Origin: an uncultured Fibrobacteria bacterium
GTDB taxonomy: Bacteria; Fibrobacterota; Fibrobacteria; UBA11236
Direction: 5' to 3'
DNA: 64,000 nt
Assembly (NCBI GenBank): GCA_963716395.1
Contig: OY970309.1
Location: 911,989-975,988 of the forward strand
Position numbers and translations under genes: made by a program. This document shows positions 1 to 64,000 of the stretch, piece by piece. The notes below the pieces were generated by a model. It did no database searches, had not been told where the DNA came from, and saw only the letters and a list, made by a program, of their open reading frames with translations. Every line of letters begins with the position of its first letter. Positions within the stretch are counted from its first letter, which is position 1.

Positions 1-4
1 TCAA

Positions 5-295
5 TTAAACCATAATCAATTCCCCTAGATCGGGCGGTTTTTTGGCTCCATGATGCTCCACTTTTCGTTCCCAATTTGATCCAAGAAAGTAGAAGCGAAG
101 GCTATCCTGATCCTGGTTTAAAATCCCCAAAAGCCTGGTTTTCAACACTTCCCAACGAGCCGGATCGAGATTGCATTCAAATACCGAATTTTGAACTCGA
201 AGTCCGAAATCTTCACACGCTTCCGCGATTTTCCGAAGACGTTTCCGCCCTGCGGCCGTAATGGTGGAAACGTCATAGCTGACTAGCACCAGCAT
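5..295 (-). CDS. cas2: CRISPR-associated endoribonuclease Cas2
   Basis: 96-aa ORF with the typical Cas2 N-terminus ([10 protein letters not shown]...), immediately downstream of cas1 (1-nt gap); last gene of the I-C operon. Confidence 0.9.
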
Positions 296-296
296 T

Positions 297-1331
297 TTAT
301 CTCCAAAGAAAGGCTGGATAGAATTCGAGATCTCCGCGAATGTGCCTAGCTAATAGCCGGGCTTGGGTCAGGAAACAGAGCCCAACATCCAAATCCTCGT
401 CCAGGAAAGGATGTTTGATGGTCTCGCGTTTTCTTTTTTGAATGTCGGCAAGAACCGTCTTGCGTGTTTCCACAGTCATTTCAACCTCGGTTGAAGGTTG
501 CACGATGAACCCCTCGCGGTTGACTTGCTTGAGATTCACCAAACTCAACACCAATCGGTCTGCGAAAGGCGCCCGGAATTCTTCCATCAAGTCCAAAGCC
601 AGCGATGGCCTCCCCGGCCGCTCCACATGAAGGTATCCGACATAGGGGTCAAGCCCCACCGATTCCAAAGCGGAGCGCATATCCAGGGCAAGAATGGAAT
701 ACGCAAAGGAAAGCAAGGCGTTCACACGATCCGTCGGCGGCCTGCGACTTCGGCCGTTGAAGCGGAATTCAGATTCCGGCGGCAATAGCATCGCGTCGAA
801 TACCGAGAAGTAGGCTTCGGCGGCATCGCCTTCTATGCCGCGCAGCGACTCGACGGAATCGGTTTTCTTGGCCCCGGTAAGGCAATTCTCCATGCGGTTT
901 AACATGACTTCGATTTCCGCCGATCGGGTAGATTCCGGATGGTTGCGGAGAAAACGCAGCAAGGTGGCCCTTTGGTTCTGAATCTTGGCCGCCACGCAAC
1001 AGCGGGCTATCGACAACGAGCGCGCCGGATCGTCCGCGAGGCGATATTGTTCCCGTCGCAGTAAGACATTGCCATGTACCGGCCCCGTCAGTCGCGCCAG
1101 GAATTTTCCATTGCCATGCAAATAGCTGACGGTCACGCCTTCACGAGCGCAATGCTCGGACAGTTCCGGTGACACGCCGATGCCGAAACCGAAACAGACG
1201 ATTTCACCGATCGCGTGAAGCGGGAATTGCGCAACTTTTTCCCTATCCTTGCGTACCGTAACCGCCTCGCCATCCTTGTGGAGATAAGCCCCTTCCAAGG
1301 TCATGTACAGCGTATTGCGAACATGCTTCAT
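297..1331 (-). CDS. cas1: CRISPR-associated endonuclease Cas1 (type I-C)
   Basis: ORF 297..1457. The Cas1-like N-terminus [24 protein letters not shown] starts at residue 43 (coordinate ~1331), overlapping the cas4 stop. Length and conserved C-terminal acidic region fit Cas1. Confidence 0.9.
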
Positions 1332-1996
1332 CCTAGTAGCTCCTGGCGGTAAGCCTGAACCTTTGCGGGCGCCGCGCTTTTCGGCTGGCAAATTCCTATC
1401 AACGAACAGGAGCGGCAGCCTTTTTTCCAGATAGCGGGCGGCAACTGTCGCAAACACATCATGTGATCGAAGGCGGTGATGGTTTCCCGGGTGCGGATGC
1501 GTAAGGCCTCATCAAAAACCACTTCGTCTCTTCGGCGGATTCTTCCATAGAAAATCGATCCTTCCGGAATCTCAGCCCCGGTCATCTCCTCCAGGCACAG
1601 GGCTTGGGCGCAAAGTTGAATCCGATCGCAATCCAATTCCTTGGGTTCGCCGCGCTTGAATTCCACCGGACGAATTTTCCAATTTCCGCTTAACCCAAGG
1701 AATGATGCCGTATCCGGCGTATCGCCTATCTTTTCAACCTCCACCACGTCCAAACGTCCGTACAAACACAATTTCAAAGACTGAACACGCACCCCGGAAA
1801 ACTGGCGCAACCCCCGGCGGAATTCCCGATAGCCTTCATCCACCCGTTCATGCAAGGTCCGGCCTTCGGCAGTGCGCTGGTTTTCCTCCCAGACTTGCTC
1901 AAGGTGAATCAACCCGGCCTGCCGCGGGCAGAAGGCCATGTGCTGCAAAGCCGAGATCGGATGCAGATCTTCTTCACGGTGGGCCGTGGTGGTCAC
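1328..1996 (-). CDS. cas4: CRISPR-associated exonuclease Cas4 (RecB-like nuclease with C-terminal Cys cluster)
   Basis: 222 aa; N-terminal ISALQHMAFCPRQAGLIHLEQ motif and C-terminal CRSCSLIGIC Fe-S cysteines typical of Cas4. GTG start overlaps the stop of the upstream dinD-like ORF. Confidence 0.85.
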   Translation of the reverse strand: MTTTAHREEDLHPISALQHMAFCPRQAGLIHLEQVWEENQRTAEGRTLHERVDEGYREFRRGLRQFSGVRVQSLKLCLYGRLDVVEVEKIGDTPDTASFLGLSGNWKIRPVEFKRGEPKELDCDRIQLCAQALCLEEMTGAEIPEGSIFYGRIRRRDEVVFDEALRIRTRETITAFDHMMCLRQLPPAIWKKGCRSCSLIGICQPKSAAPAKVQAYRQELLG

Positions 1997-2832
1997 GGTT
2001 TCGGTTTTGCCAGCTTTCGGGTTTTTGATCCCGGCAAATAGTTCTGTCCAGAAACGACTTTCCGCCCCGTACGGCTTTCCAGAGCTTTGCGGGCCTTACC
2101 GGCTACGGAACCTCCTTCCCTGGCGGCTTTGCGGTTCGGCTCGAAACCCTGAACGTCTCCGGTGCGGGTGATCTCGGTGGTGGCCGCTTCACCAAGCATG
2201 CTGAAGATCAATTCCAAATCGTTCATATGGTCGCGAAGGTTTTCGCGCTTGAGCCCTTTGATTTGCTTGTATTCGGATGGCGTGACTCCGAAGGCCGCTT
2301 TGGAGATTTCGGCGGTCAGGATGGCGTAATCCTTCTCCTCTTGGATTCCCCGGTTTTTCCACTCTCCTGTCAGCTCTTCCCGAATGGCGATGGACCGCAT
2401 GCGCTTTTCGATCCAGTCGTCCGGATAGCCCTTGGCCTTGTACAAAGCCCGGGTGCGCTTGGAGGCTAATTCGGGGTCCTCGATTTCCTGAATGCGCTCA
2501 TATCCCACCTTGGCCAGCCATTTCTTGAAAGGCTCGGCCTTGGGCGAAGGAATGCTCTGGATGATGCGGAAAACGCCTTCGGTGTTGGCACAATTAAGGT
2601 TTTGAAGACCTCCCGGCGTTTGGACGGAAAGGGGGGTGGCAATTTGCCCCCACCCTTGGTTCAGTTCCGGGTCGCGTCGGCGCATATCCTTGACGTATCC
2701 CGCCGGTTTCACTGAGTCGGTCAAGGCCGAAACGACGTCAGCAATGACGAACCACCATTCGCCCTTATGCAGGGTTTTGCGGATTTCTTTGCCCCGGAAC
2801 AGGGCAATGTGGGTGGGGTCCTCCACGTTCAA
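1993..2832 (-). CDS. BRO-N domain / DinD-like (DNA-damage-inducible protein D family) protein embedded in the cas operon
   Basis: N-terminus ([19 protein letters not shown]) resembles BRO-N antirepressor-type DNA-binding domains. The C-terminal half ([33 protein letters not shown]) aligns by eye with E. coli DinD. Likely GTG start at ~2826, preceded by a GGAUGG Shine-Dalgarno. Confidence 0.7.
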
Positions 2833-3977
2833 GCCATCCGCAACAATTTCACGCCGTTTCCGGCATCGGCACTTGATCCGACCGCAGGTAGTGGTTTCCC
2901 GTCGAACGTGACCTCGTAGTCCTCGAATGCCCTGGCAGGCGGCAATTTGCCACCTTCGCCAGCTACGCCGATTTTCCGCTTGGCCACGACACGCTCGAAC
3001 AAGGCATGCGCCGGGGCATTGCCGAGAGCCGTGGCGTGTTCAAATACAAGCAAAGGACGCGTAGACATCAGTCCACGGGCCGCAGATCGGTCATGCTCGA
3101 AAGCGTTAACCAGTGAATCCCAAAAGAGATTCAAGTCCTCTTCGGAAAAGCCGGTTTGATTGGCGAGATGAGCGGAAATGAAACCGTGGGAGCGGTACAA
3201 TCCATATGGAACGGTGAATTTACGGCCCATGGTTCGGTTGTCTCCACCCTGTTTCTCGGCCTCGGCTTCGGTGGCCACGGCCATGCGGGTGATACTGTGT
3301 TCCAGGGCCACGATGGGATCCACCGAGCGGGCGAAGGTCATCTGGATGGGTCCGCGGACTTGACCACAATTAGGGGCCGATTTGAGAGACATAACAGCGC
3401 CAAAGGTCCGGATGTCGTAAAAATGAGAACACATCCAATCGCGCCCTTTACCTGTTTCTTCGGCGGTCGGTTTTCGCGCTTTCACGCCTTTTAAAGAATC
3501 TTCCAGAAATTTCTTGAGATCCTTTCCAGGTTTGGTTTCCTTTATCGCCTGCTTAATCGATTTGACATCGGCATCAGCGGCCACGACTAACCAAAGTTTC
3601 TCCTCGTCCTCGTCAAGGCTCAATCCCTCCGGCAAAATGAAATCTTCTATTTCGGTCTTCAGGTTGTCCGGAATGAGTTTTCTGCCTTCTTCTCCCAAAG
3701 CAATTCCGAGGTCGGTGAATGCGGCATTATGGGCTCTCCCCAAAACCGCTTTTTCCTTGACGTAAATGTCGTACCCACTTTTGGGTTTTTGTCCTTCCGT
3801 TTGCGTCAGTTGGACAAAATTGCGGATTTTTCTTTTGAGACATACATCGGTGACAAGCCCCGTGCCAGTTTCAGCGTCGATGCGCGGAAGATTGCCGGCG
3901 TCGGGATCGCCGTTTGGATTGCCGTCCTGAATGTCGAACAGAAAAATGAAGTCGTAGCGCTTGGTGATATTACTCAT
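2829..3977 (-). CDS. cas7: Cas7c (Csd2) Cascade backbone subunit
   Basis: 382 aa; N-terminus [34 protein letters not shown] is the Csd2/DevR family signature. Confidence 0.9.
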
Positions 3978-3999
3978 AATTTTCTCCTTGAGGTTTTAG

Positions 4000-5709
4000 T
4001 TACTCGGATATTTTGGGCTTGGTGAAAAAGGCCTGGCGTTGGTGGTAATAGCCGACGGCGAAGCGGGCTTGGTCTTCCATGGAAAGGTGGGCCGGCATGT
4101 CTGGAGACAAACCTCCGAAAATCTCCGTCAGCCGATTTTCGTGGACGGCTCGAAAGGCAGGGTTTTCCAATTTGGCCAAGTGGTGATTCTTCAACTTCAA
4201 CAATTGTGGAAAAACACTAATGGGACTGGAACTGGCGGCTCCGTAGAACCGATCGCGGATGGTGGTATTGATGCCGGGTTGCGCGTCTTCTTGGATTTTT
4301 TCCAGGGTGGCGAAAAGCCTTCCAAGACGGTAACCCGAATTAGTATTGGTGAGATCTAGCGACACGGTAATTTCCTCCTGAATGGGATTGTTCTGCTGCC
4401 GATGTTGGCGGTTGATGCAAGCTTTTAGAATGGCGGCTTGCGTACGCCGCACGTCCTGCGTGGCACGGATGCGCCGAATTGCCTGCTGCAAAAGAGTCGC
4501 AGGATAAGGGGTTCCCGTCAAAATGGAAAGCATGACGCTACCCGCCAGATTCGGCGGAACGTTCTCAGTTTTGTTCTGGACTGCGATATCCGAGAGCAGG
4601 AAAAACAGCGCGTAATTCCCCTTGTCGTTCTTGGGCTTGACGATTTCCAAATCCTGAAAATGCTGACGGATTCTGCCGGAAAATTCAGCCACGGTGCCGG
4701 CATGCCAGAAACGCACTGAGACACGGGCGGCATTGGGAGAAAGTCCTAGTACAAAAAAACGGGCTTCGCCATCGGGAATTCCGGTGCCAGTGAATGGGCT
4801 ACGGAGCAAGGTCTCCATCGCCTTAATGCCGCGATCCGGGTCATCCTTTGGTGGAGCATTCCAAAGAAAGGAAAAGACTTCCTCAAACGAAGTCTTCTTT
4901 TCTGACCAAAAAACTGTTGTTGCATCGCCAACTTGGACCTTGTTTTTTGAATCCCTTCCCAGGAGGAGGTTCAGAACCGTGGTGTAGGCAAAGGTTGCCG
5001 ATTCACTTACGGGAGCATTATAGTTTTGCTCCTTCCGGAAAGACCTGAATGCCGGGAGGTTGAACGAAATTAGTGCCGCACCCGAAGACTGAGCGTCTCG
5101 AACCCCTTTAATCGAAGGATGGATACGGGCAGCCGAAGATTTGCATCCTGATATAAGGCAGATTCCCGCACCTTTCGAACCGGGCCTACGGATATGGGTT
5201 GAAAGTGATTCACAAATAGAAGCATCTCTTGCACCATCGATCCTAAAAAGAACATTTAGATTGGAATCCAAGACCTCCTTCCATCTATCCTCATCCTTTT
5301 TGCTTTTCTCAATTTGAGCTACGGGGTTTGAAGCGAGAAACCGTAAAAGAATCTCGCGATCAGGGTTTTCGTCGATATCGGAAGACAATCGACGCAGAAA
5401 ATCAGCATGTCGCTCCGAAATATCTTGCCTACCACGCGGATTGGCACCAAGGGCATATTCAACGTTGCCCCACAACAGATTCGCTTTAACATTCACGCTT
5501 TTTTTTTCCGCCACCGGTACAAGGAAGGATTTAGCCCGTCTTTTCCGTCCTTCCCCTTCCCGCGTGTCCTCTAAAGACACAAATTGCCCATCACGATCAA
5601 TAACGACGACAAACGAAATATCCTGCCACTGAAATCCTTCCGGTGCAATCCCACTTTCCGGATCCGCTGCCTTGCGTTGGTAATATTCGTACAACGCCTG
5701 CAAAATCAT
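4000..5709 (-). CDS. cas8c: Cas8c (Csd1) large subunit
   Basis: ORF 4000..5733. The Csd1-like start MILQALYEYYQRK is at ~5709, overlapping the cas5 stop. Position between cas5 and cas7 is as in type I-C. Confidence 0.85.
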   Translation of the reverse strand: MILQALYEYYQRKAADPESGIAPEGFQWQDISFVVVIDRDGQFVSLEDTREGEGRKRRAKSFLVPVAEKKSVNVKANLLWGNVEYALGANPRGRQDISERHADFLRRLSSDIDENPDREILLRFLASNPVAQIEKSKKDEDRWKEVLDSNLNVLFRIDGARDASICESLSTHIRRPGSKGAGICLISGCKSSAARIHPSIKGVRDAQSSGAALISFNLPAFRSFRKEQNYNAPVSESATFAYTTVLNLLLGRDSKNKVQVGDATTVFWSEKKTSFEEVFSFLWNAPPKDDPDRGIKAMETLLRSPFTGTGIPDGEARFFVLGLSPNAARVSVRFWHAGTVAEFSGRIRQHFQDLEIVKPKNDKGNYALFFLLSDIAVQNKTENVPPNLAGSVMLSILTGTPYPATLLQQAIRRIRATQDVRRTQAAILKACINRQHRQQNNPIQEEITVSLDLTNTNSGYRLGRLFATLEKIQEDAQPGINTTIRDRFYGAASSSPISVFPQLLKLKNHHLAKLENPAFRAVHENRLTEIFGGLSPDMPAHLSMEDQARFAVGYYHQRQAFFTKPKISE

Positions 5710-6530
5710 TTCCGCACTTCCTCGCTGTCCCAAGGCGGTACTTCGATAATCCCTTGCTCGATTTTCGCCCGGAAAAACGCAGGCTGCGGATCGTTTTCAT
5801 TCTGGAAATCCAGATCGAAAAGCATGAAACCCAATTCCCGCGTTTCCGCAATCGGCGGCTTTTCCTTTTGCTCCGAAGCCAATTCGCTTTCGGGAATGAA
5901 ACGGAATGCGCAACTGAACTCACGACAGCCGAGATAGGGCTGGTTGAAGCATTGACCTTTCGCGGCTCGGCGCTCGAACATGGCGTGATACTTCCCGGGA
6001 TTCTCGTCTTTACCGGTTTTGGCCGTTTCGGCGCAATGTGCGGTGAATTCTTTCTCTTCCGGGTCAACCAATGATTCCGGAACCGGATTCAAAACCTTGG
6101 GCCGCATGGAAGGCGGAATGAATTCCATCTCAGCATGTAACCGATAGGCTACGTCGCGTAGGAATAGTCCAGCCCTTTGCTGGCGGGCATCCTCGATGAG
6201 AATTTCAGAACCTGCCCGATCGCTGGCCACGGCGCCCACTTCATTACGCCGCACCGAAATCCAACGAATGGGTTGCAACACTTCGATTTTGCGGACATGC
6301 CAACGTATGGCGGGCTTCCAAAATATGGCGGTGAAAATCGCCCGGGCCGACGAGGGCGTGATCACGTCGTAACTGACGCGTTCCACCTTCATTTCCGGGC
6401 GGGTGAAACAGGCGTAATCGCCTCTTACTTTCAAACAGAACGATTTTCGCGTATGGGTCAAGAAACCTCCTTGGGGAGCGGATTTCACGGGTACACCGTG
6501 CCCTCCCGGCGTTGTGCCACGCTGATGCAA
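5706..6530 (-). CDS. cas5: Cas5c (Cas5d) pre-crRNA-processing Cascade subunit
   Basis: Conserved ...KSFCLKVRGDYACFTRPEMKVERVSYDVITPSSARAIF motif. The ATG at 6530 gives an atypical Gly-rich 23-aa extension, so the true start is probably the in-frame TTG at ~6461 (LTHTRKSFCLKV...). Confidence 0.85.
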   Translation of the reverse strand: MHQRGTTPGGHGVPVKSAPQGGFLTHTRKSFCLKVRGDYACFTRPEMKVERVSYDVITPSSARAIFTAIFWKPAIRWHVRKIEVLQPIRWISVRRNEVGAVASDRAGSEILIEDARQQRAGLFLRDVAYRLHAEMEFIPPSMRPKVLNPVPESLVDPEEKEFTAHCAETAKTGKDENPGKYHAMFERRAAKGQCFNQPYLGCREFSCAFRFIPESELASEQKEKPPIAETRELGFMLFDLDFQNENDPQPAFFRAKIEQGIIEVPPWDSEEVRK

Positions 6531-6547
6531 AGGGTATTATTGAAAAC

Positions 6548-6799
6548 ATGACGACTCTTTCGGTGCAGGTTCCTGAGGACATCTTTTCGGCGTTGCGGCT
6601 TTCTCCCGAGGAAATCGCGCGGGAATTGCCTTTGGCCGCGGCCATATTGTGGTATTCCAAAGGCTTGATATCCCAGGAAAAAGCGGCACACATCGCGGGC
6701 CTGAGTCGCGCGATCTTCCTGAACGAACTGGCCAAGGCTCAAATCCCCGTTTTCCATGTGGATTTGGATGAAGTTCGCCGGGAAGCCCTGAGTGGTTGA
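6548..6799 (+). CDS. UPF0175-family putative antitoxin
   Basis: ~83-aa protein (MTTLSVQVPEDIFSALRLSPEEIARELPLAAAILWYSKGLISQEKAAHIAGLSRAIFLNELAKAQIPV) matching the UPF0175 pattern. It overlaps the downstream DUF3368 gene by 8 nt. Confidence 0.6.
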   Translation: MTTLSVQVPEDIFSALRLSPEEIARELPLAAAILWYSKGLISQEKAAHIAGLSRAIFLNELAKAQIPVFHVDLDEVRREALSG

Positions 6800-7283
6800 G
6801 TCTGTCGTCAACGCTTCTCCCGTAATCCATCTCGGGGAAGCGGGGTATCTTTTCGTATTACGTGATTTGTTCGGCACCATCCTTATTCCAAGGCCGGTCG
6901 TCGATGAAATCCTCGCGAAGCCCGAATCGAAGGACCGTATTTCAAATACTCCATGGATTCGGGTGCTATCGGTGGATCCGCCTGCAGCATCCTTGACCGC
7001 ATGGGATTTGGGACCGGGCGAAACTTCGGTGCTGACGTATGCCTTGGCCCATCCGGGAACCGAAGCCGTATTGGACGATTGGGCTGCCCGCCGTTGCGCC
7101 AAAAGTCTTGGAGTTCCGGTATGCGGAACCCTGGGTGTCATCCTGCGCGCCGCGCGCAAGGGGATTCTCTCCGACCCGGTTTCCGTACTCCACAAAGTGC
7201 GGAATGCCGGCATGTGGCTTTCACAGGATGTCTTCGAGGAGGTGCTCGGCTTGGCTCGGGAAATGTCGAAATTCAGCAAATGA
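6792..7283 (+). CDS. DUF3368 (PIN-like nuclease fold) putative toxin
   Basis: 163 aa; NASPVIHLGEAGYLFVLRDLFGTILIPRPVVDEI... is typical of DUF3368 partners of UPF0175. The 3' end overlaps the cas3 3' end convergently. Confidence 0.6.
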   Translation: MVESVVNASPVIHLGEAGYLFVLRDLFGTILIPRPVVDEILAKPESKDRISNTPWIRVLSVDPPAASLTAWDLGPGETSVLTYALAHPGTEAVLDDWAARRCAKSLGVPVCGTLGVILRAARKGILSDPVSVLHKVRNAGMWLSQDVFEEVLGLAREMSKFSK

Positions 7284-9567
7284 AATCCTCCGGACCATCC
7301 AAGCGCAAACCGAAGGTTTCATCATACAGATTATCCACGCATTGAGCCCATAGACCCATCGCGCCCTCGGGTCCTTTCAGTTCCGCAATACTTCCTTGGT
7401 CTCGGAGTTTTTGCCATACGCGCTCAGGGACGTTAACTAGGCACCGTTGCAGCCTACGCATGCGCTCGCGAGAAGGGCCGGCATAACGCAACTCCTCCAG
7501 GATTTTTCGGCTGGAGTACCGATCCGAATCAGATTGCCACTCATACCACACCACGACACTTCGGTATCCTTGTTCATCAATGAGCCTGTACCATTGCGCC
7601 GCTGAGCGAAATTGAAATCGGCATTCGCCTTCACCTGCATCTTCAAAACCGTAACTTTTGAAATCTTTGCGACCGAAATCATTTACTGCCCGGTAGAAGC
7701 ATTGGAAATATTTCCGGAACGCGTCGGGGGAAAGTAGGCCGGATCGATCCGGCCAAGTCCGTATCACCTCGGAACCGGCCTGTTCCATTTTGAGCAAAAG
7801 ACCGGATGGAGAGGGTTTCGGCGGATTGAAAATCACCACTTCGCCCAACCTCTCCTTCAGCTTTCCTTCCCGGTTGCATCGTCCGGCCGCCTGGGCGATA
7901 CTATCCAGCCCAGCCATGGCCCGGAATACCACGGGAAAATCAATGTCCACCCCCGCTTCCACGAGTTGCGTGCTGATCACACACAGTGGCCTGTCTTGGG
8001 ATAAATCCTCCTTGATGCGCCGAATCACTTTGGAGCGATGCTCCCCGCACATCAGGGCCGAAAGATGAACTGGTGTTTCCGCCGATACCTGCCTGACCGC
8101 TTCCCAAAGCTCGCGGCAATCCTGCCGGCGATTGACGATGCAAAGAACTTGCCGATGTCCCGAAAGCTCACCGGCCAAACTCGGCCAATCAATTTTTTCC
8201 GGCCCTTGAAACCGCAATTGGACCCGCTTCAGGGATACGGCCAGCTCGGCCGGGCTTGTGACGATTTCCCTGACTGAGTCGCAATCGAGCCCCTGGAACC
8301 GGGCTTTTTGCGAGCCGATTTCTCCGAGCAGGGCGGGCTGGGTGGCGGTACATAACACCACGGTACACCCGAAATGCTTGACCAATCCTTTGAGCACCGA
8401 CAAGGTAGGTGCCAAAAATTCGGACGGTAACATCTGGGCTTCGTCCAGGATAATGACGGAATCCACGATATTATGAAGTTTGCGGCACCGGCTGGTGCGC
8501 GAGGCGAAGAGCGACTCGAAAAACTGTACGTTGGTGGTGACCACAACCGGCGCATCCCAATTCTCGGCCGCGAGACGGCCCCCCACGGTTTCCCGATCCA
8601 AATCCACATTACTGTGATGCTCCAGGACGTTCTCCGACCCTAAGACCTCGGAAAAAATCTGGGCCGCTTGCTCGATGATGCTGGTAAAGGGTATAGCCAT
8701 AATGACACGGCGTTTGCCGTATCTCAGAGCATGTTCGAGCGCGAAGGCCAGGGAAGAAAGGGTTTTGCCGCCGCCGGTTGGAACGGTAAGGGAAAAGAAG
8801 CCGGGTTCGAGATCCGCCGCCTTGCGGCAATCCGCCAACACTTCCCGTCTGATTTTGTTGACCAGAAGTTCGAAATTCCCTTTGGCCTTCAATTCGGCAT
8901 CTCTTTCATCTGTTTTGGATCGGAAAAGGACGTGCAATTCCTTCAAGGTGGAAGTAGGACCGCGTTTCTCGGCCTTCTCCGGATCCATAAAGGCTTCGGT
9001 GTCCAGAAAATCCGCGTCCACCAGACTGGAGAAAAGCATGCGTATCCACAGATGAATTTGCTCAGGATCCTGAGGCGGCTTGGATGCCGGTAAAGCGGCT
9101 TCCAAAATTTCTTTGGGAATATCCGCCTTTCGGGTTTCTTCAAGATGGCGGGTTTCATTCAGACGTTCTTCTAATCCCCAGCCTTCCGCCTTGTCTTTGA
9201 ACCAATCGGGCAGTCCCGAATGATGGCCCGCAATCAGGTAGGCTAGAACTCTTCCTATGCCTTTTTGTTTTTGTACGGCGTGAATGGCTCCGGCAGTACT
9301 GTGATCCACCTTGCCGGGAACATTTTCCAGGTGGGCATCTATCCGATACCCTGTTGCCGAGCGGATATAACTCTGAAAATCCGCCTTATACTTTCCCAAG
9401 TCATGCCAAAGTCCGGCCAAATAGCCCCAGTCGTGGGAAGAGAAATTTTGTGCCGCCTCCCCGGAGCGCCTTCCGACCTCTTGCAAATGCCCTTCCAGGG
9501 TATGTTCAATCCATTTGTCGGTGGCAGAGTCTTTCCGCACATGCGCGATATAGCGTTGCATCGACAT
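7273..9567 (-). CDS. cas3: Cas3 HD nuclease / SF2 helicase
   Basis: 764 aa. N-terminal HD motifs (HTLEGHLQEV...HDLGKY...), a Walker A (TVPTGGGKT), DEAQ, and a helicase C-terminal domain. Confidence 0.9.
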   Translation of the reverse strand: MSMQRYIAHVRKDSATDKWIEHTLEGHLQEVGRRSGEAAQNFSSHDWGYLAGLWHDLGKYKADFQSYIRSATGYRIDAHLENVPGKVDHSTAGAIHAVQKQKGIGRVLAYLIAGHHSGLPDWFKDKAEGWGLEERLNETRHLEETRKADIPKEILEAALPASKPPQDPEQIHLWIRMLFSSLVDADFLDTEAFMDPEKAEKRGPTSTLKELHVLFRSKTDERDAELKAKGNFELLVNKIRREVLADCRKAADLEPGFFSLTVPTGGGKTLSSLAFALEHALRYGKRRVIMAIPFTSIIEQAAQIFSEVLGSENVLEHHSNVDLDRETVGGRLAAENWDAPVVVTTNVQFFESLFASRTSRCRKLHNIVDSVIILDEAQMLPSEFLAPTLSVLKGLVKHFGCTVVLCTATQPALLGEIGSQKARFQGLDCDSVREIVTSPAELAVSLKRVQLRFQGPEKIDWPSLAGELSGHRQVLCIVNRRQDCRELWEAVRQVSAETPVHLSALMCGEHRSKVIRRIKEDLSQDRPLCVISTQLVEAGVDIDFPVVFRAMAGLDSIAQAAGRCNREGKLKERLGEVVIFNPPKPSPSGLLLKMEQAGSEVIRTWPDRSGLLSPDAFRKYFQCFYRAVNDFGRKDFKSYGFEDAGEGECRFQFRSAAQWYRLIDEQGYRSVVVWYEWQSDSDRYSSRKILEELRYAGPSRERMRRLQRCLVNVPERVWQKLRDQGSIAELKGPEGAMGLWAQCVDNLYDETFGLRLDGPEDFIC

Positions 9568-9645
9568 CCTTTACTTCGTCCGCTGTCAAGAATAGTCGGG
9601 ACCGACGCGAGCAGCGCGCGCCGGTCGCTTCTGCGTCTAATTTTC

Positions 9646-9726
9646 GTCTCAGCGAATGAGACCGGCGTTACCTACTGCACAAATGAACCGTTGCATGGCT
9701 GCTTCCAGTTTCAGAAACTGAGACGG
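9646..9726. promoter_or_regulatory. Palindromic candidate operators in the cas3/WYL divergent intergenic region
   Basis: Perfect palindrome CAGTTTC-A-GAAACTG at 9706-9720; inverted repeat GTCTCA-N5-TGAGAC at 9646-9662; extra TGAGAC half-site at 9719-9724. Confidence 0.45.
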
Positions 9727-9734
9727 AATATTCC

Positions 9735-10685
9735 ATGAAATCCATTTCTCACTTGCATAAGATCCATCGGTTGCTTTCGGAATCCCAAAAATCCGGGATC
9801 ACCCTTCCCACCTTGCAACGTAAATCCGGACTTTCCCGGCCGACGGTGTACCGCGTCTTGAAGAAGTTGAAGGAATTGGGCGCCCCCTTAACTTCACCAC
9901 GCCGGGGGTTTTACGCGTTCGCCTCTGAAAGTGCCTTCGAACTCCCCGGCTTTGCCTGGCTTTCGGAGGGGGAACTCGGAACCTTGCTTGGCCTCATGGC
10001 CTGGCTTGGCCAGCCGGAATCCGAAGCCCTGGAAGAAATCATCGGCCCCTTCCGCAAACGCGTCGAGACCATGGCCTCCCGGCTGAAAATAGATGGGGAA
10101 AAGTTGCAGACCGCCATCGCTCTCTTGCCCATGCACGCCCGCGTCATTCGTCCCGGCATCCTGCGTCAGACTTGTGAAGGGCTTTTAAGCAACCGGAAAT
10201 TGCGCATCCGTTACGGCGATGAAGACGATTTCCTGGATCGCGAAGTTTCGCCTCAGAAACTTGTACGCTACCGCGATAACTGGTACCTGGATGCGTTTTG
10301 TCACGTGCGTCAGGCACTGCGAATTTTTTCTCTTTCCCGAATCCGGCGATTGGAATTGCTGGCGGAGCCGGCCGAATCGGTGCCCCGGGCGGAGCGTGAC
10401 GCTTTTTTCGCCACCTCCTACGGTATCTTCAGCGGTACGTCTCAACATACGGCCATCTTGCGGTTTACTGGTTACGCCGCCCAAGAGACAGAAGCTGAAA
10501 CCTGGCACCCTCTGGAGCAAAAATCCCGCGATCAAGACGCTCTGGTGCTTCGATTTCCCTATGGAGATTCCCGCGAATTGGTACGGGATATTTTGCGCTG
10601 GGGCCCAGAGGTCGAGGTGCTTGGTCCCGTGAAATTAAGGGATCAGGTGGCGGAAATGGCGCGGCAAACGGCCTCGCAATATTAA
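9735..10685 (+). CDS. HTH-WYL-WCX family transcriptional regulator (BrxR/CapW-like), divergent from cas3
   Basis: 316 aa. N-terminal HTH (LPTLQRKSGLSRPTVYRVLKKL), a central WYL motif (VRYRDNWYLDAFCHV), and a C-terminal extension. Confidence 0.8.
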   Translation: MKSISHLHKIHRLLSESQKSGITLPTLQRKSGLSRPTVYRVLKKLKELGAPLTSPRRGFYAFASESAFELPGFAWLSEGELGTLLGLMAWLGQPESEALEEIIGPFRKRVETMASRLKIDGEKLQTAIALLPMHARVIRPGILRQTCEGLLSNRKLRIRYGDEDDFLDREVSPQKLVRYRDNWYLDAFCHVRQALRIFSLSRIRRLELLAEPAESVPRAERDAFFATSYGIFSGTSQHTAILRFTGYAAQETEAETWHPLEQKSRDQDALVLRFPYGDSRELVRDILRWGPEVEVLGPVKLRDQVAEMARQTASQY

Positions 10686-10914
10686 GGTCCGGACAGCAGG
10701 AATTTTCCTGAAATGGCCGAGGCGATGTACCGAACATATCGAGGTGACCCTGTTCGAGTCCGGTTTTTCGAATCGCACCGCTTCCCCGAGCGACTTGTGG
10801 TGAGCGTGTCGAACCCAGTCGAGGGGTGGCGCGCTGACTCCGGACGAATTCCGCAGGCCAGGGAAGGAAAATTCTTGCCGGCCCCGAACTCGATTCCAAT
10901 TGAGCGGAGCTTCG

Positions 10915-11985
10915 CTAGAGTATTTCTACCGGCGATCGCGTCTTTAGCAACTCGATTAATTCCAGCACCCCTTCGCGTGTTAACCATCCCTTCGCATTGG
11001 AGCGCGTCGCCTGCGACAGGCGTTTGACGGCGGCAATTTCCTGGCGGAAAAGGTGTTCGTTGAAACGCGCCAGCGTGAAAAAACTGGAAACGCGGGGATC
11101 GCTTTTTTCCAAGATGGCGTCGGCTTCGGAACGCAAGGCGGCGACTTCGCGGCGCAGGCGCTTGGCATAGGCCTTGAGCGTTGCGATGGGCGTCACGGAG
11201 AGATAGGGGCCAATGGCATTAAGCGGATTGCGCGCCAAAATATCGAAGAGTCCGTGGAGGTTACGGGCTTGATAGGCCGCGCTAAGCTTCTGCATCCACG
11301 CGGTTTTTTCCGCGCGCAATGCCGGGTCGGTTTCCTTATCGGGATGCAAGGCGCGCGCGAGCAGCAAATACAGCCCGCGCATGTCTCCGAGCAGGGATTG
11401 CTCTTGTTCCTCCGCGCGTTGTTTCGCCTTGGTCTTTGCGCCGGTTCCGCGTTTTTGCTGTCGATAGCGACCGGGATGGTCCTCGGGTTCGGGGCCGGGG
11501 CCGGGTTCAAAAAATCCCATAAACTCATCGAAACTCGCGCCGAATTCTTCGGTGCCGGCCCGGATTTCTTCCCCTTCTTCGTCGCTTAGACATGGCAGCA
11601 CAAGAAAATCTTTGCGTAGATCCGAAAGATCCTGATCAAAGTTTTCCTCGAGTTCGAAGATCAACCATTCCACCGCATCGTGGATTTTGGCCGCTTGCCG
11701 GGGTTTCATCCAACCCGCTTTCAATTGGTTCAGCAAGGCGGTGAGGCAGGCCCGTTTCCACCGAACGACGTTTTCCAGCAAGGGGACGAATTCCGCGGCG
11801 AAACGCTCCTGGGCCTGCACTAAAAGCTTTTCATTGCGCGCGGCCTGTTCCCGGGCCTCGGCGACGCCGCGCATCAGCCGGGACAGTTCGCCAAGAACCT
11901 TGGCATGGCCCGCGGCAGGTGCCGAGTTATCCAATTCGAGGGTTGGCCCAATCGGCACCGGCGTTGAGTCTGACTTCGGATTCAT
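10915..11985 (-). CDS. J-domain (DnaJ-like) protein of unknown function
   Basis: 356 aa with an internal J-domain signature LYLLLARALHPDKETDPALRAEKTAWMQKLSAAYQ (HPD motif). The N-terminal half is coiled-coil/acidic with no recognisable domain. Confidence 0.6.
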   Translation of the reverse strand: MNPKSDSTPVPIGPTLELDNSAPAAGHAKVLGELSRLMRGVAEAREQAARNEKLLVQAQERFAAEFVPLLENVVRWKRACLTALLNQLKAGWMKPRQAAKIHDAVEWLIFELEENFDQDLSDLRKDFLVLPCLSDEEGEEIRAGTEEFGASFDEFMGFFEPGPGPEPEDHPGRYRQQKRGTGAKTKAKQRAEEQEQSLLGDMRGLYLLLARALHPDKETDPALRAEKTAWMQKLSAAYQARNLHGLFDILARNPLNAIGPYLSVTPIATLKAYAKRLRREVAALRSEADAILEKSDPRVSSFFTLARFNEHLFRQEIAAVKRLSQATRSNAKGWLTREGVLELIELLKTRSPVEIL

Positions 11986-12464
11986 TCCAGAAATAGACCA
12001 ATTTTCACATCAAACTTGCAGGACAGATTCCCCGCCTTCCACGCGATGCGTACGTAAATCAAACCCTGTTTTCCGACCATGGCCGTCCGCCCCGGCTTCC
12101 ACCTACCAATCCTAGGGCCTCAATGCCAGCACGACTCCCCCATTTTCCTCGCCCTCATTTCACTTTCCCCTGGCAGAATCGCCGCCCGATCCAGCCCAAG
12201 ACATAGCCCATCTTTTCTCCCGCAGGGTAGCTTACCGATGACCCAGTATTCGGACTAATCCGGATACTTCGTCCAATCCGTGTTTTCACCTTCGCCGCCC
12301 CATCAAGCCCTACAGCTTCGGTTTCGTGCGCTTCGGGTTTCACCCTCTTCGGCGGGCCGGTCGGTCCGCCGAAGACGGGATATCAGACCGGAGGGTGAAT
12401 GAAAAGAATCCACGGTGAATGGAATTACACAATTCCGTCGCGCCAAAACCGGCCGAAGCGGACC

Positions 12465-12956
12465 CTAAGGTCCGGCCGGCTGCGCTGCGACTTCGCGCGG
12501 CGGCAGGCATTGGGTGTTGTTGCAGGCCTGATAGCGCAACGAGACTTTCACGGTCTTCAAAGCCGCGGCGCTCGGCTTGCCGCCCTTGGCCTTGACCGGC
12601 GTGCGAATGTCGAAGGCGCCTTGGAACAAGGCCACCTTTCCGCCCAAGGCGGGAATCTCCTCGAATTCGGGTTTGGGGTAGACGGGTTGGCCGAAAACCA
12701 GACCTTGGCCTTCGGCATGCAGCACGGTGGGAATCAAAAACGAGTCGAGCGGCGCGAAGGATTGAATGTGCCAGTCTGGGGGCAAAACCACGTGCACCAC
12801 CAATTGCGACGAGTCGCCGCGAAAGCTCGGGGGGTCGAAGTGGTAACTCACCTGCGGCGTAATACCGGCACCGGCGGTCCCAACGGTGACAAAACCGGCG
12901 ATAGAACCGGCGACAAAAATGGCGATCGGCGAAATGAGGGCGAAACGAGTCGACAT
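12465..12956 (-). CDS. Secreted DsbD N-terminal (alpha) domain-like protein
   Basis: 163 aa. Signal peptide/TM (MSTRFALISPIAIFVAGSIAGFV). The C-terminal LRYQACNNTQCLPP resembles the DsbD-alpha Cys-x6-Cys-x-PP redox motif. Confidence 0.5.
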   Translation of the reverse strand: MSTRFALISPIAIFVAGSIAGFVTVGTAGAGITPQVSYHFDPPSFRGDSSQLVVHVVLPPDWHIQSFAPLDSFLIPTVLHAEGQGLVFGQPVYPKPEFEEIPALGGKVALFQGAFDIRTPVKAKGGKPSAAALKTVKVSLRYQACNNTQCLPPREVAAQPAGP

Positions 12957-13048
12957 GCTTTCTCCTGGCTGCGGAATTCAATTTACATGTCCGCTCCGGA
13001 CCGGCCACGACATTGACAGCGTGATCCGGAGCATCGTATCTTCGCCCC

Positions 13049-14392
13049 ATGTCCGGTCTCATGCGTTCGGTGTCGGGTATCCGTGGCGTGGTCGGTCCGG
13101 AATTCAATCCCGTTGTAGTGGCGGAATACGTCAACGTCTTGGTGGGCCAGCTCGGCGCCAAAAAAGTGGTGGTGGGCCGCGATACCCGTCCCACTGGCGC
13201 CATGATCGAGGCCGCCGTGGCCGCGGCCTTGCAGGCTTCGGGCGCCCAAGCCATCCTGCTGGGCATGGCATCGACGCCCACGGTGGAAATGGCGGTGCTG
13301 CAGCAAGGCGCCGACGCTGGCATCATCATCACCGCGTCGCATAACCCCGCGGAATGGAATGCGCTCAAATTTCTGAACGCCGAGGGTATTTTTCTCGACG
13401 AAGAAGAGGTGCGCCGCCTCTTCGCGTCCGTGGACGCGCGTCAGTTTCATTGGCAAGGCCATACCGGCATCGGTTCGCTGCGATCCGAGGCGGGAGCCGA
13501 CGAGGGCCATTTGCGCGCCATTCTGGATTTGCCCTTAATCGATGTCGCTGCCATCCGCCGCCGCGCCTTCAAGGTCGCCTACGACGGGGTCAACGGCGCC
13601 GGCAGTTTGATCCTCCCGCGCTTGCTGCGCGAACTCGGGTGCACGGTCGAAGCCCTGCATGTGACGCCCGACGGCTGCTTTCCCCATAACCCCGAACCCA
13701 CGCCCGAAAACCTGGCCGATCTCGCGCGCCGCGTGCGCGAGCAAAACTGCGATCTGGGATTCGCCACCGATCCCGACGCCGACCGCTGCGCCTTGGTCGA
13801 CGAGCACGGCACGGCCATCGGCGAAGAATACACGCTGGCCCTGGCGGTCGACTTCATGCTGCGCCGCCGGAAGGGCCCGGTGACCATCAACCTTTCCACC
13901 AGCCGCATGAACGAAGATTTGGCCGCGCGCTACGGGGTGCCGCTGACGCGCACCAAGGTGGGCGAAATCAATGTCGCGAAAGCCATGCAGGCGAACGGCA
14001 GCGTGATCGGCGGCGAAGGCAACGGCGGCGTCATCCTGCCGGATTTGCATTACGGCCGCGACGGCATTCTGGCCGCAGCCTTGATCCTTCAGTCTTTGAC
14101 CGAACGCGGCGGCGCGCTTTCCCAACTGGTGGCGGAAATTCCCGCCTACCACATCGACAAGCGCAAATTCGCGGTGGCCGGCAAAGACCCGCAGCGCATT
14201 TACGCGCAACTGGAAAAGACCTTCTCCGATGCCGAAATCGATCGCCGCGACGGGTTGCGCTTCGCCTGGCCCAGGCGCTGGGTGCATGTACGCCCGTCGA
14301 ACACCGAACCCGTATTGCGCGTCCTCGCCGAAGCGCCTACGCCGCAGGCCGCAGCGGAACTATGCGCCGCCGTGGAACAGGAGTTGGGATGA
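13049..14392 (+). CDS. alpha-D-phosphohexomutase family protein (phosphoglucosamine mutase/phosphomannomutase-like)
   Basis: 447 aa; active-site loop TASHNPAEWNALKF and a GEGNGGV sugar-binding motif. Immediately upstream of glmS, so it probably functions as GlmM. Confidence 0.85.
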   Translation: MSGLMRSVSGIRGVVGPEFNPVVVAEYVNVLVGQLGAKKVVVGRDTRPTGAMIEAAVAAALQASGAQAILLGMASTPTVEMAVLQQGADAGIIITASHNPAEWNALKFLNAEGIFLDEEEVRRLFASVDARQFHWQGHTGIGSLRSEAGADEGHLRAILDLPLIDVAAIRRRAFKVAYDGVNGAGSLILPRLLRELGCTVEALHVTPDGCFPHNPEPTPENLADLARRVREQNCDLGFATDPDADRCALVDEHGTAIGEEYTLALAVDFMLRRRKGPVTINLSTSRMNEDLAARYGVPLTRTKVGEINVAKAMQANGSVIGGEGNGGVILPDLHYGRDGILAAALILQSLTERGGALSQLVAEIPAYHIDKRKFAVAGKDPQRIYAQLEKTFSDAEIDRRDGLRFAWPRRWVHVRPSNTEPVLRVLAEAPTPQAAAELCAAVEQELG

Positions 14393-14479
14393 AAGGAAAA
14401 TTGCCGGCGTCGATCCGAAAATTTGCCCCGCGCGTGAAAAGCCGCCTCCGGCCGGCACCGAATTGCATTTTTTTCTGAT

Positions 14480-16303
14480 ATGTGCGGCATCATCGCCTAT
14501 ACCGGTTCGCGCCAGGCGGCTCAGATTCTGCTGGACGGGCTGCACAAGCTTGAATACCGCGGGTATGACAGCGCGGGCCTGTGCGTGCAAACCGATCATC
14601 ATCTCGATTTGGTGCGGGCCAAAGGCAAACTTTCCGAACTCGAAACCGCGCTGCACTCCCATCCGTTGCGGGGCACCGCGGGCATCGGGCACACCCGCTG
14701 GGCTACCCACGGCGCGCCCTCGGTGCAAAATGCGCATCCGCATCTCAGCATGAACGGCAAAATCGCGGTGGTGCACAACGGCATCATCGAGAACTATGCC
14801 TTGATCAAGGAAATGCTGAAGCAGGAGGGCGTGACCTTCCGGTCCGAAACCGATACCGAAGTCATCGCGCACCTGATCGCCAAATTCTACCGCGGCAGTC
14901 TGGCCCGGGCCGTGGCCGAGGCCATGACGCATTTGGGCGGCGCCTTCGGCATCGTGGCCATCGCGGCCGACGAACCCGGCGTGCTGGTGGGCGCGCGCCG
15001 CGGCAGCCCGCTGGTGTTGGGAATGGGGGAACACGAATTCTTTCTGGCTTCGGACGCGTCCGCCGTGGTGGAACATACCCAGAAAGTGGTGTACCTCAAC
15101 GACAACGACATGGTCGAGGTGAACGGCGGCTACCGCATCACCAACCAGGCGCAAACCGAAGTACACCGCGAAGTGCAGAACCTCGACATTCGCGCCGACC
15201 AGGTGGCCAAAGGAGACTTTCCCCACTTCATGCTCAAGGAGATTTTCGAGCAACCCGCGACGGTGATCAATTCTTTACGCGGCCGGCTGCTGCCCGACTT
15301 CGGCACGGCCAACCTGCAAGGCCTCAATCTCCTGACCCCGGAGTTGCGCAGCATTGAGCGCATCATCATTGTGGCCTGCGGTACCTCATTCTATGCCGGC
15401 AAGGTGGGCGAATACATCATCGAGGATTTGAGCGGCATTCCCGTCGAAGTCGAGTACGCGTCGGAGTTCCGTTACCGCAACCCCATCATCAACCCCAAAA
15501 CCATCGTGTTCGCGATTTCGCAGTCCGGCGAAACCGCCGATACCTTGGCGGCGTTGCGCGAAGCCAAGCAAAAAGGCGCCACCGTGCTCGGCATCTGCAA
15601 CGTGGTGGGCAGCAGCATCGCGCGCGAAACCGACGGCGGCGTGTATCTGCACGCCGGGCCCGAAATCGGCGTGGCCTCGACCAAGGCCTTCACCTCGCAG
15701 GTTACGGTACTCACCTTGATCGCCCTGCTGTTGGGCCGCATGCGCCGCATCAGCCAGGACGACGGCCGGCGTATCTGTGAAGCACTACAATCCATTCCCG
15801 CGCAAATCGAGGAGATCCTCAAACAAAACCAGGCCATCGCCGCCATCGCCGCGCATTACAAGGATCACCATAACTTTCTGTACCTGGGCCGCGGCTACAA
15901 TTATCCCGTGGCGCTTGAAGGCGCGCTGAAGCTCAAGGAAATCTCCTACATCCATGCCGAAGGCTATCCCGCCGCGGAAATGAAGCACGGGCCCATCGCG
16001 CTGATCGATCGCGACATGCCCACGGTGGTGGTTTGCCCCACCGACGATTTGTTCGACAAGATGCTGTCGAACATGCAGGAAGTGAAAGCGCGCGGCGGCC
16101 GTATTCTCGCGGTGACCGACGCCGAAGACGGGCAGCTCGAAGGCTTGGCCAATCACCTGATCCGCATTCCCAAAACGCGGCATAAGCTCAGCCCGCTCCT
16201 GACCGTGGTTCCGCTGCAACTGTTGGCCTACCACATCGCCGTGCTGCGCGGCTGCGACGTCGACATGCCCCGCAATCTGGCCAAAAGCGTCACAGTGGAA
16301 TAG
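14480..16303 (+). CDS. glmS: Glutamine--fructose-6-phosphate aminotransferase
   Basis: 607 aa; N-terminal MCGIIAYTG catalytic Cys, two SIS domains, and the canonical C-terminus ...AKSVTVE. Confidence 0.95.
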   Translation: MCGIIAYTGSRQAAQILLDGLHKLEYRGYDSAGLCVQTDHHLDLVRAKGKLSELETALHSHPLRGTAGIGHTRWATHGAPSVQNAHPHLSMNGKIAVVHNGIIENYALIKEMLKQEGVTFRSETDTEVIAHLIAKFYRGSLARAVAEAMTHLGGAFGIVAIAADEPGVLVGARRGSPLVLGMGEHEFFLASDASAVVEHTQKVVYLNDNDMVEVNGGYRITNQAQTEVHREVQNLDIRADQVAKGDFPHFMLKEIFEQPATVINSLRGRLLPDFGTANLQGLNLLTPELRSIERIIIVACGTSFYAGKVGEYIIEDLSGIPVEVEYASEFRYRNPIINPKTIVFAISQSGETADTLAALREAKQKGATVLGICNVVGSSIARETDGGVYLHAGPEIGVASTKAFTSQVTVLTLIALLLGRMRRISQDDGRRICEALQSIPAQIEEILKQNQAIAAIAAHYKDHHNFLYLGRGYNYPVALEGALKLKEISYIHAEGYPAAEMKHGPIALIDRDMPTVVVCPTDDLFDKMLSNMQEVKARGGRILAVTDAEDGQLEGLANHLIRIPKTRHKLSPLLTVVPLQLLAYHIAVLRGCDVDMPRNLAKSVTVE

Positions 16304-16396
16304 GAACTCCGCTTCGGAATCGAGGCGGACCGGCACCCGCTCCGGCGCGACCGGGGCGCGTGAATTTCGGGATTTCAATTTGCACTTTGGAACCCC

Positions 16397-17419
16397 ATGA
16401 CCGCGCTGAAACAACTGCTCGATCCCGCCTACGAGGTGCGGCTCCCGGTTTTCGAAGGGCCGCTCGATCTGCTGTTGTACCTGGTGGAAAAAAACGAACT
16501 GCATCCCAAAGACATCGCCATTGCCGACATCACCGACCAATACCTCGAATATCTGAATACCCTGGACGCGGCGCACCTGGCCCATGCCGGGGAATTCCTG
16601 GTGATGGCGGCACGCCTCATGCGCCTGAAGGCGCGCGAGCTCCTGCCCGCGGATCAAAAAGACGAATTGGAAGAGATGGAATATCTGCTCGACCGGCAGG
16701 CCCTGATCGCGCAGATGCTGGAATACCAGAAATTCAAAGAGGCGGCCCGCTCGCTGCGCGCCATCGAGGCGCGGCATTTCGGGGCTTTTCCCCGCGGCTG
16801 CGCTGAGGTGGTGTTCGGCGCAGAAAGCGAAGAGGGCGGCGAGGCCGGCATCTACGATCTGCTCACCGCCTTCCGCGCGGCCTTGGTGCAGGCGCCGCGC
16901 ATTCCCGTGCATGAAGTGGAGATCGACGACGTCACCATCGAAGATCGCATGCAGCACATCGAATCCGAACTCCGGCGCCGGCGGCGCAGCCTCTTTGAAG
17001 ATCTGTTCGAAGGCGACCCCCGCCGCATGGCCAAGGTCGTCACCTTCATGGCGATTTTGGAATTGTGCAAGCTCGACCGCATTCATCTGCGGCAGCATCG
17101 CGGCCTGGGCGCGATTTGGGTCTATGCGGCCGTCGCAGCCGAGGAGATGCCGGAGTTGCAAGCGCAAGCCGATGCGGCCGAACTCGACCCCTTGCCCGAA
17201 TTCCGCACCGGGCTGGTGGATTGGGTACAGGAGCAAATCCGCCATCGCAAGACCGAGACTTCGTGGGAAAAGGTGATCGCCGATCTGGCTGCGGAGTTGC
17301 AACACGATGCAACGCCCGATGCCGACGACGCTTTGCCGCCCTCGGGAACGGCGTTGCGGGCCGTGGCGGCGCCGGATGCGGGTTCGGAACCGGTGACCGA
17401 AAGCGAGGGCGACGCGTGA
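16397..17419 (+). CDS. scpA: Segregation and condensation protein A
   Basis: 340 aa; the ScpA family N-terminus (FEGPLDLLLYLVEKNELHPKDIAIADITDQYLEYL). Confidence 0.85.
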   Translation: MTALKQLLDPAYEVRLPVFEGPLDLLLYLVEKNELHPKDIAIADITDQYLEYLNTLDAAHLAHAGEFLVMAARLMRLKARELLPADQKDELEEMEYLLDRQALIAQMLEYQKFKEAARSLRAIEARHFGAFPRGCAEVVFGAESEEGGEAGIYDLLTAFRAALVQAPRIPVHEVEIDDVTIEDRMQHIESELRRRRRSLFEDLFEGDPRRMAKVVTFMAILELCKLDRIHLRQHRGLGAIWVYAAVAAEEMPELQAQADAAELDPLPEFRTGLVDWVQEQIRHRKTETSWEKVIADLAAELQHDATPDADDALPPSGTALRAVAAPDAGSEPVTESEGDA

Positions 17420-18231
17420 CCGAAAGCCGCGAAACTCCTGAGAGCGAATTCTCCGATGAGGACCCGAAACCCGGCGCCCCGCCCGCCGACAACGGCGATG
17501 GGGAAACCCCTCCGGTCGGCGAAGTCGAGGTTGAAGCCGCATCCGCCGAGGTCGGGGAAGAAGCAGCAGAGGAAGAGGAAAATCCGGTTTGGACCCCGGA
17601 ACCGGAAAAACTGTTGTGTGCGCTTTTGTTTGCGGCGCGTGAATACCAAAGCGCGCGGACCTTGCGCGACATTCTTGGCGAAGAGTGGGATACACCCCGG
17701 CTGCGGCGCCTGTTGAATTCGGTGAACCAAATGCTGGCCGATGCCGATTTGCCTTTCGAAGCCATCGAGGCCGAAGGCACCTTTCGCCTGCGCACGTCGC
17801 CGAAATATTTTCCCTGGGTGCGCAAGCTGTTCAAAGAACCTCCCCCGCGCCGGCTGTCGCAGGCCGCGCTGGAAACCCTGGCCATCGTGGCGTATAAGCA
17901 GCCCATCACCAAGGCCGAAATCGAATCCATCCGCGGTGTGCATGTCGACGGCAGTTTGAAAACCTTGCTCGACAAGAAACTGATCGACATCGGCCGCCGC
18001 TCCGACGCCATGGGCAACGCCTTCACCTACCGCACCACCCGCGAGTTCTTGCGGTACTTCGGCATCAACCGCATCCCCGACGACCTGCCGCGGCTTTCCG
18101 ACTTCGAAGGCATTCTCAATGCGCAAACGCTCTTGCCGCAAATCGGCCCGGGCGGCGAAGTGCGCTCCCTGACCCAACCCGAACCCGACTCCGAGCAAAT
18201 GTCGCTGGGCGTCGAATCCGGCCCGGCTTAA
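17416..18231 (+). CDS. scpB: Segregation and condensation protein B
   Basis: GTG at ~17416 overlaps the scpA stop. Acidic N-terminus followed by ScpB winged-helix regions (LETLAIVAYKQPITKAEIESIRGV...). The ORF-track start at 17065 is an upstream in-frame extension. Confidence 0.8.
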   Translation: MTESRETPESEFSDEDPKPGAPPADNGDGETPPVGEVEVEAASAEVGEEAAEEEENPVWTPEPEKLLCALLFAAREYQSARTLRDILGEEWDTPRLRRLLNSVNQMLADADLPFEAIEAEGTFRLRTSPKYFPWVRKLFKEPPPRRLSQAALETLAIVAYKQPITKAEIESIRGVHVDGSLKTLLDKKLIDIGRRSDAMGNAFTYRTTREFLRYFGINRIPDDLPRLSDFEGILNAQTLLPQIGPGGEVRSLTQPEPDSEQMSLGVESGPA

Positions 18232-18305
18232 TCAAGCCCATTAAAATCCCATTTTCCTGAATCCGAAATTCCCGCTTTCGGGTTAACGCTGGTTCTGCCT
18301 AGGGC

Positions 18306-18348
18306 TTGACACTGGGCCATTACATTTTTTATTATTAAACATATAGGA
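18306..18348 (+). promoter_or_regulatory. Near-consensus sigma70-type promoter and AT-rich leader upstream of the Rrf2-sbp-cysTW operon
   Basis: TTGACA (18306-18311), 18-nt spacer, TATTAT (18330-18335), then an AGGA Shine-Dalgarno (18345-18348). This is an AT-rich island in a GC-rich context. Confidence 0.55.
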
Positions 18349-18358
18349 TTAGTATGAT

Positions 18359-18811
18359 ATGATTTCGATGCGCACGAAATATGCTTTGAAAGCCCTGATT
18401 TATTTGGCCAAAGCCGGCGACGGCCCGGTACTGATCGGCGACATCGCCGCCCGCCAGAAACTGCCGCGCAAATTTTTGGAGCAAATCCTGGTGGAGCTGA
18501 AGAACCTGCGCATCGTGAAAAGCCGCCGCGGGAAAACCGGCGGCTACGCCTTGGCCAAGGATCCGCGCCGCATTCGCGTGGGCGACATCGTGCGCGCCTT
18601 CAACGGCCCGCTGGCCTTGGTGCCTTGCGTCAGCGTGACGGCCTTTGAGAAATGCCCGGAATGCGTCGACTTTCAAAACTGCGGTATCCGGCGCGTCATG
18701 AAAAAAGTCCGCGACGTAACTTCGGAGATACTGGACGGCACCTCGCTGGCGGCCCTGGCGGTCATGGAGGAGTCGGAAAGCGACGAGCAGGCGCTGATGT
18801 TCGCCATCTGA
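18359..18811 (+). CDS. Rrf2-family transcriptional regulator (IscR/CymR-like)
   Basis: 150 aa; MRTKYALKALIYLA... HTH and three Cys (C-x5-C-x2-C...C) in the Fe-S-ligand region. An AGGA Shine-Dalgarno lies 10 nt upstream. Confidence 0.85.
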   Translation: MISMRTKYALKALIYLAKAGDGPVLIGDIAARQKLPRKFLEQILVELKNLRIVKSRRGKTGGYALAKDPRRIRVGDIVRAFNGPLALVPCVSVTAFEKCPECVDFQNCGIRRVMKKVRDVTSEILDGTSLAALAVMEESESDEQALMFAI

Positions 18812-18839
18812 CCGTTAGGATCACCACTCTTTCCATCCC

Positions 18840-19892
18840 TTGGGCACCATGAAACTCAACCATCGGACTTTCGCCTCTTTCCTGCGGTCGACCGGCCGGA
18901 AAAAACGCGCGGTTTTGGCCCTGCTCCTGACCGTCGGGCCCGCCGCAGCCGGAAGCGTTCGCCTGCTGAACGTCTCGTACGACCCCACCGCCGAGTTGTA
19001 CCAGGATTACAACTCCGTGTTCGCCAAGCATTGGCAAGACTCGACCGGCCAGAACGTGATCATCGCCCAATCCCACGGCGGCTCGGGCAAACAGGCACGC
19101 GCCGTCATCGACGGACTCGACGCCGACGTCGTCACCTTGGCGTTGGCCTATGACATCGACGCCATCGCCGACAAAGCGCAGCTTCTCCCCAAAAACTGGC
19201 AAAGCCTGCTCCCGGACCACAGCGCACCGTACACCTCGACCATCGTGTTCTTGGTGCGCAAGGGCAATCCCAAACACATCCGCAACTGGGACGATCTTGT
19301 GAAACCAGGCGTGTCGGTGATCACGCCCAATCCCAAAACCTCAGGCGGCGCACGCTGGGCCTATTTGGCGGCTTGGGGGTATGCCCTACGCCAAAACCAC
19401 AACGATTCCGCCCGGGCGCGGGCATTCGTGGCCAAACTGTATCACAACGTGCCGGTGCTCGACGCCGGCGCGCGCGGATCGACCACCACCTTTGTGCAAC
19501 GCGGCCTCGGCGACGTGTTGTTGTCCTGGGAAAACGAAGCGTTGCTGGCGGTGCATAAGCTGGGGCCGGATCGGGTAGACGTGGTGGTTCCGCCCATCAG
19601 CATTCTGGCCGAACCGCCCGTCGCCGTGGTGCAGCGCGTGGCCGAAAAACACGGTACCTTGCCCATGGCGCACGCCTATCTGGCCTATTTGTATTCCGAC
19701 GCGGGGCAGGAAGTCGCGGCCCGCAACTTCTATCGCCCGCGCAATTTGGCCGTCGCCGCCAAATACGCCGCGCAATTCCCGCCGCTCAAGCTGTTCACCA
19801 TCGACTCCGTATTCGGCGGGTGGCCCAAGGCCCAGAAAACCCATTTCGCCGACGGCGGCGTCTTTGATCAAATCGAAAAGGAAAGTCGATAA
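18840..19892 (+). CDS. sbp: Sulfate/thiosulfate ABC transporter substrate-binding protein
   Basis: 350 aa with signal peptide; the conserved ...[30 protein letters not shown]... motif of the Sbp/CysP family. Confidence 0.9.
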
Positions 19893-20769
19893 CATGGGCG
19901 CGACGACGGCTGCGGCAACCTCGGAGGATGAAATTGTTTCGAGACGTAAGTCACATTCGATTCTTCCCGGTTTCGGCCTGACCTTGGGATTCACCGTGCT
20001 GTATCTGAGTCTCATCGTATTGATTCCGCTGGCGGCCGCCTTTTTCCAGGCCGCGCATTTGACCTGGCCGCAATTCCGCGCTCTGTTCACGGATCGCGAA
20101 GTGCTGGCTGCCTTCCGTCTCACCTTCTCCGCGGCGGCCATAGCCGCTTTGGTCAACACCGTGTTCGGGTTGCTTACGGCCTGGGTGCTGGTGCGCTACC
20201 GCTTTCCCGGTCGGGCCCTGCTCGACGCCATGGTCGATCTTCCCTTCGCCTTGCCCACGGCCGTGGCCGGCATTGCGCTCACCGAGATCTATGCGCCCAC
20301 GGGCTGGATCGGCGCCCTGCTGGTGCGCTTTGGCGTGCAGGTGGCGTACACGCCTTTGGGCGTGGGCGTGGCCCTGACCTTTGTCGGCCTTCCCTTTGTC
20401 GTGCGCACCTTGCAGCCCGTGCTCGAAGATCTCGATCGCGAAACTGAAGAGGCCGCGGCTTCGCTCGGGGCCGACCGCCGGCAGACCTTCGTCCACGTCA
20501 TCCTTCCGGCCCTGCTGCCGTCGCTGTTTACGGGCGCGTCGCTGGCCTTCGCCCGCGTGCTCGGCGAATACGGCTCGGTGATTTTCATTTCCGGCAACAT
20601 GCCGATGAAAACCGAAATCGTGCCGCTGCTCATCGTCAACGAACTCGGCCAGTTCAATTACCCCGCGGCCACCGCCCTCGCCGCGGCCATGCTGGTGCTG
20701 TCCTTCGCGCTGCTTCTGGGCATCAACCTGCTGCAAAAATGGGTGGGCGGTCGGGAGCCGGTGCGATGA
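19864..20769 (+). CDS. cysT: Sulfate ABC transporter permease CysT
   Basis: 301 aa, multi-TM. An EAA-like loop and family similarity (…[20 protein letters not shown]…). Confidence 0.85.
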
Positions 20770-21656
20770 AACCGGCCAACCCCGCGGGCATTTCCCGCGC
20801 CGCCGTCACCGAACCGCGTTGGTTCCGGGCCGTATTGATTGCCGGTGCCGTCGGCTACTTGTTTTTCCTGCTGTTTCTTCCCCTGGCGGCGGTGTTCGCC
20901 AATGCCTTGGATCACGGACTCAAAGCGTATTTCCATGCCTTCGCCGATCCCGACACGATCTTTTCCATCCAACTCACCCTGTGCCTCGCCGCCATGGCCG
21001 TGCCGCTCAATCTCACCTTCGGAGTGGCCGCGGCCTGGGCCATCGCCAAATTCGAATTCCCCGGGAAAAAAATCCTGACCGCGCTCATCGATTTGCCCTT
21101 TGCCGTGTCGCCCGTGGTGGCGGGATTGGTTTACGTGCTCGTCTTCGGCCATCAAGGCTGGCTCGGCCCCTGGCTCGAAGCCCGCCACATCACCATCATT
21201 TTCGCCGTGCCCGGCATGGTGCTGGCGACCCTGTTCGTCACCTTTCCCATGGTGGCGCGCGAGTTGATTCCGCTCATGCAGGAACAGGGATCGCAGGAGG
21301 AAGAGGCGGCCCTGACCCTGGGCGCCAACGGTTGGCAAACCTTCTGGCACGTGACCTTGCCCAACATCAAATGGGGCGTGATTTACGGCGTCATTCTCTG
21401 CAACGCCCGCGCCATGGGGGAATTCGGGGCGGTGTCGGTGGTATCGGGCCATATCCGCGGCGCTACCACCACTCTGCCGCTGCAAATCGAAATTCTCTAC
21501 AACGATTTCAACTATACCCAGGCCTTTGCGGCCGCCTCGCTCCTCTGCTTTCTGGGGCTGGTGACCTTGGCGATCAAAACCTGGGTGGAACGGAAAGGCC
21601 GAAAAGCCGCCGCCGCCTCCGCGGCCGCGGGCGTCGAAACCGGAGGTTCGGCATGA
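20766..21656 (+). CDS. cysW: Sulfate ABC transporter permease CysW
   Basis: ATG at ~20766 overlaps the cysT stop; TM permease with [21 protein letters not shown]. The ORF-track start at 20739 is an extension. Confidence 0.85.
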
Positions 21657-22144
21657 AGGCGCTTCTACAACCCTGGCCCTGGTATGTAAGCGGGCCGCTG
21701 ATCGGACTCGCCGTACCATTGCTGTTACTGCTCACGGGCAAGCCGCTCGGCATTTCCAGCAACCTGCGTCATCTCGTTTGCCTGGCCCTGCCCAAAACCA
21801 AAATCGCTTTTTTCGCGCACAACCGCTGGCGCGCCGAATTCTGGAACGTATTGTTCGCGCTGGGCCTTATGCTGGGCGGATTTGCCGCGGCCCATTTCTT
21901 ATCGGCCGCGCCGGCCCCTTTGTTTCCCGCCTCGTACCACAGCCTGCGCGGCGCCGTGATTCTTTTGGCCGGAGGCTTTCTCGTGGGATTCGGCACGCGC
22001 TACGGCAACGGCTGCACCTCGGGCCATGCCATCACCGGGCTTTCCAATTTATCCATCACCAGCTTGTACGCCACGCTGTCGTTTTTCGGCGGCGGCCTGA
22101 CCGCCGCCGGCGCGCTCAAGCTATGGCAACACTTTCTTCCTTGA
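21653..22144 (+). CDS. YeeE/YedE-family (DUF395) sulfur-transporter half-protein, part 1
   Basis: ~163 aa; ATG overlaps the cysW stop. Contains the family [12 protein letters not shown] motif. The long ORF-track entry 20819..22144 is mostly an out-of-frame shadow of cysW. Confidence 0.7.
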
Positions 22145-22151
22145 GGCCGAC

Positions 22152-22652
22152 ATGAACTCCGCAGCCCAATACAAGCCTTCGGAAAAAAACGCCCCGCTTC
22201 CGCCGCCCAATTCCGTCGCGGCCGATCGCGTCGGCAGACCGCGGCAACTTTTCTTCGGTCTGTTGATGGGCGTTTACTTCGGTATCGTCCTGACCAAGAG
22301 TCAGGTCATTTCCTGGTTCAAAATCCGGAACATGTTTTATTTCCGCGAGCCGGATCTGTATCTCATCATCGGGTCGGCCGTGGCCGTGGGCGCGCTGTCG
22401 GTATTTTTGCTCAGGCGCTTCGGCGCCAAAAACCTCGCGGGTGAACCCATCGATCTTCCGAAAAAACCTTATTCCCAAGGTCTGTTTTTCGGGGGCGCAA
22501 TTTTCGGAATCGGCTGGTTTGTCACCGGCACCTGCCCCGGCCCGATTTTCACCCAAATCGGCAGCGGGGAATATTTCGCGTTTTTCACCTTGGCTGGCGC
22601 CTTGCTCGGCACCTATGGATACGGGGCGATGCAGAAACGCCTGCCGCATTGA
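22152..22652 (+). CDS. YeeE/YedE-family (DUF395) sulfur-transporter half-protein, part 2
   Basis: 166 aa; GWFVTGTCPGP motif. It starts 8 nt after part 1. Confidence 0.7.
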   Translation: MNSAAQYKPSEKNAPLPPPNSVAADRVGRPRQLFFGLLMGVYFGIVLTKSQVISWFKIRNMFYFREPDLYLIIGSAVAVGALSVFLLRRFGAKNLAGEPIDLPKKPYSQGLFFGGAIFGIGWFVTGTCPGPIFTQIGSGEYFAFFTLAGALLGTYGYGAMQKRLPH

Positions 22653-22698
22653 CGCATTTTGTATTCATAAAACATCACGATCCCAAAAGGAGGAAACC

Positions 22699-23334
22699 AT
22701 GTCACTGCAACTCGGATCCGCCGCCCCGGATTTCACCCAGGAATCCAGCCAGGGGCCGATACATTTCTACGACTACATCGACGGGCATTGGGCTCTGCTG
22801 TTCTCGCATCCCGCTGATTTCACGCCCGTCTGCACCACGGAATTGGGTGTAACCGCCAAGCTCAAAGACGAGTTCAAAAAGCGCGGCGTCAAGGTGCTGG
22901 CGCTGTCGGTCGATTCGGTCGAATCGCATCGGGGATGGATTCCCGACATCGACGAAACCCAGCACACGCACGTCGATTTTCCCATTCTGGCCGACGGCGA
23001 CAAGAAGGTGGCGACCTTGTACGATATGTTCCACCCTCTGGCCAACGACAAGTTCACGGTGCGTTCGGTGTTCTTCATCGACCCGAACAAGAAAATCCGT
23101 GCCACCATCACCTACCCGGCTTCAACCGGCCGCAATTTCGACGAAATCCTGCGCGTGATCGATTCGTTGCAGCTCACCGACAACTACAAAGTCGCGACGC
23201 CGGTGAACTGGAAAAAGGGCGAAGACGTGGTCATTTCCCCGGCCCTGCAGGACCCCGAAGATTTGAAAAAGCGGTTTCCCAAGGGCTACAAGGTGATCAA
23301 ACCGTATTTGCGCACGACCCCGCAGCCGGGCTAG
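22699..23334 (+). CDS. 1-Cys peroxiredoxin (Prx6-like)
   Basis: 211 aa from an ATG preceded by an AAGGAGG Shine-Dalgarno. Peroxidatic Cys in HPADFTPVCTTE; C-terminus as in the Prx6 family. Confidence 0.9.
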   Translation: MSLQLGSAAPDFTQESSQGPIHFYDYIDGHWALLFSHPADFTPVCTTELGVTAKLKDEFKKRGVKVLALSVDSVESHRGWIPDIDETQHTHVDFPILADGDKKVATLYDMFHPLANDKFTVRSVFFIDPNKKIRATITYPASTGRNFDEILRVIDSLQLTDNYKVATPVNWKKGEDVVISPALQDPEDLKKRFPKGYKVIKPYLRTTPQPG

Positions 23335-23360
23335 TAACGCGCGCGTGACCCTGCCTTCCG

Positions 23361-24200
23361 TCACAAAAGCCCCGCGGTGTCCGCGGGGCTTTTATTTTCG
23401 GCCGATTGCAGACGGCGAGCAAGGAACGTCGCCAGGCTTTCCAAGGCACGGTATGCGCCGCGGCGCGAGACCACGGGGTTCAAAGCGCGCAGGCCCAGAC
23501 GCAAAAAGGGCGGCGAGGCGCGCAGGCAAAAATGCACGGAAACCAACTCTCCGCCGAATTGCTCTTTGAAAAAATTGATGGCCGCATCCTTGCTCCCGGC
23601 CCGGGCGCCGGGCACGTACCCGCCGAGGTCGAAGCGCCCGCATCCCAGCACCTGGGCGCGACGCATGGCCGCAAAAAGCAAAGCCGCGTTGGCCTGGCTT
23701 TTGGCGACGGCCACACTATAGCGGTAACGGTACAGACCCGCTTGGGGAAAAGGCAGAAAGGCGCAGCCATGCAGTAACTTGCCGGTTGCGTCGCGCGCGA
23801 GAAACACCTCCAGCACCTGCTGTTCGTCGGGGCCGGGAATGGAGAGGCCCGTGCCGCGGGCAAAATCCCGCTGGGCGTCGAAAAAGACGCGGCGCTCGCC
23901 TGCGTTGATGGCCTGCGTCAGCACGCAATGCCTTTCCGCATGCCGGATCGAGGCGCGCGTGCGCGGGGAAAAACGCGCGATCCAATCGTCTGCGTGGCCG
24001 GAAAGCGGCACCATCCAGGTGGCCTCGGGCACGCGGCAGTCATAACGCGCCGGAGGCTCCAACGCGCGCAGGGCCACCACCGGCGCCGGCGACGCCGCAT
24101 ATCCCGGTGCGTTGAACCAGAATTCTTCGCAGCGGATTCCGAACCAGTTCCGTTCCAGCTTCATCGTTTGGCTATAATCCCGGAATGCCTTCGACATCAT
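23361..24200 (-). CDS. FemAB/GNAT-fold acyltransferase-like protein
   Basis: Probable start at MMSKAFRDYSQTMKLERNWF... (~24200). The pattern resembles BioF2/FemAB-like peptidyl- or acyl-transferases. The longer ORF-track N-terminus is an Arg-rich extension. Confidence 0.45.
   Translation of the reverse strand: MMSKAFRDYSQTMKLERNWFGIRCEEFWFNAPGYAASPAPVVALRALEPPARYDCRVPEATWMVPLSGHADDWIARFSPRTRASIRHAERHCVLTQAINAGERRVFFDAQRDFARGTGLSIPGPDEQQVLEVFLARDATGKLLHGCAFLPFPQAGLYRYRYSVAVAKSQANAALLFAAMRRAQVLGCGRFDLGGYVPGARAGSKDAAINFFKEQFGGELVSVHFCLRASPPFLRLGLRALNPVVSRRGAYRALESLATFLARRLQSAENKSPADTAGLL
23366..23399. terminator. Rho-independent terminator after the peroxiredoxin gene
   Basis: GCCCCGCGG-tgt-CCGCGGGGC stem followed by a TTTTATTTT run. 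Confidence 0.7.
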
Positions 24201-24215
24201 ACCGATTCCAACGCG

Positions 24216-25890
24216 ATGCGGCCATTGCCCCCTGAATCCCAGCATCGGACCGCGGCGGGCCTGACGCGCCGTTCGCGATGGGAGTGGGCGGCTTTGCTGC
24301 TGCCGTTGCTTGCGTCCGCGCATTTTCTGCGGCTGCGCACGCAGGCCGCCGGCTTCCCCAGCGGTGACGAAGGCTCGTGGATGGCCGTGGCCGCGCAAGT
24401 CGCGCAGGGCCACGGATTCACCACGCTGTGGCTCGAACACCATTGGCTGCGGCCGTATGCTTTGCCGCGTCCCGACGACTTTCGCTTTCCCGGCTTGACC
24501 TTACTTTTGGCCGCGGCCTTCCGCTTGTTTGGCACTTCTTACACCTGCGCCCTGGCAGTGACCTCGGCGATCTTTCTTCTGTTCGTGGCAGCCGTGTTCG
24601 CGGTGTTGCGCCGTCCCCTGGGCTTTTGGCCGGCTTTCGCCGCGGCCCTGCTCACCGCTTGTTCGCCTTTGCAATTGCATTGGAATGCGGGGATTTACAC
24701 CGAAGGCCTGTTTGGACTGGGGTTGGCCTTGTTCCTGCGCGCCGCCGACGGCGGCCCGGAGCAAAGGCGCCATTTATCCTGGTGGATGGCGCTGGGGGGA
24801 GCGACGGGCCTGCTCTATCTCGTGCGGCCCAACGGACTGTTGCTTTTCGCCGGCGTGCTGTGGCAATTCGCCCGCGATCGAAAAGCCATGCGGCTGGGCT
24901 GGAACCGCTTGGGGGCGGCGGGTGTGACCTGTCTGGCGGTGGCTTCACCCTGGCTGATCCGCACCGCGGTTTGGTTCGGCAACCCCTTCCACGTCGCGGG
25001 TTCGGCGGGATTGCTGCGCGATCAGGCCGATCAACCGCATACGCTGAACCTGGTCCAATATCTCGCCGGCCATGCCGCCGACTTTCTCGTGGTGCGCACC
25101 GGAGTCGGAGTCTACCGCTTTTTCCGCGTCCTGCATTTTTTCGACCATGGCCTGGAAATCGTGCCGCTCCTCGGCCTGTTCCTCGGTCTAATTCTGGGCC
25201 TGGCCCTTCCGGCCCTGCGCCGCCGCATCGTCCCCTCCGCCGTGGCCGCCGGGTTCGCCGTGTCGTTCGCGGCCTGCGCCTATGCGGCCTGGGGATCCTG
25301 GGCCGGCGTGCGGTATTTCAGCGGTTACCTCCCCTTCGTCTACGGTTGGGGCGTGTTCTACGCTTTGCGTTTCGTCGACCTTCTAACACGCGAGCGCGCC
25401 GCGGCGTTTTGGCTGCGCGCCGCCTGCGTCGCCGCCTTGCTGCTGCCCGTCGTCAATCCGCATCGCTTCTACGAACGCCATTACCGCGGAATGCCGGGCG
25501 CGGCCCCGGCCGTCGCGGCGCATCTGGCCGCTTTACGTCGCCTGCTGCCGCCGCAGGGTCTGTACTACGCCAAAAGCCTATGTCAAATGAACTTTGCCGC
25601 CAACCGTCGCTGCGTGGGCCTGCAGGAGTTGTATGACACCGCGTGGTTCGCCCGCAGCGAACGGGTATTTCACCCGCGCCTCATCGCCTTGCGCCGGGGT
25701 GAAGACGGCACGGCCGATGTGCGCACGGCCCTCGGCCGCTATCGCGCCGCAGGTTTTTCCTGGGACACGGCGGCGGCGCTCGATTCCACTTTTTATTTGC
25801 GCTTGATCCCCCGATCCACCCGCCGTCTGCAGCGACGTACCCCTGAAAACGCCGGTCGCGCGGTCATCGCTTTGGGGCGCCGACGGCAGG
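24216..25890 (+). CDS. Polytopic membrane glycosyltransferase (GT39/ArnT/PMT-like)
   Basis: Start MRPLPPESQ... at ~24216, then more than ten hydrophobic segments (LLLPLLASAHFL, LLLAAAFRLFG, AIFLLFVAAVFAV...). The C-terminal boundary is uncertain because the frame stays open to 27287 across treY. Confidence 0.5.
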
Positions 25891-25895
25891 TTCCG

Positions 25896-28844
25896 CTAGT
25901 CCCGGCAGCCGATCAGCCAGGCGATGGGAAAGTCTTGTGTGACGGCCTGCATATCCAAACCCCTTCCCCCAACCCCGCTCTGGACTTCGAACACCGTCCC
26001 GGTGAAAAGGTTGCTCCAGCGCGGGGGCGACAGGGAAGGCGGAAGCAGGATCCGGTCGGATTCCGGATCCCCGGTGGGGAGCCAGTGGGGATAGGGTTCG
26101 CCCTGAGAGGGACCCAAGACCCGCGTCACGGCGATGAGGAACTCTTCGCCGCGAGCGCGGCCGAAGGCCAGCCACGGCGCCTTGGCCACGCCAGCCGAGG
26201 TCAAGGGAAGGTACGCGCCGCGCAGGAACAAATCCGGAAACCGCTGACGCCAGCGCAAGCAACGGGCCAAGGCATAGAACTTGACGGCTCCGCTCGGCCA
26301 TTGGGAGAGCAGTGCCAGCGTTTTTTCGCGGCGATCCGAAATCGGGTCCTCCGGCTGCAGCAGGGCTTCCAGCGAAGACCCGCGAGCCCGCCGGGCCTCG
26401 AAGTCGACCGGCCGGCGGTTATCCGGGTCGACGAGGGACAAATCCCAATTCTCCGTGCCTTGATAGATATCGGGAACTCCCGGCAGGGCGCATTTGATCG
26501 CCACCTGGCCCAGCGATCGCAGTACTCCCAGCCTCGCGACGGTACTCACAAACGGAAAAAACGCGGCGGTGAAGCGCTCTCTTCCCCGTCCGAACAAGAG
26601 CCCTTCCAGATGTTGCCGCAGGGCATTTTCATACTCGGCGTTGGGATTGATCCAACTGGTATGCGTCTTGGCTTCGCGGGCGGCTTTGACCAGGAATGCG
26701 AGCACGCGCCCGGAAAAGTCCGCCTCGGGTTCCCGCGGCGCTCCCGACGCCTCCATGGGCCAGCAGCCCACCAGCGATTGCAGCAGGATGTATTCATCCT
26801 CTTTGGAAATGCGCACGGCGCTTTTCACCCGCGCCGGGAGCCAGGGCGAAAAGCGCGCGAGCCGGCTCACCATCCGTTTCCATTCATGCGGCATTTCCGC
26901 CACGACGTTCAGGCGCGCCCGGGCGTCTTCTCCGCGTTTGGTGTCATGGGTCGCCGAAGCGATCAGGCCGAAAGGAAAATGGCGTTGGCGGGAGAGGATC
27001 TGGGCGTGAAAGGCTCCCGCGTCCGGACCGGTGGAATCGGGATCTCCGCCGACTTCGTTCCGGGAAAGCAAGACGGCGCGGCGGTAGAAAGCTGTGTCTT
27101 CCACGCCTTTGGCCTGCACGGGCGAAGTCAATTGCTGGAATTTATTCGCGAAGGCGAGACGGGCCGCTTGGGGAATGGAGGCCCCCGGCGCATGCGCAGG
27201 CAACGGCTCGAACGGCAGGAGAACGGCGCGCAAAAAAGTGAAGATGGAATCGTCCATGGCGGGGTTGGCCTGGGCGGCCGACTGTAAAGCGCGATCGATG
27301 ACCTGCATGTCTTCCGGGGCATACCCGGCTTCGCTGCCGTAGGTTCGGTAACGGGGAAAGGCGGCGATCACCTCGCGCAAGGCGTCGCGCAGGGCCTCCA
27401 AGGTGAAGTCACGGCTGTTCCGGTCGGCCTCGGAGAGCCGATCCAATTGATTGGCCAAAACATTCAGATCGCTGGCCAGGGAGGTCGCCAGGATCAGGCG
27501 CTTGCAGCGGCGCACTTCTTCGGCGAAGGTTCCGTTCCACCCGGTGAAGCGGCGGTAAAAAGTCTCGAGCACCCGCACCCCTTTGGGGTTCACGAACAGG
27601 CCGTTGATATCATTCAGGTATTCATAGCCGGTGGTTCCCTGCACGGGCCAGTCTGCGCGCAGCGATTCGCCGTCGGTAAGGATTTTCTCGACCACCACAT
27701 AGGGCGGGGCGTCGGCCTGATCTTCCCCCACCGTGCCGGCCGAAATTTCCGGGACCGCCGCCGGCGAGGCCGCGGACAAGGCCGCGCGCAGCCAATGCAG
27801 GTATTCGGCGGGATGGTACAGGCCGTCGATATGATCGAGACGGACGCCGGTAATCCGGTGGGCGCGAAAAAGTTCGATCAGTTTCTCATGGGTCGCCGCG
27901 AATGCCTCCGGATTCTCCATACGCACCCCGAGCAGGCTATTGATGTCGAAGAAGCGGCGGTAATTGATTTCATGCCCGGCTGTCTTCCAAAAAGCCAGGC
28001 GATAGGTTTGCCTTTCGAGCAAATCGTGCAGCCGGTCAAAGCGGTCGTCGCCCTCTCCCCGCCCGTTGAAATCGGCGATGCGTTGCTCGACATAGGCGGC
28101 GACGGGCGGCGAGCGCTCCATCAACTCGGCCAGCCGCTTGCGCGCGACTTCTTTTTCCCGCTGGCGTTCGCGCACCAGAGCGGGGTCGGTCTCCAAATAG
28201 GTGGGCAGGTTGCGCAGCGAGGAGAGGATGCTCAAATACTCCATGCCCGCATCGCCGTCGGCATCAAAGGGCAGCCGGTCGATTTCACCGCCCAGACCCA
28301 TGCCCAGGACCAGGGGCACCATGCGCGGATTGATGGGAAAACGGTTTTCCCAATAGCACAGCACCAGGGCGCCCGCTTCGATGCTCAGCCGCAGTTCGCC
28401 CCGATTGAGGACGCGTCCATACTGGTCGCCCAGCACGGGCAGAAGAACCTTGCCTCTCAAGTCGGGTTTGATGGGCTCCCAATCGATGTCGAAAAAAGCG
28501 GCGAAGGGCGAAGACGGGCCGTTCTCAAGCACATCCCACCACCAGGGGTTGCTGGCGGGATCGGCGCCCATGTGATTGGGCACAAAATCGAGCAGGCATC
28601 CCAGGCCGTGGCTCCGCAGGGCTTGTGCCAGCCGTTCGAAGCCCGCTTCACCGCCCAGTTCCGGGTTTATGCGATGATGATCACAAATGTCATAGCCGTG
28701 CCGGCTGCCGGGTTTGGCCAGCAGAATGGGGCTCAAATACACCGCGCCGATCCCCAAATCGCGAAGGTACGCGATCAGGCCGTGCACGGCGTCGAAATCG
28801 AAGCCCTGATGAAGTTGCAGGCGATAGGTCGAATGGGGAATCAT
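25896..28844 (-). CDS. treY: Malto-oligosyltrehalose synthase
   Basis: 982 aa; [41 protein letters not shown]..., a GH13 TreY hallmark. Confidence 0.9.
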
Positions 28845-30760
28845 GCTTCGGCGATCCAGGCGCCGCCGCGCGGAAAACTCAGGGTGGGGGCGCCCTCCGC
28901 CCCGCGGCCGACTTGAATGTCGCGGGGATTCGATTCAAAGGCCCTATCTTCCGACGTCAAAAGCGGCGTCCATTCCCGCTGTGCTGCGGGGGCCGGCGGA
29001 AGCTCAACGGCCATCCCCTGCGGGCTCAGGCAAATCACCGCCAGCAGATGCCGATTCCCGGCCGAGCGGATCAAGACCAGGCCCTCCGCTCCGCGGGGCC
29101 GCACGTGAAAATCCTTTTTATCCACCGAGTCCAGCGCGGGATGTGCGCCGCGAATTTGTAACAAGGCGCGATAAAATTCCAGCTGGCCGCGATGCGGGTC
29201 CTCGCCGCGTTCTTCCCATTGCAACCGGCTGCGCTGAAAAGTCGTTAGCGCTTGCGGATCGGGAATGGTGGCGCGGACTGCGGGATCTTGAAAGGCGGAA
29301 AACCCGGCGAATTCCTTGCGACGCCCGGCCGTCACCAGCGGGCCCAAGGCGGCGGAATGATCCGTAAAGAATTGAAACGGCGAAGAGCAGGCCCATTCTT
29401 GCCCCATGAAGAGCAAGGGCGTTTCCGGAGCCAGGAGCAACAGCGCCGAGGCCGCGCGGTAGAGATCGGGAGCGATTTGCTGATGCAGCCTTTCACCGAA
29501 GGCCCGGTTGCCGATTTGATCGTGGTTTTGAATGCAGATCAGAAAGCGGCTGTAATCCAGTGGGTCGGGATTGCTGCCCTCCGACAAAGATCCTTCGGTT
29601 CGGCTGCCGTCGCGAAACCAACCGCGCGCCAAGGTTCGCGCGATGTGTTCCGCCGTTCCGTCGAAGTGGGCATAATAACCCTCATGGTCGCCGGCCAGAT
29701 GACGGCGTAGGTGATGGTGAAAATCATCGGCCCAGACGCCGTCGAATCCCATGCCGACTTTTTCTATCGGTTGCGGAAAAGCGGCGGGATTGCGGTGATC
29801 TTCGGCATACAACAGCAACTCCCGCTCCGGCGCAGCTTGCCGGGCGGTTTGCCGAGCGGTTTGCGTCAGCTCGGCCAGAATATGCGGGTGCGACGCATCG
29901 AGAATGGCGTGGGTGGCGTCGAAGCGCAACCCATCAAAGCGGTATTCCCCCATCCATTGCCGCACATTGGACGCATAAAAATCGCGCACGGCCCGGCTAT
30001 CGATGCCGTCGAAATTCACGGCGGCTCCCCACGGGGTGGATTTTTCCGGGTTCAAATAATTTGAACTGTAGACTCCGGTGTAATTGCCGTCCGGCCCGAA
30101 ATGGTTGTAGACGACATCGAGAATCACGCCCAGCCCCCAGCCATGCGCCGCGTCGACGAGGCGGCACAAGGCTTCGGGCGTGCCGTAGCAACGCGCGGGC
30201 GCGAACAAAGCCACGCCGTCATATCCCCAATTGCGCTCGCCGGGAAAATCGGCCACGGGCATAAGTTCGATGAGGGTTACGCCGAGGCGCTTCAGGTCTT
30301 CCAGCCTCGCGGCCGCCGCAGCGAACGTTCCTTCCGGAGTGAAGGTGCCCAGATGCAATTCATACACGCTGCGGCGGGCCGGCACGGGAAGGCGGGGGCG
30401 CGGATGTTGCCAGGCGAAACCAGACAAGTCGACGGCTTGCGAAAGGCCGTGCACCCCCTCGGGCTGAAAGCGTGAAGCGGGATCAGGAAATGGCCCGCGG
30501 CCGTCCACGATGAAGCCGTAGGTTTCGCCGGGCCGCATCCCCGGAAGGTGCAGGTTCCAATAGCCTTCTGCGTCTTTTTGCAGGGGGTAACGCGCAGCCT
30601 CCGCGCCGCGCAGCAGTTCGACCGATGCGACAGCCGGCGCCCAGAGGGAGAAAACCGCGGTTTTGTTCCCGTCTCGACTTTCCCAATGGCAGCCGGGCCG
30701 GCGTGGCGTCATGCGCATTGCGGCCTCACGGATTTCGTTTCCATTCTTTGCCAATGCCAA
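28841..30760 (-). CDS. treZ: Malto-oligosyltrehalose trehalohydrolase
   Basis: GH13 catalytic motifs (GVILDVVYNHFGPDGNY, RFDATHAI). Overlaps the treY start. Confidence 0.9.
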   Translation of the reverse strand: MALAKNGNEIREAAMRMTPRRPGCHWESRDGNKTAVFSLWAPAVASVELLRGAEAARYPLQKDAEGYWNLHLPGMRPGETYGFIVDGRGPFPDPASRFQPEGVHGLSQAVDLSGFAWQHPRPRLPVPARRSVYELHLGTFTPEGTFAAAAARLEDLKRLGVTLIELMPVADFPGERNWGYDGVALFAPARCYGTPEALCRLVDAAHGWGLGVILDVVYNHFGPDGNYTGVYSSNYLNPEKSTPWGAAVNFDGIDSRAVRDFYASNVRQWMGEYRFDGLRFDATHAILDASHPHILAELTQTARQTARQAAPERELLLYAEDHRNPAAFPQPIEKVGMGFDGVWADDFHHHLRRHLAGDHEGYYAHFDGTAEHIARTLARGWFRDGSRTEGSLSEGSNPDPLDYSRFLICIQNHDQIGNRAFGERLHQQIAPDLYRAASALLLLAPETPLLFMGQEWACSSPFQFFTDHSAALGPLVTAGRRKEFAGFSAFQDPAVRATIPDPQALTTFQRSRLQWEERGEDPHRGQLEFYRALLQIRGAHPALDSVDKKDFHVRPRGAEGLVLIRSAGNRHLLAVICLSPQGMAVELPPAPAAQREWTPLLTSEDRAFESNPRDIQVGRGAEGAPTLSFPRGGAWIAEA

Positions 30761-30763
30761 GGT

Positions 30764-32893
30764 CTATCCGATTTTCTTCACCAGGCGGAGTAGGGCGAAA
30801 GAACGTTCCTTGATGTGATATTTGGCCCCGATGCGCAACTTCACCGCCGGGGTTTCCGCCGACCAGGTGTCGATTTCCCTTTGCCACGCCATTCCCGCGG
30901 GAGGGCGGGGCAACGTGAAGGCATGGGGCAAATGCTTGGCATTAAAGATCATCAGAAAGGAGTCGCCGACGATGCGATTGCCTTCTGCATCGATCTCTTT
31001 CATGGCATGCCCGACCAGCCATGTTCCCAGGCACAAGACATGCGGCGCCGACCAGTCCTTGTCCGTCATCTCCCGGCCGCTGGGGTGATACCAAAGAATG
31101 TCATGGACGCCTTCGCCGCGAATGGCGCGTCCTTGAAAAAACCGGCGGCGTTGGAAGACGGGGTTGGCGCGCCAGATTTCCGTGAGCTTGAGAGTGAAGC
31201 GAAACAACTCTTCCTGATGCCGATCCCACTCCCAATTCACATAGGAAATGACGTTGTCCTGGCAATAGGCGTTGTTGTTGCCGCCTTGGGTGCGCCCCAT
31301 CTCATCGCCCTGCGAGATCATGGGCACGCCTTCGGAGAGCAGCAGGGTCGCGAGGATGTTCCGCTTTTGCCGTTCGCGCAGGGCGATGATTTCGGGAACG
31401 TCGGTGGGGCCTTCCGCGCCGCAATTCCAGGAATTGTTGTGGCTCTCTCCGTCCTGGCCGTTTTCACGGTTGGCCTGGTTGTGCTTTTCGTTATAGCTCA
31501 CCAAATCATGCAAGGTGAATCCGTCGTGGGCGGTGACGAAATTGATACTGGCATAGGGCCGCCGGCCGCTGGCTTCGTACAAATCGCTGCTGCCCGTGAT
31601 GCGGGTGGCGAATTCCGCGGCGGTCCCGCCGTCGCCTTTCCAGAAGCGGCGCACGCAATCGCGGAATTTGCCGTTCCACTCGGTCCAACCGATGGGAAAA
31701 TTACCGACCTGATAGCCGCCCTCGCCCAAATCCCAGGGCTCGGCGATCAGCTTCACCTGGGACAGCACGGGATCCTGGTGGATGATGTCGAAGAAGGCGC
31801 CGAGTTTGTCGACTTCGTGCAATTCGCGAGCCAACACCGTCGCCAAATCGAAACGGAATCCGTCGACATGCATTTCCAACACCCAATAGCGCAGGCTGTC
31901 CATGATCAATTGCAGAACATGCGGGTGGCGCATGTTCAAGGTATTGCCGCAGCCGGTGTAATCCATGTAATAGCGAGGCGACCCGTTCACGGTCCGGTAA
32001 TAGGCCGTATTGTCGATGCCGCGCAACGACAGCGTCGGGCCGAGATGGTTGCCCTCGGCGGTATGGTTGTAGACGACGTCGAGAATGACCTCGATGCCGG
32101 CCAAGTGCATGGCGCGCACCATGGTCTTGAACTCGCGCACGGTGTCGTTGGGCGAAAGGCCGCGCGCGTAGCGGGGATCGGGCGCGAAAAAGGAGAGGGA
32201 ATTGTAGCCCCAATAATTCGACAGTCCCTTTTCCGTCAGATACCGGTCATTGGAGTGGAAGTGCACCGGCATCAATTCGACGGCCGTAACACCCAGGTTC
32301 CGCAAATGATCGATGGCGGCCTCGGTCGCCAGGCCCGCATAGGTGCCGCGGCTGCCTGCGGGGATGCGCGCCTGCAAGCGCGTGAAGCCTTTGACATGCA
32401 GTTCATAGATGAAAGTTTTATGCCAGGGGGTGTTGGGCGGCCGGTCGTCGCCCCAGGTAAAGGCGGTTTCCACCACCGCGGCCAAGGGCACTTCGGACGC
32501 ATTGTCGCGGGTGTCGAAGGAGAGGTCGGCGGCCTCGTCGCCGATGCGGTAGCCGAACATGGCGTCCGACCAATCGATGACCCGGCCGATGGCTTTGGCG
32601 TAGGGATCGAGCAGCACCTTGTTGTTGTTGAAGCGCAAACCTTGCAGCGGATCATACGGCCCGTCCACACGAAAGCCGTACAACTGTCCGGGTTGAAGGC
32701 CGGTCACATAGACATGCCAAACCTGGTCGGTGGATTCTTCGATGGGAATGCGGAGCGCCTCGGATTCGGACTCCGCCGCGTCGAACAGACAGAGTTCCAC
32801 GCGGGTGGCATGCTCCGAAAACAACGAGAAATTCACGCCATGCCCGTCCCACGTGGCTCCCAGGGGATAAGGTTTTCCGGGTTTGATTTTCAT
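30764..32893 (-). CDS. glgX: Glycogen debranching enzyme GlgX/TreX
   Basis: Start MKIKPGKPYPLGATWDGHGVNFSLFS at ~32893; GH13 motifs (ILDVVYNHTAEGNHLGP). First gene of the glgX-treZ-treY operon. Confidence 0.9.
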   Translation of the reverse strand: MKIKPGKPYPLGATWDGHGVNFSLFSEHATRVELCLFDAAESESEALRIPIEESTDQVWHVYVTGLQPGQLYGFRVDGPYDPLQGLRFNNNKVLLDPYAKAIGRVIDWSDAMFGYRIGDEAADLSFDTRDNASEVPLAAVVETAFTWGDDRPPNTPWHKTFIYELHVKGFTRLQARIPAGSRGTYAGLATEAAIDHLRNLGVTAVELMPVHFHSNDRYLTEKGLSNYWGYNSLSFFAPDPRYARGLSPNDTVREFKTMVRAMHLAGIEVILDVVYNHTAEGNHLGPTLSLRGIDNTAYYRTVNGSPRYYMDYTGCGNTLNMRHPHVLQLIMDSLRYWVLEMHVDGFRFDLATVLARELHEVDKLGAFFDIIHQDPVLSQVKLIAEPWDLGEGGYQVGNFPIGWTEWNGKFRDCVRRFWKGDGGTAAEFATRITGSSDLYEASGRRPYASINFVTAHDGFTLHDLVSYNEKHNQANRENGQDGESHNNSWNCGAEGPTDVPEIIALRERQKRNILATLLLSEGVPMISQGDEMGRTQGGNNNAYCQDNVISYVNWEWDRHQEELFRFTLKLTEIWRANPVFQRRRFFQGRAIRGEGVHDILWYHPSGREMTDKDWSAPHVLCLGTWLVGHAMKEIDAEGNRIVGDSFLMIFNAKHLPHAFTLPRPPAGMAWQREIDTWSAETPAVKLRIGAKYHIKERSFALLRLVKKIG

Positions 32894-33068
32894 GCTGTGG
32901 TCCGTAGGATGCGCGAAAAACTGCTCCGGATTGAATCCGGCCTTTGGAAGTATAAAACCCGCGCCGGATTCGGAAAAAGGGTCGGCGCCATCCTGGGGCA
33001 TTTAGGCATTTTCGGCCCGTTCGCCGTTCGGCCTGCGGGGACCGGGCGGGTGCGAGCCCTTTCCGCCT

Positions 33069-34061
33069 TCAAGCCGCCGCATGCGGCGCCGAGCCTCGAA
33101 GCGCGGCCGCGCGGCCCATGCCGGCGCGCAGGAAAATCCAGCCGCCGAAAGCCGCGGCCGGAGACAGCACCAGGCGCATCCACAGCGAAGCCGCGACCCC
33201 GGCCTCGGGGCGAAAGCCGAAAAAGACGAATCCCGCGGCAAAGGCCCCCTCCGTTACTCCCAGGTTACCCACGGTGAGAGGCGCCAGGGTCGAAAGCGTG
33301 CCCAAGAGCATGATGGGCGAGGCCTGCCACACCGAAACCGCGACCCCCGCCGCCCGCCCCGCGGCCAAGGTCAAGGCCACCAAGGTGACCTGCATCATTG
33401 CCGCCCGCACCAGCAGGCCCAGGCGCCGGCGGCCATCGCCCCAGATCTCTTTTCCCGCGGCCTGGAACTCCTGGGCGTCGCGGCCCGAACCCGGCAAATC
33501 GCGGCCGCCCAGGCGGCGCATCCAACCCGCCAAGGAAGGCAGGAGGCGCCGCAGAATCCAAGGTAACGCGAAGGTTCCCACCGCCGCCAACGCCGCACCC
33601 GCGGCCAGCATGCGCAAGGTTCCCCGCGCCGACACACCCAGCAGCACGGCCAACGAAACCAAGGTCGCCGTCCATTGCACGTAAAAGCCGCTGAGGCGAT
33701 CGAGCCAGACCGCAGCCGCCGAACGGCCCACGCTGCCGGTATGGGGCGTCATCCAGAGTACGCGCAGGGCTTCGCCGCCCAGCCCGCCGGGCAGAAATTG
33801 ATTGGCGAACACCTTGACGCAATTGATGCGCAGTTGCAGCCGCACCGTGGTGCGGCCCGCCGTAAGCCAGGCGGTTTTCCAGGAAGAGACGAGCAGTTCG
33901 GCGGCAAAGGCCAGGGCCGCGGCCGCCACCCACACCGGCGAAGCCGATCGCAGCACGTGCGCGAGCTCGCGATGATCCAGGGGCAGCCACAAGAGCGGCA
34001 CCACCAGCAAGGTCAACAGAATCCGCGCCGCGCGGCGCACGGTGACGCGGCTCGTCTTCAT
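33069..34061 (-). CDS. Flippase-like / lysylphosphatidylglycerol-synthase TM-domain (UPF0104) membrane protein
   Basis: 330 aa, ~8 TM. Pattern (…FANQFLPGGLGGEALRVLWM…) as in UPF0104/LPG_synthase_TM proteins that accompany GT2 enzymes. Confidence 0.55.
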   Translation of the reverse strand: MKTSRVTVRRAARILLTLLVVPLLWLPLDHRELAHVLRSASPVWVAAAALAFAAELLVSSWKTAWLTAGRTTVRLQLRINCVKVFANQFLPGGLGGEALRVLWMTPHTGSVGRSAAAVWLDRLSGFYVQWTATLVSLAVLLGVSARGTLRMLAAGAALAAVGTFALPWILRRLLPSLAGWMRRLGGRDLPGSGRDAQEFQAAGKEIWGDGRRRLGLLVRAAMMQVTLVALTLAAGRAAGVAVSVWQASPIMLLGTLSTLAPLTVGNLGVTEGAFAAGFVFFGFRPEAGVAASLWMRLVLSPAAAFGGWIFLRAGMGRAAALRGSAPHAAA

Positions 34062-35044
34062 GGGGGCGCGGATTGCGGCGCCAGCGCACGCGCGGCTTCG
34101 ATCAAGGTGGCAGCCTGATACCCATGTTCCAGAGCCCAGCGGCCGATGCCTTCAAGACGGGCGAAGAACGCATCGCATTCCGCGGCGTCGCTGGTATAGG
34201 GCGATGCCCCCGGCCAGAATTCATTCGAATGACACATGGCCTGCAGATAGCCGGCCGGCGCCAGGGAGGCCCCTACGCGGCGCATGGCGTTCAAACTGCT
34301 GAAGGCCGGACGCAGCCACACCGGCGCGTCGGGCCGCATCTGCCGCCAGATCGACACCAGCGGCATGCGCCGCGAATATAAAGGCATCGTCGAGAGCGAA
34401 GCCAACTTGCCGGTTTCGAGCCAGCGCGGCAGGCGCCGCGGCGCGTAAATGGAAACCGGAATCTCCACCAGCGGCGTGTCGCCCGGTTCGCAGGGATCGG
34501 ATTCGCTCAGCGCATAGATCCGCGCCGGCGCACGCAAATACGAAGGCCGGGCGTTCGCCAGCCAGGAAATTCCGGGCGTCACGGTTGAATCGACAACGTA
34601 ACCGTGTGCGCGCAAGAGGCCCAAGACACGCGCATCCAAAGTCCAGGCGCCGCCGCGAAAACTGCGGGGCGGCCCATAGTGATGCGTCAGGATTTCGTGC
34701 AAGCGGGCGAACTTTTCCGGCAGCACGTCGTCGGGAACGCGCGCCAGATTGTCGCGGGCCACTGCATCCCAAGGTCCGAACGGCGGCGTGTCGGCGGGAT
34801 GGAAATGCGCGCCGATTTCACTGCGCGCCTCCAACCCCGTCTCCGCCAGCAAACGCCGGAATTCGGGGTGGGCGGCCACCGAATAGGTCACGAGCAAGGT
34901 CGGCCGCAACTCCAGGACGCGGGCCACTTCCGCGAAACGTCGCAGCCCTTGCAAGCTCTCGAAGTGGAAGGGAACGCGATGCGACAGGCCTTGCCAGGCC
35001 ACGTCGTCGGGCTCGGCGTCCACGGTGAGGAGAAACGGCCGCAT
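34058..35044 (-). CDS. Polysaccharide-deacetylase-like (CE4 superfamily) protein
   Basis: 328 aa starting MRPFLLTVDAEPDD. Overall pattern of NodB-like/WalW-type deacetylases. Assignment is tentative. Confidence 0.45.
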   Translation of the reverse strand: MRPFLLTVDAEPDDVAWQGLSHRVPFHFESLQGLRRFAEVARVLELRPTLLVTYSVAAHPEFRRLLAETGLEARSEIGAHFHPADTPPFGPWDAVARDNLARVPDDVLPEKFARLHEILTHHYGPPRSFRGGAWTLDARVLGLLRAHGYVVDSTVTPGISWLANARPSYLRAPARIYALSESDPCEPGDTPLVEIPVSIYAPRRLPRWLETGKLASLSTMPLYSRRMPLVSIWRQMRPDAPVWLRPAFSSLNAMRRVGASLAPAGYLQAMCHSNEFWPGASPYTSDAAECDAFFARLEGIGRWALEHGYQAATLIEAARALAPQSAPP

Positions 35045-35053
35045 GCGCGCGCT

Positions 35054-35890
35054 TCAATTCCGCAGGCGGATGGCTTCGGCCAGCATGCCGATGGCGAACA
35101 GGATGAAGGCGTTGGTGAGCAGCAGCAAGGTGCCCTGCGCCAAATCGGCGGCGATCAAATCGCGCACCAGAAAACCCAGGCCGAACAAGGCCATGACGCC
35201 GCAGGCGGGCAAAAAGAACTTCAGCGGGTTGAAGAGCACCATGGTGCGCAAAAGCAGCAAGGTGAAATTGAACAGCGCCGACACTGGTTTGATTTTCGAG
35301 ACCCCGGTGCGCCGGGCATAGGCGACAGGGAGGTACCGCACGCGATACATGGCGTACAGCGCGCCCACCGTGATGGTGCTGGTCAGCGAAAAACCGTTGG
35401 GTAAAAGATGGAGAAGGCGCAGGGCCAGGTCGCGGCGAAAAACGCGCAGGCCCGAGTTGATGTCGGGGATGGGATAGTCCACGGCATAGGAAGCCGTGGA
35501 TTGCAGAAATCCCTTGGCCAGACGCCGCAGACCACGCTCGCGTGGTCGCTGGCCCACGGCCATGTCGCATTCGCCCAGATGCGCGCACAGGCGGGGAATG
35601 TCTTCGGGATCATAGGTGCCGTCGGCGTCGATGATGGCCAGATAGTCGGAAGTACTGTGCAGAATGCCGGTTTTGATGGCCCCGCCGTAGCCGCGGTTGC
35701 GGTCCAGCGAAATCACTTCGGCGCCGAGGTCGCGCAGCACCGCGTCGGACCCGTCGGTAGAGGCGTCGTTGACATATAAAATCCGGCATGGCTGGATGTC
35801 ACAGTGCGTCAAGGCCGCCTGCAGGCGCGCATGAAAATCGGGCAGCGCCGCGCGCTCGTTATACACGGGCACGATCACGGTGAGGCTCAT
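35054..35890 (-). CDS. GT2 family glycosyltransferase (polyprenyl-phosphate sugar transferase-like)
   Basis: Start MSLTVIVPVYNERAALPDF... at ~35890; a DAD/DxD motif (IIDADGTYDPEDI); C-terminal TM helices. Confidence 0.8.
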   Translation of the reverse strand: MSLTVIVPVYNERAALPDFHARLQAALTHCDIQPCRILYVNDASTDGSDAVLRDLGAEVISLDRNRGYGGAIKTGILHSTSDYLAIIDADGTYDPEDIPRLCAHLGECDMAVGQRPRERGLRRLAKGFLQSTASYAVDYPIPDINSGLRVFRRDLALRLLHLLPNGFSLTSTITVGALYAMYRVRYLPVAYARRTGVSKIKPVSALFNFTLLLLRTMVLFNPLKFFLPACGVMALFGLGFLVRDLIAADLAQGTLLLLTNAFILFAIGMLAEAIRLRN

Positions 35891-37050
35891 GCCGCGGCTC
35901 CGGCCGCAACCGGCATTCCCGACACCCCGAAGGCGCGCCAAGCCTCCAGCGCGCACTCCGCGTTGCGCGCCGGCGTGAAGGCGGCGGCGTCGCGGCGCGC
36001 CTGGTCGCCGAGGCGGCGGCGCAGGTCCGGGTCGATCCACAGACGAAGCATGGCGTGGGCCAAGGCCCCGGGGTCGCCCGGGCGCACCAGAATTCCATTG
36101 GATTCGTGGCCCACGAACTCGCGCACGCCGGGAACGTCGCCGGCCACAGCCGGCACGCCGAAGCGGGCCGCCTCCAACAGCAAGGTCGAAAAGCCTTCAA
36201 TGCGCGAGGTGAGCACGACGGCATACGCGCCGCCCAGGGCTTCGACCATCAAGTCGGCGGCCAGCGGCGGCTCCAGCGCCAAAACATCCGCCAGCGGACT
36301 CGACACGCGCAATACGGATCGGCGCAGCGAACCGTCTCCCGCCATGCGCACCCGGGGAGGGGGCGAAGTCAAATTTTTAAGAATTGCGACGGATTGAACA
36401 AATAACAACGGCGCTTTGACCGGTTCCAGCCTTCCGGCCCACAAAAAATACGGCGCCGAAGGCGCGGCGGCGGGAAACCGGGACGCCATCTCTTCCGCCG
36501 GACAGGGAGGCAGAATGCGCGGATGCGGCGGCCTTCCGGCTTTTTCGGCCATGGTCAGTAAATCCTGAGACACAAAAAAATTTCCCTGCGTGCCGCGGAA
36601 CAGCCAACGCAAATACCACCGTATCGGCCCGTTGGGGCCGTTCGCTTTTCCGCCGTGCACGTCGGAGCCATGGTACCACACCCAATGCGGCACATCCCAG
36701 CGCCGGCTGAGACGAACGCCCGCCCATCCCGCGGGAAAGGCCATGGCCGAAAAGACGGCGGCCGGCGGATGCCGTACCCGCCGGCATTGGATCTGCACGG
36801 CCGCTGCATAGCGCAGCAGCCGCAGTGAATTGGTTTCAAACATGGCGCGCCGCCCGAGGTCGAAACGAAGGACGGGAAAAGGAAACTCCGGAGCGGATAC
36901 GCCCGCCGGAGTGGCAGCCGTCCAAATTTCAAAGCGCAATCCCCGACGCCAAAGCTCGCAACATAAAGAATACAGGTTACGACCGCACCCTCCGCCCACG
37001 GGCGGAAATTCGTGGCATAACATCAAAAGCCAAGGCGCGCTGGCGGACAT
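35887..37050 (-). CDS. GT4 (GT-B fold) glycosyltransferase
   Basis: Start MSASAPWLLMLCHEFPPVGGG at ~37050; C-terminal EGFSTLLLEAARFGVPAVAGDVPGVREFV (E-x7-E region). Confidence 0.75.
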   Translation of the reverse strand: MSASAPWLLMLCHEFPPVGGGCGRNLYSLCCELWRRGLRFEIWTAATPAGVSAPEFPFPVLRFDLGRRAMFETNSLRLLRYAAAVQIQCRRVRHPPAAVFSAMAFPAGWAGVRLSRRWDVPHWVWYHGSDVHGGKANGPNGPIRWYLRWLFRGTQGNFFVSQDLLTMAEKAGRPPHPRILPPCPAEEMASRFPAAAPSAPYFLWAGRLEPVKAPLLFVQSVAILKNLTSPPPRVRMAGDGSLRRSVLRVSSPLADVLALEPPLAADLMVEALGGAYAVVLTSRIEGFSTLLLEAARFGVPAVAGDVPGVREFVGHESNGILVRPGDPGALAHAMLRLWIDPDLRRRLGDQARRDAAAFTPARNAECALEAWRAFGVSGMPVAAGAAA

Positions 37051-37145
37051 GCGACTTATTTTCGCATTTTCCCAGCGGACAAACCGAAATCGCCGGGTTC
37101 GCACCAGCCGGAGTCCATGACGGCTTCTATTTTTGCCCCTTCATC

Positions 37146-38513
37146 ATGCGCCTCGCATCGCTCAGCCTCCCCCGCAAAGCCACCCTTCTGTCGGCACTCA
37201 CCGCCTTGGGTCTGGTGGCGGGAAAGTTCGCGGTGGGATGGTTTTCGGGCTCCGTAGCCGTGTTGGCTTCGGCGGCCGATTCCTTTCTCGATTTTATGGT
37301 TTCGACCTTCAATGCCGTGGCCGTGCGCAGTGCGGAAAAACCCGGCGACGAAATGTACAACTACGGCCGGGGCAAGATGGAAGGCCTGGCCGCGGCGCTG
37401 GAAGGCCTTTGCATTCTCGCTTCGGCGGCCTGGATCGCGCGCGAAGCCTTTATAAAACTGTTGCATCCCCGCCCCCTGTCGCCCGCGGGCCTGGGCTGGG
37501 CCATGGCCGCCATGGCGGTTTCGCTGGCGATTACCATGGCGCTGGTGATCTATTTACAGCGCGTCTCGCGCGCTAGCGGCAACCTGGTGATCGAAGCCGA
37601 CGCCCTGCATTACCGCACCGATTTGGTTTCCAACGCCGCCGTGTTGGGAGCCATGCTCGCCATCCGTTTCACCGGCTTGAATGCCATCGATCCCCTGCTG
37701 GCCCTGGCGGTGGCCGTCTACATCGCCCAGGCTTCCCTGCCGCTTTTGCGCAAGGGGCTCAATATGCTGCTCGATCGCGCCTTGCCCGATCCCCTGGTGC
37801 TGCGCATTCGCGAAACGGCGGCCCGCCATTCGCCCCTGGTGAACGGCGTGCACGAACTCAAAACCCGCCGCTCCGGCGAAACCAACTTCGTCGAATTCCA
37901 TCTGGTTTTCGACGAACAGATCGCCCTGGGCCTGGCCCATCGCATCGCCGACGAAATCGAAATGCGCATTCGCGAATTGGATCGCGCGACCTGGGTGATC
38001 AATATCCATCTCGACCCGGTCGACGACTCCAAACGCGATCAGCGGCTGTCGGCCCCCCGGCCTTCTTCGGGCTTGTTGCTGTTCGTCCTCCTGTTGGGAG
38101 CGGCGGCCGTGGCGCACGCCGGAGCGGCGACCACGCCCGTGGGCCGCTGGAAAACCTTCGACGACAAAACCGGTTTGGCCAAATCCATCGTATCGATTTA
38201 TTCCGTCGACGGCGCGCTGGCCATCCGCGTCGATTCGCTGCTCCCCCCGCCTGGCCGGGGGGCCGACCAGAATAAACTTTGTGATCGCTGTCCGGGCGAA
38301 CGCAAAAACCAGCGCATCCGGGGCATGGTGGTGGGCTGGGGCCTGCGTCCCGACGGCAATACCTGGGATGGTGGGCGTATTCTCGATCCGACGAACGGAA
38401 AAATCTACCGCTGCCTTCTGCGCCTGGGGCCGGCCGGACGCACCTTGCTGGTCCGCGGCTATTTGGGAATTTCGCTGCTGGGCCGCTCGCAAACCTGGCA
38501 ACGGATCGAGTAA
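37146..38513 (+). CDS. Cation-diffusion-facilitator transporter fused in-frame to a DUF2147 periplasmic domain
   Basis: CDF core (…SAADSFLDFMVS…HYRTDLVSN…HLDPVDD). Then with no stop: a signal-peptide-like segment (LLLFVLLLGAAAVAHA) and DUF2147 motifs (GRWKTFDDKTGLAKSIV…WDGGRILDPTNGKIYRCLL…VRGYLG). Confidence 0.7.
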   Translation: MRLASLSLPRKATLLSALTALGLVAGKFAVGWFSGSVAVLASAADSFLDFMVSTFNAVAVRSAEKPGDEMYNYGRGKMEGLAAALEGLCILASAAWIAREAFIKLLHPRPLSPAGLGWAMAAMAVSLAITMALVIYLQRVSRASGNLVIEADALHYRTDLVSNAAVLGAMLAIRFTGLNAIDPLLALAVAVYIAQASLPLLRKGLNMLLDRALPDPLVLRIRETAARHSPLVNGVHELKTRRSGETNFVEFHLVFDEQIALGLAHRIADEIEMRIRELDRATWVINIHLDPVDDSKRDQRLSAPRPSSGLLLFVLLLGAAAVAHAGAATTPVGRWKTFDDKTGLAKSIVSIYSVDGALAIRVDSLLPPPGRGADQNKLCDRCPGERKNQRIRGMVVGWGLRPDGNTWDGGRILDPTNGKIYRCLLRLGPAGRTLLVRGYLGISLLGRSQTWQRIE

Positions 38514-38519
38514 AGCGGG

Positions 38520-38933
38520 CTATTTCTTTTCCGGCGGCTTGGGCGCCGTCTTCTTCGCCGCGCTGTCGTCGTCATGACCCTGCCAGGCGCAATGCTCCGG
38601 CCCCATGTCCTCGTCGCCCTTTCCCATGTCCTCTTCTTTGGCGCAAGGCAACTCTTCGCTCTTTTTGAGATTGAGATTCTTGTCGTAGCGGTAGAGATGC
38701 ATGCCGCACAGCACGATGACGCCCCCGTCGGCGGTGGCCACCATTTGCGGGCCCCGCAGGTCGATGGGGCACGCGGGCCCCATCATGGGGTGACCCATCA
38801 TGGCGTGGTGCTCCCACATCTTATGATGGGCGGCATGCATGGGAGCGGACGAATCGGCGGCGGGAGGATTGGCGCCAGCCAACGGGGCGCAGAACAGGGC
38901 GGCGGCGAGGAAGACGAAATTTTGGGATCGCAT
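38520..38933 (-). CDS. Secreted His/Met-rich putative metal-binding protein
   Basis: Signal peptide (MRSQNFVFLAAALFCAPLAGA), then MHAAHHKMWEHHAMMGHPMMGP, an acidic segment EEDMGKGDEDMGPEHC, and a Lys-rich tail. Confidence 0.5.
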   Translation of the reverse strand: MRSQNFVFLAAALFCAPLAGANPPAADSSAPMHAAHHKMWEHHAMMGHPMMGPACPIDLRGPQMVATADGGVIVLCGMHLYRYDKNLNLKKSEELPCAKEEDMGKGDEDMGPEHCAWQGHDDDSAAKKTAPKPPEKK

Positions 38934-39021
38934 GCGAATTCCTTTCGAAGAGATGCTGGTCGACGACACCTCTGAAAATTACAAGGGGCGCGCGCCAAAG
39001 TCATGCCGCGTCCAGCCGCGT

Positions 39022-39864
39022 TTAGCGAAAGTGATATTCGGGGTTGTTCTCCGAAAACGCGTCGGACGGCAGCGGCGGATTCAATTCCAAAAAGTGGTAT
39101 TCATACCGTTCGAACAACCCGTGGCCATCCGACACGCTTTCCATGACCGGCAGGGACGTGGCGCGATCGACGCACACCTCGAGGCGCGGGGCATAGGCCG
39201 TGGGGACGAGGAGGCGGCGGCCGGCCGGAATTTCCGCCAAAGGTTTAAGGCCGGGATTCTCGCCCAGAATCCGGAAGGCGGAAAGCTGAAAACTTTTTGC
39301 GATATCCAGCACGCTTTCCGGCTTTTCCACGGGAAGCGTGTCCTCGCCGAAAGCGGAATCGATCAGGGCGATGCGGTCGCACGGGCGACCGTCGAGACTG
39401 TCGAGGCCGAGGTTGCGCACCTGGTACAGCCCCTCTCGCAAACCCGCGGCCACGATGGCGGCGATGTATCCCGGCTGTACGTCGAACAGGGGGTGATGCC
39501 CGGTCCACAATGCGGATCCGTAAGGATCGAGCTTGACGGTAAAAAAGGGGAACCCGCGCGGATGCACCAGGGCCTTGCCGCCGAACCGGCCCGCATCCCA
39601 CAGAACTTCGACGCCGCTTTTGGGCGCGATGATTTTGGCATACAGGCGCAAGGGATGCAGCGCCAACGTCACGGTTTCATCACCCCGGTGCGTCTGGGTG
39701 CCCTCCCGTTCGCAATCGCGCAATTCGAAGCGCAAATCACGCACCTGCGGCACGGCACGCAGCATGGTCTGCAAAATTTTGACCGCCGTCGAATCCCCGG
39801 CGCCCTGGGCGGACAACACGCCCAGCAGCCCGAAACCGGCCATTAGCAATCGGCGCGGCTTCAC
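39022..39864 (-). CDS. Secreted hypothetical protein (signal peptide; unknown fold)
   Basis: 280 aa; MKPRRLLMAGFGLLGVLSAQGAG signal peptide. No recognisable motifs. Confidence 0.45.
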   Translation of the reverse strand: MKPRRLLMAGFGLLGVLSAQGAGDSTAVKILQTMLRAVPQVRDLRFELRDCEREGTQTHRGDETVTLALHPLRLYAKIIAPKSGVEVLWDAGRFGGKALVHPRGFPFFTVKLDPYGSALWTGHHPLFDVQPGYIAAIVAAGLREGLYQVRNLGLDSLDGRPCDRIALIDSAFGEDTLPVEKPESVLDIAKSFQLSAFRILGENPGLKPLAEIPAGRRLLVPTAYAPRLEVCVDRATSLPVMESVSDGHGLFERYEYHFLELNPPLPSDAFSENNPEYHFR

Positions 39865-39918
39865 GGGTTCCTCATCTCCCCGGCGGGCGACGTGGGCCGC
39901 AGGGCCGGGGCAACATGG

Positions 39919-40422
39919 CTAAAGAATCACCGGCGCATCGGGCAATTCGTTGCGCCCGCCGTCCGCATGGGGAAAATGCCGTTCCAACTGCTCCGTCACT
40001 TCCGCGATACCCTGGGCCAACCCCGCTTCGAAACGGCCCTGGCGAAAGGCGGCTTGCATGCGCCCGCAGATTTCCCGCCAGACGGCGGCGCCGACTACGC
40101 GGTGCACACCTCGGTCCGCCACGATCTCGACTTGCCGGTCGGCGAACAGGAGATAGAGCAGCACGCCGTTGTTGGCTTCGGTATCCCAAATCCGAAGCTG
40201 CGAAAAAACTTCCAGGGCGCGCTCGCGGGCGGTCACCCCGCGCCACAACCGCGGCAATTCGAGCGCGGCTTCAAGGGCCAGCCGGACCTGCCCGCTGTGC
40301 CGCTTTTCGCTGGCCGCCGTGGCCTGCGTCAATCGCTGCAAGGCGGCTTTGGGCAGGGCCCGGCGCAAGGCGCGCCGCCCGTGCAATTCGTGTCGCATCC
40401 AACGTGTCACGTTCCAGTCCAT
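39919..40422 (-). CDS. TPM-domain (TLP18.3/Psb32/MOLO-1) protein
   Basis: 167 aa; core GVLLYLLFADRQVEIVADRG as in TPM-domain proteins. Third gene of the LemA-TPM-TPM operon. Confidence 0.55.
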   Translation of the reverse strand: MDWNVTRWMRHELHGRRALRRALPKAALQRLTQATAASEKRHSGQVRLALEAALELPRLWRGVTARERALEVFSQLRIWDTEANNGVLLYLLFADRQVEIVADRGVHRVVGAAVWREICGRMQAAFRQGRFEAGLAQGIAEVTEQLERHFPHADGGRNELPDAPVIL

Positions 40423-40428
40423 AGTAAC

Positions 40429-41328
40429 CTACCAGTTCCCCGAGGCGCCGCCGCCGCCGAAGGAGCCGCCACCGCCGCCGAAGCCCCCGCCGCCCCCGAA
40501 ACCGCCGCCGCCGAAGCCCCCGCCGCCGAAGCCCCCGCCGCCAAAACCACCCGGATAAAAGCCGCCGCCCCCGAACATTCCCCCGCCGCCCATCAGCACG
40601 AACACAAAGGCGCATAAACCCAGCACCACGCTGAGTATCAGCGAACCGAGCACGAACCAGATGGCGAATCCGAGCAGAATGCCGCCCAAGGCGCCGCCGA
40701 AAATGCGGCCGAACAACATGCGCAACACCACGATTCCGGCGATAGCCAAAATCAACAAAGTTTGCAGGGGAAAGCGACCCGGACCGGAAGCGGGGGGTGT
40801 TTTCGGCGGCGGCAGAGGTTCTCCCGAAACCACCTTGCCCACGGCCTGCACCACGGCCTGAATGCCGCCGTAGAAATCGCCCTGCTTGAATTGCGGGGCC
40901 GCAATTTCGTCGATGATGCGGTTGCACAAGGCATCGGGCAAGGCGCCTTCGAGGCCGTAGCCGACTTCGAGACGCATGGCATGATCGTTTTTGGCGATGA
41001 GGAAAAGCACGCCATCGTCGACTTTTTTCCGGCCCAATTTCCAGGCCTCGACCACGCGCAGCGAATATTGCTCAATGGCCTCGGGCTTGGTCGTCGGCAC
41101 GATGAGCACCGCGATTTGGGCGCCCTTGCTTTTTTCCAGGGCGGCCAATTGCGCTTCCAGCGTGCCGATTTGATCGGCGGACAGGGTGCCGGTCTCATCG
41201 GTAACCCGTGCGCTTAGCGGAGGGATGGGTTGCAGGTCGATGGCCCGCACCGGTGTCGCCACCAGGCCCAGCAATCCGAGCGCGCCGACGCAGGCCAGCG
41301 TCACGCGCCGGTTACGCCGGTTAATCAT
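40429..41328 (-). CDS. TPM-domain protein (YgcG-like) with C-terminal TM segment and Gly/Phe-rich tail
   Basis: Signal peptide; VLFLIAKNDHAMRLEVGYGLEGALPD TPM core; TM segment; (GGGGF)n tail. Confidence 0.7.
   Translation of the reverse strand: MINRRNRRVTLACVGALGLLGLVATPVRAIDLQPIPPLSARVTDETGTLSADQIGTLEAQLAALEKSKGAQIAVLIVPTTKPEAIEQYSLRVVEAWKLGRKKVDDGVLFLIAKNDHAMRLEVGYGLEGALPDALCNRIIDEIAAPQFKQGDFYGGIQAVVQAVGKVVSGEPLPPPKTPPASGPGRFPLQTLLILAIAGIVVLRMLFGRIFGGALGGILLGFAIWFVLGSLILSVVLGLCAFVFVLMGGGGMFGGGGFYPGGFGGGGFGGGGFGGGGFGGGGGFGGGGGSFGGGGASGNW
40445..40555. repeat. Imperfect ~15-bp tandem DNA repeat encoding the (GGGGF)n tail
   Basis: Reiterated gccgccgccgaagcccccgcc units. Confidence 0.6.
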
Positions 41329-41977
41329 GGGCCGGGGATGCGGGCGCGGCGGCCGGGGGCGTGTCGAAATCAACCTTGGGCGCGGTGGAAATCGCGGCTT
41401 CGTTCTCCACCGAAAAATTGGCCTTGGGGGTGTAATGGAACCACTTGGCCGTCAGGTTCGAGGGAAAAGAGCGCACCAGAATGTTGTACTGTTTCACGGC
41501 ATCGATATAGCGGCCGCGCGCCACGGTGATGCGGTTCTCGGTACCTTCAAGTTGGGCCTGCAAATCGCGGAACAAGCCGTCGGCCTTGAGCTGCGGGTAA
41601 TTCTCCGACACGGCCATGAGGCGCGACAACGCGCCGGTCATCTGGCTCTGCGCCGCCATGAACTTCGCGAAAGCGGCCTTGTCGTTGATGAGCGCCGGCG
41701 TGGCCTGAATCGAACCCACCCGCGCGCGGGCTTCGGCAACCTCGGAGAACACCTTCTCTTCGTGGGCTGCGTAGCCCTTGACCACCCGCACCAGGTTGGG
41801 CACCAAATCGGCGCGTCGCTGGTATTGGTTCACCACTTCGGACCATTGCGCCTTGACCTGCTCATCGAGCTGTTGAAAGCGGTTATAGCCGCAGCCGGCC
41901 AGGCCCAGCGCCAAGAGGCCGAACACGAAGGCGCGCCAGCGGCGCGGGAAGGAAGGGGAAATGGAAAAATTGTTCAT
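41321..41977 (-). CDS. lemA: LemA-family protein
   Basis: Start MNNFSISPSFPRRWRAFVFGLLALGLAGCGYNRFQQLDEQVKAQWSEV at ~41977 — the LemA signature. Confidence 0.8.
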   Translation of the reverse strand: MNNFSISPSFPRRWRAFVFGLLALGLAGCGYNRFQQLDEQVKAQWSEVVNQYQRRADLVPNLVRVVKGYAAHEEKVFSEVAEARARVGSIQATPALINDKAAFAKFMAAQSQMTGALSRLMAVSENYPQLKADGLFRDLQAQLEGTENRITVARGRYIDAVKQYNILVRSFPSNLTAKWFHYTPKANFSVENEAAISTAPKVDFDTPPAAAPASPAHD

Positions 41978-42075
41978 GAGGACTCTCCCGGAATGCGTTC
42001 CGAAAAAGATACCCAACGCGTCGCCTCGTCGGCGTTTCTAATTTTTTTCCGGTTCCACTGCCCTCCGGGAAAACC

Positions 42076-42978
42076 GTGCACGCCTTTCTTCAGCAAATCA
42101 TCAACGGCATTTCCCTGGGCAGCATCTACGCTTTGCTGGCCTTGGGATATACCATGGTCTACGGCGTATTGCGCCTGATCAATTTCGCGCACGGCGACAT
42201 CTATATGGTCGGCGCCTTCGTCGGATATTACACCAGCCGCGTTTTGCACGGGCGGCTGCCCGGCGGGCATTGGAGCGAAACCGCGGTGGTCCTGGCCATA
42301 TCCATGCTGAGTTGCGCGGTGCTGGGCATGCTCATTGAACGCTTCGCCTACCGGCCGGTGCGCAACGCCCCGCGTCTTACCGCCCTCATCATCGCCATCG
42401 GCGTTTCGCTCTTCCTGGAAAACCTGGGGCAACTCGTGTTCGGCGCCGATCCCAAATTCTTTCCCCAAATCATTCCCGCGCGGCCCATCGCCCTGGGTGG
42501 GTTGTCGCTCAGCAACCAGCAGGTCATCGTGCTGGCTGTGGCGCTGGCAATGATGGCGGGCCTCAGCGTTTTCGTGTACTACACCAGAACCGGCAAGGCC
42601 ATGCGCGCCGTCTCGTTCAACCTTGAAGCCGCCAAACTCATGGGCATTGATACCGACGGCGTGATTCGCCTCACCTTCGCCGTGGGATCGGCCCTGGCCG
42701 CGGCCGCGGGCATTCTGGTGTCGCTGAACCAGCCGGGCATCGATCCGCTCATGGGGGTGCTCACCGGCATCAAGGCCTTCGTGGCCGCCGTGCTGGGCGG
42801 CATCGGCAACATCGTAGGCGCGGTGCTGGGCGGGTTGATTCTCGGCCTGGCCGAAACCCTGGTCGCGGGATACGGGTCGTCGACCTACCGCGACGCCATT
42901 GCCTTTCTCATTCTTATCGCCATCCTGCTGTTCAAGCCCGAAGGCCTGCTCGGCAAGGGAACTGTTGAGAAGGTGTGA
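42076..42978 (+). CDS. livH: Branched-chain amino-acid ABC transporter permease LivH
   Basis: 300 aa; LSLGSIYALLALGYTMVYGVLRLINFAHGD. Confidence 0.9.
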   Translation: MHAFLQQIINGISLGSIYALLALGYTMVYGVLRLINFAHGDIYMVGAFVGYYTSRVLHGRLPGGHWSETAVVLAISMLSCAVLGMLIERFAYRPVRNAPRLTALIIAIGVSLFLENLGQLVFGADPKFFPQIIPARPIALGGLSLSNQQVIVLAVALAMMAGLSVFVYYTRTGKAMRAVSFNLEAAKLMGIDTDGVIRLTFAVGSALAAAAGILVSLNQPGIDPLMGVLTGIKAFVAAVLGGIGNIVGAVLGGLILGLAETLVAGYGSSTYRDAIAFLILIAILLFKPEGLLGKGTVEKV

Positions 42979-43044
42979 TTGATAGAAAATGAAAATTTCC
43001 AAGCGCGAAGTTCAAATTGAATTCGAGGGTGCACGGTTACCCGA

Positions 43045-44112
43045 ATGCAAACGCATCTCCAATTCGCTTGGCAAAATTTGTATCGGGCGCTTTGCACGTT
43101 GCAAATTGCCTTGCGCCCCCCGACAGGGTCGCTTGTGAAGCGCTGGCTGTGGATACTCGGCACCATCGCCGGCTTGGCTTTGTTCAGCCGCGGCGTGGAC
43201 GCATTTCTGCTGACAGGCCCGATTCGCGAAGGTCCCTACTTTTACCAGATTCTGATGCTGGCCGGTATCAACATCATGCTGGCGGTGTCGCTGAACCTCA
43301 TCAACGGCGTCGCCGGGCAGTTCTCCATCGGCCATGCCGGCTTTTTCGCGGTGGGGGCCTATAGCGCGGCCTGCGTCTCCGTATACGGCGGTCCCGGCCT
43401 GCACGCCTTGATCGGGGCCGCGCCCCAATGGGTGCAGCCGGCCCTGATTCTGCTTCCGGCCTTGGCGGTCGGCGCCGGGGCGGCGGCCGCGGCGGGATTA
43501 CTGGTCGGCATTCCCTCGCTGCGCCTGCGCGGGGATTACCTGGCCATCGTCACTTTGGGGTTCGGCGAAATCATCCGCGTGCTCATCCTCAACATCAATG
43601 CGGTGGGCGGCGCGCGCGGATTCAGCGGCATTCCCAAACTCAGCAATTTCTTCTGGGTGTACGCCGGGGTTTTGGCGGTCATCGTGGTCTCGCGCAACCT
43701 GGTGCGCTCGGGATTCGGCCGCGCCCTGCTTTCCATCCGCGAAGACGAAATCGCCGCCGAAGCGGTGGGGGTGCCTGTGACCCGCTACAAGGTGATGGCC
43801 TTCGTGCTCTCCGCGGCCTTTGCGGGATTGGCCGGTGGGTTGTTCGGCCATTTCACCATGTACCTGCACACCAATTCCTTTACCTTCGTGAAAAGCTTCG
43901 AGATCATCATCATGATCGCGCTCGGCGGCCTGGGCAGTTTGCCCGGCGCCGTATTGGGTGCGATCGTGGTCACGGTTATGCCCGAAGCCTTTCGGGGATT
44001 CGCGCAGTACCGCATGGTGGTGTACGCGCTGGCGCTCATCCTCATCATGATTTACCGCCCCCAGGGACTGCTCGGCACCGCCGGCTTGCTGGGCCGCAAA
44101 CGCGATTCCTGA
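43045..44112 (+). CDS. livM: Branched-chain amino-acid ABC transporter permease LivM
   Basis: 355 aa; GHAGFFAVGAYSAA..., LRGDYLAIVTLGFGEI. The exact start is uncertain. Confidence 0.85.
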   Translation: MQTHLQFAWQNLYRALCTLQIALRPPTGSLVKRWLWILGTIAGLALFSRGVDAFLLTGPIREGPYFYQILMLAGINIMLAVSLNLINGVAGQFSIGHAGFFAVGAYSAACVSVYGGPGLHALIGAAPQWVQPALILLPALAVGAGAAAAAGLLVGIPSLRLRGDYLAIVTLGFGEIIRVLILNINAVGGARGFSGIPKLSNFFWVYAGVLAVIVVSRNLVRSGFGRALLSIREDEIAAEAVGVPVTRYKVMAFVLSAAFAGLAGGLFGHFTMYLHTNSFTFVKSFEIIIMIALGGLGSLPGAVLGAIVVTVMPEAFRGFAQYRMVVYALALILIMIYRPQGLLGTAGLLGRKRDS

Positions 44113-44873
44113 TGGCCCTGTTGCGCCTCGACCGCGTGACGCGCCGCTTCGGCGGCCTGACGGCCGTGCAGAACGTTTCGTTCGCCATCGCGCCGGGACA
44201 GTTGTTCGGGCTCATCGGTCCCAACGGCGCGGGTAAAACCACCCTGTTCAACCTGGTGTCCGGCGTATACGCCCCCAACTCGGGTTCCATCGCGTTGGAA
44301 ACGCGCTCCATCGGGGGGCTGCCGCCGCATCGCATCGCCGGTTTCGGCGTGGCCCGCACCTTTCAGAACATCCGCCTCTTCAGCGGCTTGAGCGCGCTCG
44401 ACAACGTCAAGGTGGCCTGCCATCTGCGCGCGCATCCCTCGCTATGGGCTGCCTTGGGGCGCACCGCCGGCTTTACGCGCAGCGAACGCGACACCGAGGA
44501 CTTCTGCCGGCATCTGCTGGAGCTGCTCCAGCTCGCAACCTATGCCGGCGAGGAGGCGCGCCATCTGCCCTACGGCCATCAACGGCGTCTCGAAATCGCG
44601 CGCGCCCTGGCCACCCGGCCCAAACTGCTGCTGCTCGACGAGCCCGCGGCCGGCATGAACCCGCAGGAGTCGCAGGACCTCATGCAATTGATCCGCCGGC
44701 TGCGCGACGAATTCCACCTGACCATTCTGTTGGTGGAGCACAACATGAAGGTGGTCATGGGCGTCTGCGAACGCGTACACGTCATGGAATACGGCCAAAG
44801 CATCGCCGAAGGCACGCCCGAGGAAATCCGCCGCGATCCCAAGGTGGTGCGCGCTTATCTGGGGGAAGAGTGA
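44112..44873 (+). CDS. livG: Branched-chain amino-acid ABC transporter ATPase LivG
   Basis: Start MALLRLDRVTRRFGG... with TGATG overlap on the livM stop. Walker A GPNGAGKTT; signature LPYGHQRRLEIARAL. The ORF-track start at 43428 is a shadow. Confidence 0.9.
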   Translation: MALLRLDRVTRRFGGLTAVQNVSFAIAPGQLFGLIGPNGAGKTTLFNLVSGVYAPNSGSIALETRSIGGLPPHRIAGFGVARTFQNIRLFSGLSALDNVKVACHLRAHPSLWAALGRTAGFTRSERDTEDFCRHLLELLQLATYAGEEARHLPYGHQRRLEIARALATRPKLLLLDEPAAGMNPQESQDLMQLIRRLRDEFHLTILLVEHNMKVVMGVCERVHVMEYGQSIAEGTPEEIRRDPKVVRAYLGEE

Positions 44874-45056
44874 CGCCGATGCCATGGCAAAATTCAAAGT
44901 GCCGTTCGGGAAAAGCCGCGATCCCTTCGGCCGGGCGAATCGGTTGTGTGGCTCCAGCCTTACCCCCCTGTTGGCGCGCAATTATTACATGTGATTACCG
45001 TATCCAAATTTTACAATTTAAATTTCACGCTTTGCCGTTGGCTGTTTGATTTCCGG

Positions 45057-45770
45057 ATGTCCCACCTGCTCGATCTCCGCCGCGTCTCCTGCCGTTACGG
45101 CGCCGTGCAAGCACTGCGCGGCGTGCATCTCAAAGTCGACGCCGGCGAAATGGTGACCCTCATCGGCGCCAACGGCGCGGGCAAAAGCACCACGCTGAAA
45201 TCCATCGTCGGCTTGGTCCGCCCCGAAGCCGGTGAAATCCTGTTCGAAGGCCGTTCGCTGCTGAAAATTCCCACCCATCGCATCGTCGGCCTGGGCATCG
45301 CATTGGTGCCTGAAGGCCGCGCAGTGTTCGCCAATCTCACGGTGCGCGAAAATCTGGAACTGGGCGGTTACCTGCGCCGCGCCGCTGAAAACCGCAGCAG
45401 CCTGGAACGCACCTTCGCCTTGTTTCCCCGCCTGCAAGAAAGAATCCGCCAGGTGGCGGGAACGTTGAGCGGCGGCGAGCAGCAAATGCTGGCTATCGGG
45501 CGCGCGCTGATGGCCAAGCCGCGTCTGCTGTTGCTCGACGAACCGTCGCTGGGCATTGCGCCGATCTTGGTGAAGTCCATCTATCAGGGTATCGACGCCA
45601 TCAACCGCGAAGGCACCACCGTGCTGGTGGTGGAGCAGAACGCGCATCTGGCGCTGCGCCACAGCCATCGCGCCTATGTACTGGAATCCGGAAGCATGGT
45701 GATGGAAGGGACGTCGGGCGATTTAGCCCGGGATTCCCGCGTGCAAGAAGCCTATCTCGGCGAACGCTGA
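45057..45770 (+). CDS. livF: Branched-chain amino-acid ABC transporter ATPase LivF
   Basis: Start MSHLLDLRRVSCRYG at ~45057; Walker A GANGAGKST; LSGGEQQML. Confidence 0.9.
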   Translation: MSHLLDLRRVSCRYGAVQALRGVHLKVDAGEMVTLIGANGAGKSTTLKSIVGLVRPEAGEILFEGRSLLKIPTHRIVGLGIALVPEGRAVFANLTVRENLELGGYLRRAAENRSSLERTFALFPRLQERIRQVAGTLSGGEQQMLAIGRALMAKPRLLLLDEPSLGIAPILVKSIYQGIDAINREGTTVLVVEQNAHLALRHSHRAYVLESGSMVMEGTSGDLARDSRVQEAYLGER

Positions 45771-45787
45771 AGAGGCCGGAAACGCCC

Positions 45788-46168
45788 CTATTTGTATTTC
45801 GGCAGCCAGGCGAAGAGGAAACCGCTTTCGAACCAGACATGAATGTCTTCGGCGCGGATGGCTCCCGGCAGGCGGAAGGTTTTGTGAAAGCCGGCCGGGT
45901 GCGCACCGCGGCAACAGCCGGACAATTCCAGCAAGCCGTGGCGAAAGGCGATGCGCACGTCTTCGCGGCCGCAGTCGGGCATTTCGGCCAGCAGCAAAAA
46001 GCCGTCTTCGTCGTTCAACACCTTGGCCGGCGGAAACAATTCGTTTTCCGCTTCAGAAATGTCCGGCATTTCGTACAGAGTCGTCCGACCCCATCCCGCG
46101 TGGCGCCAATCATCGAATTCATCCATCCCTTTGCGCATCGGCTCCTCCATGTGTGATGTTTGAAACAT
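45788..46168 (-). CDS. Hsp20/alpha-crystallin family small heat-shock protein
   Basis: 126 aa; ...DEDGFLLLAEMPDCGREDVRIAFRHGLLELSG... alpha-crystallin domain pattern. Confidence 0.7.
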   Translation of the reverse strand: MFQTSHMEEPMRKGMDEFDDWRHAGWGRTTLYEMPDISEAENELFPPAKVLNDEDGFLLLAEMPDCGREDVRIAFRHGLLELSGCCRGAHPAGFHKTFRLPGAIRAEDIHVWFESGFLFAWLPKYK

Positions 46169-46350
46169 TTATGTTACAGACTTTCAGAACCCGGCAGATT
46201 TTTGGGTTCTTTCAAACTATCAAGACCGAATGGCGCGGAGGCGGGTTTGCCGCGATGGCGGGGAGCGTGAAACGATTTGTTACCCGGTCTCAACAATTCG
46301 AATCAAACCGGACACCCGCAAAGGTGGTGCCATGACTCGAACAAAACCGG

Positions 46351-46878
46351 TCAGATCTTGACCGCATTCCGGGCCGAAACGCGGCGCCGGGAAGGAGAAG
46401 GGCGGCTCACGACCGAGAGGCGGTATTCTTTCGCCGCCTCGACTAAAGCCCGTTTCATGCGGAGCAAAACCCCGGAAAAATGCGCGGCAATCCCCGTCGG
46501 CAACCCGCGCAGCGCCCGCTGATTTAATTCGGCGATGGCCCGATGAATTTTGGGCAGCGCCCTATCAGCCTTGGGCGTCAAGACAATTAAATGCTTGCGA
46601 CGATCGGTACGGCTGGGACGGCGGCGAATGAATCCGGCCGCGGCCAAGTAATCCAAAATTCCCACCATGGAAACCTTATCGATTTCCAGCAGGTTCGCCA
46701 GTTCCTGCTGCGTCAACTTTCCGCCGTGTTCCGCAATCACCGCCAGCAGGAAATAGTGCCGGCGAATGCCCAGGCCCTGCAAGCGTGCAGCCAACGCTTC
46801 CATATATTGTTTGGAAACCTTGTTCAGCTGCAACCACAGCGGCAACTCTTTGGAAACACCGGGCGGTTTGGATTTCAT
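46351..46878 (-). CDS. MarR-family transcriptional regulator
   Basis: wHTH (…LTQQELANLLEIDKVSMVGILDYLAAAGFIRRRPSRTDRRKHLIVLT…). Probable start MKSKPP at ~46878. Confidence 0.8.
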   Translation of the reverse strand: MKSKPPGVSKELPLWLQLNKVSKQYMEALAARLQGLGIRRHYFLLAVIAEHGGKLTQQELANLLEIDKVSMVGILDYLAAAGFIRRRPSRTDRRKHLIVLTPKADRALPKIHRAIAELNQRALRGLPTGIAAHFSGVLLRMKRALVEAAKEYRLSVVSRPSPSRRRVSARNAVKI

Positions 46879-46994
46879 GGCTTGCCAACGTAACAACACA
46901 CCCTCTTTTCGAGGAATTTCCAAGTCCATTTATTTGGATTTGACCTGATTTTTAACATCCGCGCGCCCTTGACTTTCCGCGGGCGCTTCAGTAG

Positions 46995-47025
46995 GTTAAT
47001 AAGTGTAATAGTTATCATAATTAAC
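46995..47025. promoter_or_regulatory. AT-rich inverted repeat GTTAAT-N19-ATTAAC in the divergent MarR/lipoprotein promoter (candidate MarR operator)
   Basis: Inverted repeat directly read. Contains ATTAACTAA, which is shared with the site at 49742-49760. Ends 5 nt before the lipoprotein ATG. Confidence 0.45.
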
Positions 47026-47029
47026 TAAT

Positions 47030-47776
47030 ATGAAAAAAACCGCTGCCGCGCCGGGGAAAACCAGAAAGAGGGGCCACGCGGTGTCCCATTTCGCGGGGCC
47101 GTTGCTGGCCGCCGCCTTGCTTTCATTAGGAACGGGCTGTTCCCAGGGCAGATTGGGAATGACTCCGCATAACGGAAACCAGCGATTGGATGTTCTGACC
47201 TCCTTCACTCTCGCGGTTTCCCGGCGGGATTTCAAATCAGCAGTCAATCTCATGAGCCCTGGCGAACAGACCCGGTTCCTGGATCAAAACGGAAATTTCA
47301 AACCCGAATACGCCTCCCGCCTAGAAGCCCTGCAACTAGACGATATGGATCACAACCCCGATGTCGTGGTGAAAGACGGAAAGATCAGCGGAATTGGCTC
47401 CATGCTGCCCGTGGCTCTGGAAGGCCCGCCCATTACGCCGCAAGAGGTCAAGACCAGCGAAGCGGCCGCGTCCGCCGACAGCTTCGTCACCGCCGGACCC
47501 GCCAGGGTGCAAAAATCGGATCAACTGCACCGCACCGCCGAAGAGTTCTTCCGGTCCATCCACGACAAGAATTGGGAGCGCGCCCTGAGCTATGTCGACC
47601 CCGAAGAGCGCAAGGATTTTCTTGATACCAAAGGCGAAGTCAAAAGCGATGCCAAGCAAAGGCTGGGGCAGGTGGATACGAGTTCCTGGAGTTCACTGTC
47701 CTTACGTGACGGCAAATTGACCGGCATAGTTCTCATCATTCCGCCGCCCCCTCCGCCTCCCAGCGATTCCCCGTAG
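47030..47776 (+). CDS. Lipoprotein with internal duplicated ~40-aa module and poly-Pro C-terminus
   Basis: Lipobox LSLGTGCS. Two similar modules (…RRDFKSAVNLMSPGEQTRFLDQNGNFKPEYASRL… and …KNWERALSYVDPEERKDFLDTKGEVKSDAKQRL…). Tail PPPPPPPSDSP. Confidence 0.55.
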   Translation: MKKTAAAPGKTRKRGHAVSHFAGPLLAAALLSLGTGCSQGRLGMTPHNGNQRLDVLTSFTLAVSRRDFKSAVNLMSPGEQTRFLDQNGNFKPEYASRLEALQLDDMDHNPDVVVKDGKISGIGSMLPVALEGPPITPQEVKTSEAAASADSFVTAGPARVQKSDQLHRTAEEFFRSIHDKNWERALSYVDPEERKDFLDTKGEVKSDAKQRLGQVDTSSWSSLSLRDGKLTGIVLIIPPPPPPPSDSP

Positions 47777-47959
47777 GGAAACGTGAAAGTTTTCTAATCT
47801 CCGGGATACCGGGTTTTTCCTGCGTTGGCAAATTGGAAGGTGGGCAACGCCGACGGCGCGTTGCTGAAATTTGTATGGGCCTTCTTAAGGGTGCCTCTAA
47901 TAATCCGTCCGCCGGAGGTCCGCCTTTGGGGGGTGAGAATGCGATTTTTAGAGGTACCC

Positions 47960-49726
47960 TTACGCCGCCCGGGCGACGCCCTGGGTACGGCGGTCATAGG
48001 CCGCCATGATATCGTGCAAGCGAATCATCCCCACGATTTCCCCCGCTGTCACCACGGGAAGCTGGGTCGCCCCGGATTTCAGGAACAGCGAAAGGGCCTG
48101 GTGCAAATCCATGTCCGGGTTCAGGGTAAAAGCTTCGGTCATCAAATCTCCGACCAGAATCAAATCCTGGGCGGCCGATTCGGTGGCCGTGAGATGCAAT
48201 GAGGCCATGGACACCAATCCGGCGATCTGGCCTTCCTTGCCCATGACTGGAAAGACATCTTGTTCGGCATAGCGCGCTTTGGCATAAGCTTCGTTGGATT
48301 TGGCGTCGGCGGGCAGCACGACGATTTCACCGCGGGGTTGCATGATTTCCCGCACCACCACGCGCTTGAGCACGTCGACGCGCAGGGCATGTTCATGCAC
48401 GGGCGAGGAAAATTTGTTCTGGCGTTGCCCGTCGTAAATCGACCAGTTGCGCGCCAAGGGAATATGAATAGTGGTGGCGATGAGCAGCGGCGGCAACAAC
48501 CCATAATTGCCGGTGATCTCGCATACCATGATGAGGCCGGCCAGCGGAGCTTTGGCCGCGCCTGCGAAAAACGCCCCCATTCCCACCAGCACATAGGATC
48601 CGGGATTGGCGACCAGCGCAGGATCCAAAGCATGCAGACCGAAGCCCACGGCGCCGCCCAGTATGCCGCCGATGAAAAGCGAAGGACCGAAAAGGCCGCC
48701 GGAGCCTCCCGACCCCATGGTAAACGAGGTCGTGCCGATTTTCGCCACCACGATGAAAAGCAACAGGCCGAAACCGATGGAACCGGTGACCGCCTGCCTC
48801 AAACATTCGTAGTTGTTGCCCACCGCTTGCGGGCACAAATAGGAAATAAGACCCACCGCCAACCCACCTAGGGCTGGTTTGTAATAGGCCTTGATCTTCA
48901 AGTTCGTGAAATAGGTCCGGATTCCGCGATAGCTTTTCACATAAGCCCAGGAAACCGGAACGCAAATCAAACCCAGCAGGGCATAGTTGAACAGCTCGGC
49001 CACATGCGTGAAGGGGTACACCGACAAGGGCAAAGAGGGTTTAGTCTGGTGGGTGATCAGGGAAAAGCAGCTGAAGGCGATTACCGACGCCACGACAAAA
49101 GGCAAGAACCCTTCGGATTCGAAGTCTTCCTTGTAAACGATTTCGGCGGCCGTCAAGGCGCCTCCCAAGGGGGCGTGAAAAATGGCTCCCAGCCCGGCCG
49201 CCGTGCCGGTGAGCAGCAGGATGCGCCGGTGCCGATCCGGCAGTCCCAGCAAGGTACCGATGGTCGAACCTAATCCCCCGCCGACCTGGGCGATGGGCCC
49301 CTCGTAACCCGAACTTCCGCCCGAGCCGATCGTAAGTAGAGATGCCACGAATTTCACGATGGCGTCGCGCAAAGTGATTTTGCCGCCGCGGTTGTGAAAG
49401 GCGTCGATGAGGGCGTCGGTGCCAACGCCGGCGGCGTTGGGGGCGAAGTTGTATACCAGGAGTCCGCACAGGAGCCCCCCGACCGCCGGCACCAGAAAGA
49501 ATAGATACCGGGGCAACATCGCGGCCGCGGTATGTAACGGGAACCCCGCAAAGCGGTTGAGAAGTAAATTTTGCAGGTGGTCGAGGGAAATTTTGAAAAT
49601 GGCCGCGGTCACGCCGCCTAGAACTCCCAGCACCACCGCGAAACCGAGCATGCCGCCGGTGCGGTGCCAGTATCTTTGGAAGAGCAGGAAGCGGAACCGA
49701 TCGAGGGAAAAAAACCGCACCTTCAT
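47960..49726 (-). CDS. ClC-family chloride channel / H+-Cl- antiporter with C-terminal CBS domains
   Basis: ClC motifs GSGGSSGYEGP, GKEGP-like and GSGGLFGPSLF. The C-terminal ~150 aa has a CBS-pair pattern. Probable start MKVRFF at ~49726. Confidence 0.85.
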   Translation of the reverse strand: MKVRFFSLDRFRFLLFQRYWHRTGGMLGFAVVLGVLGGVTAAIFKISLDHLQNLLLNRFAGFPLHTAAAMLPRYLFFLVPAVGGLLCGLLVYNFAPNAAGVGTDALIDAFHNRGGKITLRDAIVKFVASLLTIGSGGSSGYEGPIAQVGGGLGSTIGTLLGLPDRHRRILLLTGTAAGLGAIFHAPLGGALTAAEIVYKEDFESEGFLPFVVASVIAFSCFSLITHQTKPSLPLSVYPFTHVAELFNYALLGLICVPVSWAYVKSYRGIRTYFTNLKIKAYYKPALGGLAVGLISYLCPQAVGNNYECLRQAVTGSIGFGLLLFIVVAKIGTTSFTMGSGGSGGLFGPSLFIGGILGGAVGFGLHALDPALVANPGSYVLVGMGAFFAGAAKAPLAGLIMVCEITGNYGLLPPLLIATTIHIPLARNWSIYDGQRQNKFSSPVHEHALRVDVLKRVVVREIMQPRGEIVVLPADAKSNEAYAKARYAEQDVFPVMGKEGQIAGLVSMASLHLTATESAAQDLILVGDLMTEAFTLNPDMDLHQALSLFLKSGATQLPVVTAGEIVGMIRLHDIMAAYDRRTQGVARAA

Positions 49727-49741
49727 AGGCTTGCGACCATT

Positions 49742-49758
49742 AGTTAACAATATTAACT
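49742..49758. promoter_or_regulatory. Perfect palindrome AGTTAA-caata-TTAACT between the ClC gene and the TAT-secreted protein gene
   Basis: Directly read. Shares ATTAACTAA with the MarR-proximal site at 46995-47029. Confidence 0.45.
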
Positions 49759-49821
49759 AAAATTTGAAAGGTTTCGGATCCGCCCCTGCCATCGGCCTTA
49801 GGATGGTACTTTATTCCCGCC

Positions 49822-50238
49822 ATGGAAACGAACCGGCCCCAGGCCAACGAAGGCGGCTTTGACCCGAGCCGGCGCGAATTTTTGGGAGTGGCGGTGGCGG
49901 CCCTGGCCGGGGCGGCGGCCGTAAGCCTTATCGGCTGCGGTACCGATTTGTCGGGCCCGGGCGGCACCGTGCCGCCGACGGGCAGCGCCCTGGGATCCGT
50001 AGGCCTTCCCGATCATCCCGGCGCCGAACACGTGGCCTTTGTCACGCCGGCCCAGATGAACGCCGGCGGCGCCGCCACCGTGCATATCCAGGGATATGCG
50101 GATCACGATCATCTCGTGGTGCTGAGCAGTTCGCAAGTCGCCATCTTACGCGGCGGAACTCGCGGTGCGGTCGCGGTTACCTCCACCCAAACCAATTCCG
50201 ACGTTTATGGTTTTCACGACCACCGCGTGTCCTTCTAA
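49822..50238 (+). CDS. Small Tat-signal secreted protein with HDH motifs
   Basis: 138 aa; twin-arginine motif SRREFLGVAVAALAGAAAVSLIGC (probable lipoprotein). Two HDH(x)V motifs (ADHDHLVV, FHDHRVSF). Confidence 0.5.
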   Translation: METNRPQANEGGFDPSRREFLGVAVAALAGAAAVSLIGCGTDLSGPGGTVPPTGSALGSVGLPDHPGAEHVAFVTPAQMNAGGAATVHIQGYADHDHLVVLSSSQVAILRGGTRGAVAVTSTQTNSDVYGFHDHRVSF

Positions 50239-50266
50239 CCTGCGAAAGACGTAACCCCTGTGAGCT

Positions 50267-50767
50267 TCAGGGTATCTCGATTTTCCATCCGGTATTTCCG
50301 AATCGATCCTGCAAAGCCTGCAAGACGGCCGGGCGCAACTGCTCGCGCCACCGGGTTTCGATTTTCATGTCCTCGTCGAGAATGCGGGGAATCACCTGGG
50401 CGAAGCGCTGCCCGCCATCCGAACCGTGGTAGTGAATGACGAATTGCAAGTCGTCCATGGTGAGATATTTATCGAAAACCGCATACAGCTGCGGGAACAA
50501 CCCGTTGTCCCCTTGCAGATGCGACGCATAAACCGACTGAATGATATTTTGCATTTCTTCGGCCGTCGAATCCGGCAGGCCTGGATTATCATTGCGGATT
50601 CTCTGCACCTCCACCGCCACGCCTGCGTCGAGAAAATCGTCGAATTTGGGCTTGAGATTCATCGCCGCCACGGCCTGTTCGATCAAATCGAGCTTGGCCG
50701 GGGGAATATCGTCGGCCCACCCGCAGGCCAGCGCCGACAAAGCCGCGGCCCAAAAAATCCGGGGCAT
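50267..50767 (-). CDS. DUF2059-like periplasmic protein
   Basis: Start MPRIFWAAALSALACG at ~50767. The helical ~160-aa remainder resembles DUF2059. Tentative. Confidence 0.45.
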   Translation of the reverse strand: MPRIFWAAALSALACGWADDIPPAKLDLIEQAVAAMNLKPKFDDFLDAGVAVEVQRIRNDNPGLPDSTAEEMQNIIQSVYASHLQGDNGLFPQLYAVFDKYLTMDDLQFVIHYHGSDGGQRFAQVIPRILDEDMKIETRWREQLRPAVLQALQDRFGNTGWKIEIP

Positions 50768-50819
50768 GGAAATACGATACACGCTCGACACGCCGCAAAG
50801 GAGGCGCCGCCCGGCGGCG

Positions 50820-51563
50820 TTACCCGGCGGCCACAGGCGCCGCGAACGGATTTTGCCTACGGCGGCGGCGGGAATGATACACGGCGATATAGGTGCTGTC
50901 GACGATGAAAGCCAGAATCCCCAGGGCATGCAGAAAATGGTTTTGCGGGTAATGCAGGATCATCATCACGGTGTTCATGCCCGTGCCCACACATTTGAGC
51001 CAGGCCACGGCCCCGGAAAATCCTTCCACCCCGGAGCTGCCGAGCAGCAGCAGAATGCAGGAAGAAGACAGCAATAACTGACACAGGTAGGCCGAATTGG
51101 CCCCGATGGACGTGTCCATGCCTTGGCGCACGAACAGGTAATAGAGAACGCCGAAACCCACCGTGGTGGCCGCCGCCACGGGCTTGAAATGGGCGCGTAG
51201 CGCCGGCTGGTAGATTTGCTTGGGCCCCCACTTCAGCAATTGCCAGAAGATGAAGATGTCGAGGAAGAACCAGGCGCGATAGGTCCACACCAGAAAAAAA
51301 CCCATGTCGGTGTGAAAGGGCCACGACCAGGTGAACTCCCAGGCAAAATTGCTGCACACGGCCACGGCCGCCATTTCCATATATTGCCGCTTCAGGGAAT
51401 TGCGGATGAGAATGGCGTAGGCGGCCACCCACAACAGGCAACCTCCGGCGAAAAGGAAGAGTTGGAAAGGCGTATAAAGCACGCAATGAACGTCGATGAG
51501 ATTCAGAAAATGCGCCGGGTCGTTGACCAGGCCCGGGTGATCGGGGCAAACGACGATGTTCAT
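50820..51563 (-). CDS. Hypothetical polytopic membrane protein
   Basis: 247 aa from MNIVVCPDHPGL...; ~7 hydrophobic segments rich in W/F. The ORF-track N-terminal 330 aa is a GC-rich shadow extension. Confidence 0.5.
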   Translation of the reverse strand: MNIVVCPDHPGLVNDPAHFLNLIDVHCVLYTPFQLFLFAGGCLLWVAAYAILIRNSLKRQYMEMAAVAVCSNFAWEFTWSWPFHTDMGFFLVWTYRAWFFLDIFIFWQLLKWGPKQIYQPALRAHFKPVAAATTVGFGVLYYLFVRQGMDTSIGANSAYLCQLLLSSSCILLLLGSSGVEGFSGAVAWLKCVGTGMNTVMMILHYPQNHFLHALGILAFIVDSTYIAVYHSRRRRRQNPFAAPVAAG

Positions 51564-51580
51564 TTCATCCCCGCCACGCC

Positions 51581-52654
51581 TTAGCCCTTGACGCCGTTCG
51601 GAATGTGGAAAGGTTGCGAATGCCCGTCGTTCCAGTAGCGCTGCAACCCCTCCATCAATTTGATGCTGATGTCGCGGCCGGCCCGGCTGAGCGCCGGGAA
51701 CAGCCAAAACCCCACGCGCTCCAATTTCAGGAGATCGCGCAGAAAAAACACGAAGGTCAACGGCGGCGAAGCCTGGGGAACGTCGAGGAGGTTGGAAATC
51801 CGGTGCCCCATGAGGTAGCGCACCAGAACCGGAATGCCGCGATCGAGCAGGCCGCCCGGCAGCAACTGTTCCAGAAATTTCACATGATCGTCCATCAGCC
51901 GCACCCCGTCGTCGGTGCGGAAAAAGTTGCGGCGTTCGAGCACCGCCCACAATTCCCGGGCTTCGGCCAGGGAGCGTGGCATCAGAGCCTCGTCCAACCC
52001 GAGTACATGGCCGATGACTTTCCAGGCATGCAAATACGCATCGACTTCGGCAGGGGAAAGTCGCACCCCCAAGGCCGTAACGCCGTCCAGGGTCAGGACA
52101 GAGAAGGCGAGCAAGGTGCCGGCCAACTCTTCCTGGTTGATGGGCCGGCCCCAATCCCGGTGGGCATTCCACTCCGGCGTGGCGCCGGCATAACCGCGAA
52201 TCGATGCGTGCAAAAGGCGTACGCGCAAGGCGGTGTGCAAGCCGCGCCCGCCGGGTCCGAGCCCCCCCGGCTCCATCACGTCGAGGATGAAGCGCAGGGT
52301 TTCGGAAGCGCGCTGCCGGTAATGATGCGTCAGCTTGCCGGTCATGGTCAAAACCTGCGCGCCCCCCCGGCCGCCCGCGTAAAGAACCGGCAGCGATTTG
52401 AACAACATCACCACCCCGAACACCGGGCCATGCAAGCTGAACAGGTTTTGCGCCTGCCGGATGCGCGCGGCATCGGCCCAGGCCGGCAACTGTGCGTTTT
52501 GTTCGAGAAAGGCGCGCAGCTTCGGAGGCGCACCGGCAAAGGCGTCGCCGCACCCTTGAATTTTTCCCAGCACCGCATTGAGCTCTCCGACCCGGCCCGC
52601 GCGGATGAAATCTTCGGCGACGGCGTCAGCGGCGGCATCGCCTTGGAGACGCAT
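51581..52654 (-). CDS. DUF2236 / MpaB-family (ER-bound-oxygenase-like) protein
   Basis: Pattern …HYRQRASETLRFILDVMEPGGLGPGGRGLHTALRVRLLHASIRGY…WGRPINQEELAGTLLAFS… as in DUF2236. Start near MRLQGDAAAD at ~52654. Confidence 0.55.
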   Translation of the reverse strand: MRLQGDAAADAVAEDFIRAGRVGELNAVLGKIQGCGDAFAGAPPKLRAFLEQNAQLPAWADAARIRQAQNLFSLHGPVFGVVMLFKSLPVLYAGGRGGAQVLTMTGKLTHHYRQRASETLRFILDVMEPGGLGPGGRGLHTALRVRLLHASIRGYAGATPEWNAHRDWGRPINQEELAGTLLAFSVLTLDGVTALGVRLSPAEVDAYLHAWKVIGHVLGLDEALMPRSLAEARELWAVLERRNFFRTDDGVRLMDDHVKFLEQLLPGGLLDRGIPVLVRYLMGHRISNLLDVPQASPPLTFVFFLRDLLKLERVGFWLFPALSRAGRDISIKLMEGLQRYWNDGHSQPFHIPNGVKG

Positions 52655-52898
52655 GCGATCGAGGAGAGTGGTTTCCCAGGAACCGTTTGCCAATTTTCTC
52701 TCCCCAAAAAAGAAGATGGCATGATTATAGAGTCGACGCGTTGTAATAGCAATGCATCCGCCCCGCCCTCCATTTCCGCCGAATCTGCATTTTCCACGCC
52801 TGGCATTTCCAAATCTTGTCAATGTCTTGATCGGCGACCGGCGGCTTGGTACCCTTTTGCTTCATCATGATCCCCTCCGCCAGGGCCCAAGCCCATCC

Positions 52899-54392
52899 AT
52901 GACATCGGCTTCCGCGATGCCGCCGTTTTCCGACCCGCCCCGCAATCCGGACGGAGATCGCGAACCCGCTTCCCTGGATCGTCCGAGGTGGCGGCGGCTG
53001 CCGGGGACGAAGCTACTGACTCGCATTTGCGATCTGGGAGTTCATTCCGGACTCGACGAGAACCTGGCTCGTAACACGCGCGTGACCAACCTGGCCGCGG
53101 TCACGCTCGGCGCCCTGGTATTCCCCTACCTCTTCCTGCTTTACGCCCTGCATGAGCGGCTGGCGGCGGACTTCGTGCCGGTGCTGATGCTGGCCTACGT
53201 CCTATCCGTCACCTGCAATTTTCTCCGCTATTACGATGCCGCGCGTTTTTGCCTGCTGGGGTCGGTCAATATCGCCGTATTCGTATATACGGCGCTCCTA
53301 GGCAAAGCCACCGGCATCGAATACGCCTTTTTCTTCACTTTGATCAGCCCTTTCATGCTCTTTCACATCAGCGAGATGCGCAAAATCATGGTGTGCATGG
53401 CTCTGCCGGTTGCGCTATGGACGTTGCTCCAAGGCCCTTTCGGGCTCGGCGACACCAGCCCGTTTTCGCCTGCCTCCCTTCATCTCTTCTACTTGTGCAT
53501 TACCGCCACCGTGGCCGTCATGCTCTCGGGCTGCACCCTGCTCATCTATTTGTCGCATCAGCGTTCCTTGCTGCTCCTGCGCGCGGCCAAAGAACGCGCC
53601 GAAGCCTCATCCCAGGCCAAAGGGGAATTTTTGGCCACCATGAGCCATGAGATTCGCACGCCCATGAACGGGATTTTGGGCGCCGTGCAGTTGTTGCGGA
53701 ATTCCTCGCTGCCACCGGAACAGTTGCGTTACATGGATATGGCGGAGGTGAGCGGCAATCTCCTGCTGGCCATCATCAAGGACATCCTCGACTTCTCCAA
53801 AATCGAATCCGGCCGGATGGAATTGGAACAGGTCGCCTTCAATCTGCCCGCCGTCCTCAACGAAACCGCCGAGCTTCTGCGGCCCGAAGCCGAACGCAAC
53901 GGCCTGACCTTGAGCCTGCAACTCGATAACCGGCTTCCGGCCGAAGTGCGCGGCGACCCCACCCGCTTGCGGCAGGTGCTGCTGAACCTCACTTCCAACG
54001 CGGTGAAATTCACCCGGCAGGGCGGGGTCACCTTAATCGGCGGCATTCGCGCCGAAACCGGGGATCAGGTCGAGGTGGCGCTCGAAGTGCGCGACACGGG
54101 TATCGGCATCGAGTCCGAAAAAATGGGCCGCCTGTTTCAACCTTTTTCCCAACTCGACGCTTCGACCACACGGAAATTCGGAGGCACCGGATTGGGGCTG
54201 GCGATTGCGGGACGTCTGGCCGCCCTCATGCACGGCAGCATCGAAGTGCGCAGCCGGCCCGGACATGGCAGCGCCTTCACCTTTACGGCGTGGCTGGAAA
54301 AAAAGGTTTCGGATCGCGGCGATTCCCCGGGGGAGCGCTTCAACCCCAATACTGAATCGCCAGAATCAGGGCCACTACCAAAGCAACAATAA
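52899..54392 (+). CDS. Sensor histidine kinase with N-terminal multi-TM sensor region (no receiver domain)
   Basis: ~5 TM segments; HisKA H-box ([18 protein letters not shown]); HATPase_c N, G1 and G2 boxes ([24 protein letters not shown]). Confidence 0.8.
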
Positions 54393-54843
54393 TGAGCTGC
54401 GGGACCAGTTCGGCCCTGCCTTCCGCCCCGCGGCCACGGTGGTCCTTGCGGCGCGCCGACGGCGGCACAATGTCTCGCTCCGCAAACATCACCCCGATGG
54501 CATTTTTTTCCACGCAAAACTTGGCATAATCATCGACGTCGCGATTTTTTTCCACCGTGGCGAGCAGAAAGATCGTGTCGCCTGCGGCGCGTAAAAAGGT
54601 GAGCTGACGCACCGGATGCCCACCGGCGAGGAAGCGATTATACACGACCGAGTCATGGCCATGGTCTTTTTCCGTCGCGCTCCGTTCCAGGGTGGAATAC
54701 AGCGCGGTCGAATCGCAGTTCGACAGGCGGGTGCCGGGCGCGTTCAGAAATACCGGTTGATACGGTCCGAGGCTGTCGGGGTTGACCGGAACCAGATGGG
54801 TTCCGGCGGCCAGGGCGAGCAACGCAAAAGCCGCGGCAAACAT
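54340..54843 (-). CDS. Hypothetical secreted / C-terminally anchored protein
   Basis: 167 aa; signal peptide [14 protein letters not shown]; C-terminal [19 protein letters not shown]. No known motifs. Confidence 0.35.
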
Positions 54844-54950
54844 GGGGATTCCCTTTCACCCGGAACCGGAGACCCGGGCGGGTAGAATAATAATGCGTGG
54901 GGGAGCGAGGCGGGAAACGGCCTGCTCATGGCCGGCTAAAAGGCCTGTGG

Positions 54951-56906
54951 TTACGCGGCGACGGTTCCGGCCAGGGCGGTTTGCTTGAGCACCCGGTAGC
55001 GTTCGGTGAAGGCGGGCGCCAACAGGGATTCGCGGTGATCGAACCCGAAGGCGCGCGAACTGACCGCCAGCAGCGGCGGGGCCTGCACGCGCTTGGCCAC
55101 GCCCAGGCCGTTGTACAGATTCCACCAGCGCTCCAAGTCGTCGAGAAAGGCTTGCGGGGTGGGAAAAAGTTTTGCGAGATCGAGGTCGGCGGGCAAATCC
55201 AGGTTTTGCGCCAAGCTGCCGGCCAAATACCATTCCAGGATTTCCTCGGGCGAAGCGCGGTTCCAGCGCTGTACGAAGGCGAAGAACAGGCGATCGTGAT
55301 AGGGATAGATCAGCGGATCGCCGCGGCCCGCATCGACGTCCTGCTCCGCGCTCAACTCCGCCGAGGGAGTAACAGAGAAGATGCCCTCGGGAATGACGCC
55401 GCGCCGGTAGATTTCGGCGTTGAGATGGCGACCCAGGGCATACACGTCCCTTTTCCACAAATCGCCCAGCACGGCCAGATAGCCGCCGAGATCGCCGTAC
55501 AGGGTGCCGTAGCCCACGGTCAGTTCAGCCTTGTTGGTGTTGCAGGAAAAAACGCCGCCGAAGGCCGCCGCCGCCGCGGCCAAAATCCGGCTGCCGCGGT
55601 CGCGCGCCTGTACGTTTTCAGCCGCCAGTCCCTCCAACTCCAAACGCACGCGGGCGCCGTCGGCCGCAACCGCCTCCAGGCCGTGCACCTGCCGCTGCGT
55701 AAGCGCAAAACCCTCTTCGATGGAAACCTCGGCGAACAGGCATCCCAGATTTTGCGCTAGTTCCCGCGCCAAAGATCGCGTGGTGGCGCTGTTGAAACGG
55801 CTCGGCAAATTGAGCAGCAGCAATTCCTCCGGTCCGAGAAACTCGCGGTACAGGGCCGCCGCCACGGCGCTGTCGATGCCGCCGGAAATGCCCACCACCA
55901 CCTTGCGCCGGCCGGTGGAGGCGAGAAAGGTTTCGGCGCCGTAGCGCAGAGCGCCGTGCATTTCGGCGAGGGAAAAAGGCGCGGCGGGAGGCGGCGCCGA
56001 CGGCGGCAACGCGGCGGGCAGGGGCCGGCCCTGTTCGAGTTCGACCACGGCCACGCCTTCGGCAAAGGCCTCCATTTCAGCCAGCATCGCGCCGTCGCCG
56101 CCGTACACGGTGCTGCAGCCGTCAAAGGTGAACAAAGTCTTGGCATTGTTTTGCAGGCCGACGCAGTTGACGTAAACAAGCGGCGCGCCCAGCAATTTGG
56201 CCTTGGCCCCGAACACGCGGTGGCGCTTATCGTTCTTGCCGCGCGTAAAGGGCGAGGCGCTCAGGTTGAGCACGAAGTCGGGGCGTTTGCGCGCCAGCAC
56301 CTCCATGGGCTTTTGCGCGTAATCGTCTTCCCAGGCATCTTCGCACAGCACCACCCCGAAGCGAAAGCGCCCGCCGCCCAGCTCAAAGGCCACGGGTTCG
56401 AGGTAATCGCTGAAAGGGCGGCCCGCTTCCTGCGCCAGCTTGCGGGTATCATAGAAGTGACGGGCCTCCTCGAACTCGCGGTAATTGGGCGACAGGGTTT
56501 TGACGCCGAAGGGCTTGCCCAGCGCGGGATGCTCCCAGGCTTTGCCGCCCGCGGCCGCCACGAAGGCGTTGAACTTGCGCGGGCGGCCGTCTTCGCCTTT
56601 GGCGTTCCAGTCTACGGCCACGGTACCGAATACCGCGGCCGGTCCGTGGGCGGTGGCTTCGGCGATGCGCTGCGACCAGGTTTCGCACTCGCGCAGAAAC
56701 GCCGGCCGTTCCCACAGGTCTCCCACGAAATAGCCGGGCAGGCACATTTCGGGAAAGACCAGCAGGTCGACGCGCCCCCGGTGTTCCTCCAGCCGCCGCA
56801 GTAAGGCTTCGGCGTTGCGCGCCGGTTCGCCCGGATAGACGCGCATTTGGCACAAGCCCACGCGCACGCGGGCGCGCGAAGCGGGCGCAACCTTGGGCTC
56901 GGCCAT
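54951..56906 (-). CDS. nadE: Glutamine-dependent NAD+ synthetase (CN-hydrolase + NAD-synthase domains)
   Basis: Start MAEPKVAPAS at ~56906. N-terminal nitrilase-like domain (LVFPEMCLPGY). PP-loop SGGIDSAV in the synthetase domain. Confidence 0.9.
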   Translation of the reverse strand: MAEPKVAPASRARVRVGLCQMRVYPGEPARNAEALLRRLEEHRGRVDLLVFPEMCLPGYFVGDLWERPAFLRECETWSQRIAEATAHGPAAVFGTVAVDWNAKGEDGRPRKFNAFVAAAGGKAWEHPALGKPFGVKTLSPNYREFEEARHFYDTRKLAQEAGRPFSDYLEPVAFELGGGRFRFGVVLCEDAWEDDYAQKPMEVLARKRPDFVLNLSASPFTRGKNDKRHRVFGAKAKLLGAPLVYVNCVGLQNNAKTLFTFDGCSTVYGGDGAMLAEMEAFAEGVAVVELEQGRPLPAALPPSAPPPAAPFSLAEMHGALRYGAETFLASTGRRKVVVGISGGIDSAVAAALYREFLGPEELLLLNLPSRFNSATTRSLARELAQNLGCLFAEVSIEEGFALTQRQVHGLEAVAADGARVRLELEGLAAENVQARDRGSRILAAAAAAFGGVFSCNTNKAELTVGYGTLYGDLGGYLAVLGDLWKRDVYALGRHLNAEIYRRGVIPEGIFSVTPSAELSAEQDVDAGRGDPLIYPYHDRLFFAFVQRWNRASPEEILEWYLAGSLAQNLDLPADLDLAKLFPTPQAFLDDLERWWNLYNGLGVAKRVQAPPLLAVSSRAFGFDHRESLLAPAFTERYRVLKQTALAGTVAA

Positions 56907-56911
56907 CGCGA

Positions 56912-57400
56912 TTACCGTTTGCCCAACTGGGTTTGCAGCGCCAGCCGGTGATCGCGGCGGATGCCGGCCTGCGCGAAGCGCCGTCGCTCGGTTTCGGTTT
57001 CCGGAACGACGGGCGCGATGGTCGTGGGTTTGCCCGCGGGATCGAGGGCGACAAAGGTGAAATAGGCCGAACACACATGCTCCGACCCGGTTCCCCCGGG
57101 CGGCAGCGATTCGGCCACCACGCCCACTTCCAACGAGTGTTGGAAGACGCGGTTGACGCTGGCATACACGGTGACAATGGCGCCGGAACGCACCGGTTTG
57201 CGGAACACCAGCTGATCGATGGAAAGCGTCACCACCGGGCCTTGCACGTGTTTCATGGCGCTGATGGCCGCCACCTTGTCGAGAATGCTCACCAGTCGGC
57301 CGCCAAAGAGATGCCCCAGCGAATTGAGATCGGACTGGAGAATGATTTCCGATGACTCGGTGCGCGTTTGCGCCACGGTGCGCCCGGTTGCGGATTCCAT
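56912..57400 (-). CDS. Acyl-CoA thioesterase (hotdog fold, YciA/Acot-like)
   Basis: 162-aa C-terminal part of ORF 56912..58318, starting MESATGRTVAQ... and containing GHLFGGRLVSILDKVAAISAM. The N-terminal 300 aa of the ORF-track entry is shadow. Confidence 0.7.
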   Translation of the reverse strand: MESATGRTVAQTRTESSEIILQSDLNSLGHLFGGRLVSILDKVAAISAMKHVQGPVVTLSIDQLVFRKPVRSGAIVTVYASVNRVFQHSLEVGVVAESLPPGGTGSEHVCSAYFTFVALDPAGKPTTIAPVVPETETERRRFAQAGIRRDHRLALQTQLGKR

Positions 57401-57442
57401 ATTTTGGAAAAGGTAAACTCCGACGAATTTTAAATTGGTCAC

Positions 57443-58936
57443 GTGCGCGGTCTTTGGATTTTCATCACGGCCTGGGCGGGGATTTCGGCTTTGCACGCCG
57501 CGACTCCCGATTCCACCCATGCCGTCCGTGCCCAAACGCCGCCCAAAGCGGCGGCCGGCCACGCCTGGCTCAATCCGCCCGCCCATTCGCAATGGGGTTA
57601 CGTGTTGCTCGACGTGCGCAGCGGCCGCACCTTGGCCGAAAAAGGCAGCCGCCGCCTCTTGACTCCGGCGTCGGTGGCCAAGCTGGCCGTGACCGGATTC
57701 GCTCTGGACCGCTTCGGTGCGGCGCGCCGCTGGCCCACCTATTTGTATCGCACCGGCCGCCTCGAAGACGGGGTGCTGCACGGCGATCTGTGGATTCGCG
57801 GCACCGGCAATCCGGCCCTGGGCTCGGAACGCGGCGATTCTTCGCAGCGCATCGATTCGGTGTTCGGGTTGTTCGCCGCGGCCTTGGAAAAGGCGGGCAT
57901 CCGCGCGGTGCAGGGCCAAGTGCGGGGCGACGCTTCGGCCTTGCCCGAAACCGGTCCCGACCCCGGAGACTTGTGGGAAGATGTGGGGAACTACTACGGC
58001 GCGGCCCCTTCGGGCCTGTGCTTTCACGACAATACCTACACGTTGAAGCTGGATGGCTCCGCGGAAAAAGACCATGCCCTCGCCGAAGTCGGGGTCTATC
58101 CGGAGCACATCGGGGTGTCGCACTTTCAAATCCGCGCGCAGACCTCGGCGCCGTACAGCCCCGATTCCTGCAATATCCTGGGCGCGTTCTGGAACACGCC
58201 GCGGCTGGTGGTCGGCACCTGCCCCGCAGGGCGGCAACCGCTGGAAATCAAGGGCAGTCTGCCCGATCCCGCCTGGACCTGCGCGCGCGACTTCGAAGAT
58301 TTTCTGCGCCTCCATCACATCGCGGTGACGGGTCCCGGACCCGACGGCGGGCGCGGCCCCGATCCCCTGGCCGAAACGCTCGTGTTACCTGCGGACACGG
58401 TGCTCCTGGCGACGCAGTTCTCCCCTTCTCTGTTGGATCTTCTCGCCATTCTCCACGGCTACAGCGACAACCTGTATGCGGCGCAATTGCTGGCCCTGGC
58501 CGGCGGCGGCGCGACCCGCGCCGAAAACCTGCGCGCCCTTAACGGCTGGCTCGACCGGATGGCGCCGGGAATCACGCGGGAGCTGCGTCTCACCGACGGC
58601 AATGGACTTTCGCGCCGCGACGCCGTGACGCCCGCGGCCCTGGCGCAATTGCTGCGGGCCTATGCACGCCAGCCCTGGTTTCCGGACTGGCGCGAAACGT
58701 TGCTGGGCGGAAAACTGTGCGCGCTGCGGCCCGCGGAATACGCCGACGGGCTCAACGGCCGGCTGTGGTCGAAAACCGGCAGCATGGGCGGCGTGGCCTC
58801 GCTGGCCGGATACTTGCAGACGCGATCCGGCCGGCTGCTGGCCTTCGCCATCCTGGTCAACCATTTCGACGAATCCCCTGCGTCGGTGCGCGCCCGTTGG
58901 GGTGGGCTGCTGCGCGCTTGGAGCGAACGTCGTTGA
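57443..58936 (+). CDS. dacB: D-alanyl-D-alanine carboxypeptidase/endopeptidase (PBP4, peptidase S13)
   Basis: 497 aa; signal peptide; SxxK motif PASVAKL; C-terminus LAGYLQTRSGRLLAFAILVNH typical of PBP4. Confidence 0.85.
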   Translation: MRGLWIFITAWAGISALHAATPDSTHAVRAQTPPKAAAGHAWLNPPAHSQWGYVLLDVRSGRTLAEKGSRRLLTPASVAKLAVTGFALDRFGAARRWPTYLYRTGRLEDGVLHGDLWIRGTGNPALGSERGDSSQRIDSVFGLFAAALEKAGIRAVQGQVRGDASALPETGPDPGDLWEDVGNYYGAAPSGLCFHDNTYTLKLDGSAEKDHALAEVGVYPEHIGVSHFQIRAQTSAPYSPDSCNILGAFWNTPRLVVGTCPAGRQPLEIKGSLPDPAWTCARDFEDFLRLHHIAVTGPGPDGGRGPDPLAETLVLPADTVLLATQFSPSLLDLLAILHGYSDNLYAAQLLALAGGGATRAENLRALNGWLDRMAPGITRELRLTDGNGLSRRDAVTPAALAQLLRAYARQPWFPDWRETLLGGKLCALRPAEYADGLNGRLWSKTGSMGGVASLAGYLQTRSGRLLAFAILVNHFDESPASVRARWGGLLRAWSERR

Positions 58937-59758
58937 ACGCCGAAACCCTGCCCCTGCTGGTCACGGTGCCGCATAGTTCCGGCGCGGTGCCCGAGGACAT
59001 TTTCGCGCGCATGCGGGAATGCGGCGAATCCGAAGGCTGCGCTGCGCCGTCGGCTGTTCACCGAAGGCGACCCTTGTACCGACGCCATCTACGACTTGCC
59101 CGCCGCGGCCGTCTTCACGGCGCGATTCTCGCGTTTCGTAGTCGACCTGAACCGGGCCCGCGACGAAGGCGGACCCAACGGGGTGATCAAAGTCACCGAT
59201 TTCTCTCTGCGCCCGCTGTATCGTCCCGGCTACGCCATCCCCGAGGTGGAACGCGAGCGACGTTTGCGGGAATACTACGACCCGTTCCACCGCGCGGTGG
59301 AAACGCGGCTGGCCGCAGGCGGCATCCGGCTGTATCTCGACGGCCATTCCATGACGGCGCGCGGCCCGCAACTGGGACCGGACTCCGGGGAGGCGCGCCC
59401 GGCCCTGTGCTTGGGTAACTTTGGAGATACGTGCGGCGATCCGACCGGTGGCGCGCCCGTGTCGCTCGACCCCGACCTGGCGCGCCCGGCCCTGGTCTTC
59501 GCCGCCGCAGCCGTGGGCCGGGCTTTTCCCGCCTGGCGCGATGGCGATTTCGCGGCCTTGAACCGGCCCTTTGACGGCGGTTATTTATTGAAGCGTTATA
59601 CCGCGCCCGATTTTCCCCATCGCGTGCCCGGTCTGATGTGCGAAATCAACCGCGCCTTGTATTTCGACGAAGAAAAGGCCGCACCCCGGCCCGGAGCCAT
59701 TCCCGTCTGGCGGGAAATCATGCTGGGATTGGCGCGCTTTCTACTGGCGCGGCTATGA
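58933..59758 (+). pseudogene. N-formylglutamate amidohydrolase (FGase)-family gene with an apparent +1 frameshift
   Basis: TTG at 58933 overlaps the dacB stop. The N-terminus LNAETLPLLVTVPHSSGAVPEDIFARMRE (frame 1) continues as ...ALRRRLFTEGDPCTDAIYDLPAAAVFTARFSRFVVDLNR...DGHSM... only in frame 2 (ORF 59096..59758). The junction is at ~59025-59040. Confidence 0.45.
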
Positions 59759-60610
59759 GGTGAAAATCGCGTTTAACATATACGCCAGGCGGATTCCGGC
59801 CTTTTCCAACTGCAGGTCGACAATCCGCCGCATCTTTCCCGCAGCGTAATCCGACGGCACCGGCACTCCGGAAGCGGGCGTCGGGCCAGGTTTGAATTCG
59901 GAAAAAATGTCGCGTTTGGCGATGAGATAGCTCTCCCAAGCCCAATCCGCCGGCGTTCCCCTTTGCCAGCTTTGCTCTTCGGTCGGAGTGATTTGTTTCT
60001 CCAACCGCTGCGCCAACTCTCCGGGATCATCGGTGGTCGGGATCTCGAGCAGATGATCCCAATACGCGTGCAAGCGGACGGGAGGCGCGTCTTCGCCATC
60101 GGCCTCGGAGCCCAAGCGCACGAACTTTTCGTTACCGCCGCGGTCGTGGTCGTCGGCACAATGCAGGGGCTGGTGCACGTCGCCCACGAAATGCACCAAA
60201 AATTTCAAGGCTTCGAGCTTTTGATCCCGGGAAGCCGCGGCGCTTTGCAAGGCGGCCGCGTCCAATTCGATTTGATCCACGACGCAGGCGTGATCCGGAC
60301 AGAATTTGGGTTCGTCGGATTCGCGCACCGGGACGCGATCGGGAATATCGATGAAATGCCAAGGCGCGGTTTCGGGCCTTTCCCGTCGAATCCAATCGGC
60401 CCAATTCGAAATCCGGGCCAAAGTGGTGCGCCCCAAAATCGCGGCGAGCTTTTTGCGGGCCGCTGGGCGCAAATGATCCGCGGCGATGATGGCGATGGTT
60501 TCATGGCCCACCGGGCCCCAGGCCTGCGCCGGGGCCGCCATACCGACACAGGCCAACGGAATTGTCCAGAGATAAAAACGGCGCGTGCAAGTACTTCCCG
60601 GTCCGGCCAT
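59753..60610 (-). CDS. S1/P1-family zinc-dependent nuclease
   Basis: Signal peptide, then the mature N-terminal WGPVGHETIA (S1/P1 Trp-Gly-x2-Gly-His). Also HYVGDVHQPLHC-like (HFVGDVHQPLHC) and WDHLL motifs. Confidence 0.75.
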   Translation of the reverse strand: MAGPGSTCTRRFYLWTIPLACVGMAAPAQAWGPVGHETIAIIAADHLRPAARKKLAAILGRTTLARISNWADWIRRERPETAPWHFIDIPDRVPVRESDEPKFCPDHACVVDQIELDAAALQSAAASRDQKLEALKFLVHFVGDVHQPLHCADDHDRGGNEKFVRLGSEADGEDAPPVRLHAYWDHLLEIPTTDDPGELAQRLEKQITPTEEQSWQRGTPADWAWESYLIAKRDIFSEFKPGPTPASGVPVPSDYAAGKMRRIVDLQLEKAGIRLAYMLNAIFTS

Positions 60611-60747
60611 GGCCGCAAAGGTATCAACCCTCGGCCCCTTCATGCTTCGAGTCCATGGCAACGAGAACGAGTTGCGCTCGATTTTTCGCGGTACCTATAT
60701 TCAATTCAATTCATTTCAAATTGCACGCCGATTCCCTGGAGGACAGT

Positions 60748-61344
60748 ATGGCCTACGATAGCCCGGCAACTCCCGAAATCATGGAAAAAACCGTGGCCGC
60801 TCTGCGCAGCCGCGGATTCGAGGCCCTGGCGGTGGAAAACGGGGCGGCAGCCCGGGACAAACTACTTTCCTTGGTGCCCGAAGACGCCGAAGTCATGAGC
60901 ATGACCTCGCGCACTTTGGATACCCTGGAAATCCCGCCGGTATTGAATGGGTATCCCCGGGCCGTGCGCCCCCGGCTCGGTGATTCCGCCTTGTCGCCGC
61001 AAGAAAAGAAAAAACTCGGGTCGGCCCCGGAAATCGCGGTGGGCAGCGTGCATGCGGTCACCCAGGACGGCCGGGTGTTGCTGGCTTCGGCGTCGGGCAG
61101 TCAATTGCCGGCCCACATCTTTGGCGCGGGGAAAGTCATTTGGATTGTCGGGAGCCAAAAAATCGTGCCTGACGTCGAATCAGGGCAAAAGCGCATCGAA
61201 GAATACGTTTTTCCGCTGGAAGACGCGCGCGCGCAACAAGCCTATGGGCGGCATAGCGCCATCAACTATTTACTGATTATGAATGCCAGCCCGGTGCCGG
61301 GCCGAATCACCTTGATTTTGACGCCGGAAAAGCTGGGGTTCTGA
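60748..61344 (+). CDS. LUD-domain (DUF162, LutC/YkgG-like) protein
   Basis: ~198 aa from MAYDSPATPEIMEKTVAALRSRGFEA... The pattern matches the LUD-domain family. Confidence 0.6.
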   Translation: MAYDSPATPEIMEKTVAALRSRGFEALAVENGAAARDKLLSLVPEDAEVMSMTSRTLDTLEIPPVLNGYPRAVRPRLGDSALSPQEKKKLGSAPEIAVGSVHAVTQDGRVLLASASGSQLPAHIFGAGKVIWIVGSQKIVPDVESGQKRIEEYVFPLEDARAQQAYGRHSAINYLLIMNASPVPGRITLILTPEKLGF

Positions 61345-61434
61345 ATCCTTCCGCGCCAAGCGTTTTCGGCCACATCCCAAACCCGACCATATTTGACGGG
61401 CTGATTTCCGCCCTCGGCCTTATTTTATAGCTCT

Positions 61435-63219
61435 ATGAAAACCACCTGCTTTTCATCGGTTATAAAATTGGGCGCGGGAACGGTTCTGCTTTTTTCCGCA
61501 ACCCTTTCGGCCCAAGCACCTCCGCGCTCCGATTTCCGCACCACGATTTTGATGAGCAATCTGGCCGACCCCACCCAGATCTGTTTTCTACCCGACGGCA
61601 AGATTTATGAATTATCGAAGAATGGCACCATCAAACTTTATGATCCGGTCGCCAAATCGACGTCGACCGTCGCTACTTTGACCGTTTCCAATGTGCGCGA
61701 AGACGGCTTGCACAGCATGGTCTTGGATCCCAATTTCGCCACCAATCGTTACGCCTATCTTCTCTTCGGGGTTTTGAGCCCCAGTCAGGAGATCGTGGTG
61801 TCGCGCTTCACCATCGCCTCCAACGATCTGCTTGATTTGACTTCGCGCACCGACCTGCTTTCCATACCGTACACCCTGACCTCCACCAATGAGCATACCA
61901 CGGGCTGCCTGGCCTTTGATACGTTGGGCAATCTGTACATCGGCCTGGCGGACAACACCAACAACTTTTTCTCGGGTACCATCACGGGCTACTCGCCCCG
62001 CAATCCCGCCCACCCCGATTCTGATGCTCAGCGCTCGGCCGCCAACAGCAATGACTTGCGCGGAAAAATCCTGCGCATCCACCCCGAAGCCAACGGCACT
62101 TATACCATTCCCGCCGGTAATTTGTGGGAAAAGATCAACGACCCTTCCTACAATCCCAATTGGAATGCCGCTTCCGACGACATCAGCAAGGTGCGGCATG
62201 AAATTTATGTCATGGGGGTTCGCCATCCCTTCCGTATCACCATCGATCGGGAAACCAATTGGCTATACTGGGCCGAACCCGGTCCCAACGCCACGGCCGA
62301 CGATCCCAATCAGGGACCGCGCGGCTATGACATCGTCGCTCTCGCTAAAAATCCCGGTTACTACACTTGGCCGTATTGCCGGGGCGATGTCTATGACAGT
62401 AACTTTTGTTACAAGGCTTACAATTACACTACCAATGTCGGCGGCGCCCGCTACAACCCCAACGCGATCAAAAACACCTCTCCCAACAACACCGGCATCG
62501 TCGATTTGCCTCCGGGCCGATCCGACTTGATTTGGTATCCGTATAACGCGGCGGGATCGGCCTTCCCCATGTTTGGGTCGAATGGGTCCATGGCCTCCAT
62601 GCTGGGATTCGTGTATTACTCCGACCCTTCCATCACCTCAGTGAACAAAATCCCCCGCTATTACAACCATCATCTTTTCATTTTCGATTTTCAACGCAGT
62701 CAGGTTCGCGACGTGGCGCTGAACGACACGGGCGGGGTGGACTCCATCGAAACCTTCTGGGATCAGAGCACATCCAATCCCATCACCAATCCCATCCATA
62801 TGGTGGAGGGGCCGGACGGAGCGTTTTATTTTCTCGACTGGGGCGACAACGGCGAATATCCCAACAACTCCGGAAACGGAAACCTGGTGCGTCTCGATTA
62901 TATCGGCACGCCGGACCCGGTGCTGCCGCCGCAAACGCCTGCGGCCAAGGCTCCGATCACCCGTTTGGTCATGGCCGGTTTGAATCGCACGGTGGCTTTG
63001 CCAAGCGGCGCGGTGCGCGCCGATTTCTACGACTTGCGGGGCGAGAAGGTTTGGAGTTGGCGCCAGGGCCAAGCCCGTCACGGATGGCCGGTTGGAACTG
63101 CCGTCTACCGTAACCGGGGTGTTGCGGATGCGGGCAGGATGGGAGTAGGTCTGGCACCACGCCAAGTGTTGCCACAATGCGAAGACCGAAACGGATTACG
63201 CCAAACAACATGGAGTTAG
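61435..63219 (+). CDS. Secreted PQQ-dependent sugar dehydrogenase-like (SGDH) beta-propeller protein
   Basis: Signal peptide; DGLHSMVLDPNFATNRYAYLLF resembles the SGDH GLLGLAFHPDFA motif. The gene is markedly lower in GC than the flanks. The C-terminal ~100 aa is Arg-rich, possibly a read-through extension. Confidence 0.5.
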   Translation: MKTTCFSSVIKLGAGTVLLFSATLSAQAPPRSDFRTTILMSNLADPTQICFLPDGKIYELSKNGTIKLYDPVAKSTSTVATLTVSNVREDGLHSMVLDPNFATNRYAYLLFGVLSPSQEIVVSRFTIASNDLLDLTSRTDLLSIPYTLTSTNEHTTGCLAFDTLGNLYIGLADNTNNFFSGTITGYSPRNPAHPDSDAQRSAANSNDLRGKILRIHPEANGTYTIPAGNLWEKINDPSYNPNWNAASDDISKVRHEIYVMGVRHPFRITIDRETNWLYWAEPGPNATADDPNQGPRGYDIVALAKNPGYYTWPYCRGDVYDSNFCYKAYNYTTNVGGARYNPNAIKNTSPNNTGIVDLPPGRSDLIWYPYNAAGSAFPMFGSNGSMASMLGFVYYSDPSITSVNKIPRYYNHHLFIFDFQRSQVRDVALNDTGGVDSIETFWDQSTSNPITNPIHMVEGPDGAFYFLDWGDNGEYPNNSGNGNLVRLDYIGTPDPVLPPQTPAAKAPITRLVMAGLNRTVALPSGAVRADFYDLRGEKVWSWRQGQARHGWPVGTAVYRNRGVADAGRMGVGLAPRQVLPQCEDRNGLRQTTWS

Positions 63220-63261
63220 TGTGGCACCTTTACTCTTACTCTTGAATGAGGCCTGCACTTC

Positions 63262-63975
63262 TTAGGGTTTGTAGCTTTCAACAGATAACACGGGTTCTGA
63301 AAACCAACTGCCGGGTGAAGGCTCCCGTTCATCAAAACCTCCTAACACAAAAAGCCTGTTTCCAAGACCAATGGTAGTGGCCGAAGCGCGAGAAATTAAG
63401 AGCGATGGTTTTTGATTCCATTGATTTGAAATAGGATTATACTCCTCTACAACATTATAAGCGAGTTGGAAAGTCGGATCGACTCCGCCGACAATATAAA
63501 GTTTATCGTCCAACCAAGCGACGCTAAAATCAAAAATTGGAGAGATTGAAATAGAAGGCAGAGAACTCCAGGAGTCAGTTGAAGGATCATATTCTTCCCC
63601 CTGGATATGGACTCCGCCGAAAATCACGTAAACCTTATTGCCATTTTCGCATACTGCATTTGGAGCATTCGAAAAAAGATTGGATGGGCAATCGGCTTTG
63701 CGCGTCCATGTCCCTGAATTTGGATCGAATTCTCTGATTGTTGGTAAAACGGTTAGTCCGTTTCCCTGTCCTAGCATATAAACCTGTCCATTGGCCGCTG
63801 CCAAAGCGTAATTGTCATTTACCGGAATAGAAGGGCCTTCGCTCCATGTATTTGAAGTGAGATCGTAAATAGTCATTGATGTGTCGTAATTTCCCTGATT
63901 AGGGTAGGATTCGCCCATGATATACAACTTCCCGTCCGAAAATACCGAAGCACAACCAAAGACATGAGTATTCAT
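63262..63975 (-). CDS. Kelch-repeat beta-propeller protein (N-terminus may lie beyond the window)
   Basis: Repeated Kelch blades (...YDLTSNTWSEGPSIP..., ...FDPNSGTWTRKADCP..., ...YDPSTDSWSSLPSI..., ...YNPISNQWNQKPSL...). The gene is AT-rich relative to the window. Confidence 0.6.
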   Translation of the reverse strand: MNTHVFGCASVFSDGKLYIMGESYPNQGNYDTSMTIYDLTSNTWSEGPSIPVNDNYALAAANGQVYMLGQGNGLTVLPTIREFDPNSGTWTRKADCPSNLFSNAPNAVCENGNKVYVIFGGVHIQGEEYDPSTDSWSSLPSISISPIFDFSVAWLDDKLYIVGGVDPTFQLAYNVVEEYNPISNQWNQKPSLLISRASATTIGLGNRLFVLGGFDEREPSPGSWFSEPVLSVESYKP

Positions 63976-64000
63976 TGTATAGGTGGAGAGGCTGGAATCT

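Follow-up and report, generated by a model that had tools for sequence, protein, structure and literature searches.

What is a Bro-N/DinD-like gene doing in a type I-C CRISPR-Cas operon, set between cas7 and cas4, and does it serve that operon or travel in it? Here, we describe this open reading frame (ORF; positions 1993-2832, minus strand) and its relatives, starting from a 64,000-nucleotide stretch of DNA from an uncultured Fibrobacteria bacterium (contig OY970309.1), referred to below as the window. The host operon has the type I-C order cas3-cas5d-cas8c(Csd1)-cas7(Csd2)-cas4-cas1-cas2 on one strand (minus), with cas3 at 7273-9567 (matching genes annotated Cas3_HD/DEAD/Cas3-like_C), cas5 at 5706-6530 and cas8c at 4000-5733 (tblastn matches to genes of related loci annotated Cas_Cas5d and Cas_Csd1, respectively), cas7 at 2829-3977 (Pfam Cas_Cas7, E 5e-99; TIGR02589, 370 bits), cas4 at 1328-1996 (Pfam Cas_Cas4, E 3e-19; TIGR00372, 102 bits), cas1 at 297-1457 (61-80% identity to Cas_Cas1-annotated genes in loci L163-L171) and cas2 at 5-295 (ORF list and related-locus comparison). 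Besides cas7 and cas4, the operon genes share 44-86% identity with annotated Cas3, Cas5d, Csd1, Cas1 and Cas2 (loci L001-L171). Between cas3 and cas5, on the opposite (plus) strand, lie a UPF0175 antitoxin-like gene (6512-6799) and a DUF3368/PIN-like gene (6792-7283), both recognised by Pfam and together making up the PADLOC cassette PDC-S70 (E 3e-46), a second embedded candidate (6512-7283) within the operon. An HTH-WYL-WCX regulator gene (9735-10685, plus strand; Pfam WYL 1.5e-16, WCX 3.4e-14; PADLOC 'WYL, CAS associated_signaling') is divergent from cas3 and of the type usually linked to cas genes. Rfam and tandem-repeat scans of the window detected neither a CRISPR array nor any other RNA; the array presumably lies beyond its left edge, past cas2.

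The ORF encodes 279 amino acids from a TTG at 2832, or 277 from the GTG at 2826 that is the start of public protein P0001. At the cas7/ORF junction (2826-2839, minus strand), GGATGG (2839-2834) stands 7 nt 5' of the GTG, the cas7 TGA occupies 2831-2829, and a start at the TTG makes the ORF overlap that stop. At the ORF/cas4 junction, GTGA (1993-1996, minus strand), the TGA of the ORF (1995-1993) overlaps the cas4 GTG (1996-1994). The sequence details given in the first-pass annotation of this DNA are all correct, and its view of the gene as operonic and translationally coupled is borne out. From 1900 to 2900, the minus strand holds no promoter-like or terminator-like site. With more than 8000 homologues and a Ka/Ks of 0.04-0.10 (synonymous sites near saturation), the ORF is no chance reading frame, and it is under strong purifying selection.

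Pfam Bro-N (PF02498) matches amino acids 17-108 of the 279-residue form (2509-2784, minus strand) with E 5.8e-13 and 49.7 bits (gathering threshold 25.6; profile positions 2-92 of 96), confirming the proposed N-terminal domain, which has an APSES/KilA-N/Dachshund-like DNA-binding fold; Bro-N is the only domain that Pfam detects, and no Ant or KilA-C domain is present. The protein matches the PADLOC model PDLC04920 of PDC-S13 over its full length (amino acids 7-272, profile positions 5-273 of 286; E 1e-111, 370.9 bits) as well as PHROG 15286 (E 1.6e-83), and a profile search aimed at wider sequence diversity returned the same core subfamily. PDC-S13 is a single-gene phage defence candidate, flagged previously in PADLOC for nesting in other defence operons and belonging to a set of 145 PDCs that are explicitly candidates only (Payne, Hughes, Fineran & Jackson, bioRxiv 10.1101/2024.01.29.577857). 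These PDCs were defined on BREX, DISARM or RM-I hosts, and here the same arrangement, a single gene embedded on the strand of a multi-gene defence system, is seen between cas7 and cas4 of a CRISPR-Cas host. The 'defence' role of PDC-S13 is itself a candidate role, assigned through guilt by association. The word 'CRISPR' occurs 0 times in the text of that preprint, our literature search found PDC-S13 mentioned nowhere and Bro-N or DinD linked to cas operons nowhere, and the main text of the CRISPRicity preprint of Shmakov et al. makes no mention of the family.

The C-terminal helical domain (2068-2475, minus strand), common with E. coli DinD, includes a near-invariant block; behind the domain comes a variable basic tail. 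The first-pass annotation had quoted short peptide strings for the Bro-N-type N-terminus and for the DinD-like C-terminal half; both occur in the ORF, and the quoted DinD string was confirmed on the real E. coli gene. Homology of the C-domains is supported by the match of E. coli DinD to PDLC04920, the subfamily model of the ORF, with E 2.2e-16 over its C-domain; DinD itself carries Bro-N (E 1.5e-7). Membership in DinD proper is not supported, as the NCBIfam DinD equivalog (NF008573) reaches 21.3 bits against a cut-off of 242 (E 1.4e-4, amino acids 150-253, C-domain only). Pairwise BLASTP between the ORF and DinD gives E 0.029, and hhalign against the single DinD sequence a probability of 2.4%. 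DinD falls in PDLC04919 (E 2.4e-121), which carries the same PDC-S13 label; by these profile matches it is a sister subfamily of PDLC04920, and the resemblance, as judged by sequence comparison, is real but distant. DinD (PcsA) has the same two domains, Bro-N and a helical C-domain, and a KGLK...L.DHM..EL block common to it and the ORF family; it differs in belonging to a separate subfamily (25% identity over 110 amino acids) and in being a stand-alone, LexA-regulated chromosomal gene, whereas the gene in the window is operon-embedded without a LexA box. In E. coli, DinD is SOS-induced and acts as an inhibitor of RecA filaments, which it reportedly disassembles (Uranga et al. 2011, J Biol Chem). 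A HEPN RNase reading of R194-x5-H200, in the most conserved block of the ORF, was rejected: the H is replaced by N in divergent members, the R is not retained in DinD, HEPN matches number zero and the Rx4-6H motif does not hold across the family. Similarity to RhuM was likewise set aside (BLASTP E 3.3).

An AF2 model built from a 141-sequence alignment has a pLDDT of 85 (87-98 in the C-terminal domain), compared with a poor 65.6 for an earlier model from 54 sequences. Its sole structural match is Deinococcus DdrC, over the N-domain and C-domain together, and the predicted fold is of the two-domain DdrC type, with a Dachshund-like N-domain and a helical C-domain. A profile search of PDB sequences yielded no homologue of solved structure, DdrC included. 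DdrC is dimeric and acts as a sensor that traps nicks and double-strand ends. It binds nick pairs and double-strand breaks (PMC11347143), and it has been described as Deinococcus-specific. Since the likeness to DdrC of Deinococcus radiodurans is structural, with 12-14% identity and no sequence signal, any biochemical inference rests on the predicted model; moreover, DdrC is not embedded in defence operons, unlike the ORF. From this model we infer that the ORF protein is probably a dimeric DNA-binding protein with a Bro-N head and a helical clasp, DdrC-like in build and homologous to DinD. The predicted match would provide a first structural handle on DinD-like proteins and suggests that the 'Deinococcus-specific' DdrC has widespread relatives.

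Beyond the window, the family is a single-gene cassette that is 65-88% identical across many bacterial phyla, CPR and archaea, and forms 656 clusters at 50% identity (E<=1e-30). Immediate neighbours of 80 genomic copies span 173 Pfam families, most commonly ResIII, Eco57I, N6_Mtase and TaqI_C (RM/helicase) together with Cas4, and include many housekeeping genes. Homologues adjoin HsdM, type IIG and SNF2/PLD genes, and recurrent neighbours comprise Cas genes and the serial embedders Fic (SoFic/PDC-S04), RhuM (PDC-S05), YhcG (PDC-S02) and AAA_14-DUF4143 (PDC-S01). Cas operons account for 16 of 160 homologous loci, and for 10 of the 105 whose flanks reach 1 kb or more on either side. Some 90% of the close homologues are found away from cas loci. 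They are just as conserved in sequence, and the family has no CRISPR-specific subfamily. The CRISPR-embedded copies are always co-directional and tightly packed, and occupy several positions (I-C cas7-X-cas4, I-C cas4-X-cas1, X-cas3, X-cas6-cas3 and, in an archaeon, V-A cas12a-X-cas4, where X is the ORF). They stem from at least six independent insertions (about seven), lie in separate clades of the gene tree and are interleaved there with RM-embedded copies, to which they are 83-87% identical in DNA, the similarity ending some 40-120 bp beyond the ORF. The same bare ORF has been embedded recurrently and co-directionally in RM-type and CRISPR-cas operons.

Within the I-C lineage of the window the picture is one of long residence. 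The first-pass annotation had accepted that its reading would fail if the gene were not conserved at this position in related loci; it is found at cas7-cas4 in ten of them (L001, L002, L003, L083, L094, L163, L166, L168, L170 and L171), reaching as far as 55% Cas4 identity. In L082, which is truncated on the upstream side, it immediately precedes cas4. The junctions equivalent to cas7/ORF in ten related loci are 0-12 nt apart or overlapping; the 4-nt ORF/cas4 overlap recurs in L082, and the two genes abut in L166, L168, L170 and L171. An apparent Bro-N-Cas4 fusion in L094 was discarded, as translation reveals an in-frame TAG between the genes. Ten Cas4 relatives were examined, of which six have Bro-N at cas7-cas4, two have ParE or remnants and two are empty; loci lacking Bro-N are nested among the positive ones, and sister I-C loci carry at this junction a ParDE toxin-antitoxin pair or nothing, with cas4-1-2 intact. 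The Bro-N protein co-diverges with Cas4 and Cas1 (Mantel r 0.67, p 2e-4). Two loci, L002 and L163, have had their effector modules swapped (Cas7 26-44% and Cas3 32% identity), and Bro-N-cas4-cas1-cas2 is kept at 78-86%. The ORF is ancestral in this lineage, within which it has several times been lost or given way to toxin-antitoxin cargo. Other cargo is likewise found next to cas4 (Fic in L138, ParE in L164), and the effector/adaptation seam itself looks like an attractor of cargo.

We favour, with a probability of about 0.58, the explanation that the ORF is an autonomous, horizontally mobile PDC-S13 cassette nested in the I-C operon as a second protective layer independent of CRISPR; a hitch-hiking second defence gene is more likely than a dedicated Cas protein. 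The cassette sits where the effector module (cas3-5-8c-7) meets the adaptation module (cas4-1-2). There the promoterless ORF would be expressed off the cas transcript, its translation coupled to that of cas7 on the upstream side and of cas4 on the downstream side, and embedding would give it co-expression and co-transfer with the host system. Its protein may act on broken DNA or on recombination intermediates created by DNA-cutting defences: by binding the cleaved DNA of an invader it could keep that DNA from being repaired through recombination or replicated, or it could signal damage. It would work without the Cas proteins and they without it, and the outcome would be a second, CRISPR-independent layer of protection. 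Certain observations sit uneasily with this explanation. The I-C association is old and stable, beyond what casual insertion requires, and of the roughly seven independent CRISPR insertions, four bring the ORF into contact with cas4. Retention of Bro-N-cas4-cas1-cas2 through the effector swap in L002 and L163 would also fit a link to adaptation, and a lone gene with neither enzymatic motif nor partner is an unusual defence effector.

The strongest alternative, though an unlikely one, makes the ORF a genuine accessory to adaptation modules that contain Cas4, taken up by I-C and V-A systems in separate events. A binder of DNA ends or nicks would capture or protect fragments, or hold off RecA/RecBCD, and pass prespacers to Cas4-Cas1-Cas2. 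Conserved position and co-evolution with cas genes within a lineage, one mark of a CRISPR-linked accessory, are present here in six of the ten Cas4 relatives and in the Mantel correlation with Cas4 and Cas1, and the gene stays with cas4-cas1-cas2 through effector exchange. It adjoins cas4 in four independent events (I-C cas7-X-cas4, I-C cas4-X-cas1, cas4-X-cas1 in L054 and V-A cas12a-X-cas4), shares 4-nt start/stop overlaps with cas4 or cas1, and is hosted by CRISPR types that are all DNA-targeting and Cas4-bearing; the predicted DdrC-like architecture would suit break binding. However, the other mark of a CRISPR accessory in the approach of Shmakov et al. (CRISPRicity), that a majority of members lie by cas genes or arrays, is lacking, with some 90% of equally conserved members having no cas neighbour, and this, with ParDE or an empty junction in sister loci whose cas4-1-2 is intact, takes away the CRISPR-specific role raised in the first-pass annotation. 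CRISPR copies interleave with nearly identical RM copies, Fic and ParE are also found beside cas4, and with about seven independent events the cas4 adjacency is not distinguishable from chance (an estimate, binomial P about 0.1). A bolder form of the idea strikes us as doubtful: that the Bro-N/DinD-like protein, recruited independently by two I-C branches and by an archaeal V-A system, senses DNA ends or nicks as a partner of Cas4-containing adaptation modules, coupling breakage or RecA control to spacer capture, and does likewise for RM systems that generate breaks. Were it true, DinD, DdrC and PDC-S13 would belong together in a single superfamily of proteins that bind DNA lesions, one that has so far gone unrecognised.

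We give slightly less credence still to a purely selfish or addictive passenger that plays no part in defence, which would persist through expression and a ride from the cas operon, or by penalising loss of the locus in the manner of embedded toxin-antitoxin modules. The slot is the one that ParDE fills in sister loci, a UPF0175/PIN pair lies in the same operon in the window, the bare ORF moves over all prokaryotic phyla with many housekeeping neighbours, and the 'genomic sink' argument (Payne et al., bioRxiv 10.1101/2024.01.29.577857) points the same way. Yet the passenger would be a single gene with no antitoxin-like partner, purifying selection this extreme, kept up across deep divergence (Ka/Ks 0.04-0.10), implies a host-selected function, and DinD and DdrC, to which it is related, are proteins of the host's own DNA metabolism.

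An SOS-linked transcriptional regulator of the cas operon or its adaptation genes, likewise raised at first pass, is very unlikely. Bro-N domains can bind DNA sequence-specifically, as in ICP1 Odn and PLE CapR/NixI, and the name-giving relative is an SOS gene in E. coli. But near-identical copies sit in unrelated operons (RM, CRISPR and housekeeping), which leaves them no operator particular to one locus to recognise, and the 83-87% DNA identity across RM and CRISPR contexts likewise implies no locus-specific DNA-binding specificity and speaks against a cas regulator. Upstream of 145 homologues, four LexA consensus patterns gave 0-4 matches, not above downstream controls, in a crude scan given that boxes differ between phyla; the copy in the window has no promoter of its own, and a WYL regulator already stands beside cas3. 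A recently domesticated phage antirepressor, or a prophage or mobile-element remnant, is the least credible proposal: some homologues are labelled 'phage antirepressor' in the sources and PHROG Ant families weakly match the Bro-N part (E 1e-7 to 1e-3), but the family occurs in 1 locus of 2.9 million IMG/VR contigs, in 4 of 50,697 INPHARED phage records (all short unannotated fragments) and in 15 of 72,556 PLSDB plasmids, and the ORF has neither an Ant or KilA-C domain nor flanking phage genes, integrase or repeats, its junctions being 0-4 nt.

If the nested-cassette explanation that we favour is true, cas operons would host the same guild of embedded genes as RM, BREX and DISARM systems (PDC-S13, PDC-S70, PDC-S02, Fic and ParDE), and guilt-by-embedding would extend to CRISPR. 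The I-C effector/adaptation seam would then be a cargo hot spot, which bears on cas-locus annotation and on the choice of candidates. With its stable presence and co-divergence across a large I-C lineage, the Bro-N gene offers a concrete, testable example of layered defence, or else of a helper in adaptation.

Among known systems, phage Ant/BRO antirepressors and the Bro-N-T5orf172 nucleases (ICP1 Odn, PLE CapR/NixI) have an N-terminal Bro-N in common with the ORF, which differs from them in lacking Ant, KilA-C and T5orf172, in its DinD-type C-domain and in belonging to a family essentially absent from phages. PrrC (in the EcoprrI type I RM system), BrxU (BREX) and CreTA (type I-B cas) are foreign modules nested co-directionally, co-regulated and co-transferred like the ORF, and are the best precedents for a 'backup' or 'safeguard' logic; each has an identified toxic activity (anticodon nuclease, GmrSD-type nuclease and RNA toxin, respectively) and demonstrated cross-talk with its host, whereas for the ORF neither an enzymatic motif nor cross-talk is known. 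Closest of all is PADLOC PDC-S13, which the ORF resembles as a single gene with a full-length HMM match, co-directional within a multi-gene defence operon and travelling with Fic/SoFic, RhuM (PDC-S05), YhcG (PDC-S02), PDC-S01 and PDC-S70. It departs from PDC-S13 as published in that the host is type I-C (elsewhere V-A) and the insertion is ancestral, co-diverging with its Cas4-Cas1 lineage.

The gene lying between cas7 and cas4 in this type I-C operon (ORF X, window 1993-2832, minus strand) is a routine member of PDC-S13, a catalogued candidate family for phage defense, and is best read as an autonomous cassette of that family, sharing both transcription and transfer with the cas operon. On the minus strand, the operon takes up the leftmost 9.6 kb, with cas3 (7273-9567), cas5 (5706-6530), cas8c (4000-5733), cas7 (2829-3977; Csd2, TIGR02589, 370 bits), ORF X, cas4 (1328-1996; TIGR00372), cas1 (297-1457) and cas2 (5-295). 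Base-by-base reading places the cas7 stop, TGA, at 2831-2829 and gives ORF X two alternative starts, TTG at 2832 (279 aa) and GTG at 2826 (277 aa, the public-database form P0001), the latter with GGATGG 7 nt to its 5' side; the ORF X stop, TGA (1995-1993), overlaps the cas4 GTG start as GTGA. No promoter-like or terminator-like sites were found around ORF X on the window minus strand, and the first-pass annotation, which had described these same junctions, is therefore right in all details. Divergent from cas3 is an HTH-WYL-WCX regulator gene (9735-10685, plus strand). At a separate locus (L006, 2572-3546), a WYL gene 36% identical to that of the window lies directly 5' of a Bro-N homologue, on a contig that ends before cas genes could show. 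Elsewhere in the window, a 356-aa ORF (10915-11985, minus strand) carries an 'ALHPDK' motif in its C-terminal part, reminiscent of a J-domain, and a GC-rich imperfect tandem repeat within an ORF (40446-40542; 15/18/33-nt periods, GCC-GCC-GAA-like units) is probably a low-complexity coding repeat.

Profile searches bear out the Bro-N N-terminus proposed for ORF X (Pfam Bro-N, aa 17-108, E 5.8e-13). Full-length matches were to PHROG 15286 (function not assigned) and to PADLOC PDC-S13 (model PDLC04920, E 1e-111), one of 145 'phage defence candidates' predicted by 'guilt-by-embedding' in a text that makes no mention of 'CRISPR' (Payne, Hughes, Fineran & Jackson, bioRxiv 10.1101/2024.01.29.577857). 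The resemblance to E. coli DinD, also proposed at first pass, is real. DinD likewise has a Bro-N domain, falls within PDC-S13 as well, under subfamily PDLC04919 (E 2.4e-121), and cross-matches the ORF X subfamily model over the C-domain (E 2.2e-16), but aligned pairwise the two proteins score low (25% identity, E 0.029; hhalign probability 2.4%), and only the C-half of ORF X is matched by the NCBIfam DinD equivalog, at 21 bits, far under its 242-bit cut-off. 'DinD-like' thus describes a genuine but remote kinship. A HEPN Rx5H motif mimicked by a RENLRDH block was rejected because the block's motif is not kept across the family, and no enzymatic motif in ORF X holds up under scrutiny.

ORF X has more than 8000 close homologues, nearly all of them stand-alone proteins of ~275 aa, and its family forms 656 clusters (50% identity, E<=1e-30). 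Identities of 65-88% span Myxococcota, Fibrobacterota, Verrucomicrobiota, Nitrospirota, Planctomycetota, CPR groups, Methanosarcinales and Woesearchaeota, and purifying selection is strong (Ka/Ks 0.04-0.10, synonymous sites near saturation). Immediate neighbours of 80 genomic copies represent 173 Pfam families, most commonly the RM/helicase families ResIII, Eco57I, N6_Mtase and TaqI_C, together with Cas4. Clustering of every gene lying up to 7 kb from 160 copies gave as recurrent neighbours Cas1 (10 loci), Cas4 and Fic/DOC (SoFic/PDC-S04; 9 each), Cas5 (7), Cas3, Cas8c, Cas2, Cas7, AAA_14-DUF4143 (PDC-S01) and YhcG/DUF1016 (PDC-S02; 6 each), SNF2-PLD helicases and RhuM (PDC-S05; 5 each), and type IIG RM and HsdM (4 each). 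Within one subclade, CRISPR- and RM-embedded copies (pairs L028/L105, L113/L103 and L138/L052) share 83-87% DNA identity that ends within ~40-120 bp of the ORF ends. What moves is therefore the ORF alone, as a bare cassette, and no transposase gene is visible beside these copies.

Homologues lie within cas operons at 16 of the 160 loci, on the cas strand in every case, with gaps to cas genes of mostly 0-45 nt or 4-nt overlaps and a few intergenic distances of ~50-150 nt. Five have the window arrangement, cas7-X-cas4 (L001, L002, L003, L083, L094), and are grouped with L082, in which the gene abuts cas4 and the upstream flank is cut; six have cas4-X-cas1 (L028, L054, L089, L120, L132, L138). 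The remainder lie 5' of cas3 (L012), 5' of cas6-cas3 (L113), after cas7 and a HEAT gene (L148), and, in a Methanosarcinales archaeon, where effector and cas4 meet in a type V-A operon, between a 1361-aa cas12a and cas4-cas1-cas2 (L072, 145-6995). In the gene tree, the first arrangement forms a single clade with one non-CRISPR copy nested within, the second falls mostly in one clade with RM-embedded copies interleaved, and L054, L148, L113, L012 and L072 are placed elsewhere, which indicates at least six independent CRISPR insertions. L028 (1418-5144) has two tandem PDC-S13 genes between cas4 and cas1, DinD-proper (2312-3175; PDLC04919, E 3e-117) followed by a gene of the window-type subfamily (3262-4116). 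A literature search found no paper that connects cas operons with Bro-N, DinD or PDC-S13, and the embedding of PDC-S13 in cas operons of type V-A, of type I-C (at two junctions) and of other type I loci appears to be undescribed so far.

Ten relatives of the window Cas4 (55-80% identity) were then compared. The check suggested at first pass, whether related I-C loci have an ORF at this junction, finds Bro-N genes at cas7-cas4 in L163, L166, L168, L170 and L171; a sixth locus, truncated at a contig end, probably has one too. The junction holds ParDE or its remnants in L164 and L165 and is empty, as in canonical operons, in L167 and L169. In the tree built from Cas4+Cas1, loci with ParDE and loci with an empty junction each have Bro-N-positive loci as sisters, and Bro-N distances track those of Cas4+Cas1 (Mantel r 0.67, p 2e-4). 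The Bro-N gene is therefore ancestral and co-inherited in this I-C lineage, with several losses or replacements, a co-divergence that also appears undescribed. L002 and L163 have a swapped effector module (Cas7 26-44%, Cas3 32% identity) and keep Bro-N-cas4-cas1-cas2 at 78-86%.

Other cargo is found in these operons. A second embedded candidate, the PDC-S70 pair of UPF0175 (95 aa) and DUF3368/PIN-like (163 aa), lies between cas3 and cas5 of the window (6512-7283, plus strand); its ends overlap both cas genes on the opposite strand and it splits cas3 from the remaining operon, so that expression of cas5-cas2 requires either read-through or a promoter inside the operon. Similarly, L138 (7083-11869) has Fic (SoFic/PDC-S04) between cas7 and cas4, L164 (1042-7983) has ParDE at that junction and YhcG/DUF1016 (PDC-S02) between cas5 and cas8c, L165 (4699-6660) has remnants of a ParDE pair, L166 (1-6000) has an AIPR gene 5' of cas5, and in L171 (1-3074) an ISL3 transposase splits cas8c. 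The seam beside cas4 thus serves generally as a landing site for the embedded-gene guild known from RM operons.

As an autonomous cassette, ORF X would have as its substrate the DNA that nuclease-based defenses break, and may serve as a second defense layer independent of its host system. A true link to Cas4 and adaptation, which we consider less likely, draws support from the old, stable association in this I-C lineage, the recurrent adjacency to cas4 and the persistence of ORF X with the adaptation module. Only about seven independent events are available, and cas4 adjacency among them is not separable from chance (our estimate, binomial P about 0.1). Regulator, SOS and phage-antirepressor roles, raised at first pass, are unsupported given the lack of a promoter-like site, the close DNA identity of CRISPR and RM copies, and the near absence of the family from viral contigs (one locus) and from phage genomes, of which 4 in 50,697 carry it, each a short fragment; it is nearly missing from plasmids too (15 of 72,556).

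The ORF X protein is probably a DNA-binding protein, predicted to recognize lesions or recombination intermediates. A first AF2 model was poor (pLDDT 65.6); with a 141-sequence alignment, the model of window 1996-2826 (minus strand; m403ad13d8366) reached pLDDT 85 overall and 87-98 in the C-domain. By two methods, D. radiodurans DdrC is the one PDB entry that matches it significantly, and it does so across both domains (Foldseek E 1e-5, probability 1.00; next best E 1.0), and weaker N-domain matches to the CpGV Orf22 N-domain, Mbp1/APSES and Dachshund are consistent with Bro-N. Dimeric DdrC detects and traps nick pairs or double-strand ends and has, according to its authors, no informative structural relatives (PMC11347143); it has been published as unique to Deinococcus. 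The DdrC-like fold predicted for ORF X appears undescribed so far. ORF X and E. coli DinD share a common architecture and a homologous C-domain and differ in subfamily. DdrC and the ORF X model are alike in their two-domain fold with no sequence similarity detected, so that this likeness is one of structure and concerns a predicted model. The DdrC match suggests that DdrC, DinD and PDC-S13 form a structural superfamily of DNA-damage-associated DNA binders.

Follow-up and report, generated by a model that had tools for sequence, protein, structure and literature searches.

In a type I-C CRISPR-Cas operon, two small genes lie in the opposite orientation where cas3 should meet cas5. How did they come to be there, and are they tied to the workings of that operon? 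The locus is part of a 64,000-nt stretch of contig OY970309.1 (positions 911,989 to 975,988) from an uncultured Fibrobacteria bacterium, which we refer to as the window. A sequence-only reading of this DNA had described the two genes as a toxin-antitoxin (TA)-like pair that might stabilize the cas locus or control it from the antisense strand. The features that we discuss are as follows (positions within the window).

1993 to 2832, minus strand: Bro-N protein (PDC-S13), between cas7 and cas4 (PF02498; PDLC04920, E = 1e-111).
5706 to 6461, minus strand: cas5c, the first gene of the Cascade/adaptation block (TIGR01876, E = 2.9e-72; PF09704).
6462 to 6547, no strand: divergent intergenic region, 86 nt (from the junction alignment with L164-L168).
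6512 to 6540, plus strand: putative cassette promoter, TTGTGC (6512-6517), 17 nt, TATTAT (6535-6540), then 7 nt to the ATG.
6548 to 6799, plus strand: predicted helix-turn-helix (HTH) antitoxin of 83 amino acids, UPF0175 (COG2886), with an ATG start and a match to PF03683.
6792 to 7283, plus strand: predicted PIN-like toxin of 163 amino acids, DUF3368/COG2405 (PF11848), with a GTG start that overlaps the antitoxin's stop codon.
7273 to 9567, minus strand: cas3 (HD and helicase), intact, with its stop codon at 7273-7275 (TIGR01587, TIGR01596, PF22590).
9735 to 10685, plus strand: WYL/WCX HTH regulator, divergent from cas3 (PF13280, PF25583, PF08279).

Apart from the insert, the host locus is a complete type I-C operon: cas3, cas5c, cas8c, cas7, cas4, cas1, and cas2 are all present in one block, as identified by Pfam, NCBIfam, or homology. 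The WYL/WCX protein, which also matches PADLOC's WYL models for "CAS associated_signaling," is likely the regulator of the cas3 promoter. The Bro-N gene is a second embedded gene in the same operon, and it is kept in the cas7-cas4 slot, at 78-80% identity, in L004 and L164-L169. A CRISPR array would lie beyond position 1 of the window, outside our view.

The fit of the two genes between their neighbors depends on where cas5 begins, for which the sequence-only reading had offered ATG 6530 or TTG at about 6461. The cas5 open reading frame extends to 6530, and this extension is not conserved. AAGGAGG (6466-6473) lies 4 nt upstream of the TTG at 6461, cas5 homologues align from the first residue of the protein that begins there, and several of them share the TTG start. 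The Shine-Dalgarno sequence and the alignment indicate that TTG 6461 is the real start, so cas5 is divergent from the antitoxin's ATG by 86 nt. At the other end, the toxin's stop codon (7281-7283) lies within a convergent overlap of 11 nt with the 3' end of cas3. The snug antisense fit that had been described does exist, and its coordinates (6548 to 6799, 6792 to 7283, and the cas3 overlap at 7273-7283) agree with our check of the open reading frames.

Profile searches bore out the earlier assignment of the genes to UPF0175 and DUF3368. The antitoxin scored 81.6 bits against PF03683 (UPF0175; E = 3.3e-23; positions 1-72 of 75; gathering cutoff, 27.9 bits), and the toxin scored 38.5 bits against PF11848 (DUF3368; E = 1.1e-9; gathering cutoff, 27.3 bits). 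PADLOC's models for PDC-S70 match both proteins: PDLC05070 matches the toxin across positions 5-159 of 161 (E = 3e-46), and PDLC05075 matches the antitoxin (E = 4.8e-7). The gene call for the antitoxin is identical in a public record (P0121). The AlphaFold model of the toxin (pLDDT of 95.4) has a PIN fold, and all of its top Foldseek hits are PIN domains, including 2mdt/SSO1118 (probability of 1.0; TM score of about 0.5-0.6). The two open reading frames share 8 nt (GTGGTTGA), and a related pair, L085, has the same arrangement (GTGACTGA). More broadly, a UPF0175 gene lies immediately upstream (within 60 nt) of 71 of 80 metagenomic relatives of the toxin. The match to a UPF0175/DUF3368 pair is far beyond chance. 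Because the Pfam, PADLOC, and fold results agree and the pairing with UPF0175 is so regular, we identify 6548-7283 as a UPF0175 plus DUF3368 (PIN-like) pair of TA type, predicted to be type II. The window contains no second copy of either gene.

To our knowledge, no toxicity has been demonstrated so far for the family to which this pair belongs, COG2886-COG2405, and our literature search found no report of toxicity, neutralization, or anti-phage activity for UPF0175-COG2405. The family was predicted to form type II TA pairs (Makarova 2009, PMC2701414; Matelska 2017, PMC5499597), with Synechocystis sll0658/ssl1255 as an example (PMC4963859), and UPF0175 occurs essentially only with COG2405. The window pair shares both Pfam families, the antitoxin-first order, the overlapping reading frames, and the PIN fold, but it differs in lying antisense inside a type I-C operon, with its 3' end fused to cas3-derived sequence. 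PDC-S70 is a phage-defense candidate in PADLOC that was obtained by "guilt-by-embedding" (Payne et al., bioRxiv 10.1101/2024.01.29.577857; PMC12988326); its anti-phage activity is unvalidated (PMC12988326). The window toxin is a full-length match to the PDC-S70 model, the antitoxin matches as well, and the pair is nested in a defense system, which is the defining trait of PDC-S70. However, the host system here is type I-C CRISPR-Cas, and PDC-S70 is mostly archaeal whereas the window copy is bacterial. The pair also resembles VapBC (PF01850) in being a compact bicistronic module with a small DNA-binding antitoxin upstream of a PIN-fold toxin. In contrast to VapBC, the antitoxin is a UPF0175 HTH protein instead of a VapB of the AbrB, RHH, or Phd type, and the toxin has no match to PF01850 at E ≤ 0.01 and has asparagine in place of the first catalytic aspartate. 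The toxin's likeness to VapBC PIN domains is at the level of the predicted fold only. Overall, the pair's family is already catalogued, and the window copy is a fairly ordinary case of defense genes nested inside defense systems.

Is the toxin active? The asparagine (N7) at the first canonical acidic position of the PIN domain suggests that the protein might be catalytically dead, and the cassette, if it were dead or unexpressed, would be a neutral scar. Also, the toxin's native C-terminal codons and stop codon were lost at the junction (see below), and no sigma-70 consensus promoter exceeds our scanner's threshold. However, N7 is found in 24 of 25 aligned relatives and E39, D95, and D96 are invariant among them; in these alignments, N7 appears as a conserved feature of the family and not as local decay. 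The fourth position of the site is occupied by T113, which is not acidic. COG2405 has been listed as having 2-5 acidic residues, "+/-" (PMC5499597). With asparagine at the first position, we cannot take for granted that the PIN-like protein is a nuclease or that it is toxic. Yet both reading frames are intact, with the 8-nt overlap typical of the family, a promoter-like layout is conserved, and the relatives are under strong purifying selection, so we consider an inert remnant to be very unlikely.

We then asked how the pair came to be in the operon. We surveyed the spacing of cas3 and cas5 in about 76 related I-C loci that have both genes; most of the gaps are under 100 nt, as expected from the earlier statement that cas5 normally follows cas3 directly. 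Where Cas3 is most similar to that of the window (eight loci, 61-70% identical), cas5 follows after about 12-45 nt and there is no TA pair. In an alignment of the junctions, the old spacer of about 20 nt is split around the insert, and the toxin gene runs at its 3' end into antisense cas3 sequence. By this alignment, about 6462-6477 is the ancestral spacer with the cas5 Shine-Dalgarno sequence, and the remainder of the divergent region belongs to the cassette, as its upstream end. On the other side, the toxin's last five codons, SKFSK (7266-7280), and its stop codon (7281-7283) are the antisense of the old spacer and of the 3' end of cas3, which retains its conserved (E/D)FIC end. Alignments show that the toxin's C terminus is extended relative to its homologues and that its own final codons and stop were lost to the junction. 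These alignments show the layout to be derived: some 790 bp carrying the pair were inserted, antisense, into a spacer of about 20 nt between the cas3 stop codon and the cas5 Shine-Dalgarno sequence. We found no meaningful direct or inverted repeats flanking the insert, no integrase or transposase at the insertion site, no difference in GC content from the cas genes, no tRNA anywhere in the window, and no relatives among IMG/VR viral contigs.

The single best metagenomic relative of the toxin, L084 (toxin 55% and antitoxin 65% identical), is also convergent with the 3' end of an I-C cas3, antisense as in the window, and its Cas3 belongs to a different subclade. The junctions are not alike: toxin and cas3 overlap by 11 nt in the window but are 28 nt apart in L084. 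The Cas3 proteins of the window and of L084 have those of P0124 and P0134, respectively, as their sisters, and both of these sister loci lack the TA pair. Given the TA-less sisters and the different junctions, we rejected an ancestral association that co-diverged with Cas3 as the simplest reading. The L085 pair, which is 84-93% identical to the L084 pair at the protein level, is in a non-cas context. Despite this similarity, we rejected recent movement of the L084/L085 cassette: synonymous sites are near saturation (pS of 0.66-0.74), and therefore the two contexts reflect old movement. In the comparison of L084 with L085, dN/dS is 0.015 (antitoxin) and 0.07 (toxin), which shows strong purifying selection. 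P0002 and P0003, the nearest relatives at 52% identity, do not adjoin cas genes, and I-C cas genes are absent from all of the roughly 20 long metagenomic loci that carry the family. The UPF0175-COG2405 family as a whole is not linked to cas genes. The sequence-only reading had named an unrelated mobile insertion as the outcome that would count against its proposal. The TA-less closest loci, the non-cas context of L085, and the lack of a family-wide link to cas all point that way; the repeats or integrase that it had in mind are absent, and L084 occupies the same convergent position.

Other modules are found at the same places. Bona fide Phd-PIN pairs, which are of the VapBC kind, fill the cas3-cas5 junction in L059 and L078, where they are co-directional with the cas genes. 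In other I-C loci, Fic is found at the cas3-cas5 junction, and HicA, ParE, or Fic occurs between cas7 and cas4.

We think that the window pair is probably an autonomous cassette, of type II TA or abortive-infection type, that rides as an antisense passenger in the I-C operon while the cas genes are read through. The cassette is taken to be autonomous because its promoter-like layout is kept in relatives from unrelated contexts, because P0002, P0003, and L085 are not adjacent to cas genes and the long metagenomic loci lack I-C cas, and because of the selection on L084 and L085. It would bring its own promoter: TTGTGC-17-TATTAT is a putative TA promoter, and the layout TTGnGn-N17/18-TAnnnT-N6/7-ATG also precedes the antitoxin genes of L082, L083, and L085 (in L084, only the -10 part). 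No Shine-Dalgarno sequence precedes the antitoxin's ATG, so the bicistronic mRNA is probably leaderless, and it would be translationally coupled. As expected from the family, the antitoxin would bind and neutralize the PIN-like protein and probably repress its own promoter. We found no terminator on the minus (cas) strand in 6200-7600, a range that takes in all of the sequence from the end of cas3 to the TTG of cas5. With the Shine-Dalgarno sequence and TTG of cas5 intact, the simplest route for expression of cas5 to cas2 is therefore that transcripts started at the WYL-controlled cas3 promoter continue through the 0.8-kb antisense insert, and such read-through is plausible. The pair does separate cas3 from the Cascade genes physically, as had been claimed, but not necessarily in transcription. 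The pair would act without any specific mechanistic tie to Cas proteins. It would add to the cases in which a larger defense operon hosts a small defense or TA module at a permissive junction, and any stabilization of the cas locus would be a by-product of addiction. Several points weigh against the passenger reading: the promoter and the read-through are deduced from sequence features, the toxin has N7 at the first acidic position, the papers that we searched report no activity for the family, and the position of L084 would be an unlikely coincidence for a purely random passenger.

A rival reading is that cassette and cas operon control one another, via convergent transcription or antisense RNA. 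In one variant, the TA genes would fall silent when the cas3 promoter is induced, the labile antitoxin would decay, and the freed toxin would make the cell dormant during the CRISPR response; in another, the TA complex could bind at 6476-6547 and thereby alter the expression of cas5. The genes do face each other across the 11-nt overlap with no terminator on either strand between toxin and cas3, L084 has the same antisense orientation, and a coupling of immunity to dormancy has been hypothesized (PMC3506569). However, the shared orientation of the window and L084 is a sample of two with a 50% chance expectation, and 6462-6547 contains no conspicuous operator-like palindrome, only short repeats at chance level. 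Also, because the Phd-PIN pairs in L059 and L078 are co-directional with cas, the antisense geometry is not general. We therefore view mutual regulation as quite unlikely.

Alternatively, the pair might be a selected guard of the cas locus that penalizes the loss of the costly cas3/Cascade region by post-segregational killing, as a protein analogue of CreTA, the CRISPR-regulated RNA TA that guards type I cas genes (PMC9458426, PMC10097628). The pair is mid-operon, so a deletion of cas3 or of Cascade genes would in most cases affect the pair too; toxin modules of different kinds are found repeatedly at I-C junctions, L084 is a second instance at cas3, and stabilization by TA systems has been proposed for islands and for the CRISPR plasmid pSYSA (PMC4963859). 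Like CreTA, the pair is an addiction-type module in or beside a type I cas operon and could in principle penalize its loss, but CreTA is RNA-based and requires a degenerate CRISPR repeat and Cascade, whereas both parts of the window pair are proteins. No CreTA-type element was found: the only near match to a CRISPR repeat in the window is inside cas3, at chance level, and Rfam has no match. The I-C repeats of relatives end in GGATTGAAAC. We rejected a CreTA-like RNA at ATTGAAAAC (6539-6547), just upstream of the antitoxin's ATG: it resembles the end of the I-C repeat (ATTGAAAC) but is not conserved in L082-L085, and it overlaps the -10 element and spacer of the putative TA promoter. Furthermore, a classical TA pair protects against its own loss only, not against point inactivation of cas genes, and all of the closest I-C relatives lack the pair. 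A selected guard seems unlikely.

HicAB integrated with CRISPR-Cas13a is a precedent for functional synergy (PMC13448076). There, too, a CRISPR-cas locus contains a type II TA pair, but the TA family and the CRISPR type are different. It is a long shot that PIN-type and other toxin modules are repeatedly captured at the I-C cas3-cas5 and cas7-cas4 junctions by functional wiring, with the window and L084 pairs switched on by changes in transcription of the cas operon or by inhibition of Cas3 or Cascade, as protein-based back-ups or guards like HicAB-Cas13a or CreTA.

Read as a passenger, the pair is a clean example of a defense or TA cassette nested in a CRISPR operon: both boundaries of the insertion are visible, and the toxin's 3' end was rebuilt from antisense cas3 sequence. 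For PDC-S70, "guilt-by-embedding" had involved BREX, DISARM, and RM systems, and the window pair adds type I-C CRISPR-Cas to these hosts. When the Phd-PIN, Fic, HicA, and ParE modules are considered as well, I-C operons seem to have two places, cas3-cas5 and cas7-cas4, that either tolerate or favor such modules. If the recurrence at cas3 reflects coupling instead of chance, the locus would provide a tractable test of the long-standing immunity-dormancy idea for a type I system.

Profile searches (Pfam and NCBIfam) identify a minus-strand cas locus of type I-C in positions 1 to about 10,700 of the window; the list also gives one gene beyond it:

5-295, minus strand, cas2
297-1457, minus strand, cas1
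1328-1996, minus strand, cas4
1993-2832, minus strand, Bro-N gene, between cas7 and cas4
2829-3977, minus strand, cas7
4000-5733, minus strand, cas8c
5706-6461, minus strand, cas5c, with start codon TTG at 6461
6548-6799, plus strand, predicted UPF0175 antitoxin
6792-7283, plus strand, predicted DUF3368 toxin
7273-9567, minus strand, cas3
9735-10685, plus strand, WYL/WCX regulator, divergent from cas3
13049-14392, glmM-like gene, in the housekeeping region adjoining the cas locus

The sequence-only reading had proposed a toxin-antitoxin pair between cas5 and cas3, and both plus-strand ORFs are present and intact. They match UPF0175 (PF03683, 81.6 bits) and DUF3368 (PF11848, 38.5 bits), in both cases above the Pfam gathering cutoff. 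The two ORFs overlap each other by 8 nt, and the last 11 nt of the toxin overlap the 3' end of cas3, as had been claimed. That reading also named a TTG near 6461 as an alternative start for cas5. This is the true start: AAGGAGG lies directly 5' of it, alignments to homologues begin at this residue, and the same TTG is frequent among them. The divergent gap between this TTG and the antitoxin's ATG is 86 nt.

UPF0175 (COG2886) is a predicted helix-turn-helix antitoxin that is partnered almost exclusively with PIN-like proteins of COG2405/DUF3368 (PMC2701414, PMC5499597). Searching the PDB by sequence found no relative of the toxin. A structure model built from a 26-sequence alignment was confident (pLDDT 95.4), and its best Foldseek matches were all PIN domains: Utp24, SSO1118 (2mdt, which is a COG2405 structure), SMG6, AF0591, VapC4, and HARP. 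E39, D95, and D96 are invariant in the alignment. Catalytic activity seems plausible, but it is not assured because the first PIN aspartate is replaced by asparagine (N7) in 24 of 25 relatives. In PADLOC-DB, the toxin matched PDC-S70 models across the whole length of the models (E = 3e-46), and the antitoxin also matched (E = 4.8e-7). The 145 "phage defence candidates" include PDC-S70, which is described as an unvalidated PIN nuclease found mostly in archaea (PMC12988326). We also considered whether the pair belongs to the PF01850 VapBC family or is a CreTA system, and rejected both.

Comparison with related loci shows that the pair is a derived insertion. None of 80 species-representative I-C loci (Cas5 53-71% identical) carries it, and in most of them cas3 and cas5 are less than 100 nt apart. 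The proteins nearest to the window's Cas3 (P0124, P0125, P0128, and P0129; 67-70% identical) are encoded in the order (WYL)-cas3-cas5-cas8c-cas7-BroN-cas4-cas1, with cas3-cas5 gaps of just 12-25 nt. When the junctions are aligned, the ancestral spacer appears split, with one half on either side of the insert: relatives have TGA-TTTTGA-AAGGAG-N-TTG, while the window has TGA-ATTTCGA, then an insert of about 790 bp (roughly 6478-7265), and then CCCAAGGAGGTTTC-TTG. The ribosome-binding site and start of cas5 are intact beside the insert. The native end of the toxin was replaced: homologues end in AREFQ or AREIA and the window's toxin in AREM-SKFSK, whose last five codons and stop come from reading the former spacer and the end of cas3 in antisense. 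We found no flanking repeats around the insert and no integrase at it; its GC content does not depart from that of the cas genes, and the window contains no tRNA.

Two other features of this locus differ from its relatives. Directly ahead of the conserved C-terminal (E/D)FIC, four residues that occur in all close relatives (aligned loci L164-L168) and in the metagenomic locus L084 are missing from the window's Cas3 (7276-7300); this small indel adjoins the insertion junction. Also, in the closest relatives (I-C loci L003, L164-L166, and L171) the WYL gene immediately precedes cas3 and shares its strand, and the encoded proteins have only 37-41% identity to the WYL protein of the window. The regulatory end of the locus was therefore rearranged or replaced. 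The cas locus (1-12000) has a GC content of 46-60%, versus 63-66% in the adjacent housekeeping region (13000-14000), which is consistent with horizontal acquisition of the whole locus.

The best relative of the pair in our metagenome scan, L084 (toxin 55% and antitoxin 65% identical), is also convergent with the 3' end of a I-C cas3, but the two do not overlap and are 28 nt apart. Its 1.3-kb contig (pair and cas3 end at 31-1313) ends before any cas5 on the other side of the pair could appear. Because the L084 Cas3 belongs to a different subclade, and its nearest neighbor (P0134, 84% identical over the C-terminus) has cas3 followed directly by cas5, it is more parsimonious that related cassettes inserted twice, separately, at this junction and with one orientation than that one old event was followed by many losses. 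A cassette very similar to that of L084 (antitoxin 93% and toxin 84% identical) occurs in L085 in a non-cas setting, with repeat-like sequence and a second toxin-antitoxin-like pair (2674-3314). Between L084 and L085, purifying selection is strong (dN/dS of 0.015 for the antitoxin and 0.07 for the toxin), with synonymous sites nearly saturated. Several repeat copies in L085 (1-1100 and 1950-4097) translate to similar peptide strings (...STRGRNSTPTHWGH...), and the surroundings look like a repeat-rich toxin-antitoxin cluster.

More broadly, the UPF0175/DUF3368 family is not linked to cas genes: about 20 long metagenomic loci that carry it contained no I-C genes or arrays, and two relatives that are 52% identical (P0002 and P0003) adjoin unrelated genes. 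A search of viral contigs found no relatives. The cassette looks autonomous. A UPF0175 gene is directly upstream of the toxin in 71 of 80 metagenomic relatives, and within the closest subclade five members have one upstream layout in common (TTGnGn, 17-18 nt, TAnnnT, 6-7 nt, ATG), which lacks a Shine-Dalgarno sequence. The window's copy is TTGTGC (6512-6517) and TATTAT (6535-6540); a consensus promoter scan did not report it because the -35 element matches at just 3 of 6 positions. From this layout we infer a self-contained sigma-70-type promoter that would produce a leaderless, translationally coupled bicistronic mRNA.

These observations lead us to favor, with some confidence, an autonomous toxin-antitoxin or abortive-infection passenger without a dedicated link to Cas. 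The pair would be expressed from its own promoter, and the antitoxin would neutralize the PIN-like protein and autoregulate. That the pair is instead an inert remnant is quite improbable, given the intact ORFs, the conserved promoter-like layout, and the family-wide conservation of N7, E39, D95, and D96. It is also unlikely that the pair was selected to guard the cas locus by addiction: the only loss that a classical toxin-antitoxin system penalizes is its own, and none of the close relatives has the pair. The sequence-only reading had the module splitting cas3 from the Cascade genes. Physically it does, but probably not transcriptionally, since transcripts from the WYL-controlled cas3 promoter would read through the insert into cas5 to cas2. 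Terminator-like sites were absent from the cas strand throughout the insert, and likewise from the plus strand between the pair and the part of cas3 that follows it.

In other I-C loci, different modules occupy the cas3-cas5 junction. Phd/YefM-PIN pairs from two genomes, in loci L059 (9277-9977) and L078 (2659-3395) are co-directional with the cas genes, which makes transcription collision or antisense coupling between pair and operon a rather doubtful explanation for the window. A Fic protein (L023, 9255-10001) and an IS200-type Y1 transposase (L022, 5900-6358) are also found there. Embedded genes seem to favor a second slot as well, the cas7-cas4 junction, which in other I-C operons frequently contains modules of toxin type: HicA with HicB-like partners (Pfam-confirmed in L054, 13261-13721, and L074, 7264-7506; similar ORFs in L066, 5202-5444, and L071, 11532-11990), ParE with an RHH or "Unstab_antitox" partner (L051, 11807-12352; L053, 7395-8002), a Fic protein (L034, 8760-10118), and an ORF6N protein (L028, 13400-13687). 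In the window's own clade, this slot holds a Bro-N protein (279 amino acids in the window, matching PADLOC's PDC-S13 with E = 1e-111):

L004, 13414-14232, Bro-N
L164, 6555-7388, Bro-N
L165, 7186-8013, Bro-N
L166, 10700-11533, Bro-N
L168, 9031-9864, Bro-N

With 78-80% identity among the closest I-C loci, Bro-N equals the core Cas proteins in conservation and seems to be a stable accessory gene in the clade, not a one-off insert. We think it very unlikely that the embedded toxin modules are functionally wired to I-C immunity.

Defense islands are known to gather passengers of this kind (10.1101/270033), and the pair's family was already known and already listed as a defense candidate because of its embedding. 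What we add is modest. The window provides a case within a type I-C operon in which the two boundaries of the insertion can both be read, and L084 provides another at this junction that probably arose independently. The comparison also hints that such modules prefer two slots in I-C operons. The convergent position of the L084 pair next to a I-C cas3 complicates a wholly trivial reading of the pair in the window.
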